Program-made: the position numbers and the translations under genes | Assembly (NCBI GenBank): GCA_052168235.1 | Contig: JBQLZK010000035.1 | Coordinates: 11,696-75,695 of the forward strand | Direction of reading: 5' to 3' | Origin: Thainema sp. | GTDB taxonomy: Bacteria; Cyanobacteriota; Cyanobacteriia; Phormidesmidales; Phormidesmidaceae | Length of the DNA stretch: 64,000 nucleotides | In this document: positions 1 to 64,000 of the stretch, in pieces | How the letters are laid out: each line of letters opens with the position of its first letter | Position numbering within the stretch: the stretch's first letter is position 1 | Notes under the pieces: generated by a model | The model's database searches: none | What the model was told of the DNA's origin: nothing | Seen by the model: the letters and a program-made list of their open reading frames with translations, nothing else

Positions 1-1063
1 CATAAGTGTGGTTGCTGGTTGGCGTTAACTTGCCGATGTAGGGCAGTTTATCAAAGGAAATATAGTCCTGAGTTGACCAGAAGTATTCAGGCGTTACGCC
101 GTAGTACTGCTGCATATCCTGGGCCAGCTTCTGGTAACACTCGTCTGTACTGCTGACTTCACCGACCTTATGGCCTTCACCCCCCATGAGGAGCAGCGTA
201 CCGCCATCCTCCAGCGGCGTCGTGCGCAGCGAACGGTAGCTTTGGCCCGTGCCGATAAACATGCCGCCCGGATCTTGATCGGGATTGATGCGGCCACCGA
301 TGATGTAAGACCGTTTGGGATAGGTTTTGGCAAAGAACAAGCCCTGATCCAAGATCGGCAAATTCGTGGTCACGATGACATCTTGCGCAACTACAGTTGG
401 CCCGTTTTTGGTGATGACGCGACAGGGTTCTTCGCCTTTAACGGTGCAAACGCGGGTATTTTGGAAGACATGGCTACCGTTACCGGGAATCTTGGCCGCC
501 AGATTGAGAATGAATTTGCGGGGATGGAACTGAGCCTGATTGCTAAACTTTACGGCTCCAACCACATCAAACGGTAAAGAAGGCACGTCTTTCACAAAAC
601 TGGCTGGCAAGCCCAGCTTTTGAGCTGCTGTTACTTCTGCTTCGATTTTGTTGAGCTGATCGGTTGAACGAGCATAGGTAAAAGTGTCTTTGCGCACAAA
701 ATCGCAGTCGATTTGCTCATCCTGCACAAAGGCGGCTAGTCGATCAATTCCAGCCTGATTTGATTCTGCATAAAGGCGAGCTTTTTCTTCGCCAATGCTG
801 TCAACTAACTGGGCGTAGATAAGCTGATGTAGTGAGGTGACTTTCGCTGTGGTATGACCCGAAACTCCAGCGGCGATTTGGTTGGCTTCTAGTAACGCAA
901 CGGTTTTACCCGCTTGCTTCAGCAATTTAGCGGTTGTGACTCCGACTAAACCAGCCCCAACAATGGCCACATCGACTGAGATATTTTCAGTGAGTGTGGG
1001 ATAAGTAGTATCAAGAGTAGATGTAATCCAATAGGATGGATGAACTTCAGGTAGTTGAGTCAT
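1..1063 (-). CDS. FAD-dependent oxidoreductase (DAO/PuuB/YhfW-like), runs off the window edge
   Basis: Not in the ORF track. Manual translation from the ATG at 1063 gives MTQLPEVHPSYWI...VDVAIVGAGLVGVTTA...LLEANQIAAGVSGHTTAKVT, a Rossmann GxGxxG motif typical of this family. Confidence 0.85.
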   Translation of the reverse strand, partial: MTQLPEVHPSYWITSTLDTTYPTLTENISVDVAIVGAGLVGVTTAKLLKQAGKTVALLEANQIAAGVSGHTTAKVTSLHQLIYAQLVDSIGEEKARLYAESNQAGIDRLAAFVQDEQIDCDFVRKDTFTYARSTDQLNKIEAEVTAAQKLGLPASFVKDVPSLPFDVVGAVKFSNQAQFHPRKFILNLAAKIPGNGSHVFQNTRVCTVKGEEPCRVITKNGPTVVAQDVIVTTNLPILDQGLFFAKTYPKRSYIIGGRINPDQDPGGMFIGTGQSYRSLRTTPLEDGGTLLLMGGEGHKVGEVSSTDECYQKLAQDMQQYYGVTPEYFWSTQDYISFDKLPYIGKLTPTSNHTY

Positions 1064-1201
1064 GATGATACAGCGATTTCATAAATTTATAAGAACAATG
1101 CATCTATCTAATGCAATGAGCGCTGTAATCCTCATCCGTCTATAGTTTGAGCACTTATATAGAAGGTGAAAATCTCAGTCTATTGGACTAGCGGGTTCGC
1201 T

Positions 1202-1301
1202 TATAGTCGTTGTCATTTGGATTAGGATGTTGCGTGTTTCAACGTTTAAACGTTCGAACGTTCTCAACGTTGAAACGTTGGACTACTTGGCTGCTGCTAT
1301 A
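1202..1301. mobile_element. Degenerate MITE-like repeat with AACGTT tandem core (copy 1)
   Basis: TATAGT...GCTATA termini and five AACGTT units; similar copies at 4750 and 26325. Confidence 0.55.
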
Positions 1302-1339
1302 CAATAGAACTTCACGATACATATAATTTGCTGGTCATT

Positions 1340-1549
1340 ATGGCTCGCTTAATTCTTACCGCTGTATTTGCCGTTGGGGTGGCTGCGATCGCAATTATCG
1401 CCGCTCAAAACGGTACGCCAGTTTCGGTTAACTTTCTGTTTTTTCAATCTGTAGCGATTCCGTTTGGCGTCACGCTAGCTTTCTATGCGGCGGCAGGGCT
1501 GATTGGGACAACGCTGTTTCTGTACCTGTGGGAGTTGGCAGGGCGATAA
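1340..1549 (+). CDS. LapA/DUF1049-family small membrane protein
   Basis: Two hydrophobic helices around AQNGTPVSVNFLFFQS; ATG at 1340 preferred over the TTG at 1328. Confidence 0.75.
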   Translation: MARLILTAVFAVGVAAIAIIAAQNGTPVSVNFLFFQSVAIPFGVTLAFYAAAGLIGTTLFLYLWELAGR

Positions 1550-1567
1550 CGTTTTATTCTGAAGTCT

Positions 1568-1611
1568 AGAAGAGGCTTATTGCCGCAGTGCTGCGGCAAT
1601 AAGCCTCTTCT
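1568..1611. terminator. Perfect 21-bp hairpin between convergent genes
   Basis: AGAAGAGGCTTATTGCCGCAG-TG-CTGCGGCAATAAGCCTCTTCT. Confidence 0.7.
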
Positions 1612-1615
1612 CAAT

Positions 1616-2311
1616 TTATTGTCGTCGATAATCGCCGAGCCAGTCAGACTGGGGCTTGAGTAGGGTTGGCAGCAGTTTAAAGAATGAGACGGCGGGGTTT
1701 TGGCGTTTAGCGATTTGCTTCTGTCGCCAAGCGCGTTCCTTGAGCCGAATCCAAACATCTTCCGGTGTGGCTTGATCCTGTACGACCAAGTTCAAGTCGG
1801 AAATGAGCTGCGATCGCAACTGCATGTGCATTTCAATTAGCTGCGTTGGGGCGGCGCTGGGACGAGAGAGCCACGGCTGATGATCGAGCTGGATTTGCGG
1901 CGTGATTAGGGTTGGCCGTTCGGTGGTGGTGAGAATCAGCCAGTCATCGTTGAGCAAACTGAGAATGGTGCAGGTCGGAGTGTGGCTGGTGTTCTCGCTG
2001 GGTAGCGCTTGCGCCAGTAACACCCAGTACTGTTGCTCAGGATGCTGGAGCAGTCGCACAAAGGTCGGCATAAACTCGCCAACGGTGGCGCTTAGCTGAC
2101 CGTCCATGCGGTAAACACAGCCTAAATCTTGAAACTCCTGACTGTAGGGGATGAGGCGATCTAGATTCAGCAGCGGCACATCATTTGGAGAGTGGATTGG
2201 CTCGACTTCTAGCCCAGCCGGAACCGCCTGCATGGTCTTCTGCCAGCGCATGATGGCCAGTAAAACCAGAACTGCGATCGCAACTAGCCCATAAATCAAC
2301 CATCGATCCAT
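1616..2311 (-). CDS. Hypothetical protein with N-terminal membrane anchor
   Basis: 231-aa ORF with an N-terminal TM segment, 12 bp downstream of the kinase gene. Confidence 0.75.
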   Translation of the reverse strand: MDRWLIYGLVAIAVLVLLAIMRWQKTMQAVPAGLEVEPIHSPNDVPLLNLDRLIPYSQEFQDLGCVYRMDGQLSATVGEFMPTFVRLLQHPEQQYWVLLAQALPSENTSHTPTCTILSLLNDDWLILTTTERPTLITPQIQLDHQPWLSRPSAAPTQLIEMHMQLRSQLISDLNLVVQDQATPEDVWIRLKERAWRQKQIAKRQNPAVSFFKLLPTLLKPQSDWLGDYRRQ

Positions 2312-2323
2312 GATGCACCCATC

Positions 2324-4558
2324 CTACTTATCCACTTCGACCCGCAGTTTATAGTCAAATGCATCATCTGAGCGCGACACCACCACAATTTCATAGACGC
2401 CGCTTTGGGATAAATCGCCTGACCAATCGTAGTCGTCGCTATCTTCCTGTAAGGGGTCAGCTTCTTCTAGGCGGGGCGGATAGATCGACAGCAACGCCTC
2501 GTCATCGGGAGCATCCAGCCGCACCTTCAGGTCTTGCTCGTCCGACAGTTCTACTGTATAAACCTTGCCTTCTCCCGGTCGTAACTCTCGCTCAACTGTG
2601 CGGTCGTCTTTGTCATCCAGCTTGATGTCTTCCAAGGCATCCCCATCGCGAAAACCGCGCAGCCGATCAAAGGCCATCCCGTGCCACACTTGACCCATTG
2701 GCGTGTCGAGCAGTGCTCCATTCGCCAGTTCATCGGCAAAGTCTGGAAAGCGTTCTTTAAACGCCGCATCGGTTAAATCGTAGAGGGCGCGACCGCTGAC
2801 ATTATGATCGGTTCTCGCCTCGGCTTCCCACTGGTCGCGATCGCTACTGTCATAGCTGCCTAAACTCTGCCGCGCTTCACTGCTGAGTGCATCGTCGATC
2901 TGCTTCAGCGCATCAGTCGCCGTGTCGTCCCAACGCTTGCGCCAAACCTCATCGGCGGCAGAACTGGTTAGCTGCACCCCTTCTTTTTCCGGATACTGTC
3001 TGAAAAAGAGCTGATTGGTGATCGTGTTCAGGATGCCTTCACTCACTTCTAATTGCTCGCGTCGCTGGCGTAGTTCCGCTTTGCGGGCCCGTTCCGCTGG
3101 AGAATAGGTCGGCTCATTGGTCTCCGGTTCCGCACTGGGGCTAGGTGTAGGTTGATCCGGCGGATCTGAACTAACCGCAACAGGCGGCGTAAACAGGCTA
3201 GATGTCGGTTCCCAGGCCGTCACCAACCACCACACCAGCCAAATTGACCAGGCTGTCCCAGTCAGCAGCAGGACAAATAAGATGACCTGCCCAATTGCCC
3301 GACTAGAGGGTGCGATCCGTCGCTGAGGTCGCGATCTCAAACCGGAGTTGGGTGCGATCGCAGCCAGTGATCCCCCTGATGAATAAACCACAGAATGGAG
3401 CGGATCGGCCTGAGAGCGAGACTTGGATTTTGCCTTTGGTTTGCGGGGCTTCGCTTTCACTGCGGCTTGTCGCACCTGACGGGGCGCACGTGGACTCACC
3501 GCGACGGTTGCCTGTCCAGTCATCGAGGAAGAGGTCGCCGGAGCCGGAGCCGGCACAGGTAGGGGTGGAATTGAACGGGCGGGGGACTCAACTCCATTGG
3601 CGGTTGCTGGCCAGCCTAAGGCCTGCATGACGTTCATTGCCGACGAATAGCGATCGCTGGGCCGAAAGGCTAGCATTCGATCCAGCACCTGACTCAGACG
3701 AGGACTGACCTGTACCAGTCGTCGCCAGTGCCAGGTCACCGTATGCGGATCGTATAGGCTCAGCGGTTCCTGTCCAGTCAGCAGCACCAGGGCTGTCACG
3801 GCCAGCGCATACAAATCGGAAGATGGCGTCACTTCCCCAGACTGCATTTGCTCATCGGGCGCATAGCCAGCTTTCCCGAGGCGGGTAGGAGCAGCAGCAT
3901 GAGCGTGCGATCGCAACTGCTGTTCTACTTGGGCAGCAATTTGCTTGACGCCACCAAAGTCAATCAGGACAGGCAAATTGTCTGTATCTCGCAGAATCAA
4001 GTTATCCGGCGCGATGTCCCGATGAATCACCCGTAGATTGTGCAGATACTGCAACACGGGCAGCAACTGGCGGAACAGATCAAGAATTTCATCTTCGGTA
4101 AACGTCCGCTTTTCGCGCTGGCGCTGCTGCAAAATTTCGCGATAGGTAGAGCCTGGAATGTAGTCCTGAACGAGATACAGCGTGGCCTCTTGGTCTTGCC
4201 CGACCCGCAGCAGTTCACGAAATCGGGGAATCTGATCGTGCTGAAGCTGATACAAGACCCCCGCTTCCCGCTGAAACAGTTCCTCTGCTTTGCGCAGCGC
4301 GTCAGCGTCATGAACCAGCGGCACAAACTCTTTCAGAACGCATTTTTCTTCAAACCGATTAAGGTCTTCGGCCAAATAGGTGCGGCCAAAACCGCCCTGC
4401 CCCAACAAGTGCAGCACTCGATACCGCATGCCCAAAATAGTCTGAGCCGAAGGATCAGAGCCAGTCGCTGGCTCCGTCAGGGCTTCCCCACAAAAGCGGC
4501 AAAAGCGGCTACCCGATGGGTTTTCATGGTATTGGGAGCAGTAGAGAGGATCGGTCAT
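2324..4558 (-). CDS. Membrane Hanks-type Ser/Thr protein kinase (N-terminal Zn ribbon, TM, extracytoplasmic PPC-like C-terminus)
   Basis: LGQGGFGRTY, VLKEF, IHRDIAPDN and LIDFG motifs; N-terminal C..H...CRFC; TM segment in the middle of the protein. Confidence 0.93.
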   Translation of the reverse strand: MTDPLYCSQYHENPSGSRFCRFCGEALTEPATGSDPSAQTILGMRYRVLHLLGQGGFGRTYLAEDLNRFEEKCVLKEFVPLVHDADALRKAEELFQREAGVLYQLQHDQIPRFRELLRVGQDQEATLYLVQDYIPGSTYREILQQRQREKRTFTEDEILDLFRQLLPVLQYLHNLRVIHRDIAPDNLILRDTDNLPVLIDFGGVKQIAAQVEQQLRSHAHAAAPTRLGKAGYAPDEQMQSGEVTPSSDLYALAVTALVLLTGQEPLSLYDPHTVTWHWRRLVQVSPRLSQVLDRMLAFRPSDRYSSAMNVMQALGWPATANGVESPARSIPPLPVPAPAPATSSSMTGQATVAVSPRAPRQVRQAAVKAKPRKPKAKSKSRSQADPLHSVVYSSGGSLAAIAPNSGLRSRPQRRIAPSSRAIGQVILFVLLLTGTAWSIWLVWWLVTAWEPTSSLFTPPVAVSSDPPDQPTPSPSAEPETNEPTYSPAERARKAELRQRREQLEVSEGILNTITNQLFFRQYPEKEGVQLTSSAADEVWRKRWDDTATDALKQIDDALSSEARQSLGSYDSSDRDQWEAEARTDHNVSGRALYDLTDAAFKERFPDFADELANGALLDTPMGQVWHGMAFDRLRGFRDGDALEDIKLDDKDDRTVERELRPGEGKVYTVELSDEQDLKVRLDAPDDEALLSIYPPRLEEADPLQEDSDDYDWSGDLSQSGVYEIVVVSRSDDAFDYKLRVEVDK

Positions 4559-4749
4559 GCCGACAGGGAAAAGCTCAACAGTTGTTTAGGATTGTAGTCG
4601 ATGGCACCCTAATCAGCTTAGCAAGGTGTGCGATATTGAATCTGTAGGCAACGCAGTTCTCAGCTCAAGAAATCAGCCCTATCAGCCTTTTTCGGTGCGA
4701 TCGCACATCAAGTATTTGTTTCCTGACAGCTTTCTTACAGAATAAGTTT

Positions 4750-4847
4750 TATGGCTGTCGCCATTTGGGTTAAGACATGTACGCATTAGAACGTTCCAAC
4801 GTTCCAACGTTTTCAAAATTTGTCAACGACCCAACCAACATGACTGA
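4750..4847. mobile_element. Degenerate MITE-like repeat with AACGTT core (copy 2)
   Basis: TATGGCTGTCGCCATTTGGGTTAAGAC...AACGTTCCAACGTTCCAACGTT; right end eroded. Confidence 0.45.
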
Positions 4848-5223
4848 GGAGAAACCCATGCCCCTGATTCAGCCTTTGCACACTGCCCTGCTGGTTGCCA
4901 ATGTCGATCGCGCTGAAGCATTCTATGGTGGTGTTTTGGGTCTAGCTAAAGTGGATCGACCGCTATCCTATGCGGGGGCGTGGTATCAGCTCGGAGACTA
5001 TCAAATTCACCTGATTGAGGATTCGACCTACACAACAGCACCCCACAATACGGCAAAATGGGGCCGCAATCCTCATATTGCCTTTGGAGTCAATGATTTG
5101 GATGCGATTAAATCATTGCTGGTACAGAAGGGTTATCCCATGCAGCTCAGCGCATCGGGACGAGCCGCAGTGTTTACCCAAGATCCCGATGGACATGTGA
5201 TTGAACTGAGCCAGATTGCGTGA
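4840..5223 (+). CDS. VOC/glyoxalase family protein
   Basis: LHTALLV..FYGGVLGL, QIHLI, HIAF and DPDGHVIEL motifs; true start likely 4840 or 4858. Confidence 0.88.
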   Translation: MTEEKPMPLIQPLHTALLVANVDRAEAFYGGVLGLAKVDRPLSYAGAWYQLGDYQIHLIEDSTYTTAPHNTAKWGRNPHIAFGVNDLDAIKSLLVQKGYPMQLSASGRAAVFTQDPDGHVIELSQIA

Positions 5224-5333
5224 GACTTAGCGAATTCACTAGAGCGTGGCTCTAAAACCACTGCCTGGCTGAAGGGGCCGAGCTGAGCCATTCGCCCCCA
5301 TCAGGCACATAAAAGCACGACTAGAACTACACC

Positions 5334-5792
5334 CTAAGCACCGAGCTTTTGCTTAACGATATCCTGCACGACTTTGCCATCAGCACGCCCTTTCAGCTTT
5401 TGCATGGCAGGCCCCATCACCTTGCCCATATCTTTCACAGAACTGGCACCTGTTTCGGCCATGATTTCGTCAATTACTGCACTAATCTCGTCTTCAGAGA
5501 GCTGCTTGGGCAGATACTCCTCAATAATTGCCAATTCCTGCGCCTCGGCTTCAGCTAGATCCTCGCGCCCCGCCTGCTGATACTGAGCGATCGAATCGCG
5601 GCGCTGCTTCGCCAACTGGGACAGCACTTCCAATTCCTGTGTTTCAGTCAGCTCTTCCTGACCCGATGGCCGAACGCTGACTTCTTTCTCCAACAGTACC
5701 TTTTTGATGCTGCGCACTGTTTCTAGGCGTACTTTGTCTTTACTTTTCATGGCAGTTTTAATATCTGCCGTAATCTGATCCTTTAAACTCAT
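5334..5792 (-). CDS. GatB/YqeY domain protein
   Basis: MSLKDQITADIKTAMKSKDK...KDMGKVMG...GRADGK. Confidence 0.92.
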   Translation of the reverse strand: MSLKDQITADIKTAMKSKDKVRLETVRSIKKVLLEKEVSVRPSGQEELTETQELEVLSQLAKQRRDSIAQYQQAGREDLAEAEAQELAIIEEYLPKQLSEDEISAVIDEIMAETGASSVKDMGKVMGPAMQKLKGRADGKVVQDIVKQKLGA

Positions 5793-6052
5793 AATGCTCT
5801 CTTTCCTCGCAAACCTATCGAAATCGATAACTGCGATCGCAGAAAATCGGAAGTGCGATCGCAAATGTGTACTGATGAAACGTCAGAACTCGCTCAAATA
5901 AGAGATGTAATCATCGCCTAAATTTTGTTATAAAACACTAAGTTAAAAAATTGCGATTGTAGCGTGACGCACCACTCTACGGCCGCCCTAATCATAAATC
6001 AATACCGCATAAACCCTTAGATAAAGATTTAGACCCAAATGATAAGATTGCG

Positions 6053-7069
6053 TTGACCGCGTTTCGAGGGCTTGCTGTGATTCACTCCGCGACTCTAACT
6101 CTTCAGCCACCACTGCCTCATATCTCAGAAAATAATCGCTTAAGGTTGTTTTCGGGATCAGCCAATGTTCCTTTAGCACAGGAAGTTGCTCGTTACCTCG
6201 GTATGGATCTAGGGCCGATGGTGCGGAAGCGATTTGCTGACGGTGAACTCTACGTTCAAATCCAAGAATCAATTCGGGGTTGTGATGTTTATCTAATTCA
6301 ACCCACTTGCCATCCGGTTAACGATAACCTGATGGAGCTGTTGATCATGATCGATGCCTGTCGGCGAGCATCAGCCCGGCAGATTACAGCCGTCATACCT
6401 TACTACGGTTACGCCCGCGCCGACCGGAAAACGGCAGGTCGGGAATCCATTACGGCTAAATTAGTCGCCAACCTGATTACCCAAGGCGGAGCGGGTCGCA
6501 TTTTGGCAATGGATTTGCACTCCGCCCAAATCCAGGGTTATTTCGATATTCCCTTCGACCATGTATATGGCTCTCCCGTCATCCTAGACTACATCGCCAG
6601 TAAAAACCTATCAGACATTGTTGTTGTCTCGCCGGACGTTGGTGGGGTGGCCCGCGCCCGCGCCTTTGCCAAAAAGCTCAACGATGCTCCTTTGGCCATC
6701 ATCGATAAGCGGCGGCAAGCTCACAACGTAGCAGAAGTCTTTAACGTGATCGGTGATGTCGCAGGCAAAACTGCCGTCCTCGTAGACGACATGATTGACA
6801 CCGCCGGGACAATCTGTGAAGGCGCTAAGCTGCTACGGGAAGAGGGAGCCCGTCAGGTATATGCTTGCGCAACTCACGCGGTCTTTTCTCCGCCTGCGAT
6901 TGAGCGGCTGTCTAGCGGCCTCTTTGAAGAAGTGATTGTCACCAATACTATTCCTATTCCGGAAGCTCGTCGCTTTGATCAGCTAACGGTGCTATCGGTC
7001 GCCAACCTGCTGGGTGAAACCATCTGGCGAATCCACGAAGACAGCTCTGTGAGCAGCATGTTCCGCTAA
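6053..7069 (+). CDS. prs: Ribose-phosphate pyrophosphokinase
   Basis: FADGE, PYYGYARADRK, DLHSAQIQGYFD and VDDMIDTAGT motifs; exact start uncertain. Confidence 0.97.
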   Translation: MTAFRGLAVIHSATLTLQPPLPHISENNRLRLFSGSANVPLAQEVARYLGMDLGPMVRKRFADGELYVQIQESIRGCDVYLIQPTCHPVNDNLMELLIMIDACRRASARQITAVIPYYGYARADRKTAGRESITAKLVANLITQGGAGRILAMDLHSAQIQGYFDIPFDHVYGSPVILDYIASKNLSDIVVVSPDVGGVARARAFAKKLNDAPLAIIDKRRQAHNVAEVFNVIGDVAGKTAVLVDDMIDTAGTICEGAKLLREEGARQVYACATHAVFSPPAIERLSSGLFEEVIVTNTIPIPEARRFDQLTVLSVANLLGETIWRIHEDSSVSSMFR

Positions 7070-7097
7070 ACAACAAAACTGGCAATTCATGCAATTA

Positions 7098-7138
7098 AAC
7101 AGTGGTGGGGTGGCTTGGCTGTCTCACCACTGTTGTTT
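7098..7138 (+). terminator. Probable intrinsic terminator of prs
   Basis: AACAGTGGTG...CACCACTGTT followed by GTTTT. Confidence 0.6.
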
Positions 7139-7332
7139 TCGGATGCAAAATTTCCGGTGACAGTACTGCTCATTGGAACTGTGGCTGTAGACCCAACTTT
7201 TAGCACTCATTACTCCAGCACGTGGAAGTAAGCCACAGCACTCAGTACTTCCTGCTCATGCCTGTACGTTTTAGCACTGATAAAAATTGAGTTTGGGCTT
7301 GCCACCGCTGCAATTGATGGGTCATGGCAAGC

Positions 7333-7389
7333 AAAAAAAATCCCCGAAGAATCAGGTTCTTCAGGGATCAATCAGGGTGCATCTACCTT
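7333..7389 (-). ncRNA. NsiR1-like small RNA (~57 nt)
   Basis: Minus strand reads AAGGTAGATGCACCCTGATTG-ATCCCTGAAGAA-CCTGA-TTCTTCGGGGAT-TTTTTTT. The 5' GGTAGATGCACCCTGA matches the NsiR1 5' motif as I recall it and is followed by an intrinsic terminator. Confidence 0.65.
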
Positions 7390-7416
7390 CTAAGACTACG
7401 GAGATTTAATTAAAGA

Positions 7417-7422
7417 TCCGGG
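7417..7422 (-). promoter_or_regulatory. DIF1-like motif (CCCGGA vs TCCGGA) near -35 of the NsiR1-like RNA
   Basis: Lies about 30-35 nt upstream of the inferred 5' end; one mismatch to the DIF1 hexamer. Confidence 0.45.
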
Positions 7423-7509
7423 AAAATCGGTAGAGTTTACTCAAGCTTTAAACTGAAGGGGATCAAATTAAATTTGTTGAGATCGCTGACTAGTATCATC
7501 ACGGTTGAT

Positions 7510-7758
7510 CTACATGTAATTACTTACACCCAACTGCTTATGCCAAGAATGTGAGAACTCGCCCCTGTCTAGAGCAGCCGCGGTGGCAGAGTTGTCTAAG
7601 GGGCTTGAAAATAAGTAGCCTTGGGCAAACTCATAACCCAGTTCCTTTAAGCAGATAGCTGGCTGTTCTGTTTCGACCCCTTCTGCGATCGCATGTAGCC
7701 CCAGTTGGTTGCTCAGCATAATAATCATTTCGACAATGCGGTGATTCTGTCTAGCCAT
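7510..7758 (-). pseudogene. C-terminal fragment of an EAL (c-di-GMP phosphodiesterase) domain
   Basis: IAEGVET...QGYLFSSPL present; the N-terminal EAL motifs are missing (82 aa only). Confidence 0.7.
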
Positions 7759-7825
7759 TATGCTGTTTTATGGCATTCCCTTTTTACTGGCAACTGTTTT
7801 TGTGAGTCAGCTGCTTAAATCGGCC

Positions 7826-8446
7826 TCATGTCAGCAAATAGAGCAATACGAACAAAATAATCCAAATTACATCAACGAAGTGCCAGTAAAGCTCAGTTGC
7901 TTCAATGCCAAAATGGCTGGTTTCAGAGTAGTGAGCCTGCTGTCGCGATCGCCACAGCACCGCCAGCATCAGCAACAGTCCCACAAACACGTGTAGACCG
8001 TGGAAGCCGGTCAACACATAAAACGTGCTGGCAAACAGATTAGTGGTCAAGCCAAACTCTAGGTGGCTGTATTCATAAATCTGACCGACCAGGAAAACAG
8101 CGCCCATTGCAGCCGTAATCGCAAACCAGAGCTGCATACCTTTGACATTGTTCTGTTTAATATCGGTATCGGCTCGATGGATGACAAAGCTGCTGGAAAT
8201 CAGAATGATGGTGTTGATTGTGGGCAGCGCTAGCTCTAGTTCAGGCGTACCTTCTGGTGGCCATTCAGGATTCACCAGCTTGAAGGTAATGTAGGCGATG
8301 AACAGGCCAAGAAAAATCATGCTCTCAGCGCAGAGGAACACCAGCACACCGAACATCCGATAGTCTGGATGACCATGATGATCGGCATGGGCAGTTCCTT
8401 CAAGATTTATTCCTGTCTGAGCAGAATCAACGGTTGAACCTTGCAT
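7826..8446 (-). CDS. ctaE: Cytochrome c oxidase subunit III
   Basis: TGFHGLHV and YWHFVDVIW motifs. Confidence 0.96.
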   Translation of the reverse strand: MQGSTVDSAQTGINLEGTAHADHHGHPDYRMFGVLVFLCAESMIFLGLFIAYITFKLVNPEWPPEGTPELELALPTINTIILISSSFVIHRADTDIKQNNVKGMQLWFAITAAMGAVFLVGQIYEYSHLEFGLTTNLFASTFYVLTGFHGLHVFVGLLLMLAVLWRSRQQAHYSETSHFGIEATELYWHFVDVIWIILFVLLYLLT

Positions 8447-8502
8447 AGATCTGGAGTCAGTACGTTAGGTTTGCAGAGTTTTTGCTGTTCTTATTTGAGT
8501 TG

Positions 8503-8651
8503 TGTAGGGTGGGTTGAGCGCGAGAAACCCAACAACTAGAGGGTTTTACGTCTTGCACGCTTTTGCAAGCTCGACACCCATTCAGCTAATGTTGGGTTTC
8601 ATGCTTCAACCCACCCTACAACTGGAGTAAGGTGGGCAGTGCCCACCCTAC
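8503..8651. repeat. GTAG-type REP doublet (REPIN-like) plus a single REP
   Basis: TGTAGGGTGGGTTGA..GAAACCCAAC / GTTGGGTTTC..TCAACCCACCCTACA (8503-8620), then GTAAGGTGGGCAGTGCCCACCCTAC (8627-8651). Confidence 0.75.
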
Positions 8652-8658
8652 CGGGGAA

Positions 8659-10347
8659 TTAGGAGGCGGAGGACATTCTCAAAACCGGCTGCTTGCCTTC
8701 ATAGACTTCAGGCGGATCGAGTTGGGGATCGTAGCCTAAGCCGTAGTCGTAGGGGCCAGATTGCAGCACCGGAACTTCCTCAAAGTTCTCAATGGCTGGC
8801 GGAGAAGTGGTCTGCCACTCCAGGGTGAGTGCTCGCCACGGATTAGCGGGAGCTTTAGCTCCAAAGCGCCAGCTCCAGATGGCATTGAGCAAGAAGGGGA
8901 TCGTTGAAACCGCCAAGATATAGGAGCCAATGGTCGCCATCATATTCAAGTCGGTGAACTGGGGATCGTAGAGCGCAATCCGGCGGTTCATGCCCATCAG
9001 TCCCAATTTATGCATGGGCATGAACGTGAGGTTCATGCCAACAAAGGTGAGCGCAAAGTGAACTTTGCCCCAAAACTCGTTCATCATGTGGCCTGTCATC
9101 TTGGGGAACCAGTGATAGATGGCCATGTAGACCCCGAACACGGAACCACCAAACAGGACATAGTGGAAGTGGGCGACGACAAAGTAGGTGTCGTGGACGT
9201 GGATGTCAAAGGGCACAGCGGCCAGCATGACGCCCGTTACACCACCAATCACGAAGGTGGCAATAAAACCCATGGCAAACAGCATGGCGCTGGTGAAGGC
9301 AATATTGCCCCGCCACAGCGTTGCTAACCAACCAAAGATCTTTATCCCCGTGGGGACGGCGATGGTCATGGTGGTGATCATGAAGAACATGCGTAACCAG
9401 GGGGGGGTACCGCTGGTGAACATGTGGTGCGCCCAGACGATTAGGCCCAAGAAGGAAATGACCAAGCTGGAATATGCGATCGCACGATAGCCGAAAATTG
9501 GCTTACGGGAATGAACGGAAATCACTTCGGAGATTGCACCAAACAGCGGCAGGATAAAGATATAGACCGCTGGGTGGGAATAGAACCAGAACATGTGCTG
9601 GTATACCACTGGATTGCCGCCGCCCGCCGGATCAAAAAAGGCGGTATGGGCAACCAAATCAAAGGCCAGCAGAATTAAGGCTCCAGCTAGTACGGGGGTG
9701 CCAATCAAAATCAGCAGGGATGTGGCCAACATTGCCCAGCAGAACAACGGCATTTTATTAAAGGTCATGCCGGGTGCCCGCATTTTGACGATGGTGACAA
9801 AGAAGTTAATTGCACCCAGGATTGAGGAGGTTCCACTCACCAGAACGCTCATGATCCAAATTAATTCGCCCACCAAGCCGCTTTTGATACTTAAAGGCGG
9901 ATAGGAGGTCCAGCCTGCGGCAGCAGCGTCATAAAAGAAGCTGCTAATCAGCAGAATACCGGACGGTGGGATCAGCCAAAATGCGATCGCATTTAGCTTC
10001 GGGAAGGCCATATCATTGGCCCCGATCATCAGCGGGATCAGGTAGTTAGCCAAGCCCGCCCCGGCTGGCACGATCCACAGAAACAGCATGACCGTGCCGT
10101 GGAGCGTCAGCAAATTGTTATAAACATCCGGCGTGACAAAATCTGGCGCAGGGGTGGCTAGCTCTGTCCGCATCATGGTGGCAAAGACACCGCCCACGAT
10201 GTAGAAGATGAACCCCGTCACCAGATACTGAATGCCAATGACTTTGTGGTCGGTATTGAAGGTGAAATAATCCGTCCACTTGCGCTCGGCATGATGAGCT
10301 GAATGCTCAGCCGCCGCAGGCTTTGACGGTAAATCAGTTTGAGTCAT
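8659..10347 (-). CDS. ctaD: Cytochrome c oxidase subunit I
   Basis: TDHKVIG, WFYSHPAVY, VWAHHMF and VAHFHY motifs. Confidence 0.98.
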   Translation of the reverse strand: MTQTDLPSKPAAAEHSAHHAERKWTDYFTFNTDHKVIGIQYLVTGFIFYIVGGVFATMMRTELATPAPDFVTPDVYNNLLTLHGTVMLFLWIVPAGAGLANYLIPLMIGANDMAFPKLNAIAFWLIPPSGILLISSFFYDAAAAGWTSYPPLSIKSGLVGELIWIMSVLVSGTSSILGAINFFVTIVKMRAPGMTFNKMPLFCWAMLATSLLILIGTPVLAGALILLAFDLVAHTAFFDPAGGGNPVVYQHMFWFYSHPAVYIFILPLFGAISEVISVHSRKPIFGYRAIAYSSLVISFLGLIVWAHHMFTSGTPPWLRMFFMITTMTIAVPTGIKIFGWLATLWRGNIAFTSAMLFAMGFIATFVIGGVTGVMLAAVPFDIHVHDTYFVVAHFHYVLFGGSVFGVYMAIYHWFPKMTGHMMNEFWGKVHFALTFVGMNLTFMPMHKLGLMGMNRRIALYDPQFTDLNMMATIGSYILAVSTIPFLLNAIWSWRFGAKAPANPWRALTLEWQTTSPPAIENFEEVPVLQSGPYDYGLGYDPQLDPPEVYEGKQPVLRMSSAS

Positions 10348-10441
10348 AAAAATCTAATCCTTATCTGCAAATCTCAATCTGCAAGGGGGCGGGTGGTGGA
10401 AATGTTGAGAGCTGAATTACGAGGATTGAGAGTTCAGTCAT

Positions 10442-10526
10442 GTAGGTTGGGTTGAGGAACGAAACCCAACAGTCCCTTTAGCTGTTAATCACAGTTGTTG
10501 GGTTTCGCAAGCTCAACCCAACCTAC
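10442..10526. repeat. GTAG-type REP doublet (REPIN-like)
   Basis: GTAGGTTGGGTTGAG..GAAACCCAAC / GTTGGGTTTC..CTCAACCCAACCTAC; same family as 8503. Confidence 0.78.
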
Positions 10527-10581
10527 GAACCTACAGACCTTTACAGCTTTTACGCCTCACTCTTCACTCCTCTCGCCTCAC

Positions 10582-11610
10582 TTACTCCTCACTACTCATC
10601 ACATGCGCATGTAGCTCAGCCACTGTATCTGCATCAAGCTGGAGCTGGTGGGCTTTGGCAAGTGGAGCGAGATAGTCGGCATCGCTTCGTTCTATCGAAT
10701 TAGTGGAGGCGATTTCGGTGTTGGTCGATGTGCGATCGCTATCGGGTAAACTGGCAATCTGAGATTGCAGCCACGCGTCATACTCTTCAGCGGAATGCAC
10801 CACCAGTTGCGCTTTCATGCCGCCATGATAGGCACCGCAGAGTTCGGCACAGACGATGGGATAGCTACCCGTCAGGCGAGGCACAAATGTTAGTTCAGTT
10901 TCCTGCCCCGGAATGATGTCCTGCTTGAGCCGCAGTTCCGGCACCCAAAAAGCATGGATAACATCTTGAGCCGACATCACGAGACGCACTTCACTATCGA
11001 TGGGCACATGCAGCTCACCGGACGTAACGCCCGTGCCGGGATAGTTGAAGATAAACGCGAACTGGAGCGCCTGCACGTCAACTGTTAGATCGACATCAGC
11101 TTTATGCTCAGGCAGAGGGCCAATGCCGGAAGCGGCCAGTTTGGTTCGCGATTTGACTGGCGCAAAGGTGCCGGGTGTAAACCCATCACCATCCGGCATG
11201 TAGGCTACCTCTACCGATTTAGGTACTGAGATCAGCTCGGCTTCTTCAGTATTGAGTCCGCCCAGTTCGGAATAAATCTCAAAGCTGTAGACCGAAATGC
11301 CGAGTACAATCACGGCGGGAATTGCCGTCCACAAAATTTCTAAGGGGATGTTGCCCTCAATGTGAGGGCCATCGGACTGATCTCCCTTGCGGCGACCAAA
11401 CCGGATAACGGCCACAATCAAGACTCCTTCGACAAAGATGACTAGTCCAACAGAAATGGTCATCATCGCGTTGAAGAGAGTATCGATCATTTCTGCTTCA
11501 TCAGATGCCGCCACTGGAAGCAAACCGTGGTTTTGACCGTACCAAAGGCTGACTAGCGTGATGAAGATGCCAGCCAGCATCGTCAAAATGGAACTTGGAA
11601 TATTCTTCAC
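10582..11610 (-). CDS. ctaC: Cytochrome c oxidase subunit II
   Basis: LEILWT, DVIHAFW and the CuA motif CAELCGAYHGGM; GTG start. Confidence 0.97.
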   Translation of the reverse strand: MKNIPSSILTMLAGIFITLVSLWYGQNHGLLPVAASDEAEMIDTLFNAMMTISVGLVIFVEGVLIVAVIRFGRRKGDQSDGPHIEGNIPLEILWTAIPAVIVLGISVYSFEIYSELGGLNTEEAELISVPKSVEVAYMPDGDGFTPGTFAPVKSRTKLAASGIGPLPEHKADVDLTVDVQALQFAFIFNYPGTGVTSGELHVPIDSEVRLVMSAQDVIHAFWVPELRLKQDIIPGQETELTFVPRLTGSYPIVCAELCGAYHGGMKAQLVVHSAEEYDAWLQSQIASLPDSDRTSTNTEIASTNSIERSDADYLAPLAKAHQLQLDADTVAELHAHVMSSEE

Positions 11611-12249
11611 AATTTACGTCAGAGTTACGTTTGCTAATTTGCGAATCACGTTCGAAATCAAACTTCAAATCCAAACTTCAGATCAAAGCAACAAGTAAAG
11701 CGATCAGTCAGGCAAGTACTCTGAGGGTAACGAGATAGAAGCGAAAAGGGGGGAGTTTTTTGGCTTCCGTTAACATTTGCCCTAATCACGTAGGCGTGTT
11801 CTAGTGTCTGGGGTGGCGAAATGTATCAAAAAACACTAGCCTTTATCATTTTTACCTTTTTTACTCAAACAGCCTGTGGCTAATATCTTCACAGGTGCTG
11901 ATGGTTATCCCTACTGAGGCTAGAGGGATGATTGCCATTTCGTTGCGTTAGAGTAGCTCTGGATGAAAGCACTGTATAAAGTTCTGTTGCGATCGCATCT
12001 CGTTCACAGAGTTGTAACAGTTGTTTAGGCAGTTTAGGCAATTACTAGCCACAATCCAAAGAAAAGCCTAAAACCTGCATTCATTCTTGGTTTGTCTCAT
12101 TAGATTAGTAGCGAACAGGCTACAACTGTGGAATTTTTAGTCCGTCTTGCGTCCTCATTCAGGATATCGGCTTGCTCAGCAGTCATGGCTCAGTCCACGC
12201 AACGTTTTGTGAAGCCGTTTCTTGATCCGTACCCATCCAAACCGACGTT

Positions 12250-12353
12250 TATAGCCTTTCTTAGGCTACTGAGATACGAGTTATTTTTTGGCAGTCTCGC
12301 TGTGCGAGACTGCCAAAAAATAACTCCCCTTCACTAGCGCAAGAAGCGCTATA
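12250..12353. mobile_element. MITE-like element with internal perfect 23-bp hairpin
   Basis: Imperfect TIRs TATAGCCTTTCTT / AAGAAGCGCTATA; hairpin arms 12278-12300 and 12304-12326. Confidence 0.6.
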
Positions 12354-12394
12354 TATCTGCATCTTGACGTTTGATAACCGCAAGAGATGATTCG

Positions 12395-13462
12395 ATGACT
12401 GATTTCTCTCCTCCTCCGAATTCAACCCGTCATCCGGCGACGCAGAAGTCTGCCAGCGCTCAGGCTTCCACATCTGCCAATTCCAATACCTCAGTGACTG
12501 CAACCGATGCTGCAACCGAGAATGCTCCACTAAAGTGGGTGCGCTGGCTGATTTGGAAAATTGCGATCGCAACTCTGATTCTGATGGCCATTGGTAGCGC
12601 CACCCGCGTCATGAATGCGGGCTTAGCCTGTCCCGACTGGCCGCTGTGCTACGGCACGTTGTTCCCCGGTCAGCAGATGAACCTGCAGGTTTTTCTGGAA
12701 TGGTTCCATCGGCTGGATGCCTCACTAATTGGCCTAGCGACCATCGTGCTGCTGGGGATCACCCTCTGGTATCGGCGCGTGTTGCCCCACTGGCTGCCTT
12801 GGGCGGCGGGTCTGTCGCTGGCACTGATCCTGGTGCAGGGACTGCTAGGTGGTCTGACCGTGACGGAACTGCTGCGATTCGACATCGTGACAGCGCACCT
12901 CGGTACTGCCTTACTCTTCTTCTCAACGCTCCTGGTAATTGGCTGTGCGCTGGTGCCCTACCAAGCGACGGGAACCACCGGACAACTGCCCTGGTGGAGC
13001 TTAGCGGCGGCGCTGCTGGTTTATGCCCAAAGTTTACTGGGTGGTTTAGTCGCCTCCCGCTGGTCGGTACACCAGTGTCTAGCCGGGGATCAGCTCTGCA
13101 CAATTCTGCGCAGTCACATCATGGGAGTTGCGCCGCCGACGCTGGCAACCATTGCGCTGATTATTTTGGCTAGACGAACTCCGGCGCTGTCGGTGGGGCT
13201 GCGACGATTGGCTCATGTAGCCGGACTCTGCCTGCTAGCTCAAATCGGTCTTGGCGTCTCCACCCTCAATCTGCAAGTGCAGATTGAGTTGCTTACTATT
13301 GCTCACCAGATGGTCGGTGCCACGCTGCTGGGAGCGCTGGTGTGCTTCACCACTTTGGCAATTCGCGATCGCGCCGTTGCTAAGTGCCGCATTCCAGTCT
13401 CCACAGGCACGGAACCCATGTCGGTTCAGCTAGCCCCCTCGCCGATCTCCAACGCATCGTAA
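12395..13462 (+). CDS. ctaA: Heme A synthase (COX15/CtaA)
   Basis: GLACPDWPLC, EWFHR and TAHL motifs; ATG at 12395 preferred. Confidence 0.95.
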   Translation: MTDFSPPPNSTRHPATQKSASAQASTSANSNTSVTATDAATENAPLKWVRWLIWKIAIATLILMAIGSATRVMNAGLACPDWPLCYGTLFPGQQMNLQVFLEWFHRLDASLIGLATIVLLGITLWYRRVLPHWLPWAAGLSLALILVQGLLGGLTVTELLRFDIVTAHLGTALLFFSTLLVIGCALVPYQATGTTGQLPWWSLAAALLVYAQSLLGGLVASRWSVHQCLAGDQLCTILRSHIMGVAPPTLATIALIILARRTPALSVGLRRLAHVAGLCLLAQIGLGVSTLNLQVQIELLTIAHQMVGATLLGALVCFTTLAIRDRAVAKCRIPVSTGTEPMSVQLAPSPISNAS

Positions 13463-13480
13463 TAAAGGATTTTTTTCAGA

Positions 13481-14482
13481 ATGCATGATTCGACCACTTG
13501 GACCACAACGGTTGCCCAACATTCGCGACAATGGCGACAGACGCTCCGCGACTATGTGCAATTGACCAAGCCGCGCATTATTCCCCTGCTGCTGATTGAA
13601 ACCGCTGCCAGTGTATGGATTGCTTCCTCCGGACAGGTTGATTTTTGGCTGCTGGTAGTCGTCCTAACCGGAGGCGCACTGGCCACCGCATCTGCCCAAA
13701 CCATTAACTGCATCTACGACAGCGACATTGACTACGACATGGAGCGCACCCGGCATCGTCCGCTACCCTCCGGTCGAGTTCAGCCCTGGGAAGCCGCCAT
13801 TTTTGCTGTCGTACTTGCGATCGCATCCTTCAGTTTGCTGACCGTTTTTGCTAATCTGCTCAGCGCTTGTCTAGCAATGGCAGGCTTGGCGGTTTACGTC
13901 GGCGTTTACACCTGGTGGCTGAAGCGATCATCGCCACAGAATATCGTGATCGGCGGTGCGGCTGGAGCCATTCCTCCACTGGTCGGCTGGGCTGCTGTCA
14001 CGGGTGAACTGAGCTGGGCCGCGTGGCTGCTGTTTGCGATTGTCTTTATCTGGACGCCGCCCCACTTCTGGGGTTTGGCCATGGTGATTCAGGATGACTA
14101 TGCCAAGGTGAACGTGCCGATGCTGCCCGTGGTCGTCGGCGACAAGGCCACTGCCCAGCAGATTATGGCCTACACGCTGGTCCTCGTTCCGACGACGCTG
14201 CTGCTGGTGTATCCGCTGGGTGTTTCCGGTGCGTTTTACGCTGCTGCTGCGATCGCACTGGGCTGGATCTTTATCCGCAAGGCTTGGGCGCTGCTGCAAA
14301 CACCCTGCGATCGCGATTTGGCGAAGTCGCTGTTTAAGTACTCAATTTTCTACATGATGCTGCTCTGTCTGGCAATGGGCATTGACAGCCTGCCGTTTAC
14401 CCAAGGTTTGGCCGCAACCATCAGTCAACACGTTGGTCAGCAGTTTGATGTAATCGCTGGTGCAATTCCGATACTGAAATAG
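13481..14482 (+). CDS. ctaB: Protoheme IX farnesyltransferase (heme O synthase)
   Basis: [23 protein letters not shown] and WTPPHFW motifs. Confidence 0.97.
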
Positions 14483-14497
14483 TAGCCAGGTCTTGTT

Positions 14498-14579
14498 GTA
14501 GGGACAGGTTGGCCACTAAACAATTGGTTCGATTTGTTTGAGACACAGTATAAAAATAATCCGTCAAACCTGTCCTTAC
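14498..14579. repeat. GTAG-type REP pair
   Basis: GTAGGGACAGGTT ... AACCTGTCCTTAC inverted arms. Confidence 0.55.
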
Positions 14580-14979
14580 CTAGCGACGATCATGTGCGAT
14601 CGCGTTTCGTGAATTGAATAAACCTGACCCATTCTGGAGGAGCGAAACGTTAACATCCTCCAGAATTTTGGTGTTTAAAGAGCTGTGCTTTAGGTGGGTA
14701 GCGTTATTACCACAGCCACCAATCTTGCAGCCTACAGTTAGTTAGATTGCCCGTGGAATCGAGGGTTTAGCGGTGCTAAGTGCGGTGAGTCATCCAGCCA
14801 ACGTTATTGCATTTAAAGTTTTGTTGGCATCAGTTTGGCATCAGTGATTGAGTGTAAAAGCTTTATGCTGGCATCCGGTTGAATAAACTTTCGATGAAAA
14901 CATGGCTGATCTTGGGGAATTTGTCAAATAAATCTGTCGAAGTAGTTATAAGTCCACCTAAACCCCAGGATGTAAAGCC

Positions 14980-15789
14980 ATGGCCAGTTCTCTTCTCTTA
15001 ACATGGACTGAATTCCTCAGAGGCAAAAAGTCAAACGACTCACGTTGTCATCAATCCGATCCTGGTGTCGATGAAAAAGGCGACGCTAATTCCGCCCCAG
15101 ATGGCACCCAGGCCATTCTGATGATTTTGCAACAGGGCGTGGTCGTTTGGAATCAGTGGCGATCGCAAAATACAGTTAACACTGATATTGACCTGCAAGA
15201 GATTAATTTCAGCGGGGCCAGACTCAGCGGTATTGACTTTCACGATGTCAATTTGAAGGGAGCCAATTTTAAGGGTGCTCGTTGTTTTCGGGCGAATCTT
15301 CGAGGGGCAAATCTCTGCGATACAAACTTCAGTGACGCTGATTTGAGTCTCGCGAAGCTCAGTAATGCCAAGCTGGCAGGCGCTAATCTGCATGGCACAA
15401 ATCTCAGTGGAGTCGATTTGAGTCACGTGTGCATCAGCCGGGCTGATTTGGCCAGCGTTGCTCTTGGTTATGCCAATCTCAACAATGCAACGTTAGATAA
15501 CGTCAATCTTTGCGGTGCTAACCTGCGAGGTGCTGATTTGAGAGGTGCGAGTTTGAACAACATCATCATGAGTAATGCCGACCTACAGGGTGCTGATTTA
15601 AGGGGAGCCAAACTCAATAATGTTGACTTGCGAGGCGTTAATCTACGCGATGCCGACCTCAGAGGCACTTATTTTCTCAATGTTGATCTAAGCAAAACTA
15701 ACTTTGAGGAAAATCAGATCTGGTTCAGCTATTTCTCTCAAGTGAGTTTGTCTGAGAATATGCCAATCGAGGCAGAATGCGATCGCTAA
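14980..15789 (+). CDS. Pentapeptide-repeat protein
   Basis: GVVVWNQWR leader followed by a long run of A(D/N)Lxx repeats. Confidence 0.9.
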   Translation: MASSLLLTWTEFLRGKKSNDSRCHQSDPGVDEKGDANSAPDGTQAILMILQQGVVVWNQWRSQNTVNTDIDLQEINFSGARLSGIDFHDVNLKGANFKGARCFRANLRGANLCDTNFSDADLSLAKLSNAKLAGANLHGTNLSGVDLSHVCISRADLASVALGYANLNNATLDNVNLCGANLRGADLRGASLNNIIMSNADLQGADLRGAKLNNVDLRGVNLRDADLRGTYFLNVDLSKTNFEENQIWFSYFSQVSLSENMPIEAECDR

Positions 15790-15834
15790 TCCTCTAAAAC
15801 AGCTTGAATAGATGATTTTGAAACAGGATGTGAA

Positions 15835-16023
15835 TTAATCAAGCTGCTGGGATCGATTTGGAATGATTCTTGCAGGTATGCCAACCGCTGTTAATCTAGG
15901 TGGCACATCTTCAAGGACAACCGCATTCGCCCCAATGACAGCATAATCACCAATCGCAACGGGACGGATGATTTTGGCTCCGGCTAATACTTTCACTGCG
16001 CCGCCGAGTTGAACACCTTCCAC
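15835..16023 (-). pseudogene. C-terminal fragment of a serine acetyltransferase-like hexapeptide protein
   Basis: AGAKII..V.IGDYAVIGANAVVLEDVPP..TAVGIPARII; 62 aa with no N-terminal part. Confidence 0.7.
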
Positions 16024-16115
16024 TATTTTCGCGATTTTCCTCTCCTTGAAAATTCAGTCTCAAGAAGGCTTGCTCTTAGAATAGGATTACCGATTTTCAT
16101 CCGTCCCCCGTTCCT

Positions 16116-19100
16116 ATGCTGACTAAAGCCCTGTCCCATTCGATTCGTCGCCATTTTTGGCAGTGGTTCACGCTGATTATTGGGGGGCTGCTGGGTATCA
16201 ACATTGTGGTCTATCTGCTGGCCGAGGGGCTGTGGTTTAACGAAGTTGGCTACCTGTTTGTCTTTGAACTGCGGCTGCTGACGCAGATTGTGCTGGGGCT
16301 GTTTACCTTTGGCTTGAGTGCCATTTGGCTGGTTGGGAATCTCCACTTTGCTAACCGCTGGTGCTACAAAGATCTGCCCGAGAAATATCTCCAGCCGGAA
16401 ATGATGGTGCGGGGTTGGCGGCTGCGATCGCTACTGCCGATTGCCATCGGCCTTGCCGTGCTGATAAGCGTCATGCTGGTTTATCAAATACAGGTGTCAG
16501 CAGAGTATTGGCGACCGAAGCTGACGCTGTATAGCACCACGAATGAACTACCGATTCAATTTCGACCCCAGGCGATTTGGGAGATTGGACAGGGGCTAAC
16601 AGCTTCCGCTTGGTGGGTTGGCCTGATCGTGATTGGGTTTGCGATCTCACTGATTCTCCACACTCACTTTGTTAGCTTGATTGCTGCCGTGCTGATGAGC
16701 CTGGGCTTTGGCTTAGTGATTTCCGAGCAGTGGATGAAGGTGCTGCCGTTTCTGCGTCCCACGTCCTTTGAGCAGGTTGATCCGCTGTTCTATCGCGACA
16801 TTGGCTTTTATATCTTTCGGTTGCCTATTTGGCAGCTCTTGGAATTTTGGTGGATTGGTCTGTTTTCGTTCAGCTTGGTTGTCGTTGCCTTTACCTACTT
16901 TACCTCTGGCAACAGCCTCAGCCAGGGCTATTTCCCTGGTTTGACTTTGACTCAGCAGCGCCACCTGTGCGCCAACGGTAGCGGCTTGCTGGCTGCGATC
17001 GCACTGGGTCACTGGCTGGGACGGTATGAGCTGATGTATTCGCCCCGTGGCGTGACGTTTGGCGCAAGTTATACCGATGTAAACGCCCAGTTGCCTGTGA
17101 ATACGGTGCTGAGTTTTCTGGCACTGGCGATTGCGTTTGCTCTCCTATGGCGAGCGATTTTCTGGGGTTTGCCGATTCAATCGGTGGGGCGGTGGTTTGC
17201 CAAAGTGATCCGCGATCGCAAACTATCTCTACCAGCGATGCCGCGCGAGCCGGAATCTGCCAAACCCGTTATGTATGGTTTGAGCTTCTATTTGCTGATT
17301 GCGATTGTGGGGGGATTACTGCTACCGGCCCTGTTTCAGCGGGTGGTGGTGGAACCGAATGAGCTGGAACTGGAACGTCCGTATATTGAGCGCACGATTG
17401 CCCTGACCCGCAATGCGTTTGCGCTCGATAGTATCGAAGACGAAGTTTTTATTCCTGAAACCAGTCTGACCTACGAAGATCTCCAGGAAAATCCGCTCAC
17501 GATCAACAACATTCGCCTCTGGGACACGCGCCCGCTGCTAGAAACCAACCGCCAGCTCCAAGAGATTCGTCTCTACTATGAATTTCTTGATGCAGACATC
17601 GACCGCTACCCGATTTTGACATCTGATGATGATGCCGCCCTGCGTCAGGTACTGATTGCTGCCCGCGAGCTGAACTATGAGCAGGTGCCCGACGAAGCAA
17701 AAACCTGGGTGAATGAACACCTGATTTATACCCACGGCTACGGCTTCACCATGAGTCCGGTCAACACGGCTGGCCCCAGTGGGTTACCCGACTATTTCAT
17801 TCGCGGCATTGACCAAATTCCCAGCAGCGAGCTGATCGCTCAAAGCATTCCGATTGGTGATCCCCGCATTTACTACGGTGAACTGACCAACACCTATGTC
17901 ATGACTCAGACAGAAGTGCGCGAACTCGACTATCCCAGCGGCAGTGACAACGTCTACAACACCTACAGCGGCAACGGTGGGATTAACATTGGTTCATTCT
18001 GGCGGCGTTTTTTGTATGCTGACTATCTGTGGGATTGGCGGATGCTGCTCACTCAGGACTTTATGCCGCAAACTAAGCTGCTGTTTCGTCGCAACATTGA
18101 GGAGCGGGTGAAAACGATTGCGCCCTTCCTGCGCTACGACAATGATCCCTATCTGGTAACGGCAAATCCAAATCAAAAAATGGATATGGATGCAGCGGCA
18201 CGGGCCATTAAAGGCGAGTCAGGAACGGATACCGAAAACTATCTGTACTGGATCATTGATGCCTACACCACTAGCGATCGCTATCCTTACTCAGAACTAT
18301 ATGGCGACGACTTCAACTATATCCGCAACTCCGTCAAGGTCGTGATTGATGCCTACCACGGCACGCCTACGTTCTATGTGGCCGACCCTAGCGATCCGAT
18401 TATTCAAACCTGGAGCAAAGTGTTTCCGGGTATGTTTCGTTCGCTGGATGAGATGCCCCGCCCGCTGCGCATCCACATCCGCTATCCCCAAGACTTTTAC
18501 AACGTCCAGTCGGATCAACTGATGACCTATCACATGACCGATCCGCAGGTTTATTACAACCGTGAAGATCAGTGGCGGGCACCCAATGAGATTTATGCCA
18601 ACGAAGCGCAGCAGGTAGAGCCGTACTACCTGATTTTGAACTTACCCAATGAAGAAGCTGCCGAGTTTATTCTTTTCCGTCCCTATACGCCAGCCGAGCG
18701 GAATAATCTGATTGCTTGGCTGGCTGCCCGCAGCGATTTGGACAACTACGGCAAGCTGCTGCTCTATCGGTTCCCGAAACAGGAGTTGGTCTTTGGCCCT
18801 GAGCAGATCGAAGCGCGGATCAACCAAGATCCAATCATTTCACAACAAATTTCTCTCTGGAATCGGCAAGGTTCTCGCGCTATTCAGGGGAATTTGCTGG
18901 TCATCCCGATGGAGCGATCGCTGTTGTATGTGGAACCGCTGTATCTACAAGCGGAGCAAAACCAACTGCCGACGCTGGCTCGCGTGATTGTGGCCTACGG
19001 CAACCGTATTGCAATGGCCGAAACGTTGAATCAAGCCTTAACTGCCATTTTTGACCCCGATACACCGGAAGCTCCAGCGATCCTACGAGAACTGGAGGAA

Positions 19101-19229
19101 GATATCGCTGAGGATGTCCCCATTGATCTCGATGATGCGGTGACGCCAACGGAAGAGCCAGAATCGGCTCCTTCGATCGAAGACTTACCTGATGAACCAG
19201 CAGGTTTACCGTTTGAGCAAACGCAATAA
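16116..19229 (+). CDS. UPF0182 family membrane protein
   Basis: WF.EVGY, NIRLWD, HLIYTHGYG and FNYIRNSVKVVIDAY motifs. Confidence 0.93.
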   Translation: MLTKALSHSIRRHFWQWFTLIIGGLLGINIVVYLLAEGLWFNEVGYLFVFELRLLTQIVLGLFTFGLSAIWLVGNLHFANRWCYKDLPEKYLQPEMMVRGWRLRSLLPIAIGLAVLISVMLVYQIQVSAEYWRPKLTLYSTTNELPIQFRPQAIWEIGQGLTASAWWVGLIVIGFAISLILHTHFVSLIAAVLMSLGFGLVISEQWMKVLPFLRPTSFEQVDPLFYRDIGFYIFRLPIWQLLEFWWIGLFSFSLVVVAFTYFTSGNSLSQGYFPGLTLTQQRHLCANGSGLLAAIALGHWLGRYELMYSPRGVTFGASYTDVNAQLPVNTVLSFLALAIAFALLWRAIFWGLPIQSVGRWFAKVIRDRKLSLPAMPREPESAKPVMYGLSFYLLIAIVGGLLLPALFQRVVVEPNELELERPYIERTIALTRNAFALDSIEDEVFIPETSLTYEDLQENPLTINNIRLWDTRPLLETNRQLQEIRLYYEFLDADIDRYPILTSDDDAALRQVLIAARELNYEQVPDEAKTWVNEHLIYTHGYGFTMSPVNTAGPSGLPDYFIRGIDQIPSSELIAQSIPIGDPRIYYGELTNTYVMTQTEVRELDYPSGSDNVYNTYSGNGGINIGSFWRRFLYADYLWDWRMLLTQDFMPQTKLLFRRNIEERVKTIAPFLRYDNDPYLVTANPNQKMDMDAAARAIKGESGTDTENYLYWIIDAYTTSDRYPYSELYGDDFNYIRNSVKVVIDAYHGTPTFYVADPSDPIIQTWSKVFPGMFRSLDEMPRPLRIHIRYPQDFYNVQSDQLMTYHMTDPQVYYNREDQWRAPNEIYANEAQQVEPYYLILNLPNEEAAEFILFRPYTPAERNNLIAWLAARSDLDNYGKLLLYRFPKQELVFGPEQIEARINQDPIISQQISLWNRQGSRAIQGNLLVIPMERSLLYVEPLYLQAEQNQLPTLARVIVAYGNRIAMAETLNQALTAIFDPDTPEAPAILRELEEDIAEDVPIDLDDAVTPTEEPESAPSIEDLPDEPAGLPFEQTQ

Positions 19230-19296
19230 AACGTGAAGGGTCAGGCAAATCGAGAATTCGTTTGATATCTCTTGATATCTCTTTCTTCGCAATGTT

Positions 19297-19854
19297 TTGC
19301 AACACCTATCACGCAGCGTGCTTGGCATGAAGAGAGCCGCAACATTTGATCCAACTGGGCAGTATCGCTATTCCCTCACTCGGTGGTGGGACGGAGCAGC
19401 ACCTGCGATCGCATTTTTGATGCTCAATCCCAGTACTGCCGATCATCAGCAGGATGACCCGACAATTCGCCGCTGTATCGGTTTGGCGCAGGCGTGGGGC
19501 TACGGCTCGCTGGAAATTGTTAATCTATTTGCCTATCGGACAACGGTGCCGACGGGGTTGAAAACAGTCAGCGAACCCGTAGGAGCGGAAAATGATCAGT
19601 ATCTGCTGCAAGCGGCACAAATGGCGGAGCAGGTGATTCTCGCCTGGGGAAATTGGGGCACGTTGATGAATCGCGATCGCACTGTCCTTGATCTACTGCA
19701 ACAGCAGAGTATTCGTAGCCTGTACTGTCTTGCCCTCAATAAATCCGGCCAACCCCGCCATCCGCTGTATATCCAAAAAACATGTCAGCCGATGCCTTAT
19801 GACGTTGTGACAAGTCCGGTAGGAGCGAATGGCCATTCGCCCTTACGTAACTGA
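19297..19854 (+). CDS. DUF1643 family protein
   Basis: YRYSLTR.W, MLNPSTAD..DDPT, NLFAYR, AWG and PRHPLY motifs; start may be the ATG at 19327. Confidence 0.9.
   Translation: MQHLSRSVLGMKRAATFDPTGQYRYSLTRWWDGAAPAIAFLMLNPSTADHQQDDPTIRRCIGLAQAWGYGSLEIVNLFAYRTTVPTGLKTVSEPVGAENDQYLLQAAQMAEQVILAWGNWGTLMNRDRTVLDLLQQQSIRSLYCLALNKSGQPRHPLYIQKTCQPMPYDVVTSPVGANGHSPLRN
19819..19846. repeat. GTAG REP/SDR-type palindrome inside the DUF1643 3' end
   Basis: GTAGGAGCGAATGGCCATTCGCCCTTAC, translated in frame as VGANGHSPL. Confidence 0.65.
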
Positions 19855-19879
19855 TGTATACACAGCAGCTACGCCGCGA

Positions 19880-20722
19880 TCAGTCAGGAATTGCTAGGGC
19901 CAGTTGATAAATTTGGCGGCGGGATAGGGAGGTGCGCTGGGCCAATTGACGACTAGCTTGCGATCGCGATAATCCCTGCTGAATTAAATCCTGAAGTTCC
20001 GCTTTCAGGGCTGACTCGGATAACAGCGGTTCCGACTGGGTCGTGCCTTGGATGATGACGGTGTATTCGCCTTGGGGCTGCTGCTGTTCGACGTGATCGA
20101 GGGCGGATTGGAGAGAGCCGCGCCAAAATTCTTCGTGCAGTTTGGTCAGCTCCCGCGCCAGGGTGATCGGTCGATCTGCGTCCAGGGTTTCAGCCAGATC
20201 CGTCAGCGTTTGCTTGAGTCGATGGGGGGATTCGTAGAGAACAATCGTGCGCGATTCAACTGCGATCGCATCTAGCCGATCTCGCCGCTCCTGACCTTTA
20301 GCGGGCAAAAATCCTTCAAATACAAATCGATCCGTGGGCAATCCGCAAGCGCTGAGTCCGGTGATCACAGCGCTCACACCGGGAATTGGCACAACGCTGA
20401 GATTGGCTTCCACACAGGCTTTCACCAGGTCGTATCCTGGATCAGAAATGCCAGGCATTCCGGCATCAGTGACCAGTGCGATCGCAGCTCCCTGCTGAAT
20501 CCGATCCACTAATTCCGGTGTGCGGCTGGCGCGGTTGTGGTCGTGGTAGCTAATCTGGGGCGTGGTGACTTGAAAATGCTGCAAGAGCTTGCCCGTGTGC
20601 CGCGTATCCTCGGCGGCAATCACATCCACCTGCTGCAACACCTGAATCGCCCGAAAGGTCATATCTTCCAGGTTGCCAATCGGTGTACCAACGATATAAA
20701 GCGTGCTCGACTGAACTTCCAT
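19880..20722 (-). CDS. rsmI: 16S rRNA C1402 2'-O-methyltransferase
   Basis: LYIVGTPIGNLED, AEDTR, DAGMPGISDPG, YESPHR and RELTKLHEE motifs. Confidence 0.97.
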   Translation of the reverse strand: MEVQSSTLYIVGTPIGNLEDMTFRAIQVLQQVDVIAAEDTRHTGKLLQHFQVTTPQISYHDHNRASRTPELVDRIQQGAAIALVTDAGMPGISDPGYDLVKACVEANLSVVPIPGVSAVITGLSACGLPTDRFVFEGFLPAKGQERRDRLDAIAVESRTIVLYESPHRLKQTLTDLAETLDADRPITLARELTKLHEEFWRGSLQSALDHVEQQQPQGEYTVIIQGTTQSEPLLSESALKAELQDLIQQGLSRSQASRQLAQRTSLSRRQIYQLALAIPD

Positions 20723-21500
20723 GACTAATCCACTGATAACCCTACTGACTGACTTTGGCCTGCAAGACCCCTACGTCGGCGTGATGAAAGGCGTGATCGC
20801 TCAGATCAATCCCGCCCTGCGCACCATCGACCTCACCCACGACATTCCGCCCCAGAATATTACCCTAGCGCGATTTGCCCTGATGTCGGCCTATGCGTAT
20901 TTTCCGGATGGAACCGTGCATGTCGTCGTGGTTGATCCGGGCGTGGGCGGGACTCGTCGGGCCGTGGCCGTGCAGTTTGAACGGGGATACTGGGTTGCCC
21001 CCGATAATGGTGTGCTGAGCGGGGTGTTGGATCAAGAAACTGCGATCGCAGCTGTAGAACTGACCAATCCCCAATACTGGCGCGATGCTAATCCCAGTTC
21101 AACTTTTCATGGCCGCGACATTTTTGCCCCCGTTGCAGCGTACTTAGCCAGTGGAGTTGCGATCTCGGAACTGGGACAAGCAATTGATCCGCAGACGCTG
21201 ATTCGGCTGGAGGGCATGGATTACTCAACCACTGATGACGGGATAACGGGCTGCATTCAGTCGATTGATCGGTTCGGCAACTTAATCACGACGATTCCCG
21301 GTTCAGCGGTGATGGGGCGAGAGTGGACGTTGGCGATTCGAGACCATACCATTCAAAGCCACCAAACCTATGGAGAAGTCCAGCCAGGAGAGGTTCTGGC
21401 GCTGATTGGCAGTCATGGCTGGGTCGAAATCGCTGTTAACGGCGGCAATGCTCAAGCCCTGCTGAATGCTTCACTAGGCGATGCTGTACAGATACCGTGA
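20721..21500 (+). CDS. SAM hydroxide adenosyltransferase / SAM-dependent halogenase family (DUF62)
   Basis: TLLTDFG, VVDPGVG, PDNG, STFHGRDIF and IDRFGN motifs. Confidence 0.93.
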   Translation: MTNPLITLLTDFGLQDPYVGVMKGVIAQINPALRTIDLTHDIPPQNITLARFALMSAYAYFPDGTVHVVVVDPGVGGTRRAVAVQFERGYWVAPDNGVLSGVLDQETAIAAVELTNPQYWRDANPSSTFHGRDIFAPVAAYLASGVAISELGQAIDPQTLIRLEGMDYSTTDDGITGCIQSIDRFGNLITTIPGSAVMGREWTLAIRDHTIQSHQTYGEVQPGEVLALIGSHGWVEIAVNGGNAQALLNASLGDAVQIP

Positions 21501-21859
21501 TCCCTGGCACCTGATACATTGAAATCGATCACTTCAAGAATTGATAGCAGTCAATCATTCGATTGATTTCGATCAATGATTACAGCTATTGTCATCACTC
21601 TTAAACTCAACTTAAATCACTCGCTTTAAGTGACCAAATTTACAGATTACTTCTACCTGCATCACCCCTAAAGAGCAGGCGATAGGAGATATTAAATGAA
21701 GATTATTTGAAACGCTTTTGTGAACTAAGACGAAGCTAATCGTTTTGGGTTCAACAACTAAGCCAAAGTTCCTTTCAATTGCCCTGAAATAATTTTGGCA
21801 CAGCGCTCAAATTATCGTTACGTAGCAATTACGTAAACCATTTGCCCCCTATGGAGATT

Positions 21860-22192
21860 ATGACAATGAAACGCCTTTTCGTTAGCTTTTCTACAATTGC
21901 GATCGCAACTGCAGCTATTGCCCCCGCTGCTTTTGCAGGTGAACTCTCGACTCAAACCAAATTAAACGAACGGTTTGAACAAGAGCGGCTTCAAACACTG
22001 AACAGCTTGACTGATCGATTTGAGGCTGAGCGAGAAGACACCTTAAATAAGGGTTTGAACGACCGCTTTAAGCAAGAACGACTGCAAACATTAAACAGCT
22101 TAACGGATCGCTTTGAGCAAGAGCGGCTCGAAACCTTAAACGGACTCGCCGATCGATTTGAGGATGCCCGTGATGAAAATTTGGACAGCTAA
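21860..22192 (+). CDS. Secreted small protein with five 15-16-aa tandem repeats
   Basis: Signal peptide MKRLFVSFSTIAIATAAIAPAAFA, then repeats LxDRFExERxxTLN; GGAG before the ATGs at 21860/21866. Confidence 0.8.
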   Translation: MTMKRLFVSFSTIAIATAAIAPAAFAGELSTQTKLNERFEQERLQTLNSLTDRFEAEREDTLNKGLNDRFKQERLQTLNSLTDRFEQERLETLNGLADRFEDARDENLDS

Positions 22193-22420
22193 ACTAAACA
22201 GCTAATTCCATTTGTTTTTTCATCGTGTCTAGTTCAATTTGTGCTGTAGAGAACCTAAGAGATGAATGAAATGTAGGATAAGCATTGCTTGTCCTACATT
22301 TTTCTTGTCATGATACAAGCAGGAATTTCCTGTATTCTCAGCACTCAAAAAGCAAGGCGAGAAGCGAGAGGATCCAAGAAATTCTATTTCCTTCCGCACT
22401 AGCATCCATCCCATCTGCAC

Positions 22421-22981
22421 ATGAATCAACCGCAAAAATGGCAAATTCTTCGTTCTCATTGGGCACTCGATCATCCCTGGTGTCGAGTACGGCAGGATGT
22501 GGTGGCGCTGCCCAACGGTCGGGTTGTGGATGATTACTTTGTGCATGTTCGTAAAGATGTAGCGCTTGTGCTGCCAATCACATCTCAGCACGAAGTCGTC
22601 ATGGTGCGCCAATATCGCCACGGCATTCAAGATATCCTGCTCGAACTGCCAGCTGGCACGTTTGATCCGACACAGGAACAGCCTCAGGTTGCAGCCCAGC
22701 GCGAACTACAGGAAGAGACGGGATACGGAGCCGAAACACTAATTCCCCTATCGGTTTTGTATGACAATCCAGTCAAAGATACCAACCGAATTCATCTCTT
22801 TCTGGCCCAAAACGCCAAACCAATCACAGATCAGCAACTTGATGAAACCGAAGATATTGAAATTGTTCTCGTGCCGCTCAGTGAAGTCATGACCCACGTT
22901 GTGCAAGGAGGAATCCGGGTTGCGGGAACGGTTTCTGCTCTCTTTTTAGGTTTGGAGTGGTTTCGATCGCACTCTTCCTAA
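22421..22981 (+). CDS. NUDIX hydrolase (ADP-ribose pyrophosphatase-like)
   Basis: RQYRH..ELPAG...AAQRELQEETG Nudix box. Confidence 0.93.
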   Translation: MNQPQKWQILRSHWALDHPWCRVRQDVVALPNGRVVDDYFVHVRKDVALVLPITSQHEVVMVRQYRHGIQDILLELPAGTFDPTQEQPQVAAQRELQEETGYGAETLIPLSVLYDNPVKDTNRIHLFLAQNAKPITDQQLDETEDIEIVLVPLSEVMTHVVQGGIRVAGTVSALFLGLEWFRSHSS

Positions 22982-23183
22982 CGTTAGTTCGGGATAATTG
23001 GCAACAAACATAGCATTTTGATCCCGTTCCTGGAGGGATGCCCGGAGGGCGGGGTGGGTTGAATTTGCAACTGCAACATACTGACGATTGACGTCTGTTA
23101 TACCAAATCACGCCTGAGCGTGCAGTCAATCCGGTAGGATAAAAAATGGACAAAATTTGCAATTGACTGCATCGTTTCTCTGA

Positions 23184-23729
23184 TTGATGTCTCCTATGAG
23201 CCGAACAGTTGGGTTTTCCGTTCAACAGAAGTCGCTGCGATCGCGACTCCTTAGCAGACTAAAGCAAGCTGTAGCGCTGCTAGCCATTGTGGTATTGACC
23301 TTGGGTTTAGCCCTCCCTGCCCATGCTGAAGACTTTGATAAGCGCGATTTAATCAAAGCAGATTTATCCAACCGCGACTTTACGGATTCCAGCTTTACCA
23401 AGGCCAACCTGCGGGAAAGCAACCTGAGCAACACCAATTTCATGGGCGTTAGCCTGTTCGGAGCGCATTTTGAACTGGCGAATCTGGAAGGAGCTAACCT
23501 GAGCTTCGCCACCCTCGACACAGCCAATTTTACTAAAGCCAACCTAACGAACGCCATCCTCGAAGGAGCCTACGCATTCAATGCGCAGTTTGATGGCGCA
23601 ATTGTTGATGGCGCAGACTTTACCGATACATTTCTGCGTCAAGATGCCATCAATTTGCTCTGTAAAACCGCTAAAGGCACCAACCCAGTCACCGGACGTA
23701 ATACCCGCGACACTCTGTATTGTCCTTAA
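23184..23729 (+). CDS. Exported (lumenal-type) pentapeptide-repeat protein
   Basis: Signal ending PAHA, pentapeptide repeats, C-terminal LC..A.GTNPVTG..TRDTL.C. Confidence 0.88.
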   Translation: MMSPMSRTVGFSVQQKSLRSRLLSRLKQAVALLAIVVLTLGLALPAHAEDFDKRDLIKADLSNRDFTDSSFTKANLRESNLSNTNFMGVSLFGAHFELANLEGANLSFATLDTANFTKANLTNAILEGAYAFNAQFDGAIVDGADFTDTFLRQDAINLLCKTAKGTNPVTGRNTRDTLYCP

Positions 23730-23789
23730 AGACAATAATGATTGGAGAACCATGCAGACTGTATTGGCATGGCTTGCTCCAAATCACTT

Positions 23790-24137
23790 ATGAAGTACGT
23801 TTACGGTGTTCTATGTGTGCTGGGCAGCGTGTTGCCCTACTGGCAATTTATCCCGTGGCTACTCACACATGGCCTCGATATTCCGTTGCTGATTCAGGAA
23901 GCGTCACAGCTTCGCATCAGTGCCTTTGCTTGGCTAGATGTCCTGGTTTCAGCCATTGTCCTCCTTAGCTTTATTGGCTACGAAGGCCGCCGTTTGGGCA
24001 TGAAAACATTGTGGTTACCAATTTTAAGCACTGCGGTAGTCGGCGTTTCCTTGGGCCTACCGTTGTTTTTGCTGATGCGAGAACAGCATCTTGAACAACA
24101 GCAGCAACAGGCCGAAATAGCTGACATCGGTTCGTAG
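23790..24137 (+). CDS. DUF2834-like membrane protein
   Basis: LPYWQF, FAWLDV and VGVSLGLPLFLLMRE motifs. Confidence 0.75.
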   Translation: MKYVYGVLCVLGSVLPYWQFIPWLLTHGLDIPLLIQEASQLRISAFAWLDVLVSAIVLLSFIGYEGRRLGMKTLWLPILSTAVVGVSLGLPLFLLMREQHLEQQQQQAEIADIGS

Positions 24138-24310
24138 AGTCTTGAGGCTCTTTCTATCGGCTGATCGCGAGCGATGAAACTCAACAGCAAACCGCCCGCA
24201 GCCGCTCAATTTTTCAAAATTATTGTCAGAAATTGTTCAAAAAAATTGTCGGGTTTAGCCTATTCATCTGTGCAGATTGACCGAAACCCTTGACATTGGG
24301 TGCTTTCCCA

Positions 24311-24335
24311 ATACCCGACTAATTTAGTCGGGTAT
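24311..24335. promoter_or_regulatory. Rrf2 (IscR type-1-like) operator upstream of the thrC-like/moaD-like operon
   Basis: Palindrome ATACCCGACTA-ATT-TAGTCGGGTAT fits ATASYYGACTRwwwYAGTCRRSTAT at every position; TTGACA at 24290-24295. Confidence 0.75.
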
Positions 24336-24448
24336 GTTTGCGACAATTTTGCACCCCGTGATACGCTTTGTGAACGTTGGGTAAAGGACGTTCTAAAACC
24401 CTCATCCAACTTGCGATAGAGACGTTGTTGAATTGAAGCGAAGAAATC

Positions 24449-25765
24449 ATGACTCAGCTAAGCGATACCCTTCCCACCCAGTCCACTCAAACTCGGAAGC
24501 CCACGTTTACGGCCCTGCGCTGTAAAGAGTGCGGCGCTGAGTATGAACCTAAAGCGACCAATGTTTGCGAGTTCTGCTTTGGCCCACTGGAAGTCACCTA
24601 CGACTACGATGAGATTCGCCGCCGCGTGACTCGTGAATCCATTGAGCGAGGCCCAAATTCCATCTGGCGCTATAAAGACCTGCTGCCCGTTGCCACTGAC
24701 GACCCCATTGATGTCGGCACGGGGATGACGCCGCTGATCAAAGCGAATCGGTTGGCGCGTCGCCTAGGTCTCAAAGAGCTTTACATCAAGAATGACGCGG
24801 TTAACATGCCGACCCTCAGCTTCAAGGATCGGGTGGTCTCGGTAGCATTGACCCGCGCTCGTGAACTAGGGTTTTCCACGGTATCCTGCGCCAGTACGGG
24901 TAACTTGGCCAATTCCACAGCTGCGATCGCAGCTCATGCGGGGTTAGACTGCTGCGTCTTTATCCCCTCTGATTTGGAAGCGGGCAAGGTACTGGGTACG
25001 CTGATTTACAACCCCACGCTGATGGCGGTTAAGGGCAACTACGACCAGGTCAATCGCCTCTGCTCTGAAGTTGCCAACACCCACGGCTGGGGCTTCGTCA
25101 ACATCAACCTACGTCCCTACTACTCCGAAGGTTCCAAGACCCTCGGGTACGAAGTGATTGAGCAGCTCGGCTGGAAACTGCCCGACCACATCGTTGCGCC
25201 GCTGGCCTCTGGCTCTCTGTTCGGCAAGATCTACAAAGGCTTTAACGAATTCACCCAACTCGGTCTGGTGGAAGGCAAGCCTGTCCGCTTCAGCGGTGCC
25301 CAAGCTGAAGGCTGTTCCCCCATTGCGCAAGCCTTCAAGGAAGGCCGCGACTTCATCACCCCAGTGAAGCCCAACACAATCGCTAAGTCGATTGCGATCG
25401 GTAATCCGGCAGACGGCGTTTACGCGGTCGATATCGCGAACAAGACCAACGGCAACATTGAGTCCGTCACCGATGCTGAAATCGTTGAGGGTATGAAGCT
25501 GCTGGCCGAGACGGAAGGCATCTTCACCGAAACCGCTGGTGGTACGACAATCGCCGTACTTAAGAAGCTGGTTGAAGCTGGCAAGATTGATCCGGACGAA
25601 ACCACCGTTGCCTATATCACAGGTAACGGTCTCAAGACCCAGGAAGCGGTTCAAGGCTACGTGGGCGAGCCACTGACCATCGAGCCCAAGCTGGAAAGCT
25701 TTGAGCACGCCCTAGAGCGGGCACGCACCTTGGATCGCCTGGAGTGGCAGCAAACGTCTGTCTAA
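24449..25765 (+). CDS. Threonine synthase-like PLP enzyme (possible sulfur-carrier-dependent sulfhydrylase)
   Basis: Zn ribbon CKEC..CEFC, PLP lysine in PTLSFKDR, CASTGN and YYSEGSKT motifs. Confidence 0.9.
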   Translation: MTQLSDTLPTQSTQTRKPTFTALRCKECGAEYEPKATNVCEFCFGPLEVTYDYDEIRRRVTRESIERGPNSIWRYKDLLPVATDDPIDVGTGMTPLIKANRLARRLGLKELYIKNDAVNMPTLSFKDRVVSVALTRARELGFSTVSCASTGNLANSTAAIAAHAGLDCCVFIPSDLEAGKVLGTLIYNPTLMAVKGNYDQVNRLCSEVANTHGWGFVNINLRPYYSEGSKTLGYEVIEQLGWKLPDHIVAPLASGSLFGKIYKGFNEFTQLGLVEGKPVRFSGAQAEGCSPIAQAFKEGRDFITPVKPNTIAKSIAIGNPADGVYAVDIANKTNGNIESVTDAEIVEGMKLLAETEGIFTETAGGTTIAVLKKLVEAGKIDPDETTVAYITGNGLKTQEAVQGYVGEPLTIEPKLESFEHALERARTLDRLEWQQTSV

Positions 25766-25810
25766 TTTGTAAACCCTTGTAATTTGTATCTTCTACTCAT
25801 CTGGTAAACA

Positions 25811-26086
25811 ATGGCTGTCAAAGTTCTCATTCCAACCCCTCTGCAAAAGTTCACCAATAATCAAGCCACGATTGAGTGCGACGGCGGCAACATCTCTGAG
25901 CTGCTGGATGCGCTGAATCAGTCCTGCCCTGGCATCAAAGAGCGCCTGTGCAACGAAGAAGGTGAACTGCGTCGGTTCGTCAACTTCTACGTCAACAGCG
26001 AAGACATTCGCTTCCTAGACGGCAAAAATACAGCGCTGAACGAAGGTGATGAAGTCAGCATCGTACCAGCAGTTGCTGGGGGCTAA
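25811..26086 (+). CDS. MoaD/ThiS/CysO-family ubiquitin-like sulfur carrier
   Basis: 91 aa; [12 protein letters not shown] and C-terminal PAVAGG. Confidence 0.93.
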
Positions 26087-26110
26087 TATTAAGTCTGGTT
26101 GAAAACCCAT

Positions 26111-26163
26111 AATTTATTGTTTGTAAAACGTTTGCTCTGCAAACGTTTTACAAACAATAAATT
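26111..26163. terminator. Perfect 25-bp hairpin after the sulfur-carrier gene
   Basis: AATTTATTGTTTGTAAAACGTTTGC-TCT-GCAAACGTTTTACAAACAATAAATT. Confidence 0.6.
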
Positions 26164-26324
26164 GGGTTCTTATACACAGAGTTGATATAAATTCTCTAGA
26201 TTTTTAAGTTTCAATCGGGTGCATCTGTTTACAACATAGGCTACAACGTCTTTTTCGCATTGCTAAGGAGTTCTGATGGGTTATACCGTTGGAGCTCCTT
26301 TTTTTAGATGCGTTTATTTATATG

Positions 26325-26429
26325 TATAGCTGTAGCCACGTTGGTTAGGACGTTGGAAGACCCTGAAAACGTTCAAACGTTTAAACGTTAGATTTCGTAA
26401 ATGGCACAACCAAAGTGGTGATGGTTATA
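26325..26429. mobile_element. MITE-like repeat with AACGTT core (copy 3)
   Basis: TATAGCTGTAGCCACGTTGGTTAGGAC ... CAACCAAAGTGGTGATGGTTATA with three internal AAACGTT units. Confidence 0.6.
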
Positions 26430-26523
26430 TTCTCAACCTCAATCGTATAAGCACCCACAACTGTAGACAGACACCAGCAGCAAGATGCCCAACTACAGTT
26501 AAAGGGTATTCAACGGAATTTGC

Positions 26524-27366
26524 ATGACTTTCAATATTGTTGACGCTGACCACAAACTTAGTCAGCCATTTGTGTTCAACTGGATCAGCCTTGCGCTTTT
26601 TGCGGCAGTTCACACTCTCGCTTTACTCGCTCCCTGGTTTTTCTCTTGGTCAGCACTAGGAGTCGCCCTTTTCCTGCACTGGCTATTTGGCAGTATTGGC
26701 ATTTGTCTGGGATATCATCGGCTACTCACGCATCGCAGTTTGCGCCTTCCTAAGGGACTGGAATATGCGATCGCACTAGTGGGTGCTCTCGCATTACAAG
26801 GAGGGCCGATTTTCTGGGTTGCAGGGCATCGTCGGCACCACATGTACACTGAAGACATTGACAAAGATCCTTACTCTGCGAAACGAGGATTTTGGTGGAG
26901 TCACATGGGCTGGATGCTTTACGAGCGCCCAGAGTTTTTTGAGTACGAATCGAATCGCCAATTTGCACCCGATCTAGCCAAAGATGCCTTCTACCGTTGG
27001 CTCGATCGCTACTACATGCTGCTGCAAATCCCGCTCGGCGTTGGACTATACCTGCTTGGGGGATGGTCATTCGTGATCTATGGAATATTTGTAAGAGCCG
27101 TCTTACTCTGGCACAGCACGTGGTTGATCAACTCTGCAAGCCACATCACAGGCTATCGCAGCCACGACTCGGACGATAACTCTCGCAACCTCTGGTGGAC
27201 AGCAATTCTCACCTATGGAGAAGGCTGGCACAACAACCATCATGCCTATCCCAACGTGGCCAAAGCAGGCTGGAAATGGTGGGAAATCGATATGACTTGG
27301 TGGGTCATTGTGGGCTTAAAGCACCTGGGATTGGCGCAAAGAATTGTCTTACCGCCATCAGTTTGA
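26524..27366 (+). CDS. desC: Delta-9 acyl-lipid desaturase (DesC family)
   Basis: His boxes HRLLTH, HRRHH and GWHNNHH. Confidence 0.9.
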   Translation: MTFNIVDADHKLSQPFVFNWISLALFAAVHTLALLAPWFFSWSALGVALFLHWLFGSIGICLGYHRLLTHRSLRLPKGLEYAIALVGALALQGGPIFWVAGHRRHHMYTEDIDKDPYSAKRGFWWSHMGWMLYERPEFFEYESNRQFAPDLAKDAFYRWLDRYYMLLQIPLGVGLYLLGGWSFVIYGIFVRAVLLWHSTWLINSASHITGYRSHDSDDNSRNLWWTAILTYGEGWHNNHHAYPNVAKAGWKWWEIDMTWWVIVGLKHLGLAQRIVLPPSV

Positions 27367-27378
27367 TCACTACTCATA

Positions 27379-28520
27379 TCAAGTCTGTGTTCGCGGCAGA
27401 CGGACAGTAAACGTCGTACCTTCCTGCGCTGTCGAGGCAACCGTAATTGTGCCCCCGTGGGCAACAACGACCTCCCGCACAATATACAATCCCAGACCGA
27501 TACTGCTCGAAACTTTTTGCGATGCTGATTCCGAAGTAGCGTAGTGCATGAGCGGATCGAAGATCGTTGTCAGCATCTCCGACGGGAGCGGCGGCCCTTC
27601 ATTATGCACACTCAAGACCACGGTTGATTCTTCTGACGCGATCGCAAGTTCGATTGCCCCCTCGGTTGCCCCGTGCTGAAGGGCGTTGCCCAGCAGATTG
27701 GAGATCACCTGTCGCAGTCGGGCTGCATCCCAGTTGCCCATGAGGTCACCGTCTGGGTGAAAGCGCAGCGTGCGCTGCGGGTAGGCAAAGCAGAATTCTT
27801 CAAAGACGTTGCGACCCAGTTTTTCCAGATCGACCGGATTGCGCGTCAACGGCATCGCGCTACCCAGTCCCGTCGATGCGAAGTCGATCAGGTCATTAGT
27901 CAACCGGGTGATCGTCTGCGTATTCCTATCGATCATCGATAGTGCTTTGGCAGAGGGCGCATCTTTGTCTGTGATGCGCGCAGCCAGTTGTACAGCCACG
28001 CGGATGGTGTTCAGCGGGCTACGCAGGTCATGGCTGAGGATCGCCAGGAACATGCGGCGCGACTGCTCCACCTGTTTGGTGTAACTGCCAACAGCTTCAG
28101 CAAGGGATTGATCGATCGCCTCATTGAAGCGGGTGATGTCGTTGATATCGTTGATATCGGGCTGCGGGTGCTGGCCCGCCACAAACGGAGCACGCTGGCC
28201 CGCAGGGCACGATATTCAGCAACGACTTCTATGATGTCAAAGCCTGAGCCTACACGTTCCACACCATGCTGTTGCGAGGCGTAGTCGAGGTGATCGCTCT
28301 CCTCGCCGCCAGCACCGCCGTAGCCTTTAGACTTGCTGGCCTGCTGAGCGAGGTTCTGATCGCTCTGCATATCCCGCACGGCGGCCAGCAGGATTGGCTC
28401 AGCAGCATCACGCAGGGCAAGCTTGGTCATCTCCGCCCCAGGAGAGAGGCTACGCGCAAACGTTTCCCATTCTGCGAGGATGGGTTCAATATTCCCCAGA
28501 ATGAAGTCGGCCAGTCGCAT
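27379..28520 (-). pseudogene. Frameshifted sensor histidine kinase
   Basis: 5' ORF 28011-28520 (MRLADFIL.NIEPILAEWE, RsbRD-N-like) and 3' ORF 27379-28182 (SHDLRSPL, NALQHG, GLGLY) join by a 1-nt shift near 28166-28170. Confidence 0.82.
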
Positions 28521-28793
28521 CGGTTTCTCCGCTGAGTACGGATTACAAATAAGGGAAATGCTACCACGGGGAAACGTCTAGATTTTGACGAGGCTGCGAT
28601 TTAGACCCATTAAGTATTTTGCTCTACTCCCTCAACAGCGCTTTTTCTTCCAGAACGTGCGATCGCGCTTTTTCAGTCCTAAACAACCAAATCAAGTTCG
28701 TGAGGACGACAACGGCTTAGCCAAATCTCCAGGTTTCACCACCAGAACCGAATTTATAATCAACTTGGCTGCTGCAACTTGAGATAGAAACCG

Positions 28794-29075
28794 TTAAGGA
28801 AAGCGGATTTAATCAGGTGAAATCTTTGGGGTAGGGACACGGCAATGCCGTGTATTTGTTTAGCGCGACACTCTGCATAGATCCCCCTAAATCCCCCTTA
28901 AAAAGGGGGAACTTTGAGCCAGAGTTGGAATAGCCCCTTTTTTCTAAGCGCAGCCATGCCCGAAGGGCTATAGGGGGCGGCGACAGCGGGGGATCATACA
29001 GCTACGCTAAACAAGTACAATGCCGTGTCCCTACGGATAGAGCGATTGACAGGCTATTTGATTCGCACTCCTAAG
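28794..29075. mobile_element. Composite of nested miniature elements
   Basis: Outer element is homologous to 40451-40539. Inner insert 28852-29018 has TIRs GTATTTGTTTAGCG / CGCTAAACAAGTAC, flanked by duplicated AATGCCGT. Confidence 0.8.
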
Positions 29076-29119
29076 CGTTTGTAATCTCAGATTAAATGAT
29101 GAATTTGGAGAACCTGTTT

Positions 29120-29632
29120 ATGTTGAAAAAGCATTATCGAATTTTGACAGCGCTGTGCCTGAGCGTGCTGCTGCTGGTTACCGCTTGCGCCAAGCCAGAA
29201 TCCCGTTGGGATCAGGTGCAGCAAGAAACGAAGAATGAGCAAATTGCCGATACTGCCACGGCGGAACCGATTGCAGGCGGCCAGTTCAATAAGTTTTTCC
29301 CAGAAGCATCCGGTGAATACGACACGGTTTATACCCAGGAAAAGCAGGGGTTTGCAGAGGCCAAGCTGAAGCAAAATGGCGAAGATGTGGCCATGCTCTC
29401 TATCTCTGATACGGCCCTGAATCCAGATGCGGTCACCAAGTTTCAAAACAGCGATTTAGAAATTGCAGGCTATCCTGCGGCTGAAGTGGGCAACTCCACG
29501 GCGGTTCTAGTAAGCGATCGCATTCAGGTCAAAGTCCAGTCACGCGGCAGCTTATTCACAGCAGAAGACCGGGCATCATGGCTGGAACAGTTTAATTTGC
29601 AAGGATTAGAAGAACTCGCCTCGGCTTCCTAA
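29120..29632 (+). CDS. Putative lipoprotein of unknown function
   Basis: Lipobox LLLVTA-C; start at 29096, 29099 or 29120 uncertain. Confidence 0.78.
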   Translation: MLKKHYRILTALCLSVLLLVTACAKPESRWDQVQQETKNEQIADTATAEPIAGGQFNKFFPEASGEYDTVYTQEKQGFAEAKLKQNGEDVAMLSISDTALNPDAVTKFQNSDLEIAGYPAAEVGNSTAVLVSDRIQVKVQSRGSLFTAEDRASWLEQFNLQGLEELASAS

Positions 29633-29727
29633 GCGACCTTGACGCATTCTGATCGACTATCCGTTCTACTTCTTTATCTAATTTCCTTTTCCTTGTCTAC
29701 TTCCTTTTCTTTACTTAATTTCCACCT

Positions 29728-30615
29728 ATGAGCAAAACCATTTTTGAACTGGTTGATGACCTGCCAGAGCGCAATATCACTGTTTTGGCACTGAGATCGC
29801 TAGATACGATCATTCCCGGCAAGTGGGAGAACCTAACTGGATTCGAGAACACGATTAAGGTCGTGACAGGCGAAACCGATCAGGCTCTGATTCAGCAGAT
29901 TGGTGAGCGAGCCATTCGGTTATTCAACGACAAAAAGCAGGGCTATCAGCGGGCGCTGTGGCTGTATCAGACCATTGACAGCACAGGGCGGGCGCTAGGT
30001 ACGGCAGCGTTTGCGGGCAAGGTCGGTGAAAAAGTGAAACTGCTCAGCTTCCTAGATAAAATCACGCCCAAGCCAGAAAAAGCTCAGACGATTGACCTGG
30101 CGCTGAAGCTGGTGACAGAGATTGTCGCTTTCTGCCAGATCAACGGCATTCCCGGTGACAGCATTGGCGATTTCGTCAAATCCTTGGGTGACTACAGCGG
30201 CGAAAGCCTGATGCGGATGGCGGCGCTGGTCAGCTTTGACGGCTTGATTCCCCTTGGCCCTAACTTTATCTTGTCGGCTCAGAATACGCTGAGCCGTCTC
30301 AATCCCAAAGAGCTAAACGAGCATCCAGGTTTTAAGCAAATTCGGGAACTGATTCCGGGCAACAGTGCGGACAAGCAGCTCGGCTTCATCAACGAGAGCT
30401 TTGATTCGACCAAGGGCTGGATGGGCAAGTTTGTCCAGTCCAACAATCTCACGCCGCAAAAGATTGCCAGTAACTTACAAAACTTTGTCGAAGTATCCGA
30501 AGACAAATTAGACTATCTAGGAGCCTTCCTGGACATGTCAACCAATTACTATGAGCATACGGGGATTCAAACCCTGGCTCGTCGATTGATCGAACGGGCA
30601 GTTGCTGAAATCTAG
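29728..30615 (+). CDS. Hypothetical protein (predicted helical)
   Basis: 295-aa ORF in an operon-like position; no motif I recognise. Confidence 0.8.
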   Translation: MSKTIFELVDDLPERNITVLALRSLDTIIPGKWENLTGFENTIKVVTGETDQALIQQIGERAIRLFNDKKQGYQRALWLYQTIDSTGRALGTAAFAGKVGEKVKLLSFLDKITPKPEKAQTIDLALKLVTEIVAFCQINGIPGDSIGDFVKSLGDYSGESLMRMAALVSFDGLIPLGPNFILSAQNTLSRLNPKELNEHPGFKQIRELIPGNSADKQLGFINESFDSTKGWMGKFVQSNNLTPQKIASNLQNFVEVSEDKLDYLGAFLDMSTNYYEHTGIQTLARRLIERAVAEI

Positions 30616-30639
30616 ATGAAACGGTAGAAAGAGTAAGCA

Positions 30640-31185
30640 ATGGCAGAAGAAAACACTCCCAAGGATCCAAAGCAGTCGGCTGAAGCGAATGGCTCAGGCG
30701 GCGATGACTCTGCGAAAAAGCCTGCCGCTAAAGCCCCGGCAGCCGGAAACAAAAAGCCTGCGGCATCAGGCGATGGTAAACCTGCGGCTAAGAAAAAAGA
30801 GAAGCCGCCTGCGCCTGAGGATAAGCCCTTTCCCAATTTCATTACGGAAGAGTTTATGCCTGCTCTGTCTGAGGCTTTGAAGAAGGAAGGCTTGGACGAT
30901 ATTGACCTCGACTTTGAGCGCACTAAGCTGGAAGTCGTCGGTTCTGAGCAAAGCGGCTTTTTCTGGCAGGTGATTGGTCACTGGCAAGATGGACGCCGCC
31001 AGTTTAATGTGGCCTTCTTGAAAGAGGATATCAAGGGGCCAAAGCTGTTTGCCTATTCGGATTCGGGTTCCAAGCCGAGTACCCTGGAGCATTTCATGGG
31101 TGATGAGCGTAAGGTAACGCTGGATCTGATGGTGCACTATGTTCTACAGCGGCTCAATGCTCAGAAGTGGCTGGTGCGGAATTAG
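30640..31185 (+). CDS. ndhV: DUF2996 / NDH-1 accessory subunit NdhV
   Basis: Ala/Lys-rich N-terminus, then KEKPPAPEDKPF..FI...LE.FM.DERK.TLDL....LQRLN.QKWL. Confidence 0.75.
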   Translation: MAEENTPKDPKQSAEANGSGGDDSAKKPAAKAPAAGNKKPAASGDGKPAAKKKEKPPAPEDKPFPNFITEEFMPALSEALKKEGLDDIDLDFERTKLEVVGSEQSGFFWQVIGHWQDGRRQFNVAFLKEDIKGPKLFAYSDSGSKPSTLEHFMGDERKVTLDLMVHYVLQRLNAQKWLVRN

Positions 31186-31251
31186 AATTTGCTAACAATT
31201 TGTTTGAAAGAGGGGAGATGCTGGAATCGGTGTCTCCTTTTTTGTTGGTGG

Positions 31252-31315
31252 TTATTGGTTGATGGTTGATGGTTGATAGTTGATAGTTAATGGTTGATAG
31301 TTAATGGTTGATGGT
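31252..31315. repeat. Heptamer short tandem repeat (STRR-like)
   Basis: About nine (TTGATGG/TTGATAG/TTAATGG) units between convergent genes. Confidence 0.85.
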
Positions 31316-31331
31316 GGGTGGTGAGGGTGGG

Positions 31332-32234
31332 TTAGTGAGTGCTGAGGGGTTGGAGCCAGTGGACTAGGTTTTTGATGTAGGTTTGGATATCTGCGATCGC
31401 AGCTGGATTTTCTTGGATGCCATTTCCGGGCTGTTCGGTAACAAAGCTGGGGCAGCCGTAGCTTGTATCCCAGTTGTAATCGACAAAATGATGAAAGGTG
31501 GATTGCGCCACCATGCGGCCTAGTGTGTAGCCATCGGCATCTTGACGATGATCCGCCGCGACAGCCAGATTAAACGGGCGGTTTGTCACCTTACTGGTGC
31601 CTGTGGCGAGGATTTGAACTGCTGGATCGTCCAGATCGGTAACGCCAACGCCTCCTTCATGGGGATGAGCGGGAAAGAAGCGAATCCGACCGTCCGGTGC
31701 GCTCGGATGCTTGAGCAGCTCATGCAGCGGCTCGACGGGAGTAATCGTCTGATAGTCGCCATTGCTGCCGGAGTGGTAGTTGGGCCAGTCAATCGTGAGC
31801 GTATAGGCATCATCGCGGCAGCAGCGCTCTGGATCGGGATCGATTTGGCGCGTACGAAAATAGTGAAATGCGCCCAGCGTCGGTAGGGCACACATGGAAA
31901 TGCCCATGTCTTGATGATCACGAGTGGTCAAAATGCCGCCGCCCTGCTGATGAAAACGAGTAATTCCGGCACAATCGGCGCGGCTAAGACCACCACCTAC
32001 ATCCAGCGCAAATAGCCACAGTTGGTCAAAATCCTGTCGGTCAAGCTGGCTGAGAATCGGGTCGTTGCCATCAGAGCCGGGGTTGCGATCGCGGGCTGTC
32101 ACTGCCACTAGGGGTTGCCCCTGTTCATCCTGCAGCGATGACAGATAGTTTTGCAGCAGGGAGAACCGGGCAATTGTCCAATCATCGACATCGGTTGGGA
32201 GCAGCGTTGTTTGTAACAGGATTCGAATTGCCAT
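31332..32234 (-). CDS. Hypothetical protein (possibly class I GATase/ThuA-like fold)
   Basis: FDQLWLF, GGGILTTRDH, PAHPHEG and TFHHF motifs; fold assignment is inference. Confidence 0.75.
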   Translation of the reverse strand: MAIRILLQTTLLPTDVDDWTIARFSLLQNYLSSLQDEQGQPLVAVTARDRNPGSDGNDPILSQLDRQDFDQLWLFALDVGGGLSRADCAGITRFHQQGGGILTTRDHQDMGISMCALPTLGAFHYFRTRQIDPDPERCCRDDAYTLTIDWPNYHSGSNGDYQTITPVEPLHELLKHPSAPDGRIRFFPAHPHEGGVGVTDLDDPAVQILATGTSKVTNRPFNLAVAADHRQDADGYTLGRMVAQSTFHHFVDYNWDTSYGCPSFVTEQPGNGIQENPAAIADIQTYIKNLVHWLQPLSTH

Positions 32235-32264
32235 TGCGGTTCACGCCCCTAATTTAGTGACTAA

Positions 32265-32852
32265 TTAAGCAATCAACTTAGCGGTAACATCGACGAGCTT
32301 ATGAGCTATGCCTTGCACTCCCTCCATCAGTTTTTGATCAGTCAGTTGTCCTTGTTCATCAAAGGCTTGATAGGCGTTAGGCACGGCTTTTTGATCGGGA
32401 ATGACGAAGACGCCAATGCCTTCCAGAATGGCGCGGACATGAACTAAGCCGCGAATACCACCAAGTCCACCGGGAGACGCTGCTAGCAGTGCTGCTGTTT
32501 TGCCGCGAAAGCAGACTAGTCCTAACGGTGGTTCATCGGGTTCCGGGCGGGAAGCCCAGTCGATGGCATTTTTGAGCAGCGGCGTGATCGAACCGTTGTA
32601 TTCGGGGCAGGCAATCAGAAATCCATCGTGGCTTTTTAGAAGCTGTTTGAACTGGCGCACGGCTGAAGGGATGCCGTCTTTGGCTTCTAGGTCTTGATTG
32701 AAGAGGGGCATTGGGTAGTCGAGGAGGTCAACGTAGGTGACTTCGGCTCCGGCGGCTTTAGCTCCGGCGGCGGCTACTTTGACGAGTTTTTTGTTGAATG
32801 AGTCGGTTCTAGCGCTGCCTGCGAAGGCAAGGATTTTGGGAGTTGCGGTCAT
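32265..32852 (-). CDS. NAD(P)H-dependent FMN reductase (SsuE/ChrR family)
   Basis: FAGSAR.DSFN, PEYNGS, KNAIDWASR and SPGGLGG motifs. Confidence 0.93.
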   Translation of the reverse strand: MTATPKILAFAGSARTDSFNKKLVKVAAAGAKAAGAEVTYVDLLDYPMPLFNQDLEAKDGIPSAVRQFKQLLKSHDGFLIACPEYNGSITPLLKNAIDWASRPEPDEPPLGLVCFRGKTAALLAASPGGLGGIRGLVHVRAILEGIGVFVIPDQKAVPNAYQAFDEQGQLTDQKLMEGVQGIAHKLVDVTAKLIA

Positions 32853-32894
32853 AGTTCGATTTAGCTTTTATGGCAGATTTGACCAAATTATAGG

Positions 32895-33297
32895 GAATCT
32901 GCTGGGAATGTGGTTTTGGGGTGGTTTTTGGGGTTGGAGGTTGGTTCTGAGGGGACTAATTTCCTTGGGTCTTTTCTTTTGGTTGGGTTGTAGATGGTTA
33001 GAGGTTGGTTCTGAGGGGACTAGCCCCCTCAGGCTCCCCCACTGGTGCGTGCCGTCGCCCCAGGCCCCCACGGACGAGGTGATCGGTGAGTAGTGTCACA
33101 GCGCTTCGCTTTGCAGGTGTCGATCGGACGCTACTTGTGAGGACTATCTTCGGTTTGGCGTTCCGCCGAACCTGTTAACCCAACAGAATGCTGTTGATAC
33201 TGACAGGTTATTTTTTTGGAGGGGGTCTGGGGGACGTAACCGTCTCCCAGCGGGGGTGTGGGGGCAAGCGCCCCCACGAAAGGGGTTTTTCACAATA
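32895..33297 (-). repeat. GC-rich dispersed repeat with A/C-rich tail (left copy)
   Basis: Reverse complement of 35580-35952 over about 310 bp; partial duplication of its 3' end at 32933-32958. Confidence 0.9.
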
Positions 33298-33320
33298 ATC
33301 CCAAACGTATCAAACACAAG

Positions 33321-33356
33321 TGAAGGACGCTGCATCCCACGACACAGCGTCCTTCA
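33321..33356 (-). terminator. Hairpin downstream of the transketolase-like gene
   Basis: TGAAGGACGCTG...CAGCGTCCTTCA. Confidence 0.55.
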
Positions 33357-33389
33357 TACATATCAAGCTACTGATAATTAACCAGAAAA

Positions 33390-35303
33390 CTAACTCGCTA
33401 GTTCTTTCACCTTTTTCATGATGCCAGTTGGATCAATACCCTGATGCAAGAACTGTTCCCAGAGACCGCCGGAACCTTCTTCATGGGTACCAAGGTGAGC
33501 AAACTTCGGTGTTAAGCCGCGCTCTAGTAACCAGGAGCCGAAGCGGCTACCCAGACCTGTGCGACGGTTGAAGGATTCGACGACTAGGACAAAGGGAGCA
33601 GCACCCACTTTGGCCATCATTTCTTCGTCAACCATGTTGAGGGTGGGCTTGTTGATTAAGCCTACGTCGATTCCCTCTTGCTTGAGCCGTTCCACAGCGT
33701 CCAGCGAGCGATAGAGCGCATCACCAAAGCTGACAATGTAGCCAGCGGTGCCCTCGCGGATCACTTCGTCTTTACCAGGGGTGAATTCGTAGCCTTCACC
33801 AAAGAGGGTGTTGCCCTCACTGGTGAGGATGCTGGGTACAGACGAACGGGTAGAGAAGATAAACCGCAAACCGGGATCGTGGAAGACTTTGGCGACGCAA
33901 GCGCGCATTTGATGCTCGTCGGCGGGGAAGTAGAGGCGGGTTTCATAGCCGTCGTCCAAACCGTTATCGGCAAACATGTTGTTGATGCCGAAGTGACAGG
34001 TGTTGTCGGCCATGTCGTCGATGCCAGCGTGGGAGAAGTGGCAGAGGACGTTAGAGTAGTTGAGCCGCGCCATCGTGATTTCGGAAATGCACATTTCCAA
34101 GAAGGCGCTGAAGGTGCCGAAGATGCCCTGCTTGCCGGGAGCCATGCCGAAACCAGCAGCAGCGGAGAAGTTACCCCGCTCCATGATGCCCGCTTTGATG
34201 TAGATTTCGGGGAAGGCTTCGCGAATGGTATTGAGACCGCAGGAACCTTCCAAGTCGCTGTCAATACACATGACTTTGGCTTTGCGCTCTTCGTCGCTCA
34301 TCTTTTCCAGCATAGAAACGACGGCTGCGCCAAACACCTTCCGGTTAGAGCCCCGGTTTTCGCTTGCACCTAGGAACTGATAGTCGTCCTTGGGCTTCTC
34401 GATGTTGTTGAGAAAGTCTACCGCATCGTTGAGGCCACGCTGCTCTAGGTACTGAAGGGCTAGCTTGAGCGGAATTACGTCGTGGCCGTGAGTGGAGCCT
34501 TCCAGTCCCTCAATGCCGGGACACATGGGTCGCTTATTAATCACCGCGACGGGGCCATCGGTGTTAATCGCTTCACAAATGCGGCGGTAGAGATCGTCGA
34601 TATCTTCACCATCGCCGATTAGGACTTTTAAGCCGTGGCCTTCCAGCGTAGACGCCACGTCAAAGCCAGGGATGTATTCAGATGGGTGTCCGGCAATGGT
34701 TACGTCGTTGTCGTCGATGATCAGCTTGACGTTGAGTCCCTGCGCCACAGCCAGACGAGCGGCTTCTGCGTCGTTGCCTTCCTGCTGAGAACCATCCGAA
34801 CCGAGACAGAAGGTGGTTTTGCCAGGATTTGCGATCGCAACCCCGTTCACATAGGGCCACATGTGACCCAAGCGGCCAGAGCTAAACTTCACACCCGGAG
34901 TTAAACCCAACTCAGGGTGTCCCGGTAGCTTTGAATGAGCCGCCCGATACTGAGTCAGTTGCTCTCGTGGCAAATCGCCATTGATTGTCGCCATCAGATA
35001 CTGAGTGGCCACCCGGTGTCCCGCTTCATCGAAGAACACAGGCACAAACTTGTCCGGATTACCCCGGAACAGCGCATCCAGAATCATCACTTCCGGCACG
35101 GTGTCGTAGGGGCCACCCGTATGACCGCCAACGCCCCGTGCTGCACCCGTTGCCGTGAAAAAGACGATGGCATCGCGGCAAAGCTGGATATTGGCCTTCA
35201 GGGTGTTCCGCTGCTCATCGGTCAGCACCGGATTGCTGGGATCAAGCTCTAGCGGCTTATAGGCATCAAGATTAATCGGGAAGCGAACGGACGTTGCAGT
35301 CAT
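33390..35303 (-). CDS. Transketolase-like ThDP-dependent enzyme (non-canonical)
   Basis: GHPE, SSGRLGH, ThDP-motif variant GSDGSQQEG...DDN, SDLEGS and GIME motifs. Confidence 0.88.
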   Translation of the reverse strand: MTATSVRFPINLDAYKPLELDPSNPVLTDEQRNTLKANIQLCRDAIVFFTATGAARGVGGHTGGPYDTVPEVMILDALFRGNPDKFVPVFFDEAGHRVATQYLMATINGDLPREQLTQYRAAHSKLPGHPELGLTPGVKFSSGRLGHMWPYVNGVAIANPGKTTFCLGSDGSQQEGNDAEAARLAVAQGLNVKLIIDDNDVTIAGHPSEYIPGFDVASTLEGHGLKVLIGDGEDIDDLYRRICEAINTDGPVAVINKRPMCPGIEGLEGSTHGHDVIPLKLALQYLEQRGLNDAVDFLNNIEKPKDDYQFLGASENRGSNRKVFGAAVVSMLEKMSDEERKAKVMCIDSDLEGSCGLNTIREAFPEIYIKAGIMERGNFSAAAGFGMAPGKQGIFGTFSAFLEMCISEITMARLNYSNVLCHFSHAGIDDMADNTCHFGINNMFADNGLDDGYETRLYFPADEHQMRACVAKVFHDPGLRFIFSTRSSVPSILTSEGNTLFGEGYEFTPGKDEVIREGTAGYIVSFGDALYRSLDAVERLKQEGIDVGLINKPTLNMVDEEMMAKVGAAPFVLVVESFNRRTGLGSRFGSWLLERGLTPKFAHLGTHEEGSGGLWEQFLHQGIDPTGIMKKVKELAS

Positions 35304-35579
35304 AGTTATTCTTGTGAGGATAGAACGACAAAAGTTCTAGAGGATCTAGTATCTCCCTCTGGGCTAAGTTCAGCCTCTACAGAATGATAGAGAGAGCAGG
35401 CACTGGGATCAGTCCTTACTGAAAATCAAACCACACCACGACACATTTCTAAAGTTGCGATCGCGACTTTGCAGCCTGAATCGTTGTTTCTTGGTTTAGA
35501 GTGATCCCTTGTTGTGGGGCGTTGCGTTTATTTTTGGGTATCTGTTGTGGCACAACTTGTTGCACTGATTTCAGATATC

Positions 35580-35952
35580 TGTTGTGACAAAACCCGTTTC
35601 GTGGGGGCGCTTGCCCCCACACCCCCGCTGGGAGACGGTTGCGTCCCCCAGACCCCCTCCAAAAAAGCTAACGTGTTGAGCCTCAACAGCATTCTGTTCG
35701 GGGCAACAGGTTTGGCGGAACGCCAAACCGAAGATCATCCTCACAAATAACGCCCAATCCACCCCAGCAAAGCGAAGCGATTGAGACTACTCACCGATCA
35801 CCTCGTCCGTGGGGGCCTGGGGCGACGGCACGCACCAGTGGGGGAGTCTGAGGGGGCTAGTCCCCTCAGAACCAACCTCCAACTCCCAAAACCAACCCAA
35901 AAAAACAACCCAAAAAACCAATCCAAAAAAACAACCCAAAAAACAAAACCAC
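35580..35952 (+). repeat. GC-rich dispersed repeat with A/C-rich tail (right copy)
   Basis: Inverted copy of 32990-33297; G-free tail at 35870-35952. Confidence 0.9.
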
Positions 35953-35964
35953 TGAGGAAACCCC

Positions 35965-36870
35965 TTGCTCAACTATATCGGCGAACTCGCCGCCCTCACC
36001 GCCGCCTTCCTCTGGGCCGCATCCTCCGCCATCTACGGACGACTTGGCGCACACATCACCCCCCTACTACTCAACCTATTCAAAGGACTAATTGCGATCG
36101 CACTCCTCCTTCTGACGCTGATCATCCGTCATGAACTCGGAGCCGGACTACAATCCACCTCCGTTATCCTGCTGCTGATTAGCGGAGCCGTTGGCATTGG
36201 CCTAGGAGACACCGCCTACTTCGAAGCGCTCTACTGCCTCGGTGCCCGCCGTGTTCTGCTAATGGAAGCGCTTGCTCCACCCCTCGCGGCCCTAATCGCT
36301 CTGATATTTCTCCAGGAAATCCTCAGTTGGCAAGCCTGGACAGGCATCCTTCTCACTGTTGCAGGCGTCGCCTGGGTGATTACTGAGCGTACGGCTGAGT
36401 CCCCGGCAGAACTCCACGTTACCCGCCAGCAAACCCGACGCGGTTTGATCTTTGGCTTTCTGGCAGCGCTTGGACAGGCCAGCGGGGCGGTGCTGTCGCG
36501 AGCCGCACTGGCAGAAACCAATACCAGCCCGCTTTGGAGTACTCTGCTACGATTAGCGGCTGGGGTGATTGTGATTCTATTGCTGATCGTTTGGCGACGG
36601 CATCCAGTGCGATCTCAAACCCTATTCCGCTCGCCCCAATTACTTGGTATTGTTGCAATCACAGCCTTTTTCAGCACCTATCTAGCCATCTGGCTCCAGC
36701 AAATCTCACTCAAATTTGCCGCTACGGGCATCGCTCAGGCCCTCAGCTCCACGAGTCCTCTATTTATCCTGCCGATTGCCGCTGCATTTGGTGAAAAGAT
36801 TAGTCTGCGAGCAATTTTAGGAGTCTGTATTGCGCTAGTCGGCGTCTGGATTCTGCTGCGCTATCGCTAG
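35965..36870 (+). CDS. DMT/EamA family transporter
   Basis: About 10 TM helices; GELAAL.AA.LWA and GIGLGDTAYF motifs; TTG start. Confidence 0.9.
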   Translation: MLNYIGELAALTAAFLWAASSAIYGRLGAHITPLLLNLFKGLIAIALLLLTLIIRHELGAGLQSTSVILLLISGAVGIGLGDTAYFEALYCLGARRVLLMEALAPPLAALIALIFLQEILSWQAWTGILLTVAGVAWVITERTAESPAELHVTRQQTRRGLIFGFLAALGQASGAVLSRAALAETNTSPLWSTLLRLAAGVIVILLLIVWRRHPVRSQTLFRSPQLLGIVAITAFFSTYLAIWLQQISLKFAATGIAQALSSTSPLFILPIAAAFGEKISLRAILGVCIALVGVWILLRYR

Positions 36871-37083
36871 CCGTTGAACCAGATTCCAAGCCTGAAATCA
36901 GTGCATTTGATCTACATATCGATTACAGTTGAAGCAGGGACTTCAACGATTGCTGACTCGGTGAACGGGTTTTTGCTACTCCATCACTAGCGCTCAAATA
37001 ACAATTTTCATTAATTACTACCCTACAGCTAGAATTTCCGACACAATAGAACCACACTATATCCTTCTCGCCAAAGGAATCCT

Positions 37084-39087
37084 ATGGAGATTCCCCGCCT
37101 ACACCCCGATACCGTTGAACTCGTCAAGCAGCGCACCGACATTGTTGATGTGGTGTCGGAGCATGTCGTGCTGAAAAAGCGCGGCAAGGATTTCTTAGGT
37201 CTTTGTCCGTTCCACGAAGACCGCAATCCCAGCTTCACCGTCAGCCCCACCAAGCAGTTTTACTACTGCTTTAGCTGCGGAGCTGGCGGCAACGCCATCA
37301 AGTTCCTGATGGAGCTGAATAAGCAGTCATTTAGCGATGTGGTGCTGGATTTAGCCAAGCGCTACCAGGTGCCCGTGCAGACAATGGAGCCGGAGCAGCG
37401 TCAGGAACTCCAGCGCCAGCTTTCACTGCGGGAACAGCTCTACGAGATTTTAGGATTAACGGCCAAGTTCTATGAACATGCGCTGCGGCAGCCCGATGGT
37501 AAAGCGGCGCTAGCTTATCTAGAACAGGAACGTTATTTAAACGAAGCCACAATTCAGGGATTTCAGTTTGGCTATGCACCGGGTGGCTGGCAGACGCTCT
37601 ATGGTTATCTGGTCGAACAAAAACACTATCCGGTCGAGCTGGTCGAAAAAGCAGGGCTGATCATCCCGCGCAAAAATGGTGATGGCTATTATGACCGCTT
37701 CCGCGATCGCATTATGATTCCGATTCGCGATCTGCAAAGCCGGGTGATTGGCTTTGGCGGACGGACGCTGAGCGGCGATGATCCGAAATACCTCAACTCC
37801 CCGGAAACGGAACTGTTTGATAAAGGTAAAACCTTATTTGGATTAGATAAGGCCCGAACTGCGATCGCAAAAGCTGACTGCGCCATTGTGGTGGAAGGCT
37901 ACTTTGATGTGATTGCCCTGCACGCCAACGGCATTGAAAATGTGGTGGCCGCCCTGGGCACGGCGTTGAGCAAGGTGCAGGTCAAGCAGCTGCTACGCTA
38001 CACCGAATCCAAGCAGGTTATCCTCAACTTTGATGCCGACGCTGCTGGCAATAAAGCGGCGGAGCGAGCGATTGGCGAAGTCGCCGATCTGGCTCATCAA
38101 GGCCAGGTGCAGCTGCGGATTCTCAATATCCCCGATGGCAAAGATCCAGACGAGTATCTGCAGAACTATTCAGCCGGGGAATATAAAGCGCTGGTGCGGG
38201 AAGCTCCCCTCTGGCTAGATTGGCAGATTCAGCGCATTCTGGTCGATAAAGATTTGAAGCAGGCTGATCACTTCCACTCAGCCACCCGTGAGGTGACGGC
38301 ATTTTTGGCCGACATTGCCAGCGCTGATTTGCGGACACACTACATTCGCCAATGTGCCGAACGGTTCAGCCAGGGCGATAGTCGGCTCGTGCCGCTGCTG
38401 GCCGATAATCTTTTGGCGCAGGTCCGGCGCAAGCGCCGCCGCGCTCCCGATGGCGCAGAAGACAAAACGCCACCTGCCATTTCCATCAGTCTGCTCGAAC
38501 AGGCCGAAGCGGCCCTGCTCCAGCTCTATATTCATGCAGCTGATTCTCGCGCAGATGTCGCCCAAGCGCTGGAAGAGCGAGACTTGCAGTTTAACTTTTC
38601 CCATCATCGGTTCTTGTGGAGGCAAATTTTAGAACTCCAGGATGAACTGGAGCAGGACAGTAACCCCCATCGGGCCGGAGCCGATCTAGTCATGCTCTTG
38701 CGCGATCGCTGTGCAGAATTGCCCGATCAGCTCAATCAGGTGCAGCATTTGTTCTATCTGCACGAAAAAAGCAAGCGCGACATCCTACGCGGTTCCCTCG
38801 TGATCCGCGCCGCCGTGGCCTGTTTAGAGCGAACACTTTGTGAAAAGCGCTGCCGCTACTTTCTCCAGCTTTGGTCAGAAACCGACTGCGACACCGCCTT
38901 AGAGCTGTGCCAGTACTATCAGCAGCAAATCTACGCTGAGAAAAAGCGCATCGAAGAACTCGATCAGCAACGCTACGTCAGCTTTGAAGACATCGCTCAA
39001 CTACCCTGGATCGGCGATTTTTACAGCGGTCTGGAATCAGGTGGAGAAGCTGAAGTTGTTATACCAACCGGAGCTGAGCCACTATAA
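37084..39087 (+). CDS. dnaG: DNA primase
   Basis: CPFH..CFSC Zn finger, FRDRIMIPI, KYLNSPET, VEGYFDV and DPD motifs. Confidence 0.98.
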   Translation: MEIPRLHPDTVELVKQRTDIVDVVSEHVVLKKRGKDFLGLCPFHEDRNPSFTVSPTKQFYYCFSCGAGGNAIKFLMELNKQSFSDVVLDLAKRYQVPVQTMEPEQRQELQRQLSLREQLYEILGLTAKFYEHALRQPDGKAALAYLEQERYLNEATIQGFQFGYAPGGWQTLYGYLVEQKHYPVELVEKAGLIIPRKNGDGYYDRFRDRIMIPIRDLQSRVIGFGGRTLSGDDPKYLNSPETELFDKGKTLFGLDKARTAIAKADCAIVVEGYFDVIALHANGIENVVAALGTALSKVQVKQLLRYTESKQVILNFDADAAGNKAAERAIGEVADLAHQGQVQLRILNIPDGKDPDEYLQNYSAGEYKALVREAPLWLDWQIQRILVDKDLKQADHFHSATREVTAFLADIASADLRTHYIRQCAERFSQGDSRLVPLLADNLLAQVRRKRRRAPDGAEDKTPPAISISLLEQAEAALLQLYIHAADSRADVAQALEERDLQFNFSHHRFLWRQILELQDELEQDSNPHRAGADLVMLLRDRCAELPDQLNQVQHLFYLHEKSKRDILRGSLVIRAAVACLERTLCEKRCRYFLQLWSETDCDTALELCQYYQQQIYAEKKRIEELDQQRYVSFEDIAQLPWIGDFYSGLESGGEAEVVIPTGAEPL

Positions 39088-39382
39088 AAATTAGTCAGGA
39101 TAATAACGTAGATTGCAGATGCTCTCTCATCTCAATAACGAGTCAAGAACTATCGATATTGCGCAGTTACATCGAATACTACGGATCGCTCTATACCCCT
39201 GACTCTCTACTCGTCATTCCTTACCATCTGCTTCACAGAACGTAATAAAATCAACGCATTTCCGGTCATCTCACCCCTTAGACTTAACTAATGGATTAAG
39301 AAACGTATTGATAAACATCCGTGCTGCAACGCCGGATTGAATCCAAAGTCATCTAGCCAGCTTTCAATTTATCGATAAGACT

Positions 39383-40369
39383 ATGTTCCCCATTCAGCGT
39401 CCTCGTCGTCTCCGCAGCCACCCCCAACTCCGGCGCATGGTGCGTGAAACAATCGTCACCACCAATGATCTGATCTATCCTCTGTTTGCGGTTGCCGGAG
39501 AAGGCATCGCCCAAGAAGTGAAGTCGATGCCGGGTGTCTACCAGCTTTCCATCGACAAGATTGTTGAGGAAGCTAAGGAAGTCTACGATCTCGGTATTTC
39601 CGCCATCATTCTGTTTGGCATTCCCGCCGATAAAGATACAGAGGCCACGGGCGCATGGCACGACCACGGCATCGTTCAGGAAGCATCCCGTGCGGTTAAA
39701 GAGGCAGTGCCTGACCTGATCGTGATTGTGGACACCTGCCTGTGTGAGTACACCTCCCACGGTCACTGCGGCTACTTGGAAGTCGGTGATTTGACTGGAC
39801 GGGTACTGAACGATCCAACGCTGGAACTGCTGAAGAAAACCGCTGTTTCCCAAGCCAAAGCAGGCGCGGACATCATTGCGCCCTCCGGCATGATGGACGG
39901 CTTTGTGCAGGCGATTCGCTCCGGTTTAGACGAAGCTGGATTTACCCATATTCCCATCCTGTCTTACGCGGCCAAATACGCCTCGGCTTACTATGGCCCC
40001 TTTCGCGATGCGGCTGATTCGGCTCCTCAATTTGGCGATCGCAGAACTTATCAAATGGATCCCGGCAACGGCAGAGAAGCGATTAAAGAAATTGAACTCG
40101 ACGTGGCCGAAGGCGCAGACATGCTGATGGTCAAGCCTGCCCTGGCCTACATGGACATCATCTGGCGGGTGAAAGAAGCCTCGAATCTACCCGTTGCGGC
40201 CTACAACGTATCGGGCGAATACTCGATGGTGAAAGCCGCTGCTCTCAACGGTTGGGTTGATGAAGAGAAAGTTGTCATGGAAACGATGACCAGCTTCAAG
40301 CGCTCCGGTGCTGACTTGATTCTCACCTACCACGCCAAAGATGTCGCTCGCTGGCTAGCTGCCAAATAG
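39383..40369 (+). CDS. hemB: Porphobilinogen synthase
   Basis: [24 protein letters not shown] and MVKP motifs. Confidence 0.98.
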
Positions 40370-40450
40370 TTTTCCGTAGATTGCATTCGCGCAGCAATGC
40401 ACCACACTAGGAAGAGTTGCAATATCAATTAAGCTTGCGTCTACCAAGCT

Positions 40451-40539
40451 CCTAGAGAATGCGGATTTAATTAAGGTGAAATCTTTAAGGTAGGGATACG
40501 GCAATGCCGTGTCCCTACTAATTAATCCACAATCCTAAG
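40451..40539. mobile_element. Uninterrupted miniature element carrying a GTAG REP
   Basis: GCGGATTTAAT.AGGTGAAATCTTT..GTAGGGATACGGCAATGCCGTGTCCCTAC..TCCTAAG; the 'empty' version of 28794-29075. Confidence 0.7.
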
Positions 40540-40542
40540 AGC

Positions 40543-40582
40543 AAAAGAAGCCGGATGGTCTCCATTCCATCCGGCTTCTTTT
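40543..40582. terminator. Bidirectional terminator
   Basis: AAAAGAAGCCGGATGG...CCATCCGGCTTCTTTT between convergent genes. Confidence 0.75.
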
Positions 40583-40592
40583 GTTTAGAACC

Positions 40593-40859
40593 TTATGCAC
40601 CAATCAAATCATCCAGTTCATCTAGGGCCTCACAGGTTGGAGCAGTGCTAGCACTAGTTCGCGCTGATGGCATCGGTCGAGCACCCATCGCAGGCGCACC
40701 AGCAGAAAACTGAGGAGTGCGGGCGTACAGGTAATCATCGGAGTAGCGGCGAAAGACGGCTTCCACCGCAGCGCGAGCATTTTTGAGTCCCCATTCAGCG
40801 GCGATCTGCTCGGCTTTTTCGATTACATCTCGGCTGAGTCTTACTTTGTTGTCATGCAT
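40593..40859 (-). CDS. Small ParR-like adaptor candidate
   Basis: RHH-like N-terminus KVRLSRDVIEKAEQIA..., Ala/Pro linker, acidic C-terminal helix EALDELDDLIG; overlaps the upstream ATPase gene by 19 bp. Confidence 0.65.
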   Translation of the reverse strand: MHDNKVRLSRDVIEKAEQIAAEWGLKNARAAVEAVFRRYSDDYLYARTPQFSAGAPAMGARPMPSARTSASTAPTCEALDELDDLIGA

Positions 40860-41893
40860 AGCTGAGTATCTTGAGAAAGTAAAAATAAACCACGAACATT
40901 AGCAAACTGAGGATCGCCCATTACAGTAAACAGCTTGCGTCCCGCCAGTCGCTCTGTAATTAAGTGAGAGCCGCCACCTGTCACTAAGAAGCGGGTCACC
41001 CGCGCCATATAGGGCGTGTATTGGGCTTTCACAGTTTGAAAAATACCTTTGAACCACGGATCGAGATGCTCATCCAGCCAGTCTGACCAGGATAGACCCG
41101 TATCCGCATACACGTGATCAACTCGAAACCCGTCCATCACGATGCTGGGATCAGCACTGGTGCCTAGCGCCATCGTTAACCGCTTGTCAAAGCTGATCGA
41201 AGTCGCTAGCTCATAGGTGCCGCCACGATTCATCACGTTTTCATCAATCACGTCACCTTCCGCATCAATCAACCGCGTTAGCCAGGTGCCGCCGCCGATA
41301 TCGACCACAATCGTGTAGCCGCTATCGGGGATTTGGCCCTCTTTTCTGGCGTGATAGTAGGCACCCATACCTTCCCGCGCGACGGTAATGGTTTGGACAT
41401 CAACCTTGAATTGAATACCATTGCGGACGAATTCGTGCTTGCCTAAAAGCTGCTCTTGAATGGCTTTGCCATGCTTCGCGGGTTCAGGCGTTGAAAGGTA
41501 TAAGTCCAACGGAAATTCTGAAACAACACCATTGATTGGCTCCAAGCAGGCGTAGAGATGGAGACGGGCCAGTTCAACTTTGTTTTCAATCACCGTTTGC
41601 TGCTGACGACGATATTTGTAGGCTTGGGCACCAAAGTGATGACGGCTACCATCGGCTAGCTCAATCAGCGGCGAAGCGTCAGAACAGCGAACGGCATCGC
41701 GACCTTTGGGCAACTGATAGCGAACCGAACGAATCGCTTTGGGATGCCCGGTGCCGTCATAAAATTTGAGGTCATAATTGCCAGCGTCTAGGGCGAGGAT
41801 GCGAGTTGTTTCGGTAGAATTAGGCAAATTCTCTGAGGCAGAGGACGCACTTTTAGTTGTGGTAGTCTTTCTCTGTCGGGTTGCTGTTGTCAT
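40841..41893 (-). CDS. ParM/StbA-family actin-like ATPase
   Basis: Phosphate-1 ALDAGNYDLK, connect-1 REGMGA, phosphate-2 VVDIGGGT, adenosine VTGGGS, connect-2 PQFANVRG. Confidence 0.9.
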   Translation of the reverse strand: MTTATRQRKTTTTKSASSASENLPNSTETTRILALDAGNYDLKFYDGTGHPKAIRSVRYQLPKGRDAVRCSDASPLIELADGSRHHFGAQAYKYRRQQQTVIENKVELARLHLYACLEPINGVVSEFPLDLYLSTPEPAKHGKAIQEQLLGKHEFVRNGIQFKVDVQTITVAREGMGAYYHARKEGQIPDSGYTIVVDIGGGTWLTRLIDAEGDVIDENVMNRGGTYELATSISFDKRLTMALGTSADPSIVMDGFRVDHVYADTGLSWSDWLDEHLDPWFKGIFQTVKAQYTPYMARVTRFLVTGGGSHLITERLAGRKLFTVMGDPQFANVRGLFLLSQDTQLCMTTK

Positions 41894-41934
41894 TGGTTAT
41901 TCCCTGAATCCAATTGTGGAGGTTTGTCCCCAAT

Positions 41935-41974
41935 TAGTACACTTGAACTATATCGCATCTCACGGTTAGGTCAA
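41935..41974 (-). promoter_or_regulatory. Sigma70-type promoter overlapped by a LexA-like palindrome
   Basis: TTGACC-N16-TATAGT on the minus strand (41974-41947); TAGTAC-ACTT-GAACTA at 41935-41950. Confidence 0.55.
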
Positions 41975-42117
41975 GCCTTAACTAAAATTTTTTCGGCTAA
42001 AGCAATTTCCTATCCCTAGCTAGAGAGCTTGCGAGGCTAATTCCTGGTAGGCTTTCCTGAGATTCTGAAAACTGATAATTGGTTTGAAGTTTTGTTAACG
42101 AGTTGGGTGAGGATCAA

Positions 42118-42423
42118 ATGGATGCAGGCGCGATCGCAGCTATCGTTTACGGAGTATTAACCTTTGTCGGCGGCATCATTGGCTATGTCCAGGCCAAAAG
42201 TACACCGTCGCTGATTTCAGGCGTAATCAGCGGGATTTTGCTGATTGCAGGCGGTATTTTGTCTCTCAATGGTGTTGCCTGGGCTGAAACCGCTGCACTG
42301 GTTATTACCGTACTGTTAGTAATCGTTTTTGCTTGGCGATTGATCAAAACCAAGCGATTTTTTCCAGCAGGGTTAATGACAGCTGCGGGGATTGCGGCCA
42401 TTATCGTGATGCTGGCAGGCTAG
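42118..42423 (+). CDS. TMEM14/FAX-family small membrane protein
   Basis: YG.L..VGGIIGY..AKS.PSLISG and T.RFFPAGL motifs. Confidence 0.85.
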   Translation: MDAGAIAAIVYGVLTFVGGIIGYVQAKSTPSLISGVISGILLIAGGILSLNGVAWAETAALVITVLLVIVFAWRLIKTKRFFPAGLMTAAGIAAIIVMLAG

Positions 42424-42448
42424 AACGGTTCGTCTGATTACAGGTGGT

Positions 42449-42515
42449 ATAGGGGCGGGTTTTGGTGTTAGGTGATCGATTAAACCTGACAATGTATCGG
42501 CTAAACCCGCCCATA
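42449..42515. repeat. REP-like inverted pair
   Basis: ATAGGGGCGGGTTT ... AAACCCGCCCATA. Confidence 0.5.
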
Positions 42516-42555
42516 AAAGGGTGTATCAACAAATTCATGCAATCAAGGGCAGATT

Positions 42556-43371
42556 ATGGGATTAAAAATCACTCAGGTCGATGCGTTCACGAATCAGCCA
42601 TTTGCCGGCAATCCCGCCGCTGTCTGTGTTCAATCTGAACCGTTAGATGAATCGCTGATGCAAGCGATCGCACTTGAGATGAATTTGTCTGAAACCGCTT
42701 TTCTTTGGCCCTTGGCAGACGGGTTTAGTTTGCGCTGGTTTACGCCTGCCACCGAAGTGGATTTGTGTGGTCACGCTACCTTAGCCAGTGCCCACACGCT
42801 ATGGACAGAGGGTCATTTACCGACGGATCAAACGGCTCGGTTTCAGACCCGCAGTGGCTTATTGACAGCAACGCTCAAAAACGACTGGATAGAGCTAAAT
42901 TTTCCCGCCCAGCCAGCAGCGGAATACCGCGTTTTGCCCGAACTCATCAAAGCTCTAGGTGGCATCAGCGTGGTCTACGTTGGCAAAAACCGGAATGATT
43001 ATCTACTGGTTGAAGTTCGCTCCGAAACAGAAGTCAAAGCGCTACGGCCAGATTTTGGCTTGCTGAAAACGTTGCCTGTGCATGGCGTAATTGTCACCAG
43101 TCAGGCGGAAGCGGGCAAAGACTACGACTTTGTCTCCCGCTTTTTTGCCCCTGCGTATGGCATCAACGAAGATCCGGTAACGGGTTCGGCACACTGCTGT
43201 CTCGCCCCCTACTGGCAGGCTAAATTGGGTAAGAATGAAATGCTGGGCTATCAGGTTTCGAGCCGGGGTGGTCTCGTGAAAGTCAGATGTGATGCAGGTA
43301 GCAAAGATCGTGATCGCGTTTGCCTCAGCGGTCAAGCCGTCACCGTGATGAAAGCGGACTTAATGTGCTAG
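42556..43371 (+). CDS. PhzF family isomerase/epimerase
   Basis: VDAFT..PFAGNPA, NLSETAF, EVDLCGHATLA and EDPVTGSAHC motifs. Confidence 0.95.
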   Translation: MGLKITQVDAFTNQPFAGNPAAVCVQSEPLDESLMQAIALEMNLSETAFLWPLADGFSLRWFTPATEVDLCGHATLASAHTLWTEGHLPTDQTARFQTRSGLLTATLKNDWIELNFPAQPAAEYRVLPELIKALGGISVVYVGKNRNDYLLVEVRSETEVKALRPDFGLLKTLPVHGVIVTSQAEAGKDYDFVSRFFAPAYGINEDPVTGSAHCCLAPYWQAKLGKNEMLGYQVSSRGGLVKVRCDAGSKDRDRVCLSGQAVTVMKADLMC

Positions 43372-43380
43372 AAGGCTATC

Positions 43381-43478
43381 TAGTGCTGTGTCAAATCAGT
43401 TTTGATGGTTGATATGTCGCGTTTTGCGCGACATATCAACCATCAAAAAACTACCCAAACAACGTTGACAAACCACTA
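43381..43478. mobile_element. MITE-like element with internal perfect 22-bp hairpin
   Basis: TIRs TAGTGCTGTGTCAA / TTGACAAACCACTA (12/14 match); hairpin at 43400-43448. Confidence 0.7.
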
Positions 43479-43501
43479 ATGCCGTACAGAATCTAATATC
43501 C

Positions 43502-43834
43502 ATGAGAGCAAGACTTGAGAATGAGGTCATTTATCTACATCAAGACGATGTGCCTCAGTACAAGAAGAAGGGCTCAGTCGTTCGCAACACGTTTTTCTGG
43601 GCGCTACAGTCCATTGCCGGACGCGCCAGATTCGATGAAGATTGGGAGTTTGAATCAGAAGTTTGGATTGCGCTCGGCCGCATGTTAATGCACTTCACGG
43701 AGTCAGGATATCTCGGTTATTCAGAAACCACCTTGGAATTTCCCTACGAGACAGAAATTCCCAGCGTTTTACGAGATGTTGCAACCTGGACAGCATCGGA
43801 GGATCAGCTCGAAGACGAGCTAGAAGGAACTTGA
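43502..43834 (+). CDS. Hypothetical protein
   Basis: 110-aa ATG ORF with protein-like composition. Confidence 0.7.
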   Translation: MRARLENEVIYLHQDDVPQYKKKGSVVRNTFFWALQSIAGRARFDEDWEFESEVWIALGRMLMHFTESGYLGYSETTLEFPYETEIPSVLRDVATWTASEDQLEDELEGT

Positions 43835-44916
43835 CCCGATCCCGAGATTTACCAATTACTCAAGCTTGATTAGCCGCAACGTCACAAAACTGCCATAGCT
43901 AATTCGCTAGTGATGTACTAACGATTTGCGATCGCAACATCATCTTTAAGCGGGAGCAAGCATTTTTTGACCGACTAATGTATTCGCAAATAGTTTGCCA
44001 AAAAATAAAATCAGTAAGTTATAACCCTTACATCAACGCGATTTGAGTTATTTTCTTGTCAGATAAATTGGCGGGAGCTACATCGCTTTTTTGCCCTTGG
44101 GACAACCCTTTTGATAGATGCGAATTCATTCATTAAGTCTAATGTTGAACTAGTTCAAAAACGAACTCGCAATAGACTGATTCGCCTATGCAAGCAATAT
44201 ATTTTCAGCATTTATTCGCTTTAGACGTGATTAATGGCCCAATTAGGCTTTTTCTAAGGCTTTAGTACCGAAGTCTTATGCAATTTGTAAAGGCTTTATA
44301 AGAGTTGAAGATGGCTTCATCAAAGTAGCTCTTATAAATCTTTTAGGGTTATGACATATGAAAATGGGACGGAATTACCGACGTAAAAACCAACACCTAT
44401 GGTGCGACAGTACTGGGATATTCACTTAATCTTTAAATATGAGACGAAGAATATTGAAGTCATCAAGTCAGTTCATTGTTTAGAGAAGGGTGAATAGAGT
44501 TCTGGTCTGCATTTGAATGCAGTCTGCGCTATTTGTGACTTCAACATCAATATTCTGGTTCCCAATGAACCGAGAGGTTATTCAAATTTTGAAAAAGGTT
44601 GGTTGGTTTATTTGATTCTCTTAAAGATGCTGCTTTTTTCTAGTCAGCGTTAATACTGAAACATTAGGCTTTTGCTAGCGGTTGCGTCGAACCATGCATT
44701 TTCGCATCGATAAGCCCACTGTAAGAGTGCTGAAAGAGTGCTAACAAGAATGTTGAGCCACGAAGCCAGTATTTAGCCGCAGTTAGCTGATTAATAATTT
44801 CTTCACAGTCAATCCACTTAGACGCTCGGTTTTGCTGTGTTATTAGCCATCAGCTTAGCCATCAAAAACTATCTATTTTATTTTTGCTATTGATTAAAGA
44901 CTATGGTGCGTTAGAT

Positions 44917-45681
44917 ATGGTCAACTATCTTAAGAAACATTCTACTTCTGGCGTTTCTAGCATTCTGGGGACTTTATCTATTGCAGCCTCTATTGCGGCG
45001 AGTCTAACGGGATTAGGTGGCTCATTTGCAGCAGAGGCCATCCCGCTCACGTCAGTGTCAGGTACCTGGTCAGATCCGCAAGACGGCACCGATATTCTCT
45101 ACGTCGAGCAAGATGGGGCTAGCCAAATTTTCTGGGGAGAAGCCAGGTTTGAACAACTAGGCCAAAGTGGGCTCAGTTTTCTCGGCAATCAAAACATTGA
45201 AATTGAAACGGAGGAGGCATTTCGGGTGGGTCAGCTGACCCACTTCAATATGCCCGTTATCACCGGCACAGCCGTTAGTGCTGTTGATCTAACGATTAGC
45301 CTAATCCTGGGCGACATTAGTCAATCCAACGCGTTTGAATTCGTTTTTAGCATCGAAGAAACACCCAATGGGACAGTTGAAGAGTGTCCCTATATTGGCA
45401 TTCCACCCTGCCCGGATCGGATTTCTTGGACAAGCCTAACGTCTTCAGACACCATTACGATCGATGGTCAAGCCTATATTCTTGAGCTTTTGGGATTTCA
45501 AGATCCAGTCACGGGTGCTTACGAAGACGGTTTCATCTCTCAAGAAGGCAGCAGTAATCAATCCCTGTTATACGGCCAACTCGTTTTAGCGCCGCCGAGC
45601 CGATCTGTGCCTGAACCAGGTATATGGATGGGGCTTGCTTCTGTGGCTGCATATGGTGTTTACCGTTGGCGTCGCTCGTGA
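44917..45681 (+). CDS. PEP-CTERM surface protein (THxN / choice-of-anchor-K-like)
   Basis: Signal peptide, LTHFN motif, C-terminal VPEPG + TM + RWRRS; ATG at 44917 preferred. Confidence 0.85.
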   Translation: MVNYLKKHSTSGVSSILGTLSIAASIAASLTGLGGSFAAEAIPLTSVSGTWSDPQDGTDILYVEQDGASQIFWGEARFEQLGQSGLSFLGNQNIEIETEEAFRVGQLTHFNMPVITGTAVSAVDLTISLILGDISQSNAFEFVFSIEETPNGTVEECPYIGIPPCPDRISWTSLTSSDTITIDGQAYILELLGFQDPVTGAYEDGFISQEGSSNQSLLYGQLVLAPPSRSVPEPGIWMGLASVAAYGVYRWRRS

Positions 45682-45717
45682 AGACGCAATCGTGAAGACG
45701 CAATCGTGAAGATGCAG
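45676..45717. repeat. 14-bp direct repeat, three copies
   Basis: TCGTGAAGACGCAA x2 plus TCGTGAAGATGCAG, starting at the stop codon. Confidence 0.8.
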
Positions 45718-45735
45718 TCGATGTTTCACTTCGCC

Positions 45736-46206
45736 TTAACTCAGCTTGGCGCTGCATTCTAGAATCATGCGCTGATTTTCTAAGTTGTAAGGCTGTACTT
45801 CAAGCGCCTGGTGAAAGGCATCAATCGCGAGCTTGTATTCGCCCAGTGCGGCATAACACAGCCCCAGACCGTGTAGTGCCCCAAAATGGATGGGCACCAG
45901 ATCAATAACTTTTAGGCAATCTGCGATCGCAACCCGATAGCGACGCTGAATGTAATAGAGCACGGCTCGCCGATTCCAGGCTTCAGCAAAATCGGGCTGG
46001 TCGCGCACCACTTCCGTCAACACCTGCTCGGCTTCCGTGAGTCGCCTGGCCTCCATCAGCATTTGGGCCCGCATCAGCTGCTGGTAGCCATACATTCCCT
46101 TCTGCTGAAACCACAGTTCCCACAGCTGTTCTGTAGCGCGATCGCGAACCTCTGAGTCGGCACTCTTAAGCTGTTCAAGTAAAAGCTGCGTTTGTGGATC
46201 ATTCAT
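45736..46206 (-). CDS. TPR protein
   Basis: PDFAEAWNRRA and HFGALHGLG motifs. Confidence 0.88.
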   Translation of the reverse strand: MNDPQTQLLLEQLKSADSEVRDRATEQLWELWFQQKGMYGYQQLMRAQMLMEARRLTEAEQVLTEVVRDQPDFAEAWNRRAVLYYIQRRYRVAIADCLKVIDLVPIHFGALHGLGLCYAALGEYKLAIDAFHQALEVQPYNLENQRMILECSAKLS

Positions 46207-46391
46207 GAGATGAGTAAATGGTGAGATAGGTCTAGTGGGTTCTGTTAATCTGAGATCGCGTCGTCGAAGCTAAGAATGCTCCCCAAAATAGCAGGCTCAG
46301 ACATTAGTAGTTGGTGAGAATATCCAGGTTGTCCAGGAATATATCCAGGTAATGAATTTTGAGAATTACTTACCAGTTTAGCGGTGAGGGC

Positions 46392-47174
46392 TTAGCTGTT
46401 CATGAACCAGCCCAGCACCAAAACAACTAGAGTCAGGATCAAGAACCAAAGAAGCGATTGAAACGAAAACTGAATACCGGCCCCTTTAGGTGTTTCGGGC
46501 AGGATGTTTTGCAGCAAATTTTGGACAAATCGAGCAACCGGAACCCGCTGTGTCCAATGAACGCGTTCAATGATAAACGTACAGTTAACCAAATAGCGGT
46601 AGCTCGGTTCAGGATAGCGGGCAGATTGGGGTTGATGCAGCAAGAGCTGGAGAGAAAAGGTAAGCTGTTCGTAGCGGGAGAGATTTTTTGCGATCGCAAG
46701 ATTGACCAGTGGCACTTTGTTGATCAGCGCATTGCTGCTAGCCTGCGGATCGCGCTGAAACGTATTTTCCGCCGTGATCATTTCCTGTAGCGTCTGCTTG
46801 GGATGCACAATGCTCGGCACCTGCGATTGAGACAAATCAATCGGCATACCCGCTGGCAGCCGCACAACCCGTTTAGTTTGCCGCTTCAAATCAGTGACAG
46901 CACAATAGTCCCAATCGATATAGAGCGGGACAGTGTGCGACAAGTTTCGCATTGCAATGGCCAGCGCATTTAGCGGCTCAAACCCATAAAACGGGCGAAA
47001 CTTAAAGTCAATCGCAATTAAATCAATTAAATCATTCCGCTCCAGTTCAGCCTGTAGAGCCTTACGATCTAAGCGAATAGTGACCTGATCCTTGAGCGAA
47101 TCGATGGCACGGAAAAAAACCAGCACAATGCAGGTTAAATAGACCATCAAAATAATGAAATCGCGATCGCTCAT
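46392..47174 (-). CDS. Hypothetical membrane-anchored protein
   Basis: N- and C-terminal TM segments; start uncertain. Confidence 0.7.
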   Translation of the reverse strand: MSDRDFIILMVYLTCIVLVFFRAIDSLKDQVTIRLDRKALQAELERNDLIDLIAIDFKFRPFYGFEPLNALAIAMRNLSHTVPLYIDWDYCAVTDLKRQTKRVVRLPAGMPIDLSQSQVPSIVHPKQTLQEMITAENTFQRDPQASSNALINKVPLVNLAIAKNLSRYEQLTFSLQLLLHQPQSARYPEPSYRYLVNCTFIIERVHWTQRVPVARFVQNLLQNILPETPKGAGIQFSFQSLLWFLILTLVVLVLGWFMNS

Positions 47175-47421
47175 ACTCGGCACATCGCTGGCATCAACTG
47201 GGAACTGACAACGCCTTTGTCGTAACACATCACAGGTTCATTCATTGAGACCTGTAGCGAAATCGTAACTGTAATTCCCAAGCTCACCTAAACTTAATTT
47301 CTACCTTAACCAATAGACCAATAAAATGAGGATGTAACAGACCTGGCTTACTTTGGTAAGATCGGCCTGGATATGCTTTCGGGTCAAGTTATCGAGCCGT
47401 CACTACACATCGCATTCAATT

Positions 47422-48174
47422 ATGTTGACATTAGAAAATTCTCGGGCTAAAGCCCAGGTTGGATTGGGCCGAATTCTGGTGGTTGAGGATGAAGAAATTA
47501 TCCGTGATACCGTTGCCTTGGCTCTGACCGATGAAGGATACGATGTTATCACGGCAGAAGATGGGCGGCGAGCTTTGGAAATCATGACGGAGCTGCAAGA
47601 TGCTCAGGCCCATGAAGCGCAGTCTTTTGATCTGGTTGTGCTTGACCTCATGTTGCCCCACGTTAACGGGCTGGATCTGTGTCGCCTCCTTCGCCACCAG
47701 GAAAATAATGTCCCCATTTTAGTGCTCAGCGCCAAAGGCACAGAGACAGATCGGGTTGTTGGCCTAGAAGTCGGTGCAGATGATTATTTGACCAAGCCAT
47801 TCGGCATGCGTGAACTCATCGCTCGCTGCCGTGCTCTGCTCCGTCGCTCCCGTGGCTCCCAACCTCCCAGCACGGATAGTACCATTCGCTTTGACGATAT
47901 CGCCCTCTACCCCAGCGAATGCCGCGTCACGGTACGCGACCAAGATATTAATTTATCTCCCAAAGAATTCAAGATGCTTGAACTCTTTATGGGCAGTCCT
48001 CGCCGAGTTTGGTCTCGCGATCAGCTAATTGAGCGCATTTGGGAACCCGATTTTATGGGCGATAGTAAAACCGTAGATGTCCACATTCGCTGGCTGCGCG
48101 AGAAAATCGAAGACGATCCCAGCAATCCCAAGTATCTCAAAACAGTACGCGGCTTTGGCTACCGCTTTGGGTAG
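47422..48174 (+). CDS. sphR: Phosphate-regulon response regulator (OmpR/PhoB family)
   Basis: Receiver LDLMLP plus wHTH DSKTVDVHIRWLREK..D.PS.P; adjacent to an SphS-like kinase. Confidence 0.85.
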   Translation: MLTLENSRAKAQVGLGRILVVEDEEIIRDTVALALTDEGYDVITAEDGRRALEIMTELQDAQAHEAQSFDLVVLDLMLPHVNGLDLCRLLRHQENNVPILVLSAKGTETDRVVGLEVGADDYLTKPFGMRELIARCRALLRRSRGSQPPSTDSTIRFDDIALYPSECRVTVRDQDINLSPKEFKMLELFMGSPRRVWSRDQLIERIWEPDFMGDSKTVDVHIRWLREKIEDDPSNPKYLKTVRGFGYRFG

Positions 48175-48238
48175 ATTTAAATCACGGAATTCTCTAGCAG
48201 ATTGCTATGATAAATCCACAGTCATGCCCTGGATTTGA

Positions 48239-49762
48239 GTGTTTGATACCGTGCAAGTTCTGTGGTTTCTTCTTGGGCTATTGGTTGGCTTTTTAATCTT
48301 CGGATTGAGATACATTCGACTCAATCGTCGTTTGCGTCAATTGCTGCGTGAAGTACGGGCAGATGAGGGCATCCCACTTTCTGTAGCCTCACAGCTCTCG
48401 ATCTCGCTAGATTTGCAGCGCCAACAGTATCGCAAGATTGATCAACAGCTTGAAGCGACGCGGCAGGTTCTTCGCTTAGCTCCGGTGGGCTATCTTCAGG
48501 TGGATGAGGAAAATCGCCTCACGTTTGCGAATGGGCAAGCCTGCCAAATGTTAGGGATTGATCCCCTCGAAGCCACACCTGAAGCGGCATCTGACGTTGC
48601 ACCAGATGCGATCGCACCTTTAGCTCCTTCCTTTAGTGCCTCTGAGGGGCCACGCCTTCTCCTAGAAGTTGTGCGCTCCTACGAACTAGATCGGCTGATT
48701 GATCAAACCCGTCGCACCCAGACTCTATGTCAGCAAGACTGGCTAATGCACCACGTTTCCGCCGATCCAGCCACTATTTCCCGGCAGCCGTCCTACCCAG
48801 TCAGAGGCCACGGCATTCCCCTGTTGCAACAGCACATTGGCGTTTTTATTGAAGATCGGCAAGAAGCCTACCTGCTGACTCAACAGCGCGATCGCTGGAC
48901 ATCCGATGTTGCCCATGAACTCAAAACGCCGCTGACCTCGATTCGCCTGATCGCCGAAACCCTCAAAGCGCGGCTAGATTCTCCCTTAGTCAGCTGGATC
49001 GATCGCCTACTGAGCGAAACGATGCGTTTGAGCAACCTCGTACAGGACTTGCTAGACCTCAGCAAAATTGAACGACCTGCCACTCAAGCCCTAAATCAAA
49101 ATTTGGTCAACTTGCCCGATTTAATCCACCGTGCTTGGCTCAACCTCGATCCGCTATCCAGTAAAAAACAGCTCCAGCTCAATTACGATGGCCCTCAACT
49201 GCTGCGCATTCGCATTGATGAACATCGATTTTTTCGCGTGCTGATCAATCTGATCGACAATGCCATCAAGTACAGCCCTCCCCGCAGCATCATCCAAATT
49301 CGGCTACATCAAATTGCGCTCTCGGATCTACCGTCCCCACCGAGTTCAATCACGAAGTCAAATTCCCTCCTGCGTTCATCGCCATCCTCAGCTCCATTCT
49401 TTGTGGCTTTAGAAGTCATTGATATGGGTTCTGGCTTCCAATCAGCCGATCTACCCTATGTATTTGAGCGATTTTATCGTGCTGAAACCTCGCGGGCGCG
49501 ACATCTTGAATATGACGGTATTCCCATCTCACAACCTGAATCATTGGCCATCACTGACACAATTCAAACCAATGCTGGTACGGGTTTAGGGCTTTCGATC
49601 GTTCGCCAAATTGTTGAAGCGCATGGCGGCTATGTCGTTGCTAGTAATCATCCTGAAACGGGCGGAGCATGGCTACAGATCTTCTTGCCCTACCCTAATC
49701 CATCCGCCCAAGGGCAGCCTCAGTCAGACCCGTCAAAACTAAACCCAATCGATCAGCCTTAA
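48239..49762 (+). CDS. sphS: Phosphate sensor histidine kinase
   Basis: LLEVVRSYELD, SDVAHELKTPLTSI, NAIKY, GLGL and NHPETGGAW motifs. Confidence 0.85.
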   Translation: MFDTVQVLWFLLGLLVGFLIFGLRYIRLNRRLRQLLREVRADEGIPLSVASQLSISLDLQRQQYRKIDQQLEATRQVLRLAPVGYLQVDEENRLTFANGQACQMLGIDPLEATPEAASDVAPDAIAPLAPSFSASEGPRLLLEVVRSYELDRLIDQTRRTQTLCQQDWLMHHVSADPATISRQPSYPVRGHGIPLLQQHIGVFIEDRQEAYLLTQQRDRWTSDVAHELKTPLTSIRLIAETLKARLDSPLVSWIDRLLSETMRLSNLVQDLLDLSKIERPATQALNQNLVNLPDLIHRAWLNLDPLSSKKQLQLNYDGPQLLRIRIDEHRFFRVLINLIDNAIKYSPPRSIIQIRLHQIALSDLPSPPSSITKSNSLLRSSPSSAPFFVALEVIDMGSGFQSADLPYVFERFYRAETSRARHLEYDGIPISQPESLAITDTIQTNAGTGLGLSIVRQIVEAHGGYVVASNHPETGGAWLQIFLPYPNPSAQGQPQSDPSKLNPIDQP

Positions 49763-49805
49763 GGGACAATCCTGTAATATTTGGGTAGTTCCATTCAATT
49801 GAGCT

Positions 49806-50576
49806 ATGGCTGAACGACTTCAGAAAATCCTATCTCATTGGGGAGTGGCTTCTCGCCGTCAGGCCGAAGCGATGATCCAGGCAGGACGGGTGACATTGAA
49901 TGGCCAACCCGCGCTCTTGGGCCAAAAAGCCGATCCTGCAATTGATAGAATTTTAGTTGACGGCCAGCAAATTCGCCCCCATAATCGTCCAGACCGGATT
50001 TATCTCCTGCTGAATAAACCGCTTAATATCGTGACCACCTGCGATGATCCCCAGCATCGTCAAACGGTTATTGACTTGCTGCCAGCCCCCTATCAGCAGG
50101 GACAGGGCATACATCCCGTGGGCCGTTTAGATGCCAATTCGACCGGCGCATTGCTGTTAACAAATGATGGAGAGCTAACCTTTGCGTTGACTCATCCTCG
50201 TCATCACGTGCCGAAAACATATTGGGTCACAGTCGAAGGACATCCCGCTGATGCGGAGTTAAACCGCTGGCGACGGGGAGTATTGCTCGATGGTCGTCAA
50301 ACACGACCTGCTACGGTGAGCGTTATACAACGGACACCGACCTCAACCCAACTCAAGATTGTTCTGCAGGAAGGACGCAAGCGTCAGATTCGGCGTGTTG
50401 GGGACATATTAGGGCATCCGGTGATCCAGCTTCATCGGGTAGCCATTGGTTCTCTGGAGCTAGACGATTTGCCGCCGGGGCAGTTTCGTCGTCTGGAATC
50501 TGCGGAAGTTCAAGCGTTACAGCGGATTGCGCTTCTACAGCCCCACCCTTCTGACACAATTTCATCGACTAAATGA
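49806..50576 (+). CDS. rRNA pseudouridine synthase (RsuA/RluB family)
   Basis: S4 domain ERLQK..SRR, GRLD and EGRKRQIRR motifs. Confidence 0.93.
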   Translation: MAERLQKILSHWGVASRRQAEAMIQAGRVTLNGQPALLGQKADPAIDRILVDGQQIRPHNRPDRIYLLLNKPLNIVTTCDDPQHRQTVIDLLPAPYQQGQGIHPVGRLDANSTGALLLTNDGELTFALTHPRHHVPKTYWVTVEGHPADAELNRWRRGVLLDGRQTRPATVSVIQRTPTSTQLKIVLQEGRKRQIRRVGDILGHPVIQLHRVAIGSLELDDLPPGQFRRLESAEVQALQRIALLQPHPSDTISSTK

Positions 50577-50666
50577 GGGATTCCACCCTATATTGATTTT
50601 TAATACCGATTGTTAACGTTAACTCTGACGTGTTGTTCCTACTCTTTCACAAGGGATTTTTAACCG

Positions 50667-51539
50667 ATGAAGAGCGATCGCGCACATCTTCAGGATATTC
50701 AAGTCGAACAGTTCAAGGAAATTGCTGCCAAGCTTCGCGAAACTCGCGAAACGCAGGGGTTGTCTATTGAACAGCTATCGACAAAAACCTTGATTCAGCG
50801 CCGCTTACTCTATGCCATTGAAGCTGCTGATATTGAACAGCTACCCGAAATGGTATATGTTCGGGGATTTGTTAAACGTTACGCAGAGGCTTTGGGATTA
50901 GATGGCCAAGGAATTGTGGATGTGCTGCCAGTAGAGGGGACAAGCCACAGCATGAAGCCATCTTGGAAGGAGCTTCCAGCGGCGCAGCTCCGACCGCTGC
51001 ATTTGTATCTGCTCTATATTGTGGTAATTGCGCTGGCAGTTGGTGGATTATCCCATTTCCTCCGTCAGGTTGAGTCTCCAACGGTTGCTAATAATTCCAG
51101 TAGTCCGACCACTGCTCCGGCTGAAGTCATTCCAGACCCAGCACCTCAGACCAGCGAGGTTGAAAATACAGCTACCAACAGCAACGGAGAGCAGCCAGCA
51201 GCAACAGCAACTGACGCGGAAAATTCAGACCAGCCAAATGAGTCTACTGTATCTGGGCCAATTCGAGTGGAAGTGAAGCTGACGGCTCAATCGTGGATGC
51301 GTATTACCGTGGATGGCACAACTGAATTTGAAGGTGTCCTGCAAGCTGGTGATGAGCGCACATGGACAGCCAAGGAAGAACTAACGCTACGGGCTGGCAA
51401 TGCGGGCGGAGTGATGGTGGCGTATAACAATGGAGATGCGGAACCGCTTGGAGAACCGGGCAGCGTTGAAGAAATCACCTATCCGCAAACTCAAAGTACC
51501 GCTCGACTCGTGGACGCTGAATCAACTCTCCCCCAGTGA
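50667..51539 (+). CDS. rodZ: RodZ-like protein (HTH, TM, DUF4115)
   Basis: YVRGFVKRYAEALGLD, TM segment, SWMRI..DG and RAGNAG motifs. Confidence 0.85.
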   Translation: MKSDRAHLQDIQVEQFKEIAAKLRETRETQGLSIEQLSTKTLIQRRLLYAIEAADIEQLPEMVYVRGFVKRYAEALGLDGQGIVDVLPVEGTSHSMKPSWKELPAAQLRPLHLYLLYIVVIALAVGGLSHFLRQVESPTVANNSSSPTTAPAEVIPDPAPQTSEVENTATNSNGEQPAATATDAENSDQPNESTVSGPIRVEVKLTAQSWMRITVDGTTEFEGVLQAGDERTWTAKEELTLRAGNAGGVMVAYNNGDAEPLGEPGSVEEITYPQTQSTARLVDAESTLPQ

Positions 51540-51579
51540 TTTAGAATCAGCGATTTAACAGAATCAGCCATTAGGTGAT

Positions 51580-51614
51580 ATGAGAGCCTCCGCACAAACT
51601 GCGGAGGCTCTCAT
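51580..51614. terminator. Hairpin between convergent genes
   Basis: ATGAGAGCCTCCGCA-CAAAC-TGCGGAGGCTCTCAT. Confidence 0.65.
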
Positions 51615-51859
51615 GCTTACACCACAGTTTATAGTTGTAGTCGCTCTGCTAGGACACGGACATTTTTGTGGCGTAGCTTCGCCGCGCCACAAAAATGTCC
51701 TAAACAGCATGACTATGGCTACATCACATCAAGTTCTCATCCGAAATCTGCTCATCAAAACCAGTCTTTATTTTTTGTAAAAGGCAAACGCAGCCTGACT
51801 TTTACAAAAAATGATTCGGTATCATACGGCAAGGGGCAAGGATGTAACTCTATGAAAAG

Positions 51860-53050
51860 TTAGCCCATAGTTTGCGCTTGTGCGATCGCATTGATTAACC
51901 TTTGGTTCTCCGCCTCAGTCCGCACCGCCACCCGGAAATAAGCATCGCCCAAAACCGGATAGCTAATACAGTCGCGAATCAAAATCTGCGACTGCTTCAG
52001 CAATTGCTCTTGCAATTGCGTAGCTGATTGCTGTGCCTGAACTAGCAGAAAATTGGCGGCGCTCGGCAAAGGTGTGAGTCCCGATTGTTGGGATAAAGCG
52101 TTGAATAACTGCGATCGCGCTTGGTCGAGCCAATCCCAAGTTTGCTGCTGGAAGTCCTGATCAACCAAAACGGCGATCGCAGCCGCTTCAGCTAAGGCAT
52201 TAACCGGCCACGGATCACGCCACGCCTGCCAACGACGTAGCCGATCGGGATGTGCGATCGCATAGCCAATTCGCAGTCCTGGTAAGCTGTAAAACTTGGT
52301 TAGCGATCGCAAAATGACCAAATTCGAATAGCGCGTAACCCATTGATCTACACTCTGTTGATGCTCTGGTCGGACAAAATCCATAAACGCCTCATCCACA
52401 ATCACCACACCAAACTGCTCCAGACACTGACCAATCGTGTCTCGATGCAGCAAATATCCGGTGGGATTATGCGGTGAGTTGAGAATTAATCCACAGCTAC
52501 GCGAATTCAGCCCTGCAGTTTGCAGAGCATGTGCGATCGCATCTAGCCAAATCTCGTCTAACTGACCCGGTTGCGATCGCGCCAGAGCAGAATTAGTAGT
52601 TAACTCAATGCTGAAATCAGCAGTCTGCACCAGCGAGTTCATTGCTAGCGTGCTGCTGATGATCGTTGCCCCCGCCGCCTTTAGCGATCGTTCGTAGTCA
52701 CCAAAAGCCGGCTGCGGTACAATGACTCCTTCTTGATCTACCAGTTCCCGGCAGGCCCAAGTCAATAACTCAGCCGCACCGTTACCCGGCAGAACCCAGT
52801 CGGGGGACAAATGATGAAAATCCGCCAATCTGCGCCGCAGTTTCCCATAACCCGGATCTGGGTATCGAACAATATCGCCCAAATGGGATCGGATAGCTGC
52901 GATCGCAGAGGACGGTAAACCTAGCGGATTAATATTGGCCGAGAAATCAAGAATAGCCTCGGGGGGACAGCCAGCCGCCTCAGCGGCCCAAGCTAAATTC
53001 CCCCCATGGGCTGGACGGATAGGTTCAGTTTGCTCCAAGGCTTTAACCAA
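51860..53050 (-). CDS. cobD: Threonine-phosphate decarboxylase
   Basis: HGGN, DFSANINP, PHNPTG, DEAFMD and RSLTKFY.LPGLRIGY motifs. Confidence 0.9.
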   Translation of the reverse strand: MVKALEQTEPIRPAHGGNLAWAAEAAGCPPEAILDFSANINPLGLPSSAIAAIRSHLGDIVRYPDPGYGKLRRRLADFHHLSPDWVLPGNGAAELLTWACRELVDQEGVIVPQPAFGDYERSLKAAGATIISSTLAMNSLVQTADFSIELTTNSALARSQPGQLDEIWLDAIAHALQTAGLNSRSCGLILNSPHNPTGYLLHRDTIGQCLEQFGVVIVDEAFMDFVRPEHQQSVDQWVTRYSNLVILRSLTKFYSLPGLRIGYAIAHPDRLRRWQAWRDPWPVNALAEAAAIAVLVDQDFQQQTWDWLDQARSQLFNALSQQSGLTPLPSAANFLLVQAQQSATQLQEQLLKQSQILIRDCISYPVLGDAYFRVAVRTEAENQRLINAIAQAQTMG

Positions 53051-53063
53051 CCATTACAGCCAA

Positions 53064-53342
53064 TTACTTTTCGGCTACTTTTTCCTTGAACAGCTTGCCA
53101 GCAGAAAAAGCAGGCACCGTGGTCGCAGGAATTTCCATCTTGTCGCCCGTCTTCGGGTTGCGGCCCTCACGAGCTTTCCGTTCCCGAGGTTCAAAAGAAC
53201 CAAAACCAACCAGCGTCACCTTTTGGCCACTGGACACAGCATCCATAATCGCCTCAACAGTCGCAGTGATAACTGCATCTGCTTGCTTTTTGGTCACTTC
53301 AGCTTTGCTTGCAACTGCATCCACTAATTCGCCTTTATTCAT
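53064..53342 (-). CDS. hup: DNA-binding protein HU
   Basis: MNKGELV...GFGSF..RERKAREGRNPKTG. Confidence 0.97.
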   Translation of the reverse strand: MNKGELVDAVASKAEVTKKQADAVITATVEAIMDAVSSGQKVTLVGFGSFEPRERKAREGRNPKTGDKMEIPATTVPAFSAGKLFKEKVAEK

Positions 53343-53657
53343 GTGAATCTCCTAAAAGTTTTGCACTACAAATTCCCAAAATCGATTCAAGTTTTCTTGA
53401 GCAAATAGGAAATTTTACTCAAAATCGCTAGAACTTCTGATATACGGGAGTTTCAATGCCCTATTCTAATGGCAACTCTTCCAATATGGATCGCTGAAAC
53501 CTTTAATTTATGCGAACTTCGGCATTTTTGGGTAAAAGTCCCCAAGTTTTAGCACGATAAAAGCACACAAACCCTTATTAAATGGGTCTTTTCAGACTCT
53601 ACTAATCCGCAGCATGACCAACAAATGGAACTCAACATTAGCCAATTCCAACCAAAA

Positions 53658-53686
53658 ACTCCCTAGATTAGACTCAATCTAGGGAG
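53658..53686 (-). terminator. Hairpin downstream of pilQ
   Basis: CTCCCTAGATT...AATCTAGGGAG. Confidence 0.55.
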
Positions 53687-53729
53687 AAACAACAGGGTTA
53701 TTCAAAAATAATTGAGCTCAAATCTTAGA

Positions 53730-56135
53730 TTATTGCTCTCGTAAGATCTCTTGGACATTGCGTCCAGGTGTGTAACCGTAGCCAAACACAGATTGATCGG
53801 TATCATCTAAAATCTGCGGTGTGACAAGTACAATCACTTCCCGACGTTCATTTTCACTATTGGTACTCCTAAACAGCGAACCAATAATCGGCAAGTCTCC
53901 CAAAATTGGCACCTTTGAAACAGTTGTGCGATCGGTATCCTGGATAATGCCTGAAAGAATTAGCGTTTGACCATCTCGCAGCCGAACCCGACCAGAATTC
54001 AGAATACGCTGTGCAAGCAGCGTCACATCAACATCTCCAAACTCTTCTGTTGCCGTTGGTGCGGTAACTTCTGGATTGACCTGCATGGTGATAAAGCCAT
54101 TATCATCAATCCGGTCAACGATGATATTGAGTGTCAAACCTGCATTCGATAGCTCCAGCTCTACATTTTCAAAAACATTACCATCAGTGATCGTTCGTTC
54201 CGTCACTACGTTCGTAATGACTTGTTCAGCCAAAACAACTGAAGCCGTCTCCCCTTCCTGCACGATTAATGTCGGATCGGTCAGGATTTTAGCATTACCA
54301 CTCACAACCTGAGCCTGCAAACGAGCCAAGAAATTACGTGGGTATTGGAAGAAACTAGGTGGCGAGAATTCGTAAGTATCAGGTTCTCCAGGCGTCACAA
54401 CTGGAACAATGGTGAATCCGGTTGGTTCTCCTGTCACAGGATCAACTGAAGTCGGAACAATTTCAAATTCCGTTGTCGCTGGTTCTCCTGGATCAAAGTC
54501 CGAGATCCCAGGGCTTAGGGGGCTACCATCAGGCCCCAGCGACGGATCCGCAACCGGTATGTCATTGTCTCCACGGTTGAAGAAGCCTTCTCCTAAGAAG
54601 GGTACACCCTCAATAAAAGGATTACCAATCGTTGGCCGACCAGTCAAACTGTTATTAAATTCCGTTGAAGTAGGTGGACGGTAATCCCCATAGCCCACTG
54701 TTGCGGCTCCTCCATCAACTGAGAAATATGTATCTCCAATGCCGAACGAGAAGCTTGTACTAAAGTCTTCTGTGTTCAACAAGTTGACATCTACAATTTT
54801 GACGTTGACCGCAACTTGCCGCTGTCTCAAATCAAGCTGAGTTAATAAATTGCTCGCAATTTCGATCTTGCGAGGGCTACCAACTAACGTAACCGCATTC
54901 AGTCGCCGATCAACACCAACAGCTAAACCTTCCAGTAGCAAGGGACTGATACCACGATTTTCGTCATCTATGCTAACCGTGATAATCTCTGGTTGCTCCA
55001 AAACCTCAACAACTCGGGATGCAGCCCCTTCACCTAATGTTTCAATAGAGCGCTCTTGAAAAGACTGACGTGATTCCGCGCCTTGAGTTGCCAAAAAATT
55101 AGCGGCATCATCAGCTGTAACCTGATTCAATCGTAGCGTTCGAGTTGCTACATCACGAGCGGCATCAGGCAGTTGCGGTCCTACAAAAACGGTGCGACCT
55201 GTACGATTCGCTTCCAGTCCTGTAATCCGAAGCACATAGTTGAAAACGTTTTGAACAGGCTCATCTTGAATATCCAAAGTGATCGCTGGGCCTTCACCAG
55301 CTCCTTCTGCTTCACCTTCTCCACCAGCAGTGGTGGGAGTTGCATCAGTAAACGCTAAGTTAAGCCCAGCAGCGCGAGCGAGTAGAGAGAGAACCTCACG
55401 AGCCGGAGCTTCTCGCAGAACTAACCTAGGAACTCGTACATCTGTTCCCAAATCAATCTCATCAAATGAGGTGTCAAACGTAGAAACGGCAATGTCACCC
55501 ACAGGTGGAGCTACTGCGCGGGGTAAGAAGGGTGGCACAACTTGAGGTTGCGGCGCAGGAACGGGGACTCCGTTGATGGTTACTTCAGGGTTAGGAACTA
55601 AAACATCCGGATTTTGGGGTGGTACTTGAGCTGTTTGCTCACCCGCGTCTGCTGAGGGTTGAGTTGGTGTTGGTGTTGGTGTGGTTTCTGGAGTAGGAGT
55701 AGGTTGCTCAACAGCAACCTCACCAGAAGATGCAAAGCTAAAGACAAGCTGATCGTCATCTCGTTGGCTGACTTCTCCCACCGGCACGGTTCCCGCACCT
55801 GTCACAACGACTCGGATACTGTTGGCATCGAGGGGGCGAACCACAACGCTTGCAATACCCGGTGCAGGATTTTGCTGCTGGAATCCTGCTTCACCACTGT
55901 CTAGGTTGAGCTGAGTATTGATCACGTCAGCCGTTAAGCTATTGCCCTGGTTGATCGTAAATACCTGCGGACGATCGCCTACGTCAGTTTCCAAAACTAG
56001 TTCGGCACCTTCATCCGTTTGCTCAACCCGAATTTCAGTCACAATTGTTGGGGCAGCCTGGGCTGGCTGAGCAGTCGATATAGTTATTAGAGCGGCTCCT
56101 GCCAAAATGCTCCCAAATCCAAGATGCTGTTTCAC
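53730..56135 (-). CDS. pilQ: Type IV pilus secretin with N-terminal AMIN domain
   Basis: Signal peptide, AMIN-like N-terminus, secretin motif KVPILGDLPIIGSLFRS. Confidence 0.93.
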   Translation of the reverse strand: MKQHLGFGSILAGAALITISTAQPAQAAPTIVTEIRVEQTDEGAELVLETDVGDRPQVFTINQGNSLTADVINTQLNLDSGEAGFQQQNPAPGIASVVVRPLDANSIRVVVTGAGTVPVGEVSQRDDDQLVFSFASSGEVAVEQPTPTPETTPTPTPTQPSADAGEQTAQVPPQNPDVLVPNPEVTINGVPVPAPQPQVVPPFLPRAVAPPVGDIAVSTFDTSFDEIDLGTDVRVPRLVLREAPAREVLSLLARAAGLNLAFTDATPTTAGGEGEAEGAGEGPAITLDIQDEPVQNVFNYVLRITGLEANRTGRTVFVGPQLPDAARDVATRTLRLNQVTADDAANFLATQGAESRQSFQERSIETLGEGAASRVVEVLEQPEIITVSIDDENRGISPLLLEGLAVGVDRRLNAVTLVGSPRKIEIASNLLTQLDLRQRQVAVNVKIVDVNLLNTEDFSTSFSFGIGDTYFSVDGGAATVGYGDYRPPTSTEFNNSLTGRPTIGNPFIEGVPFLGEGFFNRGDNDIPVADPSLGPDGSPLSPGISDFDPGEPATTEFEIVPTSVDPVTGEPTGFTIVPVVTPGEPDTYEFSPPSFFQYPRNFLARLQAQVVSGNAKILTDPTLIVQEGETASVVLAEQVITNVVTERTITDGNVFENVELELSNAGLTLNIIVDRIDDNGFITMQVNPEVTAPTATEEFGDVDVTLLAQRILNSGRVRLRDGQTLILSGIIQDTDRTTVSKVPILGDLPIIGSLFRSTNSENERREVIVLVTPQILDDTDQSVFGYGYTPGRNVQEILREQ

Positions 56136-56238
56136 GATTCACTCCTCTCACAATCTAGCTAGCTCGTTACACAAATGTCTGATGATGCTCAAATAATGTT
56201 GAACAAACCCTGTGGTAGTTGTTGTGGCTCAATCATAA

Positions 56239-57090
56239 TTAGCCTCCCTCAGCTTCATCGTCTGCTGGGGCTTCACCGTCTTCACCTTCCTCACCTTCAG
56301 CCGGCTCAGTTTCAACTTCTGGCAACTCATCGGGTGAACTTGTTGGTATCAAGGCATCAAGAACCATCCGAGCATCTAGGATTTTGATGCCAGCGAAATC
56401 TGAAAACTCCTCATTAATCTCCGACTCCTCAAGCGTGAAATCTCGAATAATCAGAAGTGGCTCTAAACGCTCGATGTTCCGAATAATTGACTGAATTTGA
56501 GCAAAATCACCTTGAATTCCAACAGCGATTTTTTCGCTTCTCAGCTTGCCAATAACTTCTTCGGTATAGTAAGTACTTTCCTCTAAGTCCTCAGCCGTAA
56601 TTACACCGGACTGATCGGGCAGTGGCTCAACTAGTGCCAGACGCGCCCCGACTAGTTCCGGATCTAATCCAGCATCGATGAGTTGACGTCTGAGATCTGC
56701 AACTCCAACATTGGTTGGAACAATCTGCCGATTGATGTCAATGATCAGGGTATCGAGTTGTTCTTCAGAAGAAAACAAGCCATAAACGCTGCGTCGTTCC
56801 GCAAGAGCAGCCTCTAATTCAGCTTCTACTTCTTCTACTTCTTGAAGAGCCGCTGCTTGATTGGCTAAGTCTTCTTCTTTAGAGCGCACTTCTGCTGCTA
56901 ACTCACCCCGGCGCTGCAAGGCTGGTTGCAGTACGTTGAGGAATAGGTAAAGTGCACCACCCAAGCCCAAAAGACCCAAGATAATGCCAATCACCGTTGG
57001 TGTTAGCGTAATCCCAAAGGCTGTTGGGTAATCTGGAGCGGCTTCCTGTACCCCAGTATCTTCAGGAATAAAATCTCCAGAAACAGTCAT
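56239..57090 (-). CDS. pilO: Type IV pilus assembly protein PilO
   Basis: Position in the operon; TM, coiled coil, IRNIERLEPLL. Confidence 0.85.
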   Translation of the reverse strand: MTVSGDFIPEDTGVQEAAPDYPTAFGITLTPTVIGIILGLLGLGGALYLFLNVLQPALQRRGELAAEVRSKEEDLANQAAALQEVEEVEAELEAALAERRSVYGLFSSEEQLDTLIIDINRQIVPTNVGVADLRRQLIDAGLDPELVGARLALVEPLPDQSGVITAEDLEESTYYTEEVIGKLRSEKIAVGIQGDFAQIQSIIRNIERLEPLLIIRDFTLEESEINEEFSDFAGIKILDARMVLDALIPTSSPDELPEVETEPAEGEEGEDGEAPADDEAEGG

Positions 57091-57869
57091 GGTTCAATTG
57101 CTCCTATGTCCTGTAAAGCTCGTATCCGTGCGATAAGGCCGATTGTGCCGCTGCGTTCAAACGCATCAATGAGTTCAGAGGCGGGAACTTCGGTTAGGTT
57201 GGCCTGAATAGTGTAATTCACTAGCTGAACAGCTTGAGTCGTCGTAGGGTCACCAGGGCATCGCCCTGGAACTTGATTGTCGTCGTCCTCACCGAGTTCG
57301 GCACTAACAAGTTCTGTCTCATTACGAATGAAGTAGGGAGAACGCTGTAGGGTGAGGATGAAATCATTGATGTCATCAAAGGAGCAGGCCACTCCAATGA
57401 TCTCAACACCACCGGAAGAGGGGGGAATACCGTCTTCGGTTTCGGGTGATTCTCGTGGAATACCAGTGGTTTGAACGATTTCATTGATCTGAACTCGACC
57501 TGGAATACGCTCCCGCACATCCTGGAGCATGGCAGACCAAGGGCGGATTTGATTGAAGATGGTTGTGAGAGCTTGGGTTTCCTCCTGGATAGCAGCGGTT
57601 TGCAGACGAACTTCGTCTAATCGATCTTGGCGAGCCTGCAAATCGCTAAGTTGGTTATCTAGATCTTGATTTTGCTGGGTTAGGCTAGCAATCTGCTGAT
57701 TGGTGAAGAGCCATGCTCCACCAACGGCGGCAAGAAGTGCGATCGCAACTGCGGCCCCAATGAAGATCGGAGTGCGATCGCCTGCCGGAGTTGCTGCCCC
57801 AGCAGCAGCCCCAGCGGGAATCGGTCGCTCTTCCCGATCGTTCAGAAAGTTAATGTCTAAGTTGTACAT
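57087..57869 (-). CDS. pilN: Type IV pilus assembly protein PilN
   Basis: INFL motif, TM, PWSA.LQD. Confidence 0.9.
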   Translation of the reverse strand: MYNLDINFLNDREERPIPAGAAAGAATPAGDRTPIFIGAAVAIALLAAVGGAWLFTNQQIASLTQQNQDLDNQLSDLQARQDRLDEVRLQTAAIQEETQALTTIFNQIRPWSAMLQDVRERIPGRVQINEIVQTTGIPRESPETEDGIPPSSGGVEIIGVACSFDDINDFILTLQRSPYFIRNETELVSAELGEDDDNQVPGRCPGDPTTTQAVQLVNYTIQANLTEVPASELIDAFERSGTIGLIARIRALQDIGAIEP

Positions 57870-57872
57870 AAG

Positions 57873-58973
57873 TTACGCCTCCCGTACGCCAAGTCCCAGC
57901 ACTGTTGCTAACCCAGGCCGCTGTGCTTCTGAGATTTCCTCATCTGTTTCCAGCGCCAGTGTCTCAACTGGATCAATGCGAGTCGTGGGTAAGCTGAGCC
58001 GTTGAGCAAAGAACTCGTCTAGCTGTCCGATAGAGCTACCCGGCCCCGCTAGCAGTAGTTGAGCCACTTCCAAGTTGTCACCCTGATTGAGATAAAAATC
58101 GATGGAGCGCCGTAGTTCATCCGATAACTCACCTAATACCCTCAACATGGCGGCAGTTCCAGGATTCGTTCCGCCCAACTGGGGCGTTCCCACACTGTCC
58201 ATCGGCGTGGCTGGAATCGTCATCCCTTGCAGCATGTCCGTATTACGAGACGGCGGCAAATTCATGGCTCGATTCAGCTGGCTTTGTACCTGATAAGTAC
58301 CAATGGGCACCGTCCGTGAAAATTGTGGTATCCCGTCAACCGCAATCGAAATTTCTGTGCTTTCGAACTGGATATCAACAATGGCAGCAGCTTCTTGAGG
58401 CGTAAAGTTTCGCAGCTGCTCCCGAATCGTACGAATTAAGGCAAAATTGCTGGTTTCCAGTACATCAAGCGCAATCCCAGCTTGCTGAAACGTATCGAGA
58501 TACGTATCTGTTACCTCTTTACGCACGGCAACTAGCAGCACCTGAACTTTCTCAATCCCGTCCTCGTCTTCAAAAAATCCCAGCTTTTGATAATCAACAT
58601 CTGCCTCTTCACGCGGAAAGGGCAGATAAAGACTGGCTTCCTGGTTCAACACCATCTCCCGTAACTCCCGGTCATCCAGCTCGGCTGGAACTGGGATAAT
58701 ACGAGTAATTGCTCGTCCGGGAATGGCCGTGGCCGCATTTTTGACTTTGAGTTTACTTTCAGCGAGGGCTTCTCGCAGGATTTCAGCCATCGCGATGGTG
58801 TCGATGATCTGACCTTCTTGAAAGATGCCTTCGGGAACCTCTTGAGTATAGAAGTTCAGCAACTTATACTTCGCTCCCTGCCGACGCACGCGAGCGATGT
58901 TGATGCGATCGGGAGCGAGTTCGATACCGACTCCCTTAGATTTTTTTGAGAACAGAGATTTTAGGCTATTCAC
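57873..58973 (-). CDS. pilM: Type IV pilus assembly protein PilM
   Basis: YLPFPREEADVDY, ELRRSIDFY and GLGVRE motifs. Confidence 0.95.
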   Translation of the reverse strand: MNSLKSLFSKKSKGVGIELAPDRINIARVRRQGAKYKLLNFYTQEVPEGIFQEGQIIDTIAMAEILREALAESKLKVKNAATAIPGRAITRIIPVPAELDDRELREMVLNQEASLYLPFPREEADVDYQKLGFFEDEDGIEKVQVLLVAVRKEVTDTYLDTFQQAGIALDVLETSNFALIRTIREQLRNFTPQEAAAIVDIQFESTEISIAVDGIPQFSRTVPIGTYQVQSQLNRAMNLPPSRNTDMLQGMTIPATPMDSVGTPQLGGTNPGTAAMLRVLGELSDELRRSIDFYLNQGDNLEVAQLLLAGPGSSIGQLDEFFAQRLSLPTTRIDPVETLALETDEEISEAQRPGLATVLGLGVREA

Positions 58974-60173
58974 GGCGTTGTCTGCTTGCTGAGTAACGCG
59001 GGGCAGTAATCAATATACGAGATATATGAATTTTGCAAATCGAAAGAGATGCACGAAAACTAAATAGAACGCTAGACCTAGTAGTTATCAGAACCAACAA
59101 AACGAGTTTGAGTGACTGGCTTTGGTGACTGGTGCTGATGATGGTACCCAATGTTAGGTCAGAATTTTCAACCCGAAACAAAGGATACAAACCTTAAAGA
59201 AAATCGAAACCCGTTCTGCAATGCCATTCTGGAATAGCACCACAAACCGTTTGCTAGTGACCATTGCCTCTAGCACCAAGCGCTTACTCCCGTGACTGGA
59301 ATGCAAGCAGCTATTCAGTTAACTGATCGAACCTGATTGATCAAACCGATTGGGAGATGAGTTTGCTCTATTACAGGCTAATTAATCTGCGGCAAACGAA
59401 TTGAAATTAAGCGACGCTGCAACGATTTGGAACATTCAAAAACCGCAATCCACAATCACGACACTGCGTACCACGGCAGGCCTTAACGATGAGGCCCGTT
59501 CTCCTGTACCATCTGTTGCCTTCGCTTTGCTGCACATAATGTTTTGGTGTTGCTACTGCTGCGTGTTTGCTCCAAGGTACGATTGCACTTCATCACTTCG
59601 CACTATTCCGCACTCAATCGATGCAATAGGGTCAGCAATGTGCGATCGCAACAAACAAATCAGTCAGTTTAACTTAACTACTTCAAACGAATCTCAAGCA
59701 TCCATCCTTACCCAAACGCCTAAATTGAGATCGGCCAACCTCAACTTACGCATCTTAATTTGGGTCATTCATCTATATGTTAGCTAAGTCAATCAACACT
59801 ACCTGCTGCGATATTACACATAAATTGCAGAAATGGGCACTAAATTTGGAAAAAAGTTTGAGATTTATTGGGAAAGGGGGGCATATATGGTGTGAGACAG
59901 GGGAAAACAGAGAAGGACGACAGATGGGGGGAAGACGGTAAGGGGTGCTAAAAGACTATAAAGGTTAGGAAAAGGCGGTTGAGTGCGCGAAATACATCAA
60001 ATCCACGGCTTCAGGAAATCAACAGGGCGTTTGCTGAGGCGAGAGTTGGTGGCTTCGAAAAGGTGTAGAGGTGGAAGAGACGGTGAAAACTTGGTGAAAT
60101 CTTGCTTGGTCAGGCAAATCGCGACACAATAAAAAGTAATGTTTAATGACGAATTGCAACGTTTGCTGTTTTT

Positions 60174-61478
60174 ATGACCCTGGATTGGCCACCAGCGACT
60201 CCACAAGCTCCAACTTCTGATCGCCTTGCCTCGCCACGAGTTGAACGAGGACAAGCGCCTTTAATTAATTATGATCTGACGATTGTCGGCGGCAGTGTAG
60301 TCGGATTGACGCTGGCCTGTATGCTGCATCAGTCAGGGTTAAGAGTGGCTGTGATTGAGGCGCAGCCACCAGAGATGGGAGCGAGCCGACGCCAAGCCTA
60401 CGCATTGTCCTTAGTATCTGCGCGAATTTTTGCGGGGATGGGCATTTGGTCAGACATTGAGCCATACGTCACCCGCTTCGATGGTGTCCGGCTTTCTGAT
60501 GCTGATCATCCGCAAGTAGTAGAGTTTACGGCTCAAGACTTAAATACAGAAGCCATCTACTATGCAGCTGAACATTCCGTCTTGATGACGGCGCTGCAAA
60601 AGCACATTCAACAAGCGGATGCAGTGGATTATCTCTGTCCGGCTCGTCTCAATCAGGTTGAATATGGGGATCAAGCGGTTACGCTCCAGATTGACCAGGA
60701 TGACGCGGTGCGGTTGGTTCAAACTCGTTTATTAGTAGCCGCAGATGGAGCGCGATCGCGGATTCGGCAGCAGGCCGGAATTGATACAGATGGCTGGAAA
60801 TACTGGCAATCCTGCATTACGGTACTGCTTCAGCCGGAACAATCTCATCAAAATACAGCCTATGAGCGGTTTTGGCCCAGCGGACCATTTGCCATTTTGC
60901 CGTTGCCCAACAATCGCTGCCAGATCGTCTGGACAGCGCCCCATGCCGAGGCTGAAAGCATGATGACGCTAGAACCGGAGCAGTTTATGGCTGCACTGAG
61001 GCAGCGCTACGGTGATCAGATGGGGCACTTAACTCCGCTCAGCGACCCGCTGCTGTTTCGCGTTCAACTGATGCAAAGCCAGCAATATGCCAAGCCCAGG
61101 CTGGCGTTGGTTGGGGATGCCGCCCATTGCTGTCATCCGGTTGGCGGTCAAGGCTTAAATATGGGAATTCGCGATGCGGCGGCATTGGCCCAAGTGCTGC
61201 TGCAGGCACAGCGTCAGGGCGAAGATCTCGGCAGTTTACGAGTGCTGCAGCGATATCAGCGCTGGCGCAAGCTGGAAAATTACCTAATCCTAGGGTTTAC
61301 CGATTTTCTTGATCGCTGCTTTTCGAATTGTTGGCTACCGCTGGTTTGGCTGCGTCGTCGCGGCATTTGGGCTTTGAAGACAATTCCGGTTGTGCGGCGT
61401 TTGGCTCTGCGGGTCATGGTGGGGCTGTTCGGTCGTCTACCAGAGCTAGCGCAGCGGCCCACTCGTCACAACCTGTAG
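60174..61478 (+). CDS. UbiH/Coq6-family FAD-dependent hydroxylase
   Basis: IVGGSVVG, VAADGARS and GDAAH..HPVGGQGLNMG motifs. Confidence 0.92.
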   Translation: MTLDWPPATPQAPTSDRLASPRVERGQAPLINYDLTIVGGSVVGLTLACMLHQSGLRVAVIEAQPPEMGASRRQAYALSLVSARIFAGMGIWSDIEPYVTRFDGVRLSDADHPQVVEFTAQDLNTEAIYYAAEHSVLMTALQKHIQQADAVDYLCPARLNQVEYGDQAVTLQIDQDDAVRLVQTRLLVAADGARSRIRQQAGIDTDGWKYWQSCITVLLQPEQSHQNTAYERFWPSGPFAILPLPNNRCQIVWTAPHAEAESMMTLEPEQFMAALRQRYGDQMGHLTPLSDPLLFRVQLMQSQQYAKPRLALVGDAAHCCHPVGGQGLNMGIRDAAALAQVLLQAQRQGEDLGSLRVLQRYQRWRKLENYLILGFTDFLDRCFSNCWLPLVWLRRRGIWALKTIPVVRRLALRVMVGLFGRLPELAQRPTRHNL

Positions 61479-61577
61479 TTTTCTGTTCCTATAGTTGTCC
61501 CTATGGTTCTCTGTATCCTTTGTGCTCAGTTGACCGCTACGCGGACGCGAACTACCGCACCCAGTACGTTGCGAGAT

Positions 61578-63815
61578 CTAATGACTATACCCTTCAACTT
61601 GCCGAGGAAAAATGATTGTAAAGGTTGTTAACTGGTGCTGGCTAATAACCTGAATGGTGCCGCCTAGTCGCTCAACTAAGCCCTTGATTAGCGCCAAACC
61701 TAGACCTGTCCCGCCATGCTTCCACGGGTCGTTTTTAGGGACACGATAAAACTTTTCAAAAATGCGATCGCATTCTTCGGCTGGAATTTCGGTACCGGAG
61801 TTGCTCACCTCGATCGTGACCGTTTGTGCCTGACTCGCTACTTGGATAGCAATCGTTGCCCCGGCAGGAGTGTATTTGCAGGCATTATTGAGCAGTTCTC
61901 CCAGAATCCGCTCAAAATAGTTTGGCTCTGTGGTCAAAAGCGGTAAATCATCAGCCAAACATAGCTGAAACTGTTGATCATACTGGCGCATCCGCTCGAT
62001 AAACGGCTCAGCGATCCGCGGAATGCGATCGCGCAAGTCAATTAGATCCCAATTGATCGGCTCCGCTACACTGCTGAGACGAGTGATATCTAGCAAATCG
62101 TTAATCAAACTAATTTCGCGATCGCACTCCTTGCGCAGAATCTGAAAATACTGCGCAGCAGCACCCGTCTCTTGCAGAAATCCATCTCGCCGCAGAGCAA
62201 TCTCCAACATCTGAGTCGCCATTTTGATATTGGACATTGGCGTGCGCAGCTCATGGGAAACCGTGCTCAAAAAATCATCCTTGAGCTGATTAATTGTCTC
62301 TAACTCCTGCACTTCTGTTTGGGCGGCTTGGTAAAGCCTGGCCTGACGCAGTGCGATCGCACATTGATTCGCCACCTGCTGCACCAGACGAATGTCTTGT
62401 TCACTGTAAGCATGGTAGCCGTCATGAATGAGCCACAAATCTCCCAACACTCGATTTGCATCCTGAATCGGACAGCACAGCATCGCTAAACGACCCTGAC
62501 CTGGACGAGTTGCCAGCGAACAAAACTGAAGATACTCACCACGCAACAGCGGCTCATACAGCTCTGGAAAATCACTGATCTGCGAAACCCGACCTTGTGA
62601 CGGTGCAATTGACGTTGTGTATTCGTAATAAATGGTTGACGTTCCCTCTTCCAAATCGAACAGGGCCGCATTGCAACAGTCAATCCGCAATCCTTTCGCT
62701 AATTCTTCAACCGCAGCCTGTAAAATCTGACCTTCATCCAAGCTGTCCCGCACTTTATCCGTAATCCGCTTGAGGGTCGCCTCAAATTCAAACGCCAGCT
62801 CTAATTCTGCCGTCCGGCCCTTTACTTGCTGCTCCAACTGCGCACTAAACCGCTGCACTTGACCATACAGTTCCGATTGCTGAATCGCAATCATCAACTG
62901 ATCCGCTAGCTGTTTGAGCAAATCTTGTTCCCACGCTCGCCACTGGTGAGCCGACTGGCAATTTTGAGCCGCCAGTAATCCCCACATCGATTCACCCTGC
63001 ATAATCGGCACCACTAAATTTGCCCGTACATGCAAATTGCGCAGTAGCGCCGTATAGCTTGGATTTACATTCTCTGAGTTTGTATCGTCAACCGCCCAGC
63101 ACTCCCACTGGATTTGCTTAAGATAAGCATCCTGAAACTGGCGACCGAGAATAGAGTACTCAGCAGAACGAACCGATTCTGCAATCACCCTACAGCTTTC
63201 TCGATCCTCAGACGTTTGGCAAACTAGCGTTCGATCAACATTCAGCAACTGCCGAATTTCTGTGACAGCTGTTTCTAGCGTTTCATTCAAATTGAGAGAC
63301 TGATGAATACGTTGTGAAATCACAGCAAGCAGCCGATCACGCTCAGCCTGCTGTCGCAACGTTTCTTCAACGCAAATCCGATTCCTAATTTCGGCCTGTA
63401 GCTTAATATTTTGGGACTCCAATTGCTGCTGCAGGCGATATAGACGTAACTGATTGTTGATCCGAGCCAGCATTTCCATTGGTGGAATTGGCTTAGTAAT
63501 GTAGTCTGCTGCCCCAACCTCAAATCCCTGTGCCTTCTCCGATTCACCCGCCAACGCACTCACAAAAATTATGGGTAAATCCCGAGTTTCAGGATTGGCC
63601 TTTAAGCGTTTACAGACTTCATAACCATCTAGAACTGGCATCAAAATATCTAACAGAACAAGATCTAGCGGCTCTTGCTGAACAATCTGTAAAGCTACCT
63701 CACCATTATTGGCTTCAACGACATCATAGCCATCTAAATTCAGCAATTCGTGTAAGAAATCGAGATTGCCGGGATTGTCATCAACAATTAATATTTTCCC
63801 CTTCTGTGCCTGCAC
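61578..63815 (-). CDS. Hybrid sensor kinase (REC-GAF-GAF-HisKA-HATPase)
   Basis: ILIVDD/LLDILMP receiver, two GAF domains, SHELRTP, NACKY and GTGLGL motifs. Confidence 0.93.
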   Translation of the reverse strand: MQAQKGKILIVDDNPGNLDFLHELLNLDGYDVVEANNGEVALQIVQQEPLDLVLLDILMPVLDGYEVCKRLKANPETRDLPIIFVSALAGESEKAQGFEVGAADYITKPIPPMEMLARINNQLRLYRLQQQLESQNIKLQAEIRNRICVEETLRQQAERDRLLAVISQRIHQSLNLNETLETAVTEIRQLLNVDRTLVCQTSEDRESCRVIAESVRSAEYSILGRQFQDAYLKQIQWECWAVDDTNSENVNPSYTALLRNLHVRANLVVPIMQGESMWGLLAAQNCQSAHQWRAWEQDLLKQLADQLMIAIQQSELYGQVQRFSAQLEQQVKGRTAELELAFEFEATLKRITDKVRDSLDEGQILQAAVEELAKGLRIDCCNAALFDLEEGTSTIYYEYTTSIAPSQGRVSQISDFPELYEPLLRGEYLQFCSLATRPGQGRLAMLCCPIQDANRVLGDLWLIHDGYHAYSEQDIRLVQQVANQCAIALRQARLYQAAQTEVQELETINQLKDDFLSTVSHELRTPMSNIKMATQMLEIALRRDGFLQETGAAAQYFQILRKECDREISLINDLLDITRLSSVAEPINWDLIDLRDRIPRIAEPFIERMRQYDQQFQLCLADDLPLLTTEPNYFERILGELLNNACKYTPAGATIAIQVASQAQTVTIEVSNSGTEIPAEECDRIFEKFYRVPKNDPWKHGGTGLGLALIKGLVERLGGTIQVISQHQLTTFTIIFPRQVEGYSH

Positions 63816-64000
63816 AAAACTTAACCCGTATTATCGAACATCCTTGTTAGTACAAATATGGCCGTATCTTGTCTCAAAATAACTACTTGAAATTCTCGTT
63901 TTCAAAGGTATAAGAATGTCAACATTCAACGTCTTATTCGATATCTTAAGGGAACCTCGATTAATTGAGGTTTTGGGACAAGGGTGTCTCATTTGAGACC

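Follow-up and report, generated by a model that had tools for sequence, protein, structure and literature searches.

A cyanobacterial 'threonine synthase' and its adjoining sulfur carrier most likely form a MetM/MetO-type homocysteine-forming pair

A 64 000-nucleotide stretch of the genome of Thainema sp. (hereafter the window) encodes a zinc-ribbon ThrC-like enzyme and, just 3′ of its gene, a ubiquitin-fold sulfur carrier, and the two genes very probably constitute a metM–metO unit, the cyanobacterial counterpart of Streptomyces MetM/MetO, which would make homocysteine from O-phosphohomoserine and the carrier thiocarboxylate (Table 1). The enzyme gene is called 'threonine synthase' in every named database record examined and is most likely a mislabelled member of this known system. 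The initial annotation had advanced the pair as a candidate for the homocysteine-forming step of methionine synthesis, a proposal for which gene content, the orthology pattern and co-occurrence all argue; these, and promoter conservation, are what the sequences show, and every chemical step and the regulator are what we infer. The Streptomyces route that the annotation had mentioned is real: in Streptomyces albulus MetM and MetO, with MoeZ and Mec, convert O-phosphohomoserine and MetO thiocarboxylate to homocysteine (Hasebe et al., 2024, AEM 90:e01247-24, as cited in the available text of PMC12172450 and PMC13759103). MetM is frequently misannotated as threonine synthase, according to the GapMind 2026 S1D text (available part of PMC13759103). 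Publications already cover the MetM/MetO family as well as homologues from cyanobacteria, and the proposal itself is not new.

Table 1. Features of the metM–metO locus (positions in the window)
Feature	Position	Strand	Description
Dyad	24311..24335	.	perfect 25 bp, ATACCCGAC-N7-GTCGGGTAT; putative operator
Inferred sigma70-type promoter	24338..24367	+	-35 TTGCGA (24338-24343), -10 TACGCT (24362-24367), spacer 18 nt, TG 24359-24360
metM-like gene	24449..25765	+	438 aa, zinc-ribbon ThrC-fold PLP enzyme; probable (predicted) MetO-thiocarboxylate-dependent homocysteine synthase
metO-like gene	25811..26086	+	91 aa, CysO-type ubiquitin-fold sulfur carrier, GG end

The open reading frames and their PALP and ThiS profile matches agree with the initial description of a ThrC-like zinc-ribbon enzyme with a GG-ending carrier 45 bp further on (gap 25766–25810); the carrier terminates in ...PAVAGG, directly followed by the stop codon. 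Its remark that no moa or thi genes lie close by also stands, as none was found among the 12 neighbouring open reading frames scanned between 19880 and 31185, and the MoaD-like and ThiS genes of the genome are located on other contigs (C21, and C59 beside thiE). A dispersed repeat is present 3′ of metO. In three metatranscriptome runs a fifth of the sampled words was present, and the contigs matched only about 30 nt of this repeat.

The enzyme (251 bits to Pfam PALP) contains an N-terminal ribbon of four cysteines (Cys25, 28, 40 and 43; Pfam NinF, 31.5 bits, residues 24–48), and its PLP lysine is Lys126 in the motif SFKDR. It shares with canonical ThrCs (2zsj, 6cgq, 1uim, 2d1f and 1e5x) the fold, this lysine motif and the predicted substrate O-phosphohomoserine. 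The top NCBIfam matches are all ThrC models, with no CysK/CysM model among the 25 best of the 40 matches listed; the score against the thrC equivalog TIGR00260 (344 bits) lies above its cut-off of 167, a point that counts against the main reading, and that against NF006050 (298.3 bits) slightly below its cut-off of 303. Unlike canonical ThrCs, the enzyme has the extra zinc ribbon, and it reaches at most 197 bits against the solved ThrCs, compared with 470, 463, 440 and 423 bits for the genome's bacterial-type ThrC (C14) against solved bacterial enzymes and 569 bits for its plant-type ThrC (C64) against the Arabidopsis enzyme 1e5x.

Outside the phylum, the closest relatives are MetM-type proteins and not ThrCs. 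The enzyme is 51–60% identical to 12 actinobacterial proteins located behind SAM riboswitches, compared with 35% (C14) and 28% (C64) to the ThrCs of its own genome. A tree with the two genomic ThrCs as outgroup unites the actinobacterial sequences with the cyanobacterial ones in a single clade (SH-aLRT 100). At 19 alignment positions all 23 sequences of this MetM clade carry one residue and the two ThrCs share another, for example in ASTGN-LA (-TS in the ThrCs) and RPYYxEGS (NPYRxEGQ). The enzyme thus does not answer to the description of a genome's threonine source with the active site of characterized ThrCs, given the two closer ThrCs and the 19 clade-specific replacements. At three Streptomycetaceae loci (L257, L265 and L268) an enzyme 53–57% identical is in each case followed by a carrier 45–48% identical, in agreement with the published values for the Microcystis orthologues versus S. 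albulus MetM (51.6%) and MetO (47.25%; available text of PMC12172450), which argues for kinship with MetM/MetO; S. albulus MetM and MetO, accessions A0A059WBP2 and A0A059W7F4, are compared here through these published figures.

The initial annotation had pointed to three features to be sought in the genome (completeness 99.99%), namely a second canonical thrC, the absence of metA, metX, metB and metY, and MoeZ and JAMM protease partners, and the genome bears out all three. It encodes the two further ThrCs already described. MetA was not found in it, nor was a MetB/C/Y/Z-family enzyme (PF01053 gives partial matches only, of 39.5 bits or less) or a true MetX, the best match scoring 118–122 bits against a cut-off of 500 and belonging to the NCBIfam subfamily NF005757, 'hypothetical'. 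ThrB (304 bits) and MetH (1552 bits) are present, MetE was not found in the genome and cysteine-synthase-like PALP genes lie elsewhere in it. Genes for an E1-rhodanese and a JAMM protease are located side by side on contig C76: the former product is MoeZ-like (390 aa, ThiF plus rhodanese; 815 bits to NF005646 and 512 bits to NF005902) and the latter has 169 aa (Prok-JAB, 95 bits). As in S. albulus, the genome combines MoeZ and JAMM protease genes with a zinc-ribbon ThrC-like enzyme gene that precedes the gene of a CysO-type GG carrier.

Among 85 genomes sampled from the same class, 82 have an orthologue of the enzyme, the same 82 have the carrier and the pair is single-copy. The two genes are adjacent in 78 of these 82 (read from coordinates); at the level of loci, the carrier lies immediately 3′ of the enzyme in 69 of 80 cyanobacterial cases, and three of the remaining 11 have no downstream room. 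The pairing is not due to chance. In each of the three genomes that lack enzyme and carrier (G159, G169 and G193), PF01053 gives three matches. At E<=1e-30 this family is unmatched in 55 of the 82 MetM-bearing genomes. The label 'threonine synthase' obscures what is probably the homocysteine-forming step of methionine synthesis for the majority of cyanobacteria, these 55 having no other candidate enzyme. Two counterpoints come from the same sample. The other 27 of the 82 also have a PF01053 match (in one case a fragment with a stop codon), and MetM is therefore not the sole possible route in every genome; a JAMM protein was not found in 16 genomes of the 82 (Prok-JAB, E<=1e-8).

The orthologue from Microcystis was read in 2025 as a threonine synthase/deaminase (available text of PMC12172450, the source of all Microcystis data given here). 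The enzyme formed threonine from O-phosphohomoserine with a Vmax of 0.0176 µmol/mg/min and a Km of 4.4 µM, and also deaminated threonine to α-ketobutyrate. In the available account no homocysteine was identified when Na2S was supplied, in an assay without carrier thiocarboxylate; together with the threonine formed, this is a further counterpoint to the main reading. These activities, and the TIGR00260 score, favour a bifunctional threonine synthase/threonine deaminase with a functionally unrelated carrier beside it, an explanation that we regard as unlikely for the window's enzyme: the Microcystis enzyme was reported to have a very low Vmax, the genome's two other ThrCs are far closer to characterized ThrCs, the carrier accompanies the enzyme in every sampled genome that has it and the actinobacterial relatives are under SAM control. 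The expression data also oppose it. Threonine depleted methionine and SAM in Microcystis and induced both the orthologue (10.5-fold) and the carrier gene (6.8-fold), and added methionine reversed both the induction and the toxicity (PMC12172450, available text). The comparative data given here suggest that threonine induces the gene as part of a response to methionine starvation.

The carrier is recognized by Pfam ThiS (66 bits) and, above the cut-off of 49.5, by NCBIfam moaD_arch (53.6 bits). Among solved structures its best matches are 4n6e_B (71 bits) and chain 3dwg_C (69.6 bits), which we take to be CysO-type carriers serving a thiosugar enzyme and CysM, respectively; 3dwg is presumably the solved complex of the Mycobacterium tuberculosis CysM/CysO system. 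In the CysM/CysO/Mec/MoeZ pathway of M. tuberculosis, which makes cysteine, a carrier thiocarboxylate attacks a phospho-amino acid. The window's pair resembles this system in the type of carrier, the type of activating enzyme and, on the commonly described chemistry of that pathway, the thiocarboxylate logic. These relatives lend some weight to a different product of the carrier thiocarboxylate, either cysteine from O-phosphoserine or a thio-amino acid of secondary metabolism, which we consider very improbable. The enzyme belongs to the ThrC and not the CysK/CysM family, its expected substrate O-phosphohomoserine implies a γ-replacement rather than the β-replacement of CysM, and the genome lacks any other homocysteine route, yet has its cysteine-synthase-like genes elsewhere. 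The near-universal, single-copy occurrence of the pair in the sampled cyanobacteria fits core and not secondary metabolism. Scarcely credible is a role of the small protein as a SAMP-like ubiquitin-like modifier conjugated to targets, with the ThrC-like gene as an ordinary neighbour; the NCBIfam SAMP1 score (57.3 bits) falls a little below the cut-off of 60 and a JAMM protease is encoded in the genome, but in two phyla the carrier gene is strictly tied to a single enzyme family, and the 16 genomes without a JAMM match all hold the carrier.

For the metM–metO unit, the following sequence of steps may be proposed on the model of Streptomyces MetM/MetO and mycobacterial CysM/CysO. The MoeZ-like E1-rhodanese would adenylate the Gly-Gly C-terminus of the carrier and convert it to the thiocarboxylate. 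The ThrC-like PLP enzyme would remove phosphate from O-phosphohomoserine, supplied by ThrB, and would add the thiocarboxylate sulfur at C-γ instead of water at C-β. Homocysteine could then leave the thioester directly, or be freed when the JAMM protease encoded next to MoeZ cuts an N-acyl adduct, and would be methylated to methionine by MetH, while threonine would come from the two other, orthodox threonine synthases. Unlike that of S. albulus, the window's carrier is made with GG as its exact C-terminus, so that C-terminal trimming is not needed; JAMM protease genes are unevenly distributed across cyanobacteria, and function in these organisms is read here from the genes. In the HcyS/MetY protein-thiocarboxylate methionine pathway of Wolinella succinogenes, the sulfur of homocysteine likewise comes from the thiocarboxylate of a ubiquitin-like carrier, and the enzyme is a PF01053-family O-acetylhomoserine sulfhydrylase; an enzyme of that family, by contrast, was not found in the window's genome.

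The region upstream of metM contains a conserved dyad. Of 78 upstream regions, that of the window included, 77 contain the pattern WWWCCCGA-N9-TCGGGWWW with at most two mismatches, and in 76 of the 77 the -35 box starts 2 nt past the dyad. In the genome sample it accompanies MetM in 77 of 82 cases and is found in none of the three same-class genomes without MetM; the 159 actinobacterial loci gave no match. The promoter was derived from the consensus of the cross-species alignment (TTGACg-N17/18-TGnTAnnaT); in the window itself the hexamers are weak, and the site escaped a simple promoter scan. Since the dyad lies 5′ of both inferred boxes, it would not be transcribed. A conserved upstream RNA element was considered and dismissed on account of this position and of variation at the inner base pair that fits the RNA of neither strand.

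Control through a SAM riboswitch, as in Actinobacteria, is not what the window's locus has. RF00162 lies directly 5′ of the gene in 25 of 28 actinobacterial loci tested (20/20 and 5/8), whereas an Rfam search of positions 23500–26600 at E<=1 returned no riboswitch, only chance miRNA-like matches on a downstream hairpin; the promoter DNA dyad stands in its place. This counts as a counterpoint to the main reading, and the three Streptomycetaceae loci likewise gave no riboswitch, even at E<=0.1.

The dyad is probably the operator of a regulator, and that regulator is probably methionine-responsive. No candidate regulator gene emerged near the locus, where, the carrier apart, even the most frequent cluster of open reading frames is shared by at most 16 of 80 loci. 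A search for a wider regulon in the genome gave nine strict matches with nine expected, and 98 loose matches versus 91 in the reversed-genome control. Literature searches with the half-sites brought up nothing beyond primer lists and papers on other subjects, and one on cyanobacterial methionine regulators yielded no result. More tentatively, we suggest a broader scheme, possible though on balance doubtful, in which MetM/MetO is the sole homocysteine route in most cyanobacteria, a methionine- or SAM-sensing factor acts at a single-copy WWWCCCGAC-N7-GTCGGGWWW site instead of a riboswitch, and the JAMM protease is not required, given a carrier that already ends in GG when made. Transcription of the pair would start from the conserved promoter, at a predicted position near 24374, with the 25-bp dyad abutting its -35 box. 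The dyad offers a concrete handle on the regulator of cyanobacterial methionine synthesis; it is single-copy in the Thainema genome, where the metM site is the sole exact match.

The metM-like gene of the window encodes a PLP enzyme of the tryptophan synthase β fold (Pfam PALP, 251 bits) with a four-cysteine ribbon at the N-terminus (Cys25, 28, 40 and 43; Pfam NinF, 31.5 bits) and with its PLP lysine (Lys126) located within the sequence SFKDR. It passes the NCBI threonine synthase (ThrC) model TIGR00260 with 344 bits (cut-off 167) and narrowly misses NF006050 (298.3 bits versus 303). The carrier encoded 45 nt downstream adopts a predicted ThiS/MoaD fold (Pfam ThiS, 66 bits), and among solved structures it comes closest to two CysO-type carriers, 4n6e_B with 71 bits and the carrier chain of 3dwg with 69.6 bits. 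No moa or thi genes are found among the 12 neighbouring ORFs (19880–31185). The ORFs, Pfam matches and gene neighbourhood thus bear out the initial annotation of a ThrC-like zinc-ribbon enzyme followed by a GG-ending carrier away from moa and thi genes. Its proposal that the pair may form homocysteine is supported and is not new: by sequence comparison, the pair is most likely the MetM/MetO system, which dates from 2024. The Streptomyces route that it named likewise exists: the table and S1D text of GapMind 2026 (PMC13759103) count the Streptomyces proteins MetO, Mec, MoeZ and MetM among those with experimental support and add that MetM ‘is often misannotated’ as threonine synthase. Cyanobacterial homologues were found by Hasebe 2024, as cited in PMC12172450, and with such homologues already in print novelty is limited; the addition made here, a dyad before the metM promoter, is on the regulation side. 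Feature locations are summarized in the table.

Features in the window and elsewhere in the genome (contigs C2 and C64)
Feature	Location	Strand	Details
metM-like ORF	24449..25765	+	438 aa
Carrier ORF	25811..26086	+	91 aa, C-terminus ...PAVAGG
Perfect 25-bp dyad	24311-24335		conserved core; ATACCCGAC-TAATTTA-GTCGGGTAT
SAM hydroxide adenosyltransferase	20721-21500	+	Pfam SAM_HAT_N and SAM_HAT_C
Near-perfect hairpin	26094-26180		RNA fold −42.8 kcal/mol, z-score −11.2
ThrC paralogue	C64:553-1524 (locus L003, ORF 424..1788)	minus	454 aa
MetX-like α/β-hydrolase	C2:252995-253906 (locus L015, ORF 1471..2487)		NCBIfam NF005757 ‘hypothetical protein’, 499 bits

The genome assembly (99.99% complete, 7.54 Mb, 205 contigs) contains three ThrC-family genes above the cut-off; several of the sampled cyanobacteria likewise show three matches. 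The second canonical thrC for which the initial annotation had suggested searching was found twice over. The protein encoded on contig C14 is an orthodox bacterial ThrC (against the solved enzymes 2zsj, 6cgq, 1uim and 2d1f, it scores 470, 463, 440 and 423 bits, respectively), while that on contig C64, which bears its own N-terminal Cys-rich ribbon, is of the plant type (569 bits to the Arabidopsis chloroplast threonine synthase 1e5x), and the genome therefore keeps both types. The window enzyme reaches 197 bits at best against solved ThrCs and is 35 and 28% identical to the C14 and C64 paralogues, respectively; since these are the closer ThrCs, threonine supply would be independent of it. The anticipated lack of metA, metX, metB and metY was also observed: PF01053 (the MetB/C/Y/Z family) gave partial matches alone in this genome (≤39.5 bits), MetA gave no match and the best MetX candidate, the MetX-like hydrolase, scores 118–122 bits versus a cut-off of 500. 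MetE is absent by search. By contrast, the genome does encode ThrB (304 bits) and MetH (1552 bits); thus, O-phosphohomoserine is made and homocysteine is consumed, with no conventional enzyme found between them.

The phyletic pattern was surveyed in 201 genomes of the phylum, 85 of them in the class of the window; as these genomes are kin, the counts are descriptive and carry no statistical test. Orthologues of the enzyme (77–88% identity) and of the carrier (62–82% identity) occur in the same 82 of the 85 genomes and are adjacent by coordinates in 78 (the exceptions being G105, G119, G129 and G167). Both are missing from three genomes of one family (G159, G169 and G193; 1.7–2.7 Mb), each with three PF01053 matches. 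As 55 of the 82 MetM-bearing genomes show no PF01053 match at E ≤ 1e-30 and one or two matches, among them a fragment with a stop codon, occur in each of the remaining 27, MetM/MetO is often, not always, the sole candidate for the homocysteine step.

The MoeZ and JAMM partners sought at the suggestion of the initial annotation are encoded by adjoining genes on the same strand of contig C76: a ThiF-plus-rhodanese protein of 390 aa (NF005646, 815 bits; MoeZ model NF005902, 512 bits) and a JAMM protein of 169 aa that contains an HSHP..D motif (Prok-JAB, 95 bits). Besides the window carrier, the genome has two genes of the ThiS fold, a MoaD-like gene on C21 and thiS beside thiE on C59; the window carrier is therefore a third, separate one. 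The JAMM protein was detected in 64 of the 82 MetM-bearing genomes with the C76 protein as query and in 66 with the family model (E ≤ 1e-8). Because it was not found in 16 MetM-bearing genomes, each at least 99% complete, and its presence differs between members of one genus, the protease is probably not obligatory for MetM/MetO in cyanobacteria, which fits a carrier already made with a GG end.

Relatives of the enzyme are encoded in no fewer than 548 stretches of species-representative genomes, and the best 80 are all cyanobacterial (81–99% identity). In 69 of these, the gene is followed directly by that of the carrier; the other 11 comprise three loci with no room there and eight from Pseudanabaena-like or other cyanobacteria. 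Carrier aside, 16 of the 80 loci, each extending up to 4 kb either side of metM, is the most in which any ORF cluster is shared, and the SAM hydroxide adenosyltransferase gene ∼3 kb upstream of the window gene is hence probably unrelated to it. The nearest full-length non-cyanobacterial clusters in a 50%-identity representative library are 49–64% identical, and one comes from Micromonosporaceae. With this relative and then another actinobacterial relative as queries, 159 actinobacterial loci were gathered, with products 49–62% identical to the window enzyme. An Rfam scan of 28 of the 159 loci located the SAM riboswitch RF00162 just upstream of the gene and on its strand in 20/20 loci of a first set and 5/8 of a second, thus in all 25 apart from three Streptomycetaceae loci. 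For those three (L257, L265 and L268, from Streptomyces lycii and two Kitasatospora), Rfam detects no riboswitch in the 1.5 kb before the gene, even with the threshold relaxed to E ≤ 0.1; their enzymes are 53–57% identical to the window enzyme, and the carrier directly downstream is 45–48% identical to that of the window. S. albulus metM is stated to have a SAM riboswitch in PMC12172450.

In a quick IQ-TREE search with 87 sequences, the cyanobacterial (11) and riboswitch-linked actinobacterial (12) sequences form one group each and share a clade (SH-aLRT 100) relative to the two ThrCs of this genome as outgroup; since canonical ThrCs are not broadly sampled, the tree displays grouping alone and no history. 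An alignment of 23 MetM-clade sequences (the window, ten cyanobacterial and 12 actinobacterial) with these two ThrCs contains 136 columns invariant inside the clade, at 19 of which both ThrC comparators share another residue. The differences include ASTGN-LA versus ASTGN-TS, RPYYxEGS versus NPYRxEGQ and ASG versus GN(A/L) (MetM clade first). In ThrC, these motifs border the site that binds phosphate and substrate; differences there would fit a changed reaction specificity.

According to PMC12172450, Microcystis ‘ThrC’ shares 51.6% identity with MetM of S. albulus, and the product of the adjoining gene shares 47.25% with MetO; there is in addition a canonical ThrC2 and, in Planktothrix, a ThrC3. 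Threonine decreases methionine and SAM in Microcystis, with an induction of 10.5-fold for thrC and 6.8-fold for the carrier gene, and methionine undoes both the induction and the toxicity of threonine. The authors of that paper interpreted the protein as a threonine synthase/deaminase, with a Vmax of 0.0176 µmol/mg/min; the sulfur source in their assays was Na2S, not carrier thiocarboxylate. In our reading, the expression data reflect methionine starvation, to which a metM–metO unit responds. A literature search for further work on carrier-dependent homocysteine formation in cyanobacteria returned nothing more.

No Rfam riboswitch is present upstream of the window metM. With the 311 nt upstream as query, nhmmer revealed conserved non-coding sequence before orthologues in distant cyanobacteria, with the dyad as its core. 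The comparison covered 78 upstream regions including that of the window; L057, L058 and L060 were left out owing to less than 200 nt being available, although L057 still has the dyad by an exact-hairpin scan. All of the 78 regions except L109 contain the pattern WWWCCCGA-N9-TCGGGWWW (≤2 mismatches), and in each of these 77 it is followed by a TTGnnn-N16–18-TAnnnT promoter, with a gap of exactly 2 nt between dyad and −35 box in 76. The −35 box is TTGACG in 42 cases and TTGACT in 28, and TG precedes the −10 box in 76 of 77; the hexamers of the window (TTGCGA and TACGCT) are weaker than consensus and were missed by a simple promoter scan. Because the promoter boxes come after the dyad, it would be read as DNA upstream of the transcript and not as RNA. 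We take it to be the putative operator of a regulator. The exact site is single-copy in this genome; matches to the loose pattern number 98, a background level given the 91 of a reversed-genome control. Of the 82 MetM-bearing genomes, 77 contain a 21-nt version (≤1 mismatch), usually once; the three genomes of the class that lack MetM have none. All zero-mismatch sites listed lie within ∼140 nt upstream of the MetM match. The dyad was not found in the 159 actinobacterial loci, and no regulator gene is conserved near metM. Two genomes of one genus, G005 (C95:4155-4175) and G062 (C25:8693-8713), contain an identical second dyad-like site away from metM with one mismatch to the 21-nt pattern; in this genus, the presumed regulator may thus have another target.

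The long hairpin directly 3′ of the carrier stop codon belongs to a dispersed palindromic repeat with 112 local blastn matches in the genome, many of them full-length copies of 86–93% identity. This dispersal rules out a dedicated terminator and indicates a MITE/REP-like element. Matches to metatranscriptome contigs were confined to this repeat.

Follow-up and report, generated by a model that had tools for sequence, protein, structure and literature searches.

The gene pair and its surroundings

The window analysed here, the whole stretch of 64,000 nucleotides from the cyanobacterium Thainema sp., carries on its reverse strand a gene for a ParM-family actin-like ATPase of 350 aa (40841..41893), assigned from the open reading frame (ORF) listing, the ALP_N domain, an AlphaFold2 model, Foldseek and orthologues. 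Directly behind it on the same strand lies a ParR-like adaptor gene of 88 aa (40593..40859), whose ORF overlaps the parM stop by 19 nt (40841-40859). The pair is flanked by hemB (39383-40369; PF00490, E 1e-150) and a Tmemb_14 gene (42103-42423; PF03647, E 1e-24). The overlap of an actin with an 88-aa gene and its placement between hemB and a TMEM14 gene had both been claimed in an earlier sequence-only reading of this DNA, and are confirmed by the ORF coordinates and by the Pfam matches to both flanks. A perfect 17-bp inverted repeat (40542..40583, no strand assigned), located with a repeat scan and missing from the output of a simple terminator scan, begins 10 nt past the adaptor stop codon and is likely a two-way terminator common to the adaptor and hemB.

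The neighbours of the pair in the window are housekeeping genes, including dnaG, hemB, HU and pilMNQ. No rep, relaxase, integrase or transposase domain is found in the 26 ORFs between 23.7 and 59 kb of the window, in agreement with the earlier claim that the first three are absent. The stretch 40200-42300 contains neither tandem repeats nor an iteron array, the only repeats around the pair are two-copy ones at chance level, and no Rfam family is matched at 40300-42200 with E up to 1. The earlier remark that no parC iteron array is obvious thus holds, with the correction that the promoter contains a conserved palindrome of the LexA-box type.

A divergent actin with a basic tail

The actin fold of the 350-aa protein is genuine but divergent. 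Its ALP_N Pfam score is 26.4 bits against a cut-off of 26.3, and a PF17989 search of its own genome returns zero matches, this cut-off-level gene included, and is thus uninformative on copy number. The AlphaFold2 model has a pLDDT of 91 and a pTM of 0.84, and its top Foldseek matches are ParM-family actins (Ta0583, pSK41 ParM, the Clostridium botulinum ParMs and CorM 9rmi). Across 60 aligned sequences the nucleotide-binding residues D36, G38, N39, E174, D198 and G306-G307 do not vary, while G200-T203 are at least 90% conserved. The actin fold, first read from five sequence motifs, is confirmed.

The first 30 residues are disordered in the model (pLDDT 45-66) and form a basic tail rich in Thr, Ser, Ala, Arg and Lys, encoded at 41804..41893 on the reverse strand and delimited from the AlphaFold2 model together with orthologue composition. 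This tail opens with a conserved MTTATRQ(R/K) motif and is present in 114/120 orthologues with a median length of 28.5 aa, where its composition (T 23%, S 13%, R 12%, K 7%, D+E 2.6%) makes it hydrophilic and basic, without amphipathic character. In the relatives P0121-P0128, which are 42-46% identical, the tail does not exceed about 17 aa (leaders of 3-17 aa).

The adaptor and its predicted contact with ParM

The adaptor begins with a ribbon-helix-helix-like (RHH-like) domain at residues 4-46 (40722..40850, reverse strand), made up of a strand (NKVRLS; extended at residues 5-9 in the predicted secondary structure) and two helices (10-23 and 28-46). In an alignment of 73 orthologues residues 3-44 are near-invariant, the following linker is variable and a C-terminal helix, CEALDxLDDLL, is again conserved; in 40 sequences 27 adaptor columns are invariant, R7, L8, S9, G24 and N27 among them. 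In the window this acidic amphipathic helix, CEALDELDDLIG, spans residues 76-87 (40599..40634, reverse strand). The orthologues thus bear out the build first proposed for this protein, with an RHH-like N-terminus, a flexible linker and an acidic C-terminal helix (EALDELDDLIG). The family has no significant match in Pfam, NCBIfam, a PDB profile search or Foldseek. There are weak CopG and Arc rows in Foldseek (rmsd 1.3 A over 34-36 residues, E above 2) and a row to an archaeal histone with an E-value of 0.19.

In predicted models of the ATPase-partner complex, the adaptor helix 76-87 touches ParM in 3/3 runs, at a predicted docking surface within residues 282-322 (codons 40928..41050, reverse strand; interface residues 282-302 and 315-322). 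The ipSAE is 0.71 as the median of three runs (0.67-0.73), compared with 0.00 for the best of three controls, using a mark that is passed by 116/157 solved complexes and by 2/215 mismatched pairs. The runs share at least 94% of their contacts, with an adaptor pLDDT of 51-54. The model supports binding of the adaptor C-terminal helix to ParM. Such a pass may stem from likeness to the solved ParM-ParR and CorM-CorR structures.

The adaptor had also been said to lack an N-terminal membrane-targeting helix, and this fits the sequences, in which only four residues precede the strand KVRLS and residues 5-9 are themselves the RHH strand. On a rough scale, which is not Amphipaseek, residues 1-11 have a mean hydrophobicity of -0.42 and a moment of 0.37 (median of 73), compared with -0.08 and 0.58 for the first 11 residues of two CorR-type proteins.

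Conservation, carriers and chromosomal location

Homologue searches find 262 ParM homologues, the best 120 of which are 71-97% identical to the window protein, and across 80 genome loci ParM is 70-99% identical. The adaptor lies directly downstream of parM in 83/84 orthologous loci, and the two genes are a conserved cassette. The carriers are thin filamentous, Leptolyngbya-like cyanobacteria of the Leptolyngbyales, Nodosilineales, Elainellales and Oculatellales, with Nodosilinea nodulosa PCC 7104, Stenomitos frigidus and Halomicronema hongdechloris among the cultured ones. Carrier contigs reach 5.5-7.2 Mb and include the closed chromosomes CP170648 and CP166621, closed carrier chromosomes measuring 6-7 Mb. 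No ParM match at 60% identity or above occurs among the 72,556 plasmids of PLSDB, where the best is 46%. Homologues at 70% identity or more are located in genome assemblies, some of them closed chromosomes, and never on a PLSDB plasmid, which fits the chromosomal setting first suggested for the window pair. Three metatranscriptome runs from a single study, possibly containing DNA, include a contig about 93% identical over 40598-42200; contigs from RNA libraries are not proof of transcription, and most of the sequencing runs with the sequence contain it in small shares.

Conserved synteny with hemB and the TMEM14 gene was considered and rejected, as the arrangement is seen in 1/84 orthologous loci and is limited to the source genome and one near-identical genome. 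The synteny survey thus does not uphold this setting as a general context. The flanks vary between families and no neighbour beyond the two genes is conserved; the pair sits among core genes such as glgC, chlI and ruvC (11-14 loci) or rplI-dnaB (5 loci). One genome of the same family (G264, 99% complete) has no ParM match, and the module is therefore dispensable in some relatives.

Across four genomes ParM identity is 72-79%, compared with 86-90% for HemB and 63-68% for DnaG, and by this measure its divergence is housekeeping-like. End branches in the window clade are short, with a median of 0.035 against 0.7-1.9 in the plasmid relatives. Mapping taxon labels onto the ParM tree takes 15-17 changes compared with a minimum of 7; this compares the tree with labels alone, and as a test of vertical descent it is noisy because 'Leptolyngbya' and MAG labels are unreliable.

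These data bear on the idea that the pair was left behind by a plasmid, ICE or prophage after integration, with partition genes that are damage-induced as they are in some mobile elements, and does not serve the host at all. ParM-type genes have been described on an ICE and on a prophage (PMC4489591, PMC4446434), the nearest relatives include the ParM of a 38-kb plasmid located beside a replication-type DUF3987 gene, the flanks differ between families, and a tyrosine-recombinase-like gene adjoins the pair in 4/46 long loci. However, mobile-element genes number zero in the 23.7-59 kb of the window searched, the two genes alone are conserved amid core genes, they diverge like housekeeping genes along very short end branches, and no member is present in PLSDB. 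We regard a remnant as very improbable.

A LexA-type box in the promoter

The pair is preceded by a sigma-70-type promoter on the reverse strand, TTGACC-16 nt-TATAGT (41947..41974), with 10/12 consensus matches and a -10 box, TATAGT, that is kept across orthologues. Over this -10 box lies a LexA-box-like palindrome, AGTTCAAGTGTACT (41936..41949, reverse strand), which departs at one position from RGTACNNNDGTWCB, the LexA consensus determined by experiment in cyanobacteria (also given as AGTACWNWTGTACT; PMC3091678). The 15-nt pattern TAGTWCNNNNGTACT, drawn from the window palindrome, is present as a single copy in the 7.5-Mb genome. Among 81 orthologous promoters the perfect consensus RGTACNNNDGTWCB occurs in 24 (0.21 in shuffles), and a match to AGTACN4GTACT occurs with up to one mismatch in 49 (shuffles 0.54) and with up to two in 80 (shuffles 6.9). 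The same box, with up to one mismatch, is seen in 1/45 CorM promoters and in 0/23 promoters of other ParMs. The recognition of this putative operator in the promoters of the pair is new here.

LexA itself is present in 5/5 carrier genomes of the window clade that were searched, with a perfect box before lexA in 4/5. In the source genome the protein is classed as a TIGR00498 equivalog at 204 bits, its sequence shows the Ala-Gly, GDSM and Lys motifs, and its gene is preceded by GGTACGCTTGTTCT. The 20 ORFs behind the best intergenic boxes of this genome include four for DnaE, a DdrB-like protein, NurA and SbcC/Rad50. The box of recA, at -226, is a weak one with 2 mismatches. Judging from the boxes, LexA probably represses the module, and its inactivation would turn the module on.

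A second conserved element, TGGGGACAAACCTCCACA (41915..41932, reverse strand), emerges closer to the gene from comparison of the upstream regions. A filter that demands GGG[G/T]AC no more than about 16 nt past the box keeps 55/81 of these regions (45 distinct), and among these 55 the two halves of the element covary, as GGGGAC-N4-GTCCCC or GGGTAC-N4-GTTCCC. It could be a degenerate second box, a site of the adaptor's own or a 5' mRNA stem-loop. In Nodosilinea-type promoters there are two or three boxes, and the cores of those past the -10 start 18 nt apart.

Type II ParR proteins are reported to bind repeats around their own promoter (10.1101/2025.06.27.661541), and the palindromes might likewise be the module's own centromere and operator, equivalent to parC and bound by the RHH adaptor, which would thereby regulate its own operon and attach to DNA as in classical ParMRC, their likeness to a LexA box being coincidental. 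The multiple boxes of Nodosilinea-type promoters, the near-invariance of both the boxes and the adaptor N-terminal domain, and the second palindromic element, with its symmetric change between lineages, would all fit this reading. Conservation alone cannot choose between LexA and the adaptor because LexA and the adaptor domain are both conserved. However, the boxes match a consensus derived from experiments on LexA, the same motif precedes lexA in most of the carriers searched and repair genes in the source genome, and there are one to three boxes instead of an iteron array. Moreover, the nearest plasmid relative, from Allocoleopsis, lacks the LexA-type box and has as its operator an inverted repeat of 13 bp around -35. 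Iteron-like arrays are absent upstream of the orthologues except at L014 and L083 (2/81). A genome-wide, centromere-like spread of TGGGGACAAAC, the motif of the second element, was also considered and rejected, with 8 copies against 3.6 expected. An operator of the adaptor's own therefore seems unlikely to us.

Separation from CorMR/FcmBC

One chromosomal ParMR derivative is already described from filamentous cyanobacteria, namely CorMR of Anabaena sp. PCC 7120 (10.1101/2025.06.27.661541; PDB 9rmi), which in Nostoc punctiforme goes by the name FcmBC (PMC12645912). The preprint on CorMR infers that cyanobacterial chromosomes captured ParMR once, with vertical inheritance thereafter, and relates this event to multicellularity among Nostocales and Oscillatoriales (10.1101/2025.06.27.661541). 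The window protein had been thought unlike CorM, and a phylogeny places it outside that clade. Its identity is 24% over 195 aa to the Nostocales CorM-type (BLASTP, E 0.005) and 17% to CorM 9rmi. In a 127-row tree the window clade and the CorM clade are separate, with starred support values of 100 and 99 respectively, and the window clade is nested among plasmid-type ParMs. An AU test on 45 rows (LG+G4), in which the tested group was defined after the first tree, rejects a joint clade (delta lnL 103.5, p 0.00017). Membership of the window ParM in the CorM clade is rejected on these grounds.

The partners also differ. CorR-type proteins are 161-162 aa long and CorR carries an amphipathic membrane-binding helix in its first 10 residues, whereas the 88-aa window adaptor lacks such a helix, has no coiled-coil segment and shares no detectable sequence similarity with them. 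The tail of the window ParM is basic and Thr-rich while that of CorM is near-neutral. A MinC of more than 300 aa with an N-terminal CorM-binding helix goes with CorMR, but the sole MinC_C match of the source genome lies in a shorter open frame of 270 aa. CorM-type proteins are matched strongly in 45/45 f7 genomes, 25/25 f3 genomes and 9 others, and in none of 5 window-type genomes.

The pair could nonetheless be a functional analogue of CorMR/FcmBC, forming a cortical cytoskeleton that shapes thin filamentous cells, with the filament tethered through the basic ParM tail or another partner and with the box reflecting a cyanobacterial LexA regulon that is broad and only partly an SOS one. CorMR and FcmBC mutants lose their rod shape (10.1101/2025.06.27.661541; PMC12645912). 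Each of the two is a ParMR derivative on the chromosome whose actin has a disordered N-terminal tail, and their distributions are complementary. The named carriers of the window type nearly all belong to filamentous genera. However, an N-terminal amphipathic helix is missing from the adaptor, the ParM tail is basic and hydrophilic instead of amphipathic, and MinC is not the long form linked to CorMR. The complementarity itself comes from 5 genomes of other lineages and may reflect ancestry alone. A role of this kind is conceivable, although we consider it doubtful.

A probable second captured ParMR module and its possible function

We think it rather likely that the pair descends from a plasmid type II (ParMR) partition module that entered the chromosome independently of CorMR/FcmBC, in Leptolyngbya-like lineages, and has been passed on vertically since. 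Since the window clade is nested among plasmid-type ParMs, chromosomes seem to have captured such a module a second time, in a separate event. The suggestion of a second domesticated actin system, made at the outset, gains support from the chromosomal location, the separate clade, the adaptor without an amphipathic helix and the complex model.

In the mechanism proposed here, the actin-fold ATPase would polymerise with ATP, and the adaptor would dimerise through its ribbon-helix-helix domain, with the flexible linker displaying the acidic C-terminal helix. This helix would dock on ParM 282-322 in the manner of ParR and may thereby couple filament ends to the cargo of the N-terminal domain. The cargo is likelier to be DNA than membrane because the adaptor has basic residues in its strand (K5, R7) and no membrane helix, and because the ParM tail is basic. 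The searches for a repeated centromere found none, which speaks against a DNA cargo and would leave the promoter region as its candidate site. Both genes would be read from a single promoter with a LexA-type operator over the -10 box, to which LexA may bind. If LexA does repress the module, it would belong to the DNA-damage/LexA regulon and would not be a constitutive partition system. One tentative possibility is a LexA-controlled actin, in which a damage-induced ParM filament and a DNA-binding RHH adaptor would move, separate or hold the copies of the polyploid chromosome during repair, or arrest division.

A second captured ParMR in one phylum, derived from a plasmid lineage other than that of CorMR and differing from it in the adaptor (without a membrane helix) and in the wiring (a LexA-type operator), makes the repeated repurposing of such modules testable within that phylum. 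If the capture is confirmed, it would be the second, independent domestication of ParMR in one phylum. Through the LexA-type box a bacterial actin would be linked to the DNA-damage regulon, for which no precedent was found in the literature searched, and if this is true the module would provide the first cytomotive filament under SOS regulation to serve a bacterial chromosome.

Comparison with known systems

The resemblance to CorMR is one of layout. CorMR is likewise a chromosomal ParMR derivative of filamentous cyanobacteria with a disordered N-terminal actin tail, an adaptor gene directly downstream of the actin and no iteron array, and in CorR, too, a disordered linker joins an RHH-like N-terminus to an actin-binding C-terminal helix (in the window pair, actin binding by model). 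However, LexA-type boxes set the window-type promoters apart from those of CorM.

Chromosomal ParMs are also known from Firmicutes (Dh-cParM1, PDB 8x1i, and Cb-cParMR), where they have RHH-type partners and are suspected to have roles beyond plasmid segregation (PMC12270681); a term search of the main text of that paper gives no LexA or SOS terms. They belong to another phylum and another ParM lineage, and the window ParM is 16% identical to 8x1i.

The nearest sequence relatives are the ParM/StbA of the 38-kb Allocoleopsis franciscana PCC 7113 plasmid pMIC7113.05 (NC_019741.1) and sporadic ones such as those of Leptolyngbya sp. GB1-A1 and Floridaenema. They are 42-46% identical over residues 30-346 and share one larger clade with the window type, on long, fast-evolving branches. 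The Allocoleopsis partner, of 109 aa, resembles the window adaptor in its RHH-like N-terminus and its C-terminal helix (NALDALLSA), but the ParM lacks the N-terminal tail and aligns from query residue 30.

With R1 ParMRC and pSK41 ParM (3js6) the window pair has in common the actin fold, the order of parM then parR and translational coupling. Plasmid ParR consists of an RHH domain and a ParM-binding C-terminal helix, and the window adaptor is alike in being RHH-like and, by model, in its binding. Plasmid ParMRC combines a parC iteron array with a low-copy plasmid, whereas the window pair is chromosomal, probably vertically inherited and without such an array. Finally, the window ParM is about 14-16% identical to the solved ParMs, and to their common plan it adds a basic N-terminal tail and LexA-type promoter boxes.

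A chromosomal, conserved actin-adaptor pair

An actin gene overlapping an 88-aa gene by 19 bp, between hemB and a TMEM14 gene and with no rep, relaxase or integrase context, had been described from the sequence alone, and the ORF listing and Pfam searches recover the same arrangement. The 350-aa parM (40841-41893, minus strand) and the 88-aa adaptor gene (40593-40859, minus strand) share 19 nt and lie between hemB (PF00490) and a Tmemb_14 gene, with no mobile-element domain in the 26 ORFs between 23.7 and 59 kb of the window. Neighbours include dnaG, a transketolase-like gene, HU, pilMNQ and two-component regulators, and the window is on contig C35 of a 7.5-Mb assembly that is 99.99% complete. 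Between hemB and the adaptor gene, a short element (40472-40518) with a 14-bp inverted repeat (40490-40518) is a dispersed repeat, present on many contigs with differing flanks in all four sequencing runs compared and at a depth of thousands in metatranscriptome contigs. Three metatranscriptome runs from one study contain contigs that match 40598-42200 at ~93% identity, a weak indication that the pair is expressed. A 290-aa protein encoded at 50667-51536 (plus strand) combines HTH_25 (E 2e-22) and RodZ_C (E 3e-18) domains; since RodZ is described as almost absent from cyanobacteria (PMC12645912), a gene of this type only 9 kb away from parM and its adaptor may be worth a closer look.

A survey of where homologues reside, proposed in the sequence-only reading, finds the close ones in genome assemblies, closed chromosomes among them. 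A word-indexed search returned 262 homologues of the window ParM, the best 120 being 71-97% identical and several of these coming from contigs of 5.5-7.2 Mb, and species-representative genomes, when scanned, gave 156 relatives, with identities of 70-99% at the 80 best loci. These 80 carry names such as Leptolyngbya, Nodosilinea, Stenomitos, Myxacorys, Tildeniella, Elainellaceae, Oculatellaceae and similar. Two of the loci are on closed chromosomes (CP170648, 6.3 Mb, and CP166621, 7.2 Mb), and Nodosilinea nodulosa PCC 7104 has its copy on a scaffold of 6.1 Mb. By NCBI rank, the 78 loci with a full-length ORF belong to Leptolyngbyales (30), Nodosilineales (14), Elainellales (3), Oculatellales (3), Oscillatoriales by name (3) and five other orders (one each), with no order given for 20. 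No PLSDB record is at least 60% identical to the window ParM, the best match (46%) being on a 38-kb Allocoleopsis plasmid.

An adaptor-type small gene lies downstream of parM in 83 of 84 loci, and hemB, TMEM14 and PhzF follow parM in only one of the 84. The position of parM is stable within lineages, amid core genes: it is surrounded by glgC, an AAA_33 kinase-like gene, chlI and ruvC in Nodosilinea-type loci (11-14), and followed by an S9 peptidase gene (6 loci) and by rplI and dnaB (5 loci) in mostly Stenomitos-type loci. Among 46 long loci, four (L008, at 7330-8484 on the minus strand, L012, L026 and L038) have a gene for a ~380-aa tyrosine-recombinase-like protein beside the pair; its match to Phage_integrase is weak (E 2e-6; 27.9 bits, cut-off 27.1). 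In the four whole genomes compared, ParM shares 72-79% identity with the window copy, between HemB (86-90%) and DnaG (63-68%). One 99%-complete genome of the window's own family (G264) has no parM copy. That the pair is a chromosomal, conserved ParMR derivative distinct from CorMR is well supported.

Architecture of ParM and its adaptor

The window ParM just passes the Pfam ALP_N cut-off (26.4 bits against 26.3), with weak sequence matches to pSK41 ParM (3js6, E 3e-4) and Ta0583. The actin-fold motifs first noticed in the sequence hold up in the alignment, where nucleotide-binding residues D36, G38, N39, E174, D198 and G306-G307 are invariant and G200-T203 nearly so. An AlphaFold2 model built from 60 sequences (pLDDT 91, pTM 0.84) is confident save for residues 1-30, and every one of its top structural matches is a ParM-family actin, with identities of 13-19% (Ta0583, pSK41 ParM, C. 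botulinum ParMs, the CorM filament 9rmi, Dh-cParM1, Alp12, Alp7A and R1 ParM). Ahead of the phosphate-1 motif, 114 of 120 orthologues have a tail with a median length of 28.5 aa (range 7-67). It opens with a conserved MTTATRQ(R/K) motif; T, A, S, R and K are abundant in it, and acidic residues make up 2.6%. Relatives of 42-46% identity (P0121-P0128) have short leaders only, of 3-17 aa, and similar basic Thr-rich tails occur in several 34-35% identical relatives (P0133, P0139, P0140).

The three-part adaptor envisaged earlier (RHH-like N-terminus, flexible linker, acidic C-terminal helix) emerges from the alignment of 73 partner sequences (82-104 aa): 44 nearly invariant N-terminal residues (R7, L8, S9, D11, V12, K15, A16, W23, G24, L25, K26, N27 and R29 among the invariant ones), a variable linker of 25-40 residues and a conserved CEALDxLDDLL helix. 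In the monomer model (pLDDT 62), residues 5-9 are extended and helices span 10-23, 28-46 and 77-87, a predicted N-terminal layout that is ribbon-helix-helix. Family and structure searches gave no significant match, CopG rows superposing at 1.3 A over 34-36 residues with E >2. DNA-binding RHH proteins usually show basic strand residues and Gly/Asn before helix 2; the adaptor has K5 and R7 in the strand and G24/N27 preceding helix 2. Its first 11 residues are polar and weakly amphipathic relative to the CorR type, in agreement with the missing membrane-targeting helix noted before. The modelled complex with ParM, also suggested at the outset, scores 0.71 (runs 0.71, 0.73, 0.67) against 0.00 for the best of three controls. 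It passes a mark that 116 of 157 solved complexes reach, as do 2 of 215 mismatched pairs; since solved structures of ParM-ParR and CorM-CorR exist, resemblance to them may explain the pass. The runs agree in at least 94% of the predicted contacts (partner pLDDT 51-54), which join partner residues 76-87 to ParM 282-302 and 315-322; the model supports binding of ParM by the adaptor's C-terminal helix.

The lack of a membrane helix, the retained basic strand and the basic ParM tail suggest DNA as a candidate cargo, but a search for a centromere array belonging to the pair found none, as the lack of an obvious parC iteron array had suggested. A CorMR-like role in cell shape is a serious rival. Tandem arrays lie between the promoter boxes and the chosen start codon in 2 of 81 orthologous loci (L014, in the 220 nt upstream of parM at 1964-2183, ~6-7 copies of a 14-nt unit; L083, in the 220 nt upstream of its parM, ~4 copies of a 12-nt unit), and could be lineage-specific iterons, or insertions plus a wrong start codon.

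A LexA-type palindrome in the promoter

The pair is preceded by a promoter, TTGACC-16-TATAGT (41974-41947, minus strand), whose -10 box is overlapped by the palindrome AGTTCAAGTGTACT (41949-41936, minus strand). This element is conserved in an alignment of 81 upstream regions, typically as TATAGTAC-N4-TGTACT, and as a motif fits the cyanobacterial LexA box, RGTACNNNDGTWCB or AGTACWNWTGTACT (PMC3091678). A perfect box is found in 24 of 81 window-clade promoters (mean of 200 shuffles 0.21, maximum 2); at most one mismatch to AGTACN4GTACT is found in 49 (shuffles 0.54) and at most two in 80 (shuffles 6.9). The one-mismatch level is reached by 1 of 45 CorM promoters and 0 of 23 other ParM promoters.

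The window's genome has only 63 sites with at most one mismatch, 23 of them within 250 nt upstream of an ORF. Twenty adjoining ORFs were annotated, leaving out C3:30281-30745, C9:62243-65899, both C16 ORFs, C47:51997-53148, C78:17406-18311 and the parM/TMEM14 pair. Six of the 20 encode DnaE (C6:4936-8457, site 136 nt upstream), a DdrB-like protein (C6:10224-10628, 2 nt), NurA (C7:65448-66698, 91 nt), an SbcC/Rad50-like protein (C17:104879-107890, 35 nt), an RT-Cas1 fusion (C9:60037-62013, 44 nt) and a Dam-type methylase; for the remaining 14, either no family was assigned or no link to DNA metabolism is evident. Genes behind such sites form a candidate LexA regulon. In the window's genome, GGTACGCTTGTTCT lies upstream of lexA. 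Among five carrier genomes, lexA is preceded by a perfect box in four and by a near match in the fifth; recA has a 2-mismatch site only. LexA of the window's genome is a TIGR00498 equivalog with cleavage-site and Ser/Lys motifs present.

Judged from the motif, control of the pair by LexA is reasonably likely. In the main alternative reading, the palindromes would be an operator for the adaptor itself. Behind the box, 55 of 81 loci have a second element, TGGGGACAAAC..., as counted under a filter that itself required the motif beside the box. Its two halves vary symmetrically between lineages, and it shows no genome-wide enrichment in the window's genome; candidates for its nature are a second box that has degenerated, a site for the adaptor and a 5' hairpin. 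The literature searched holds no description of this clade or of a LexA-linked ParM in cyanobacteria, and 'LexA' and 'SOS' are absent from the CorMR preprint (10.1101/2025.06.27.661541) and the genome-encoded ParM paper (PMC12270681).

Comparison with plasmid ParMR and CorMR

The Allocoleopsis plasmid ParM has a 109-aa partner with only the C-terminal helix type in common with the window adaptor, and its operator also differs. Plasmid pMIC7113.05 carries a perfect 13-bp inverted repeat, AGGAGATTTACCT / AGGTAAATCTCCT, around a TTGACA -35 box (L172:5866-5905), probably the plasmid's own ParR operator, and no LexA-type box in its ParM promoter.

Five genomes of family f7 encode a chromosomal ALP_N protein of 379-400 aa, followed in the two loci with ORFs listed (L111, L113) by a 161-162-aa protein. 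The latter fits the published description of CorR as a 162-aa protein whose first 10 residues form a helix and whose C-terminal peptide spans 150-162 (10.1101/2025.06.27.661541). Strong matches (E <1e-120) to one f7 ALP_N protein occur in 45/45 f7 genomes, 25/25 genomes of family f3 and nine further genomes in seven other families (401 genomes sampled), and in 0/5 genomes carrying the window-type ParM. The impression that actin and partner were unlike CorM and CorR proved sound: the window ParM is 24% identical to the f7 CorM-type protein over 195 residues (E 0.005), and the partners have no sequence similarity. The suggested phylogeny separates them too. Maximum likelihood on 127 rows puts the window clade (15 rows, support 100) within plasmid-type and sporadic ParMs, the Allocoleopsis plasmid copy among them; the CorM clade (14 rows, support 99) is separate and groups with a different set of ParMs. 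A joint clade is rejected by an AU test (45 rows, LG+G4, delta lnL 103.5, p 0.00017), the group having been named after the first tree was seen.

Two more ParM-like genes of the same genome lack the N-terminal tail and have a partner-sized ORF after each: one of 375 aa (L124; C33:50712-51533; ORF 1348-2475, minus strand), with a 205-aa partner ORF overlapping its 3' end, and one of 377 aa (L125; C15:43015-43983; ORFs 1336-2469 and 800-1327, minus strand), with a 175-aa partner ORF. Both group with similar Nostocales genes, sister to the CorM clade (support 99), so that the genome has three ParM-type systems. The preprint ties CorMR to a long MinC form (10.1101/2025.06.27.661541), whereas the MinC open frame of the window's genome, at 270 aa, is not the long form. 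The mostly-plasmid clades of that preprint may already include window-clade sequences. The preprint infers one chromosomal ParMR capture with vertical inheritance in cyanobacteria, and beside that of CorMR the window clade looks like a second.
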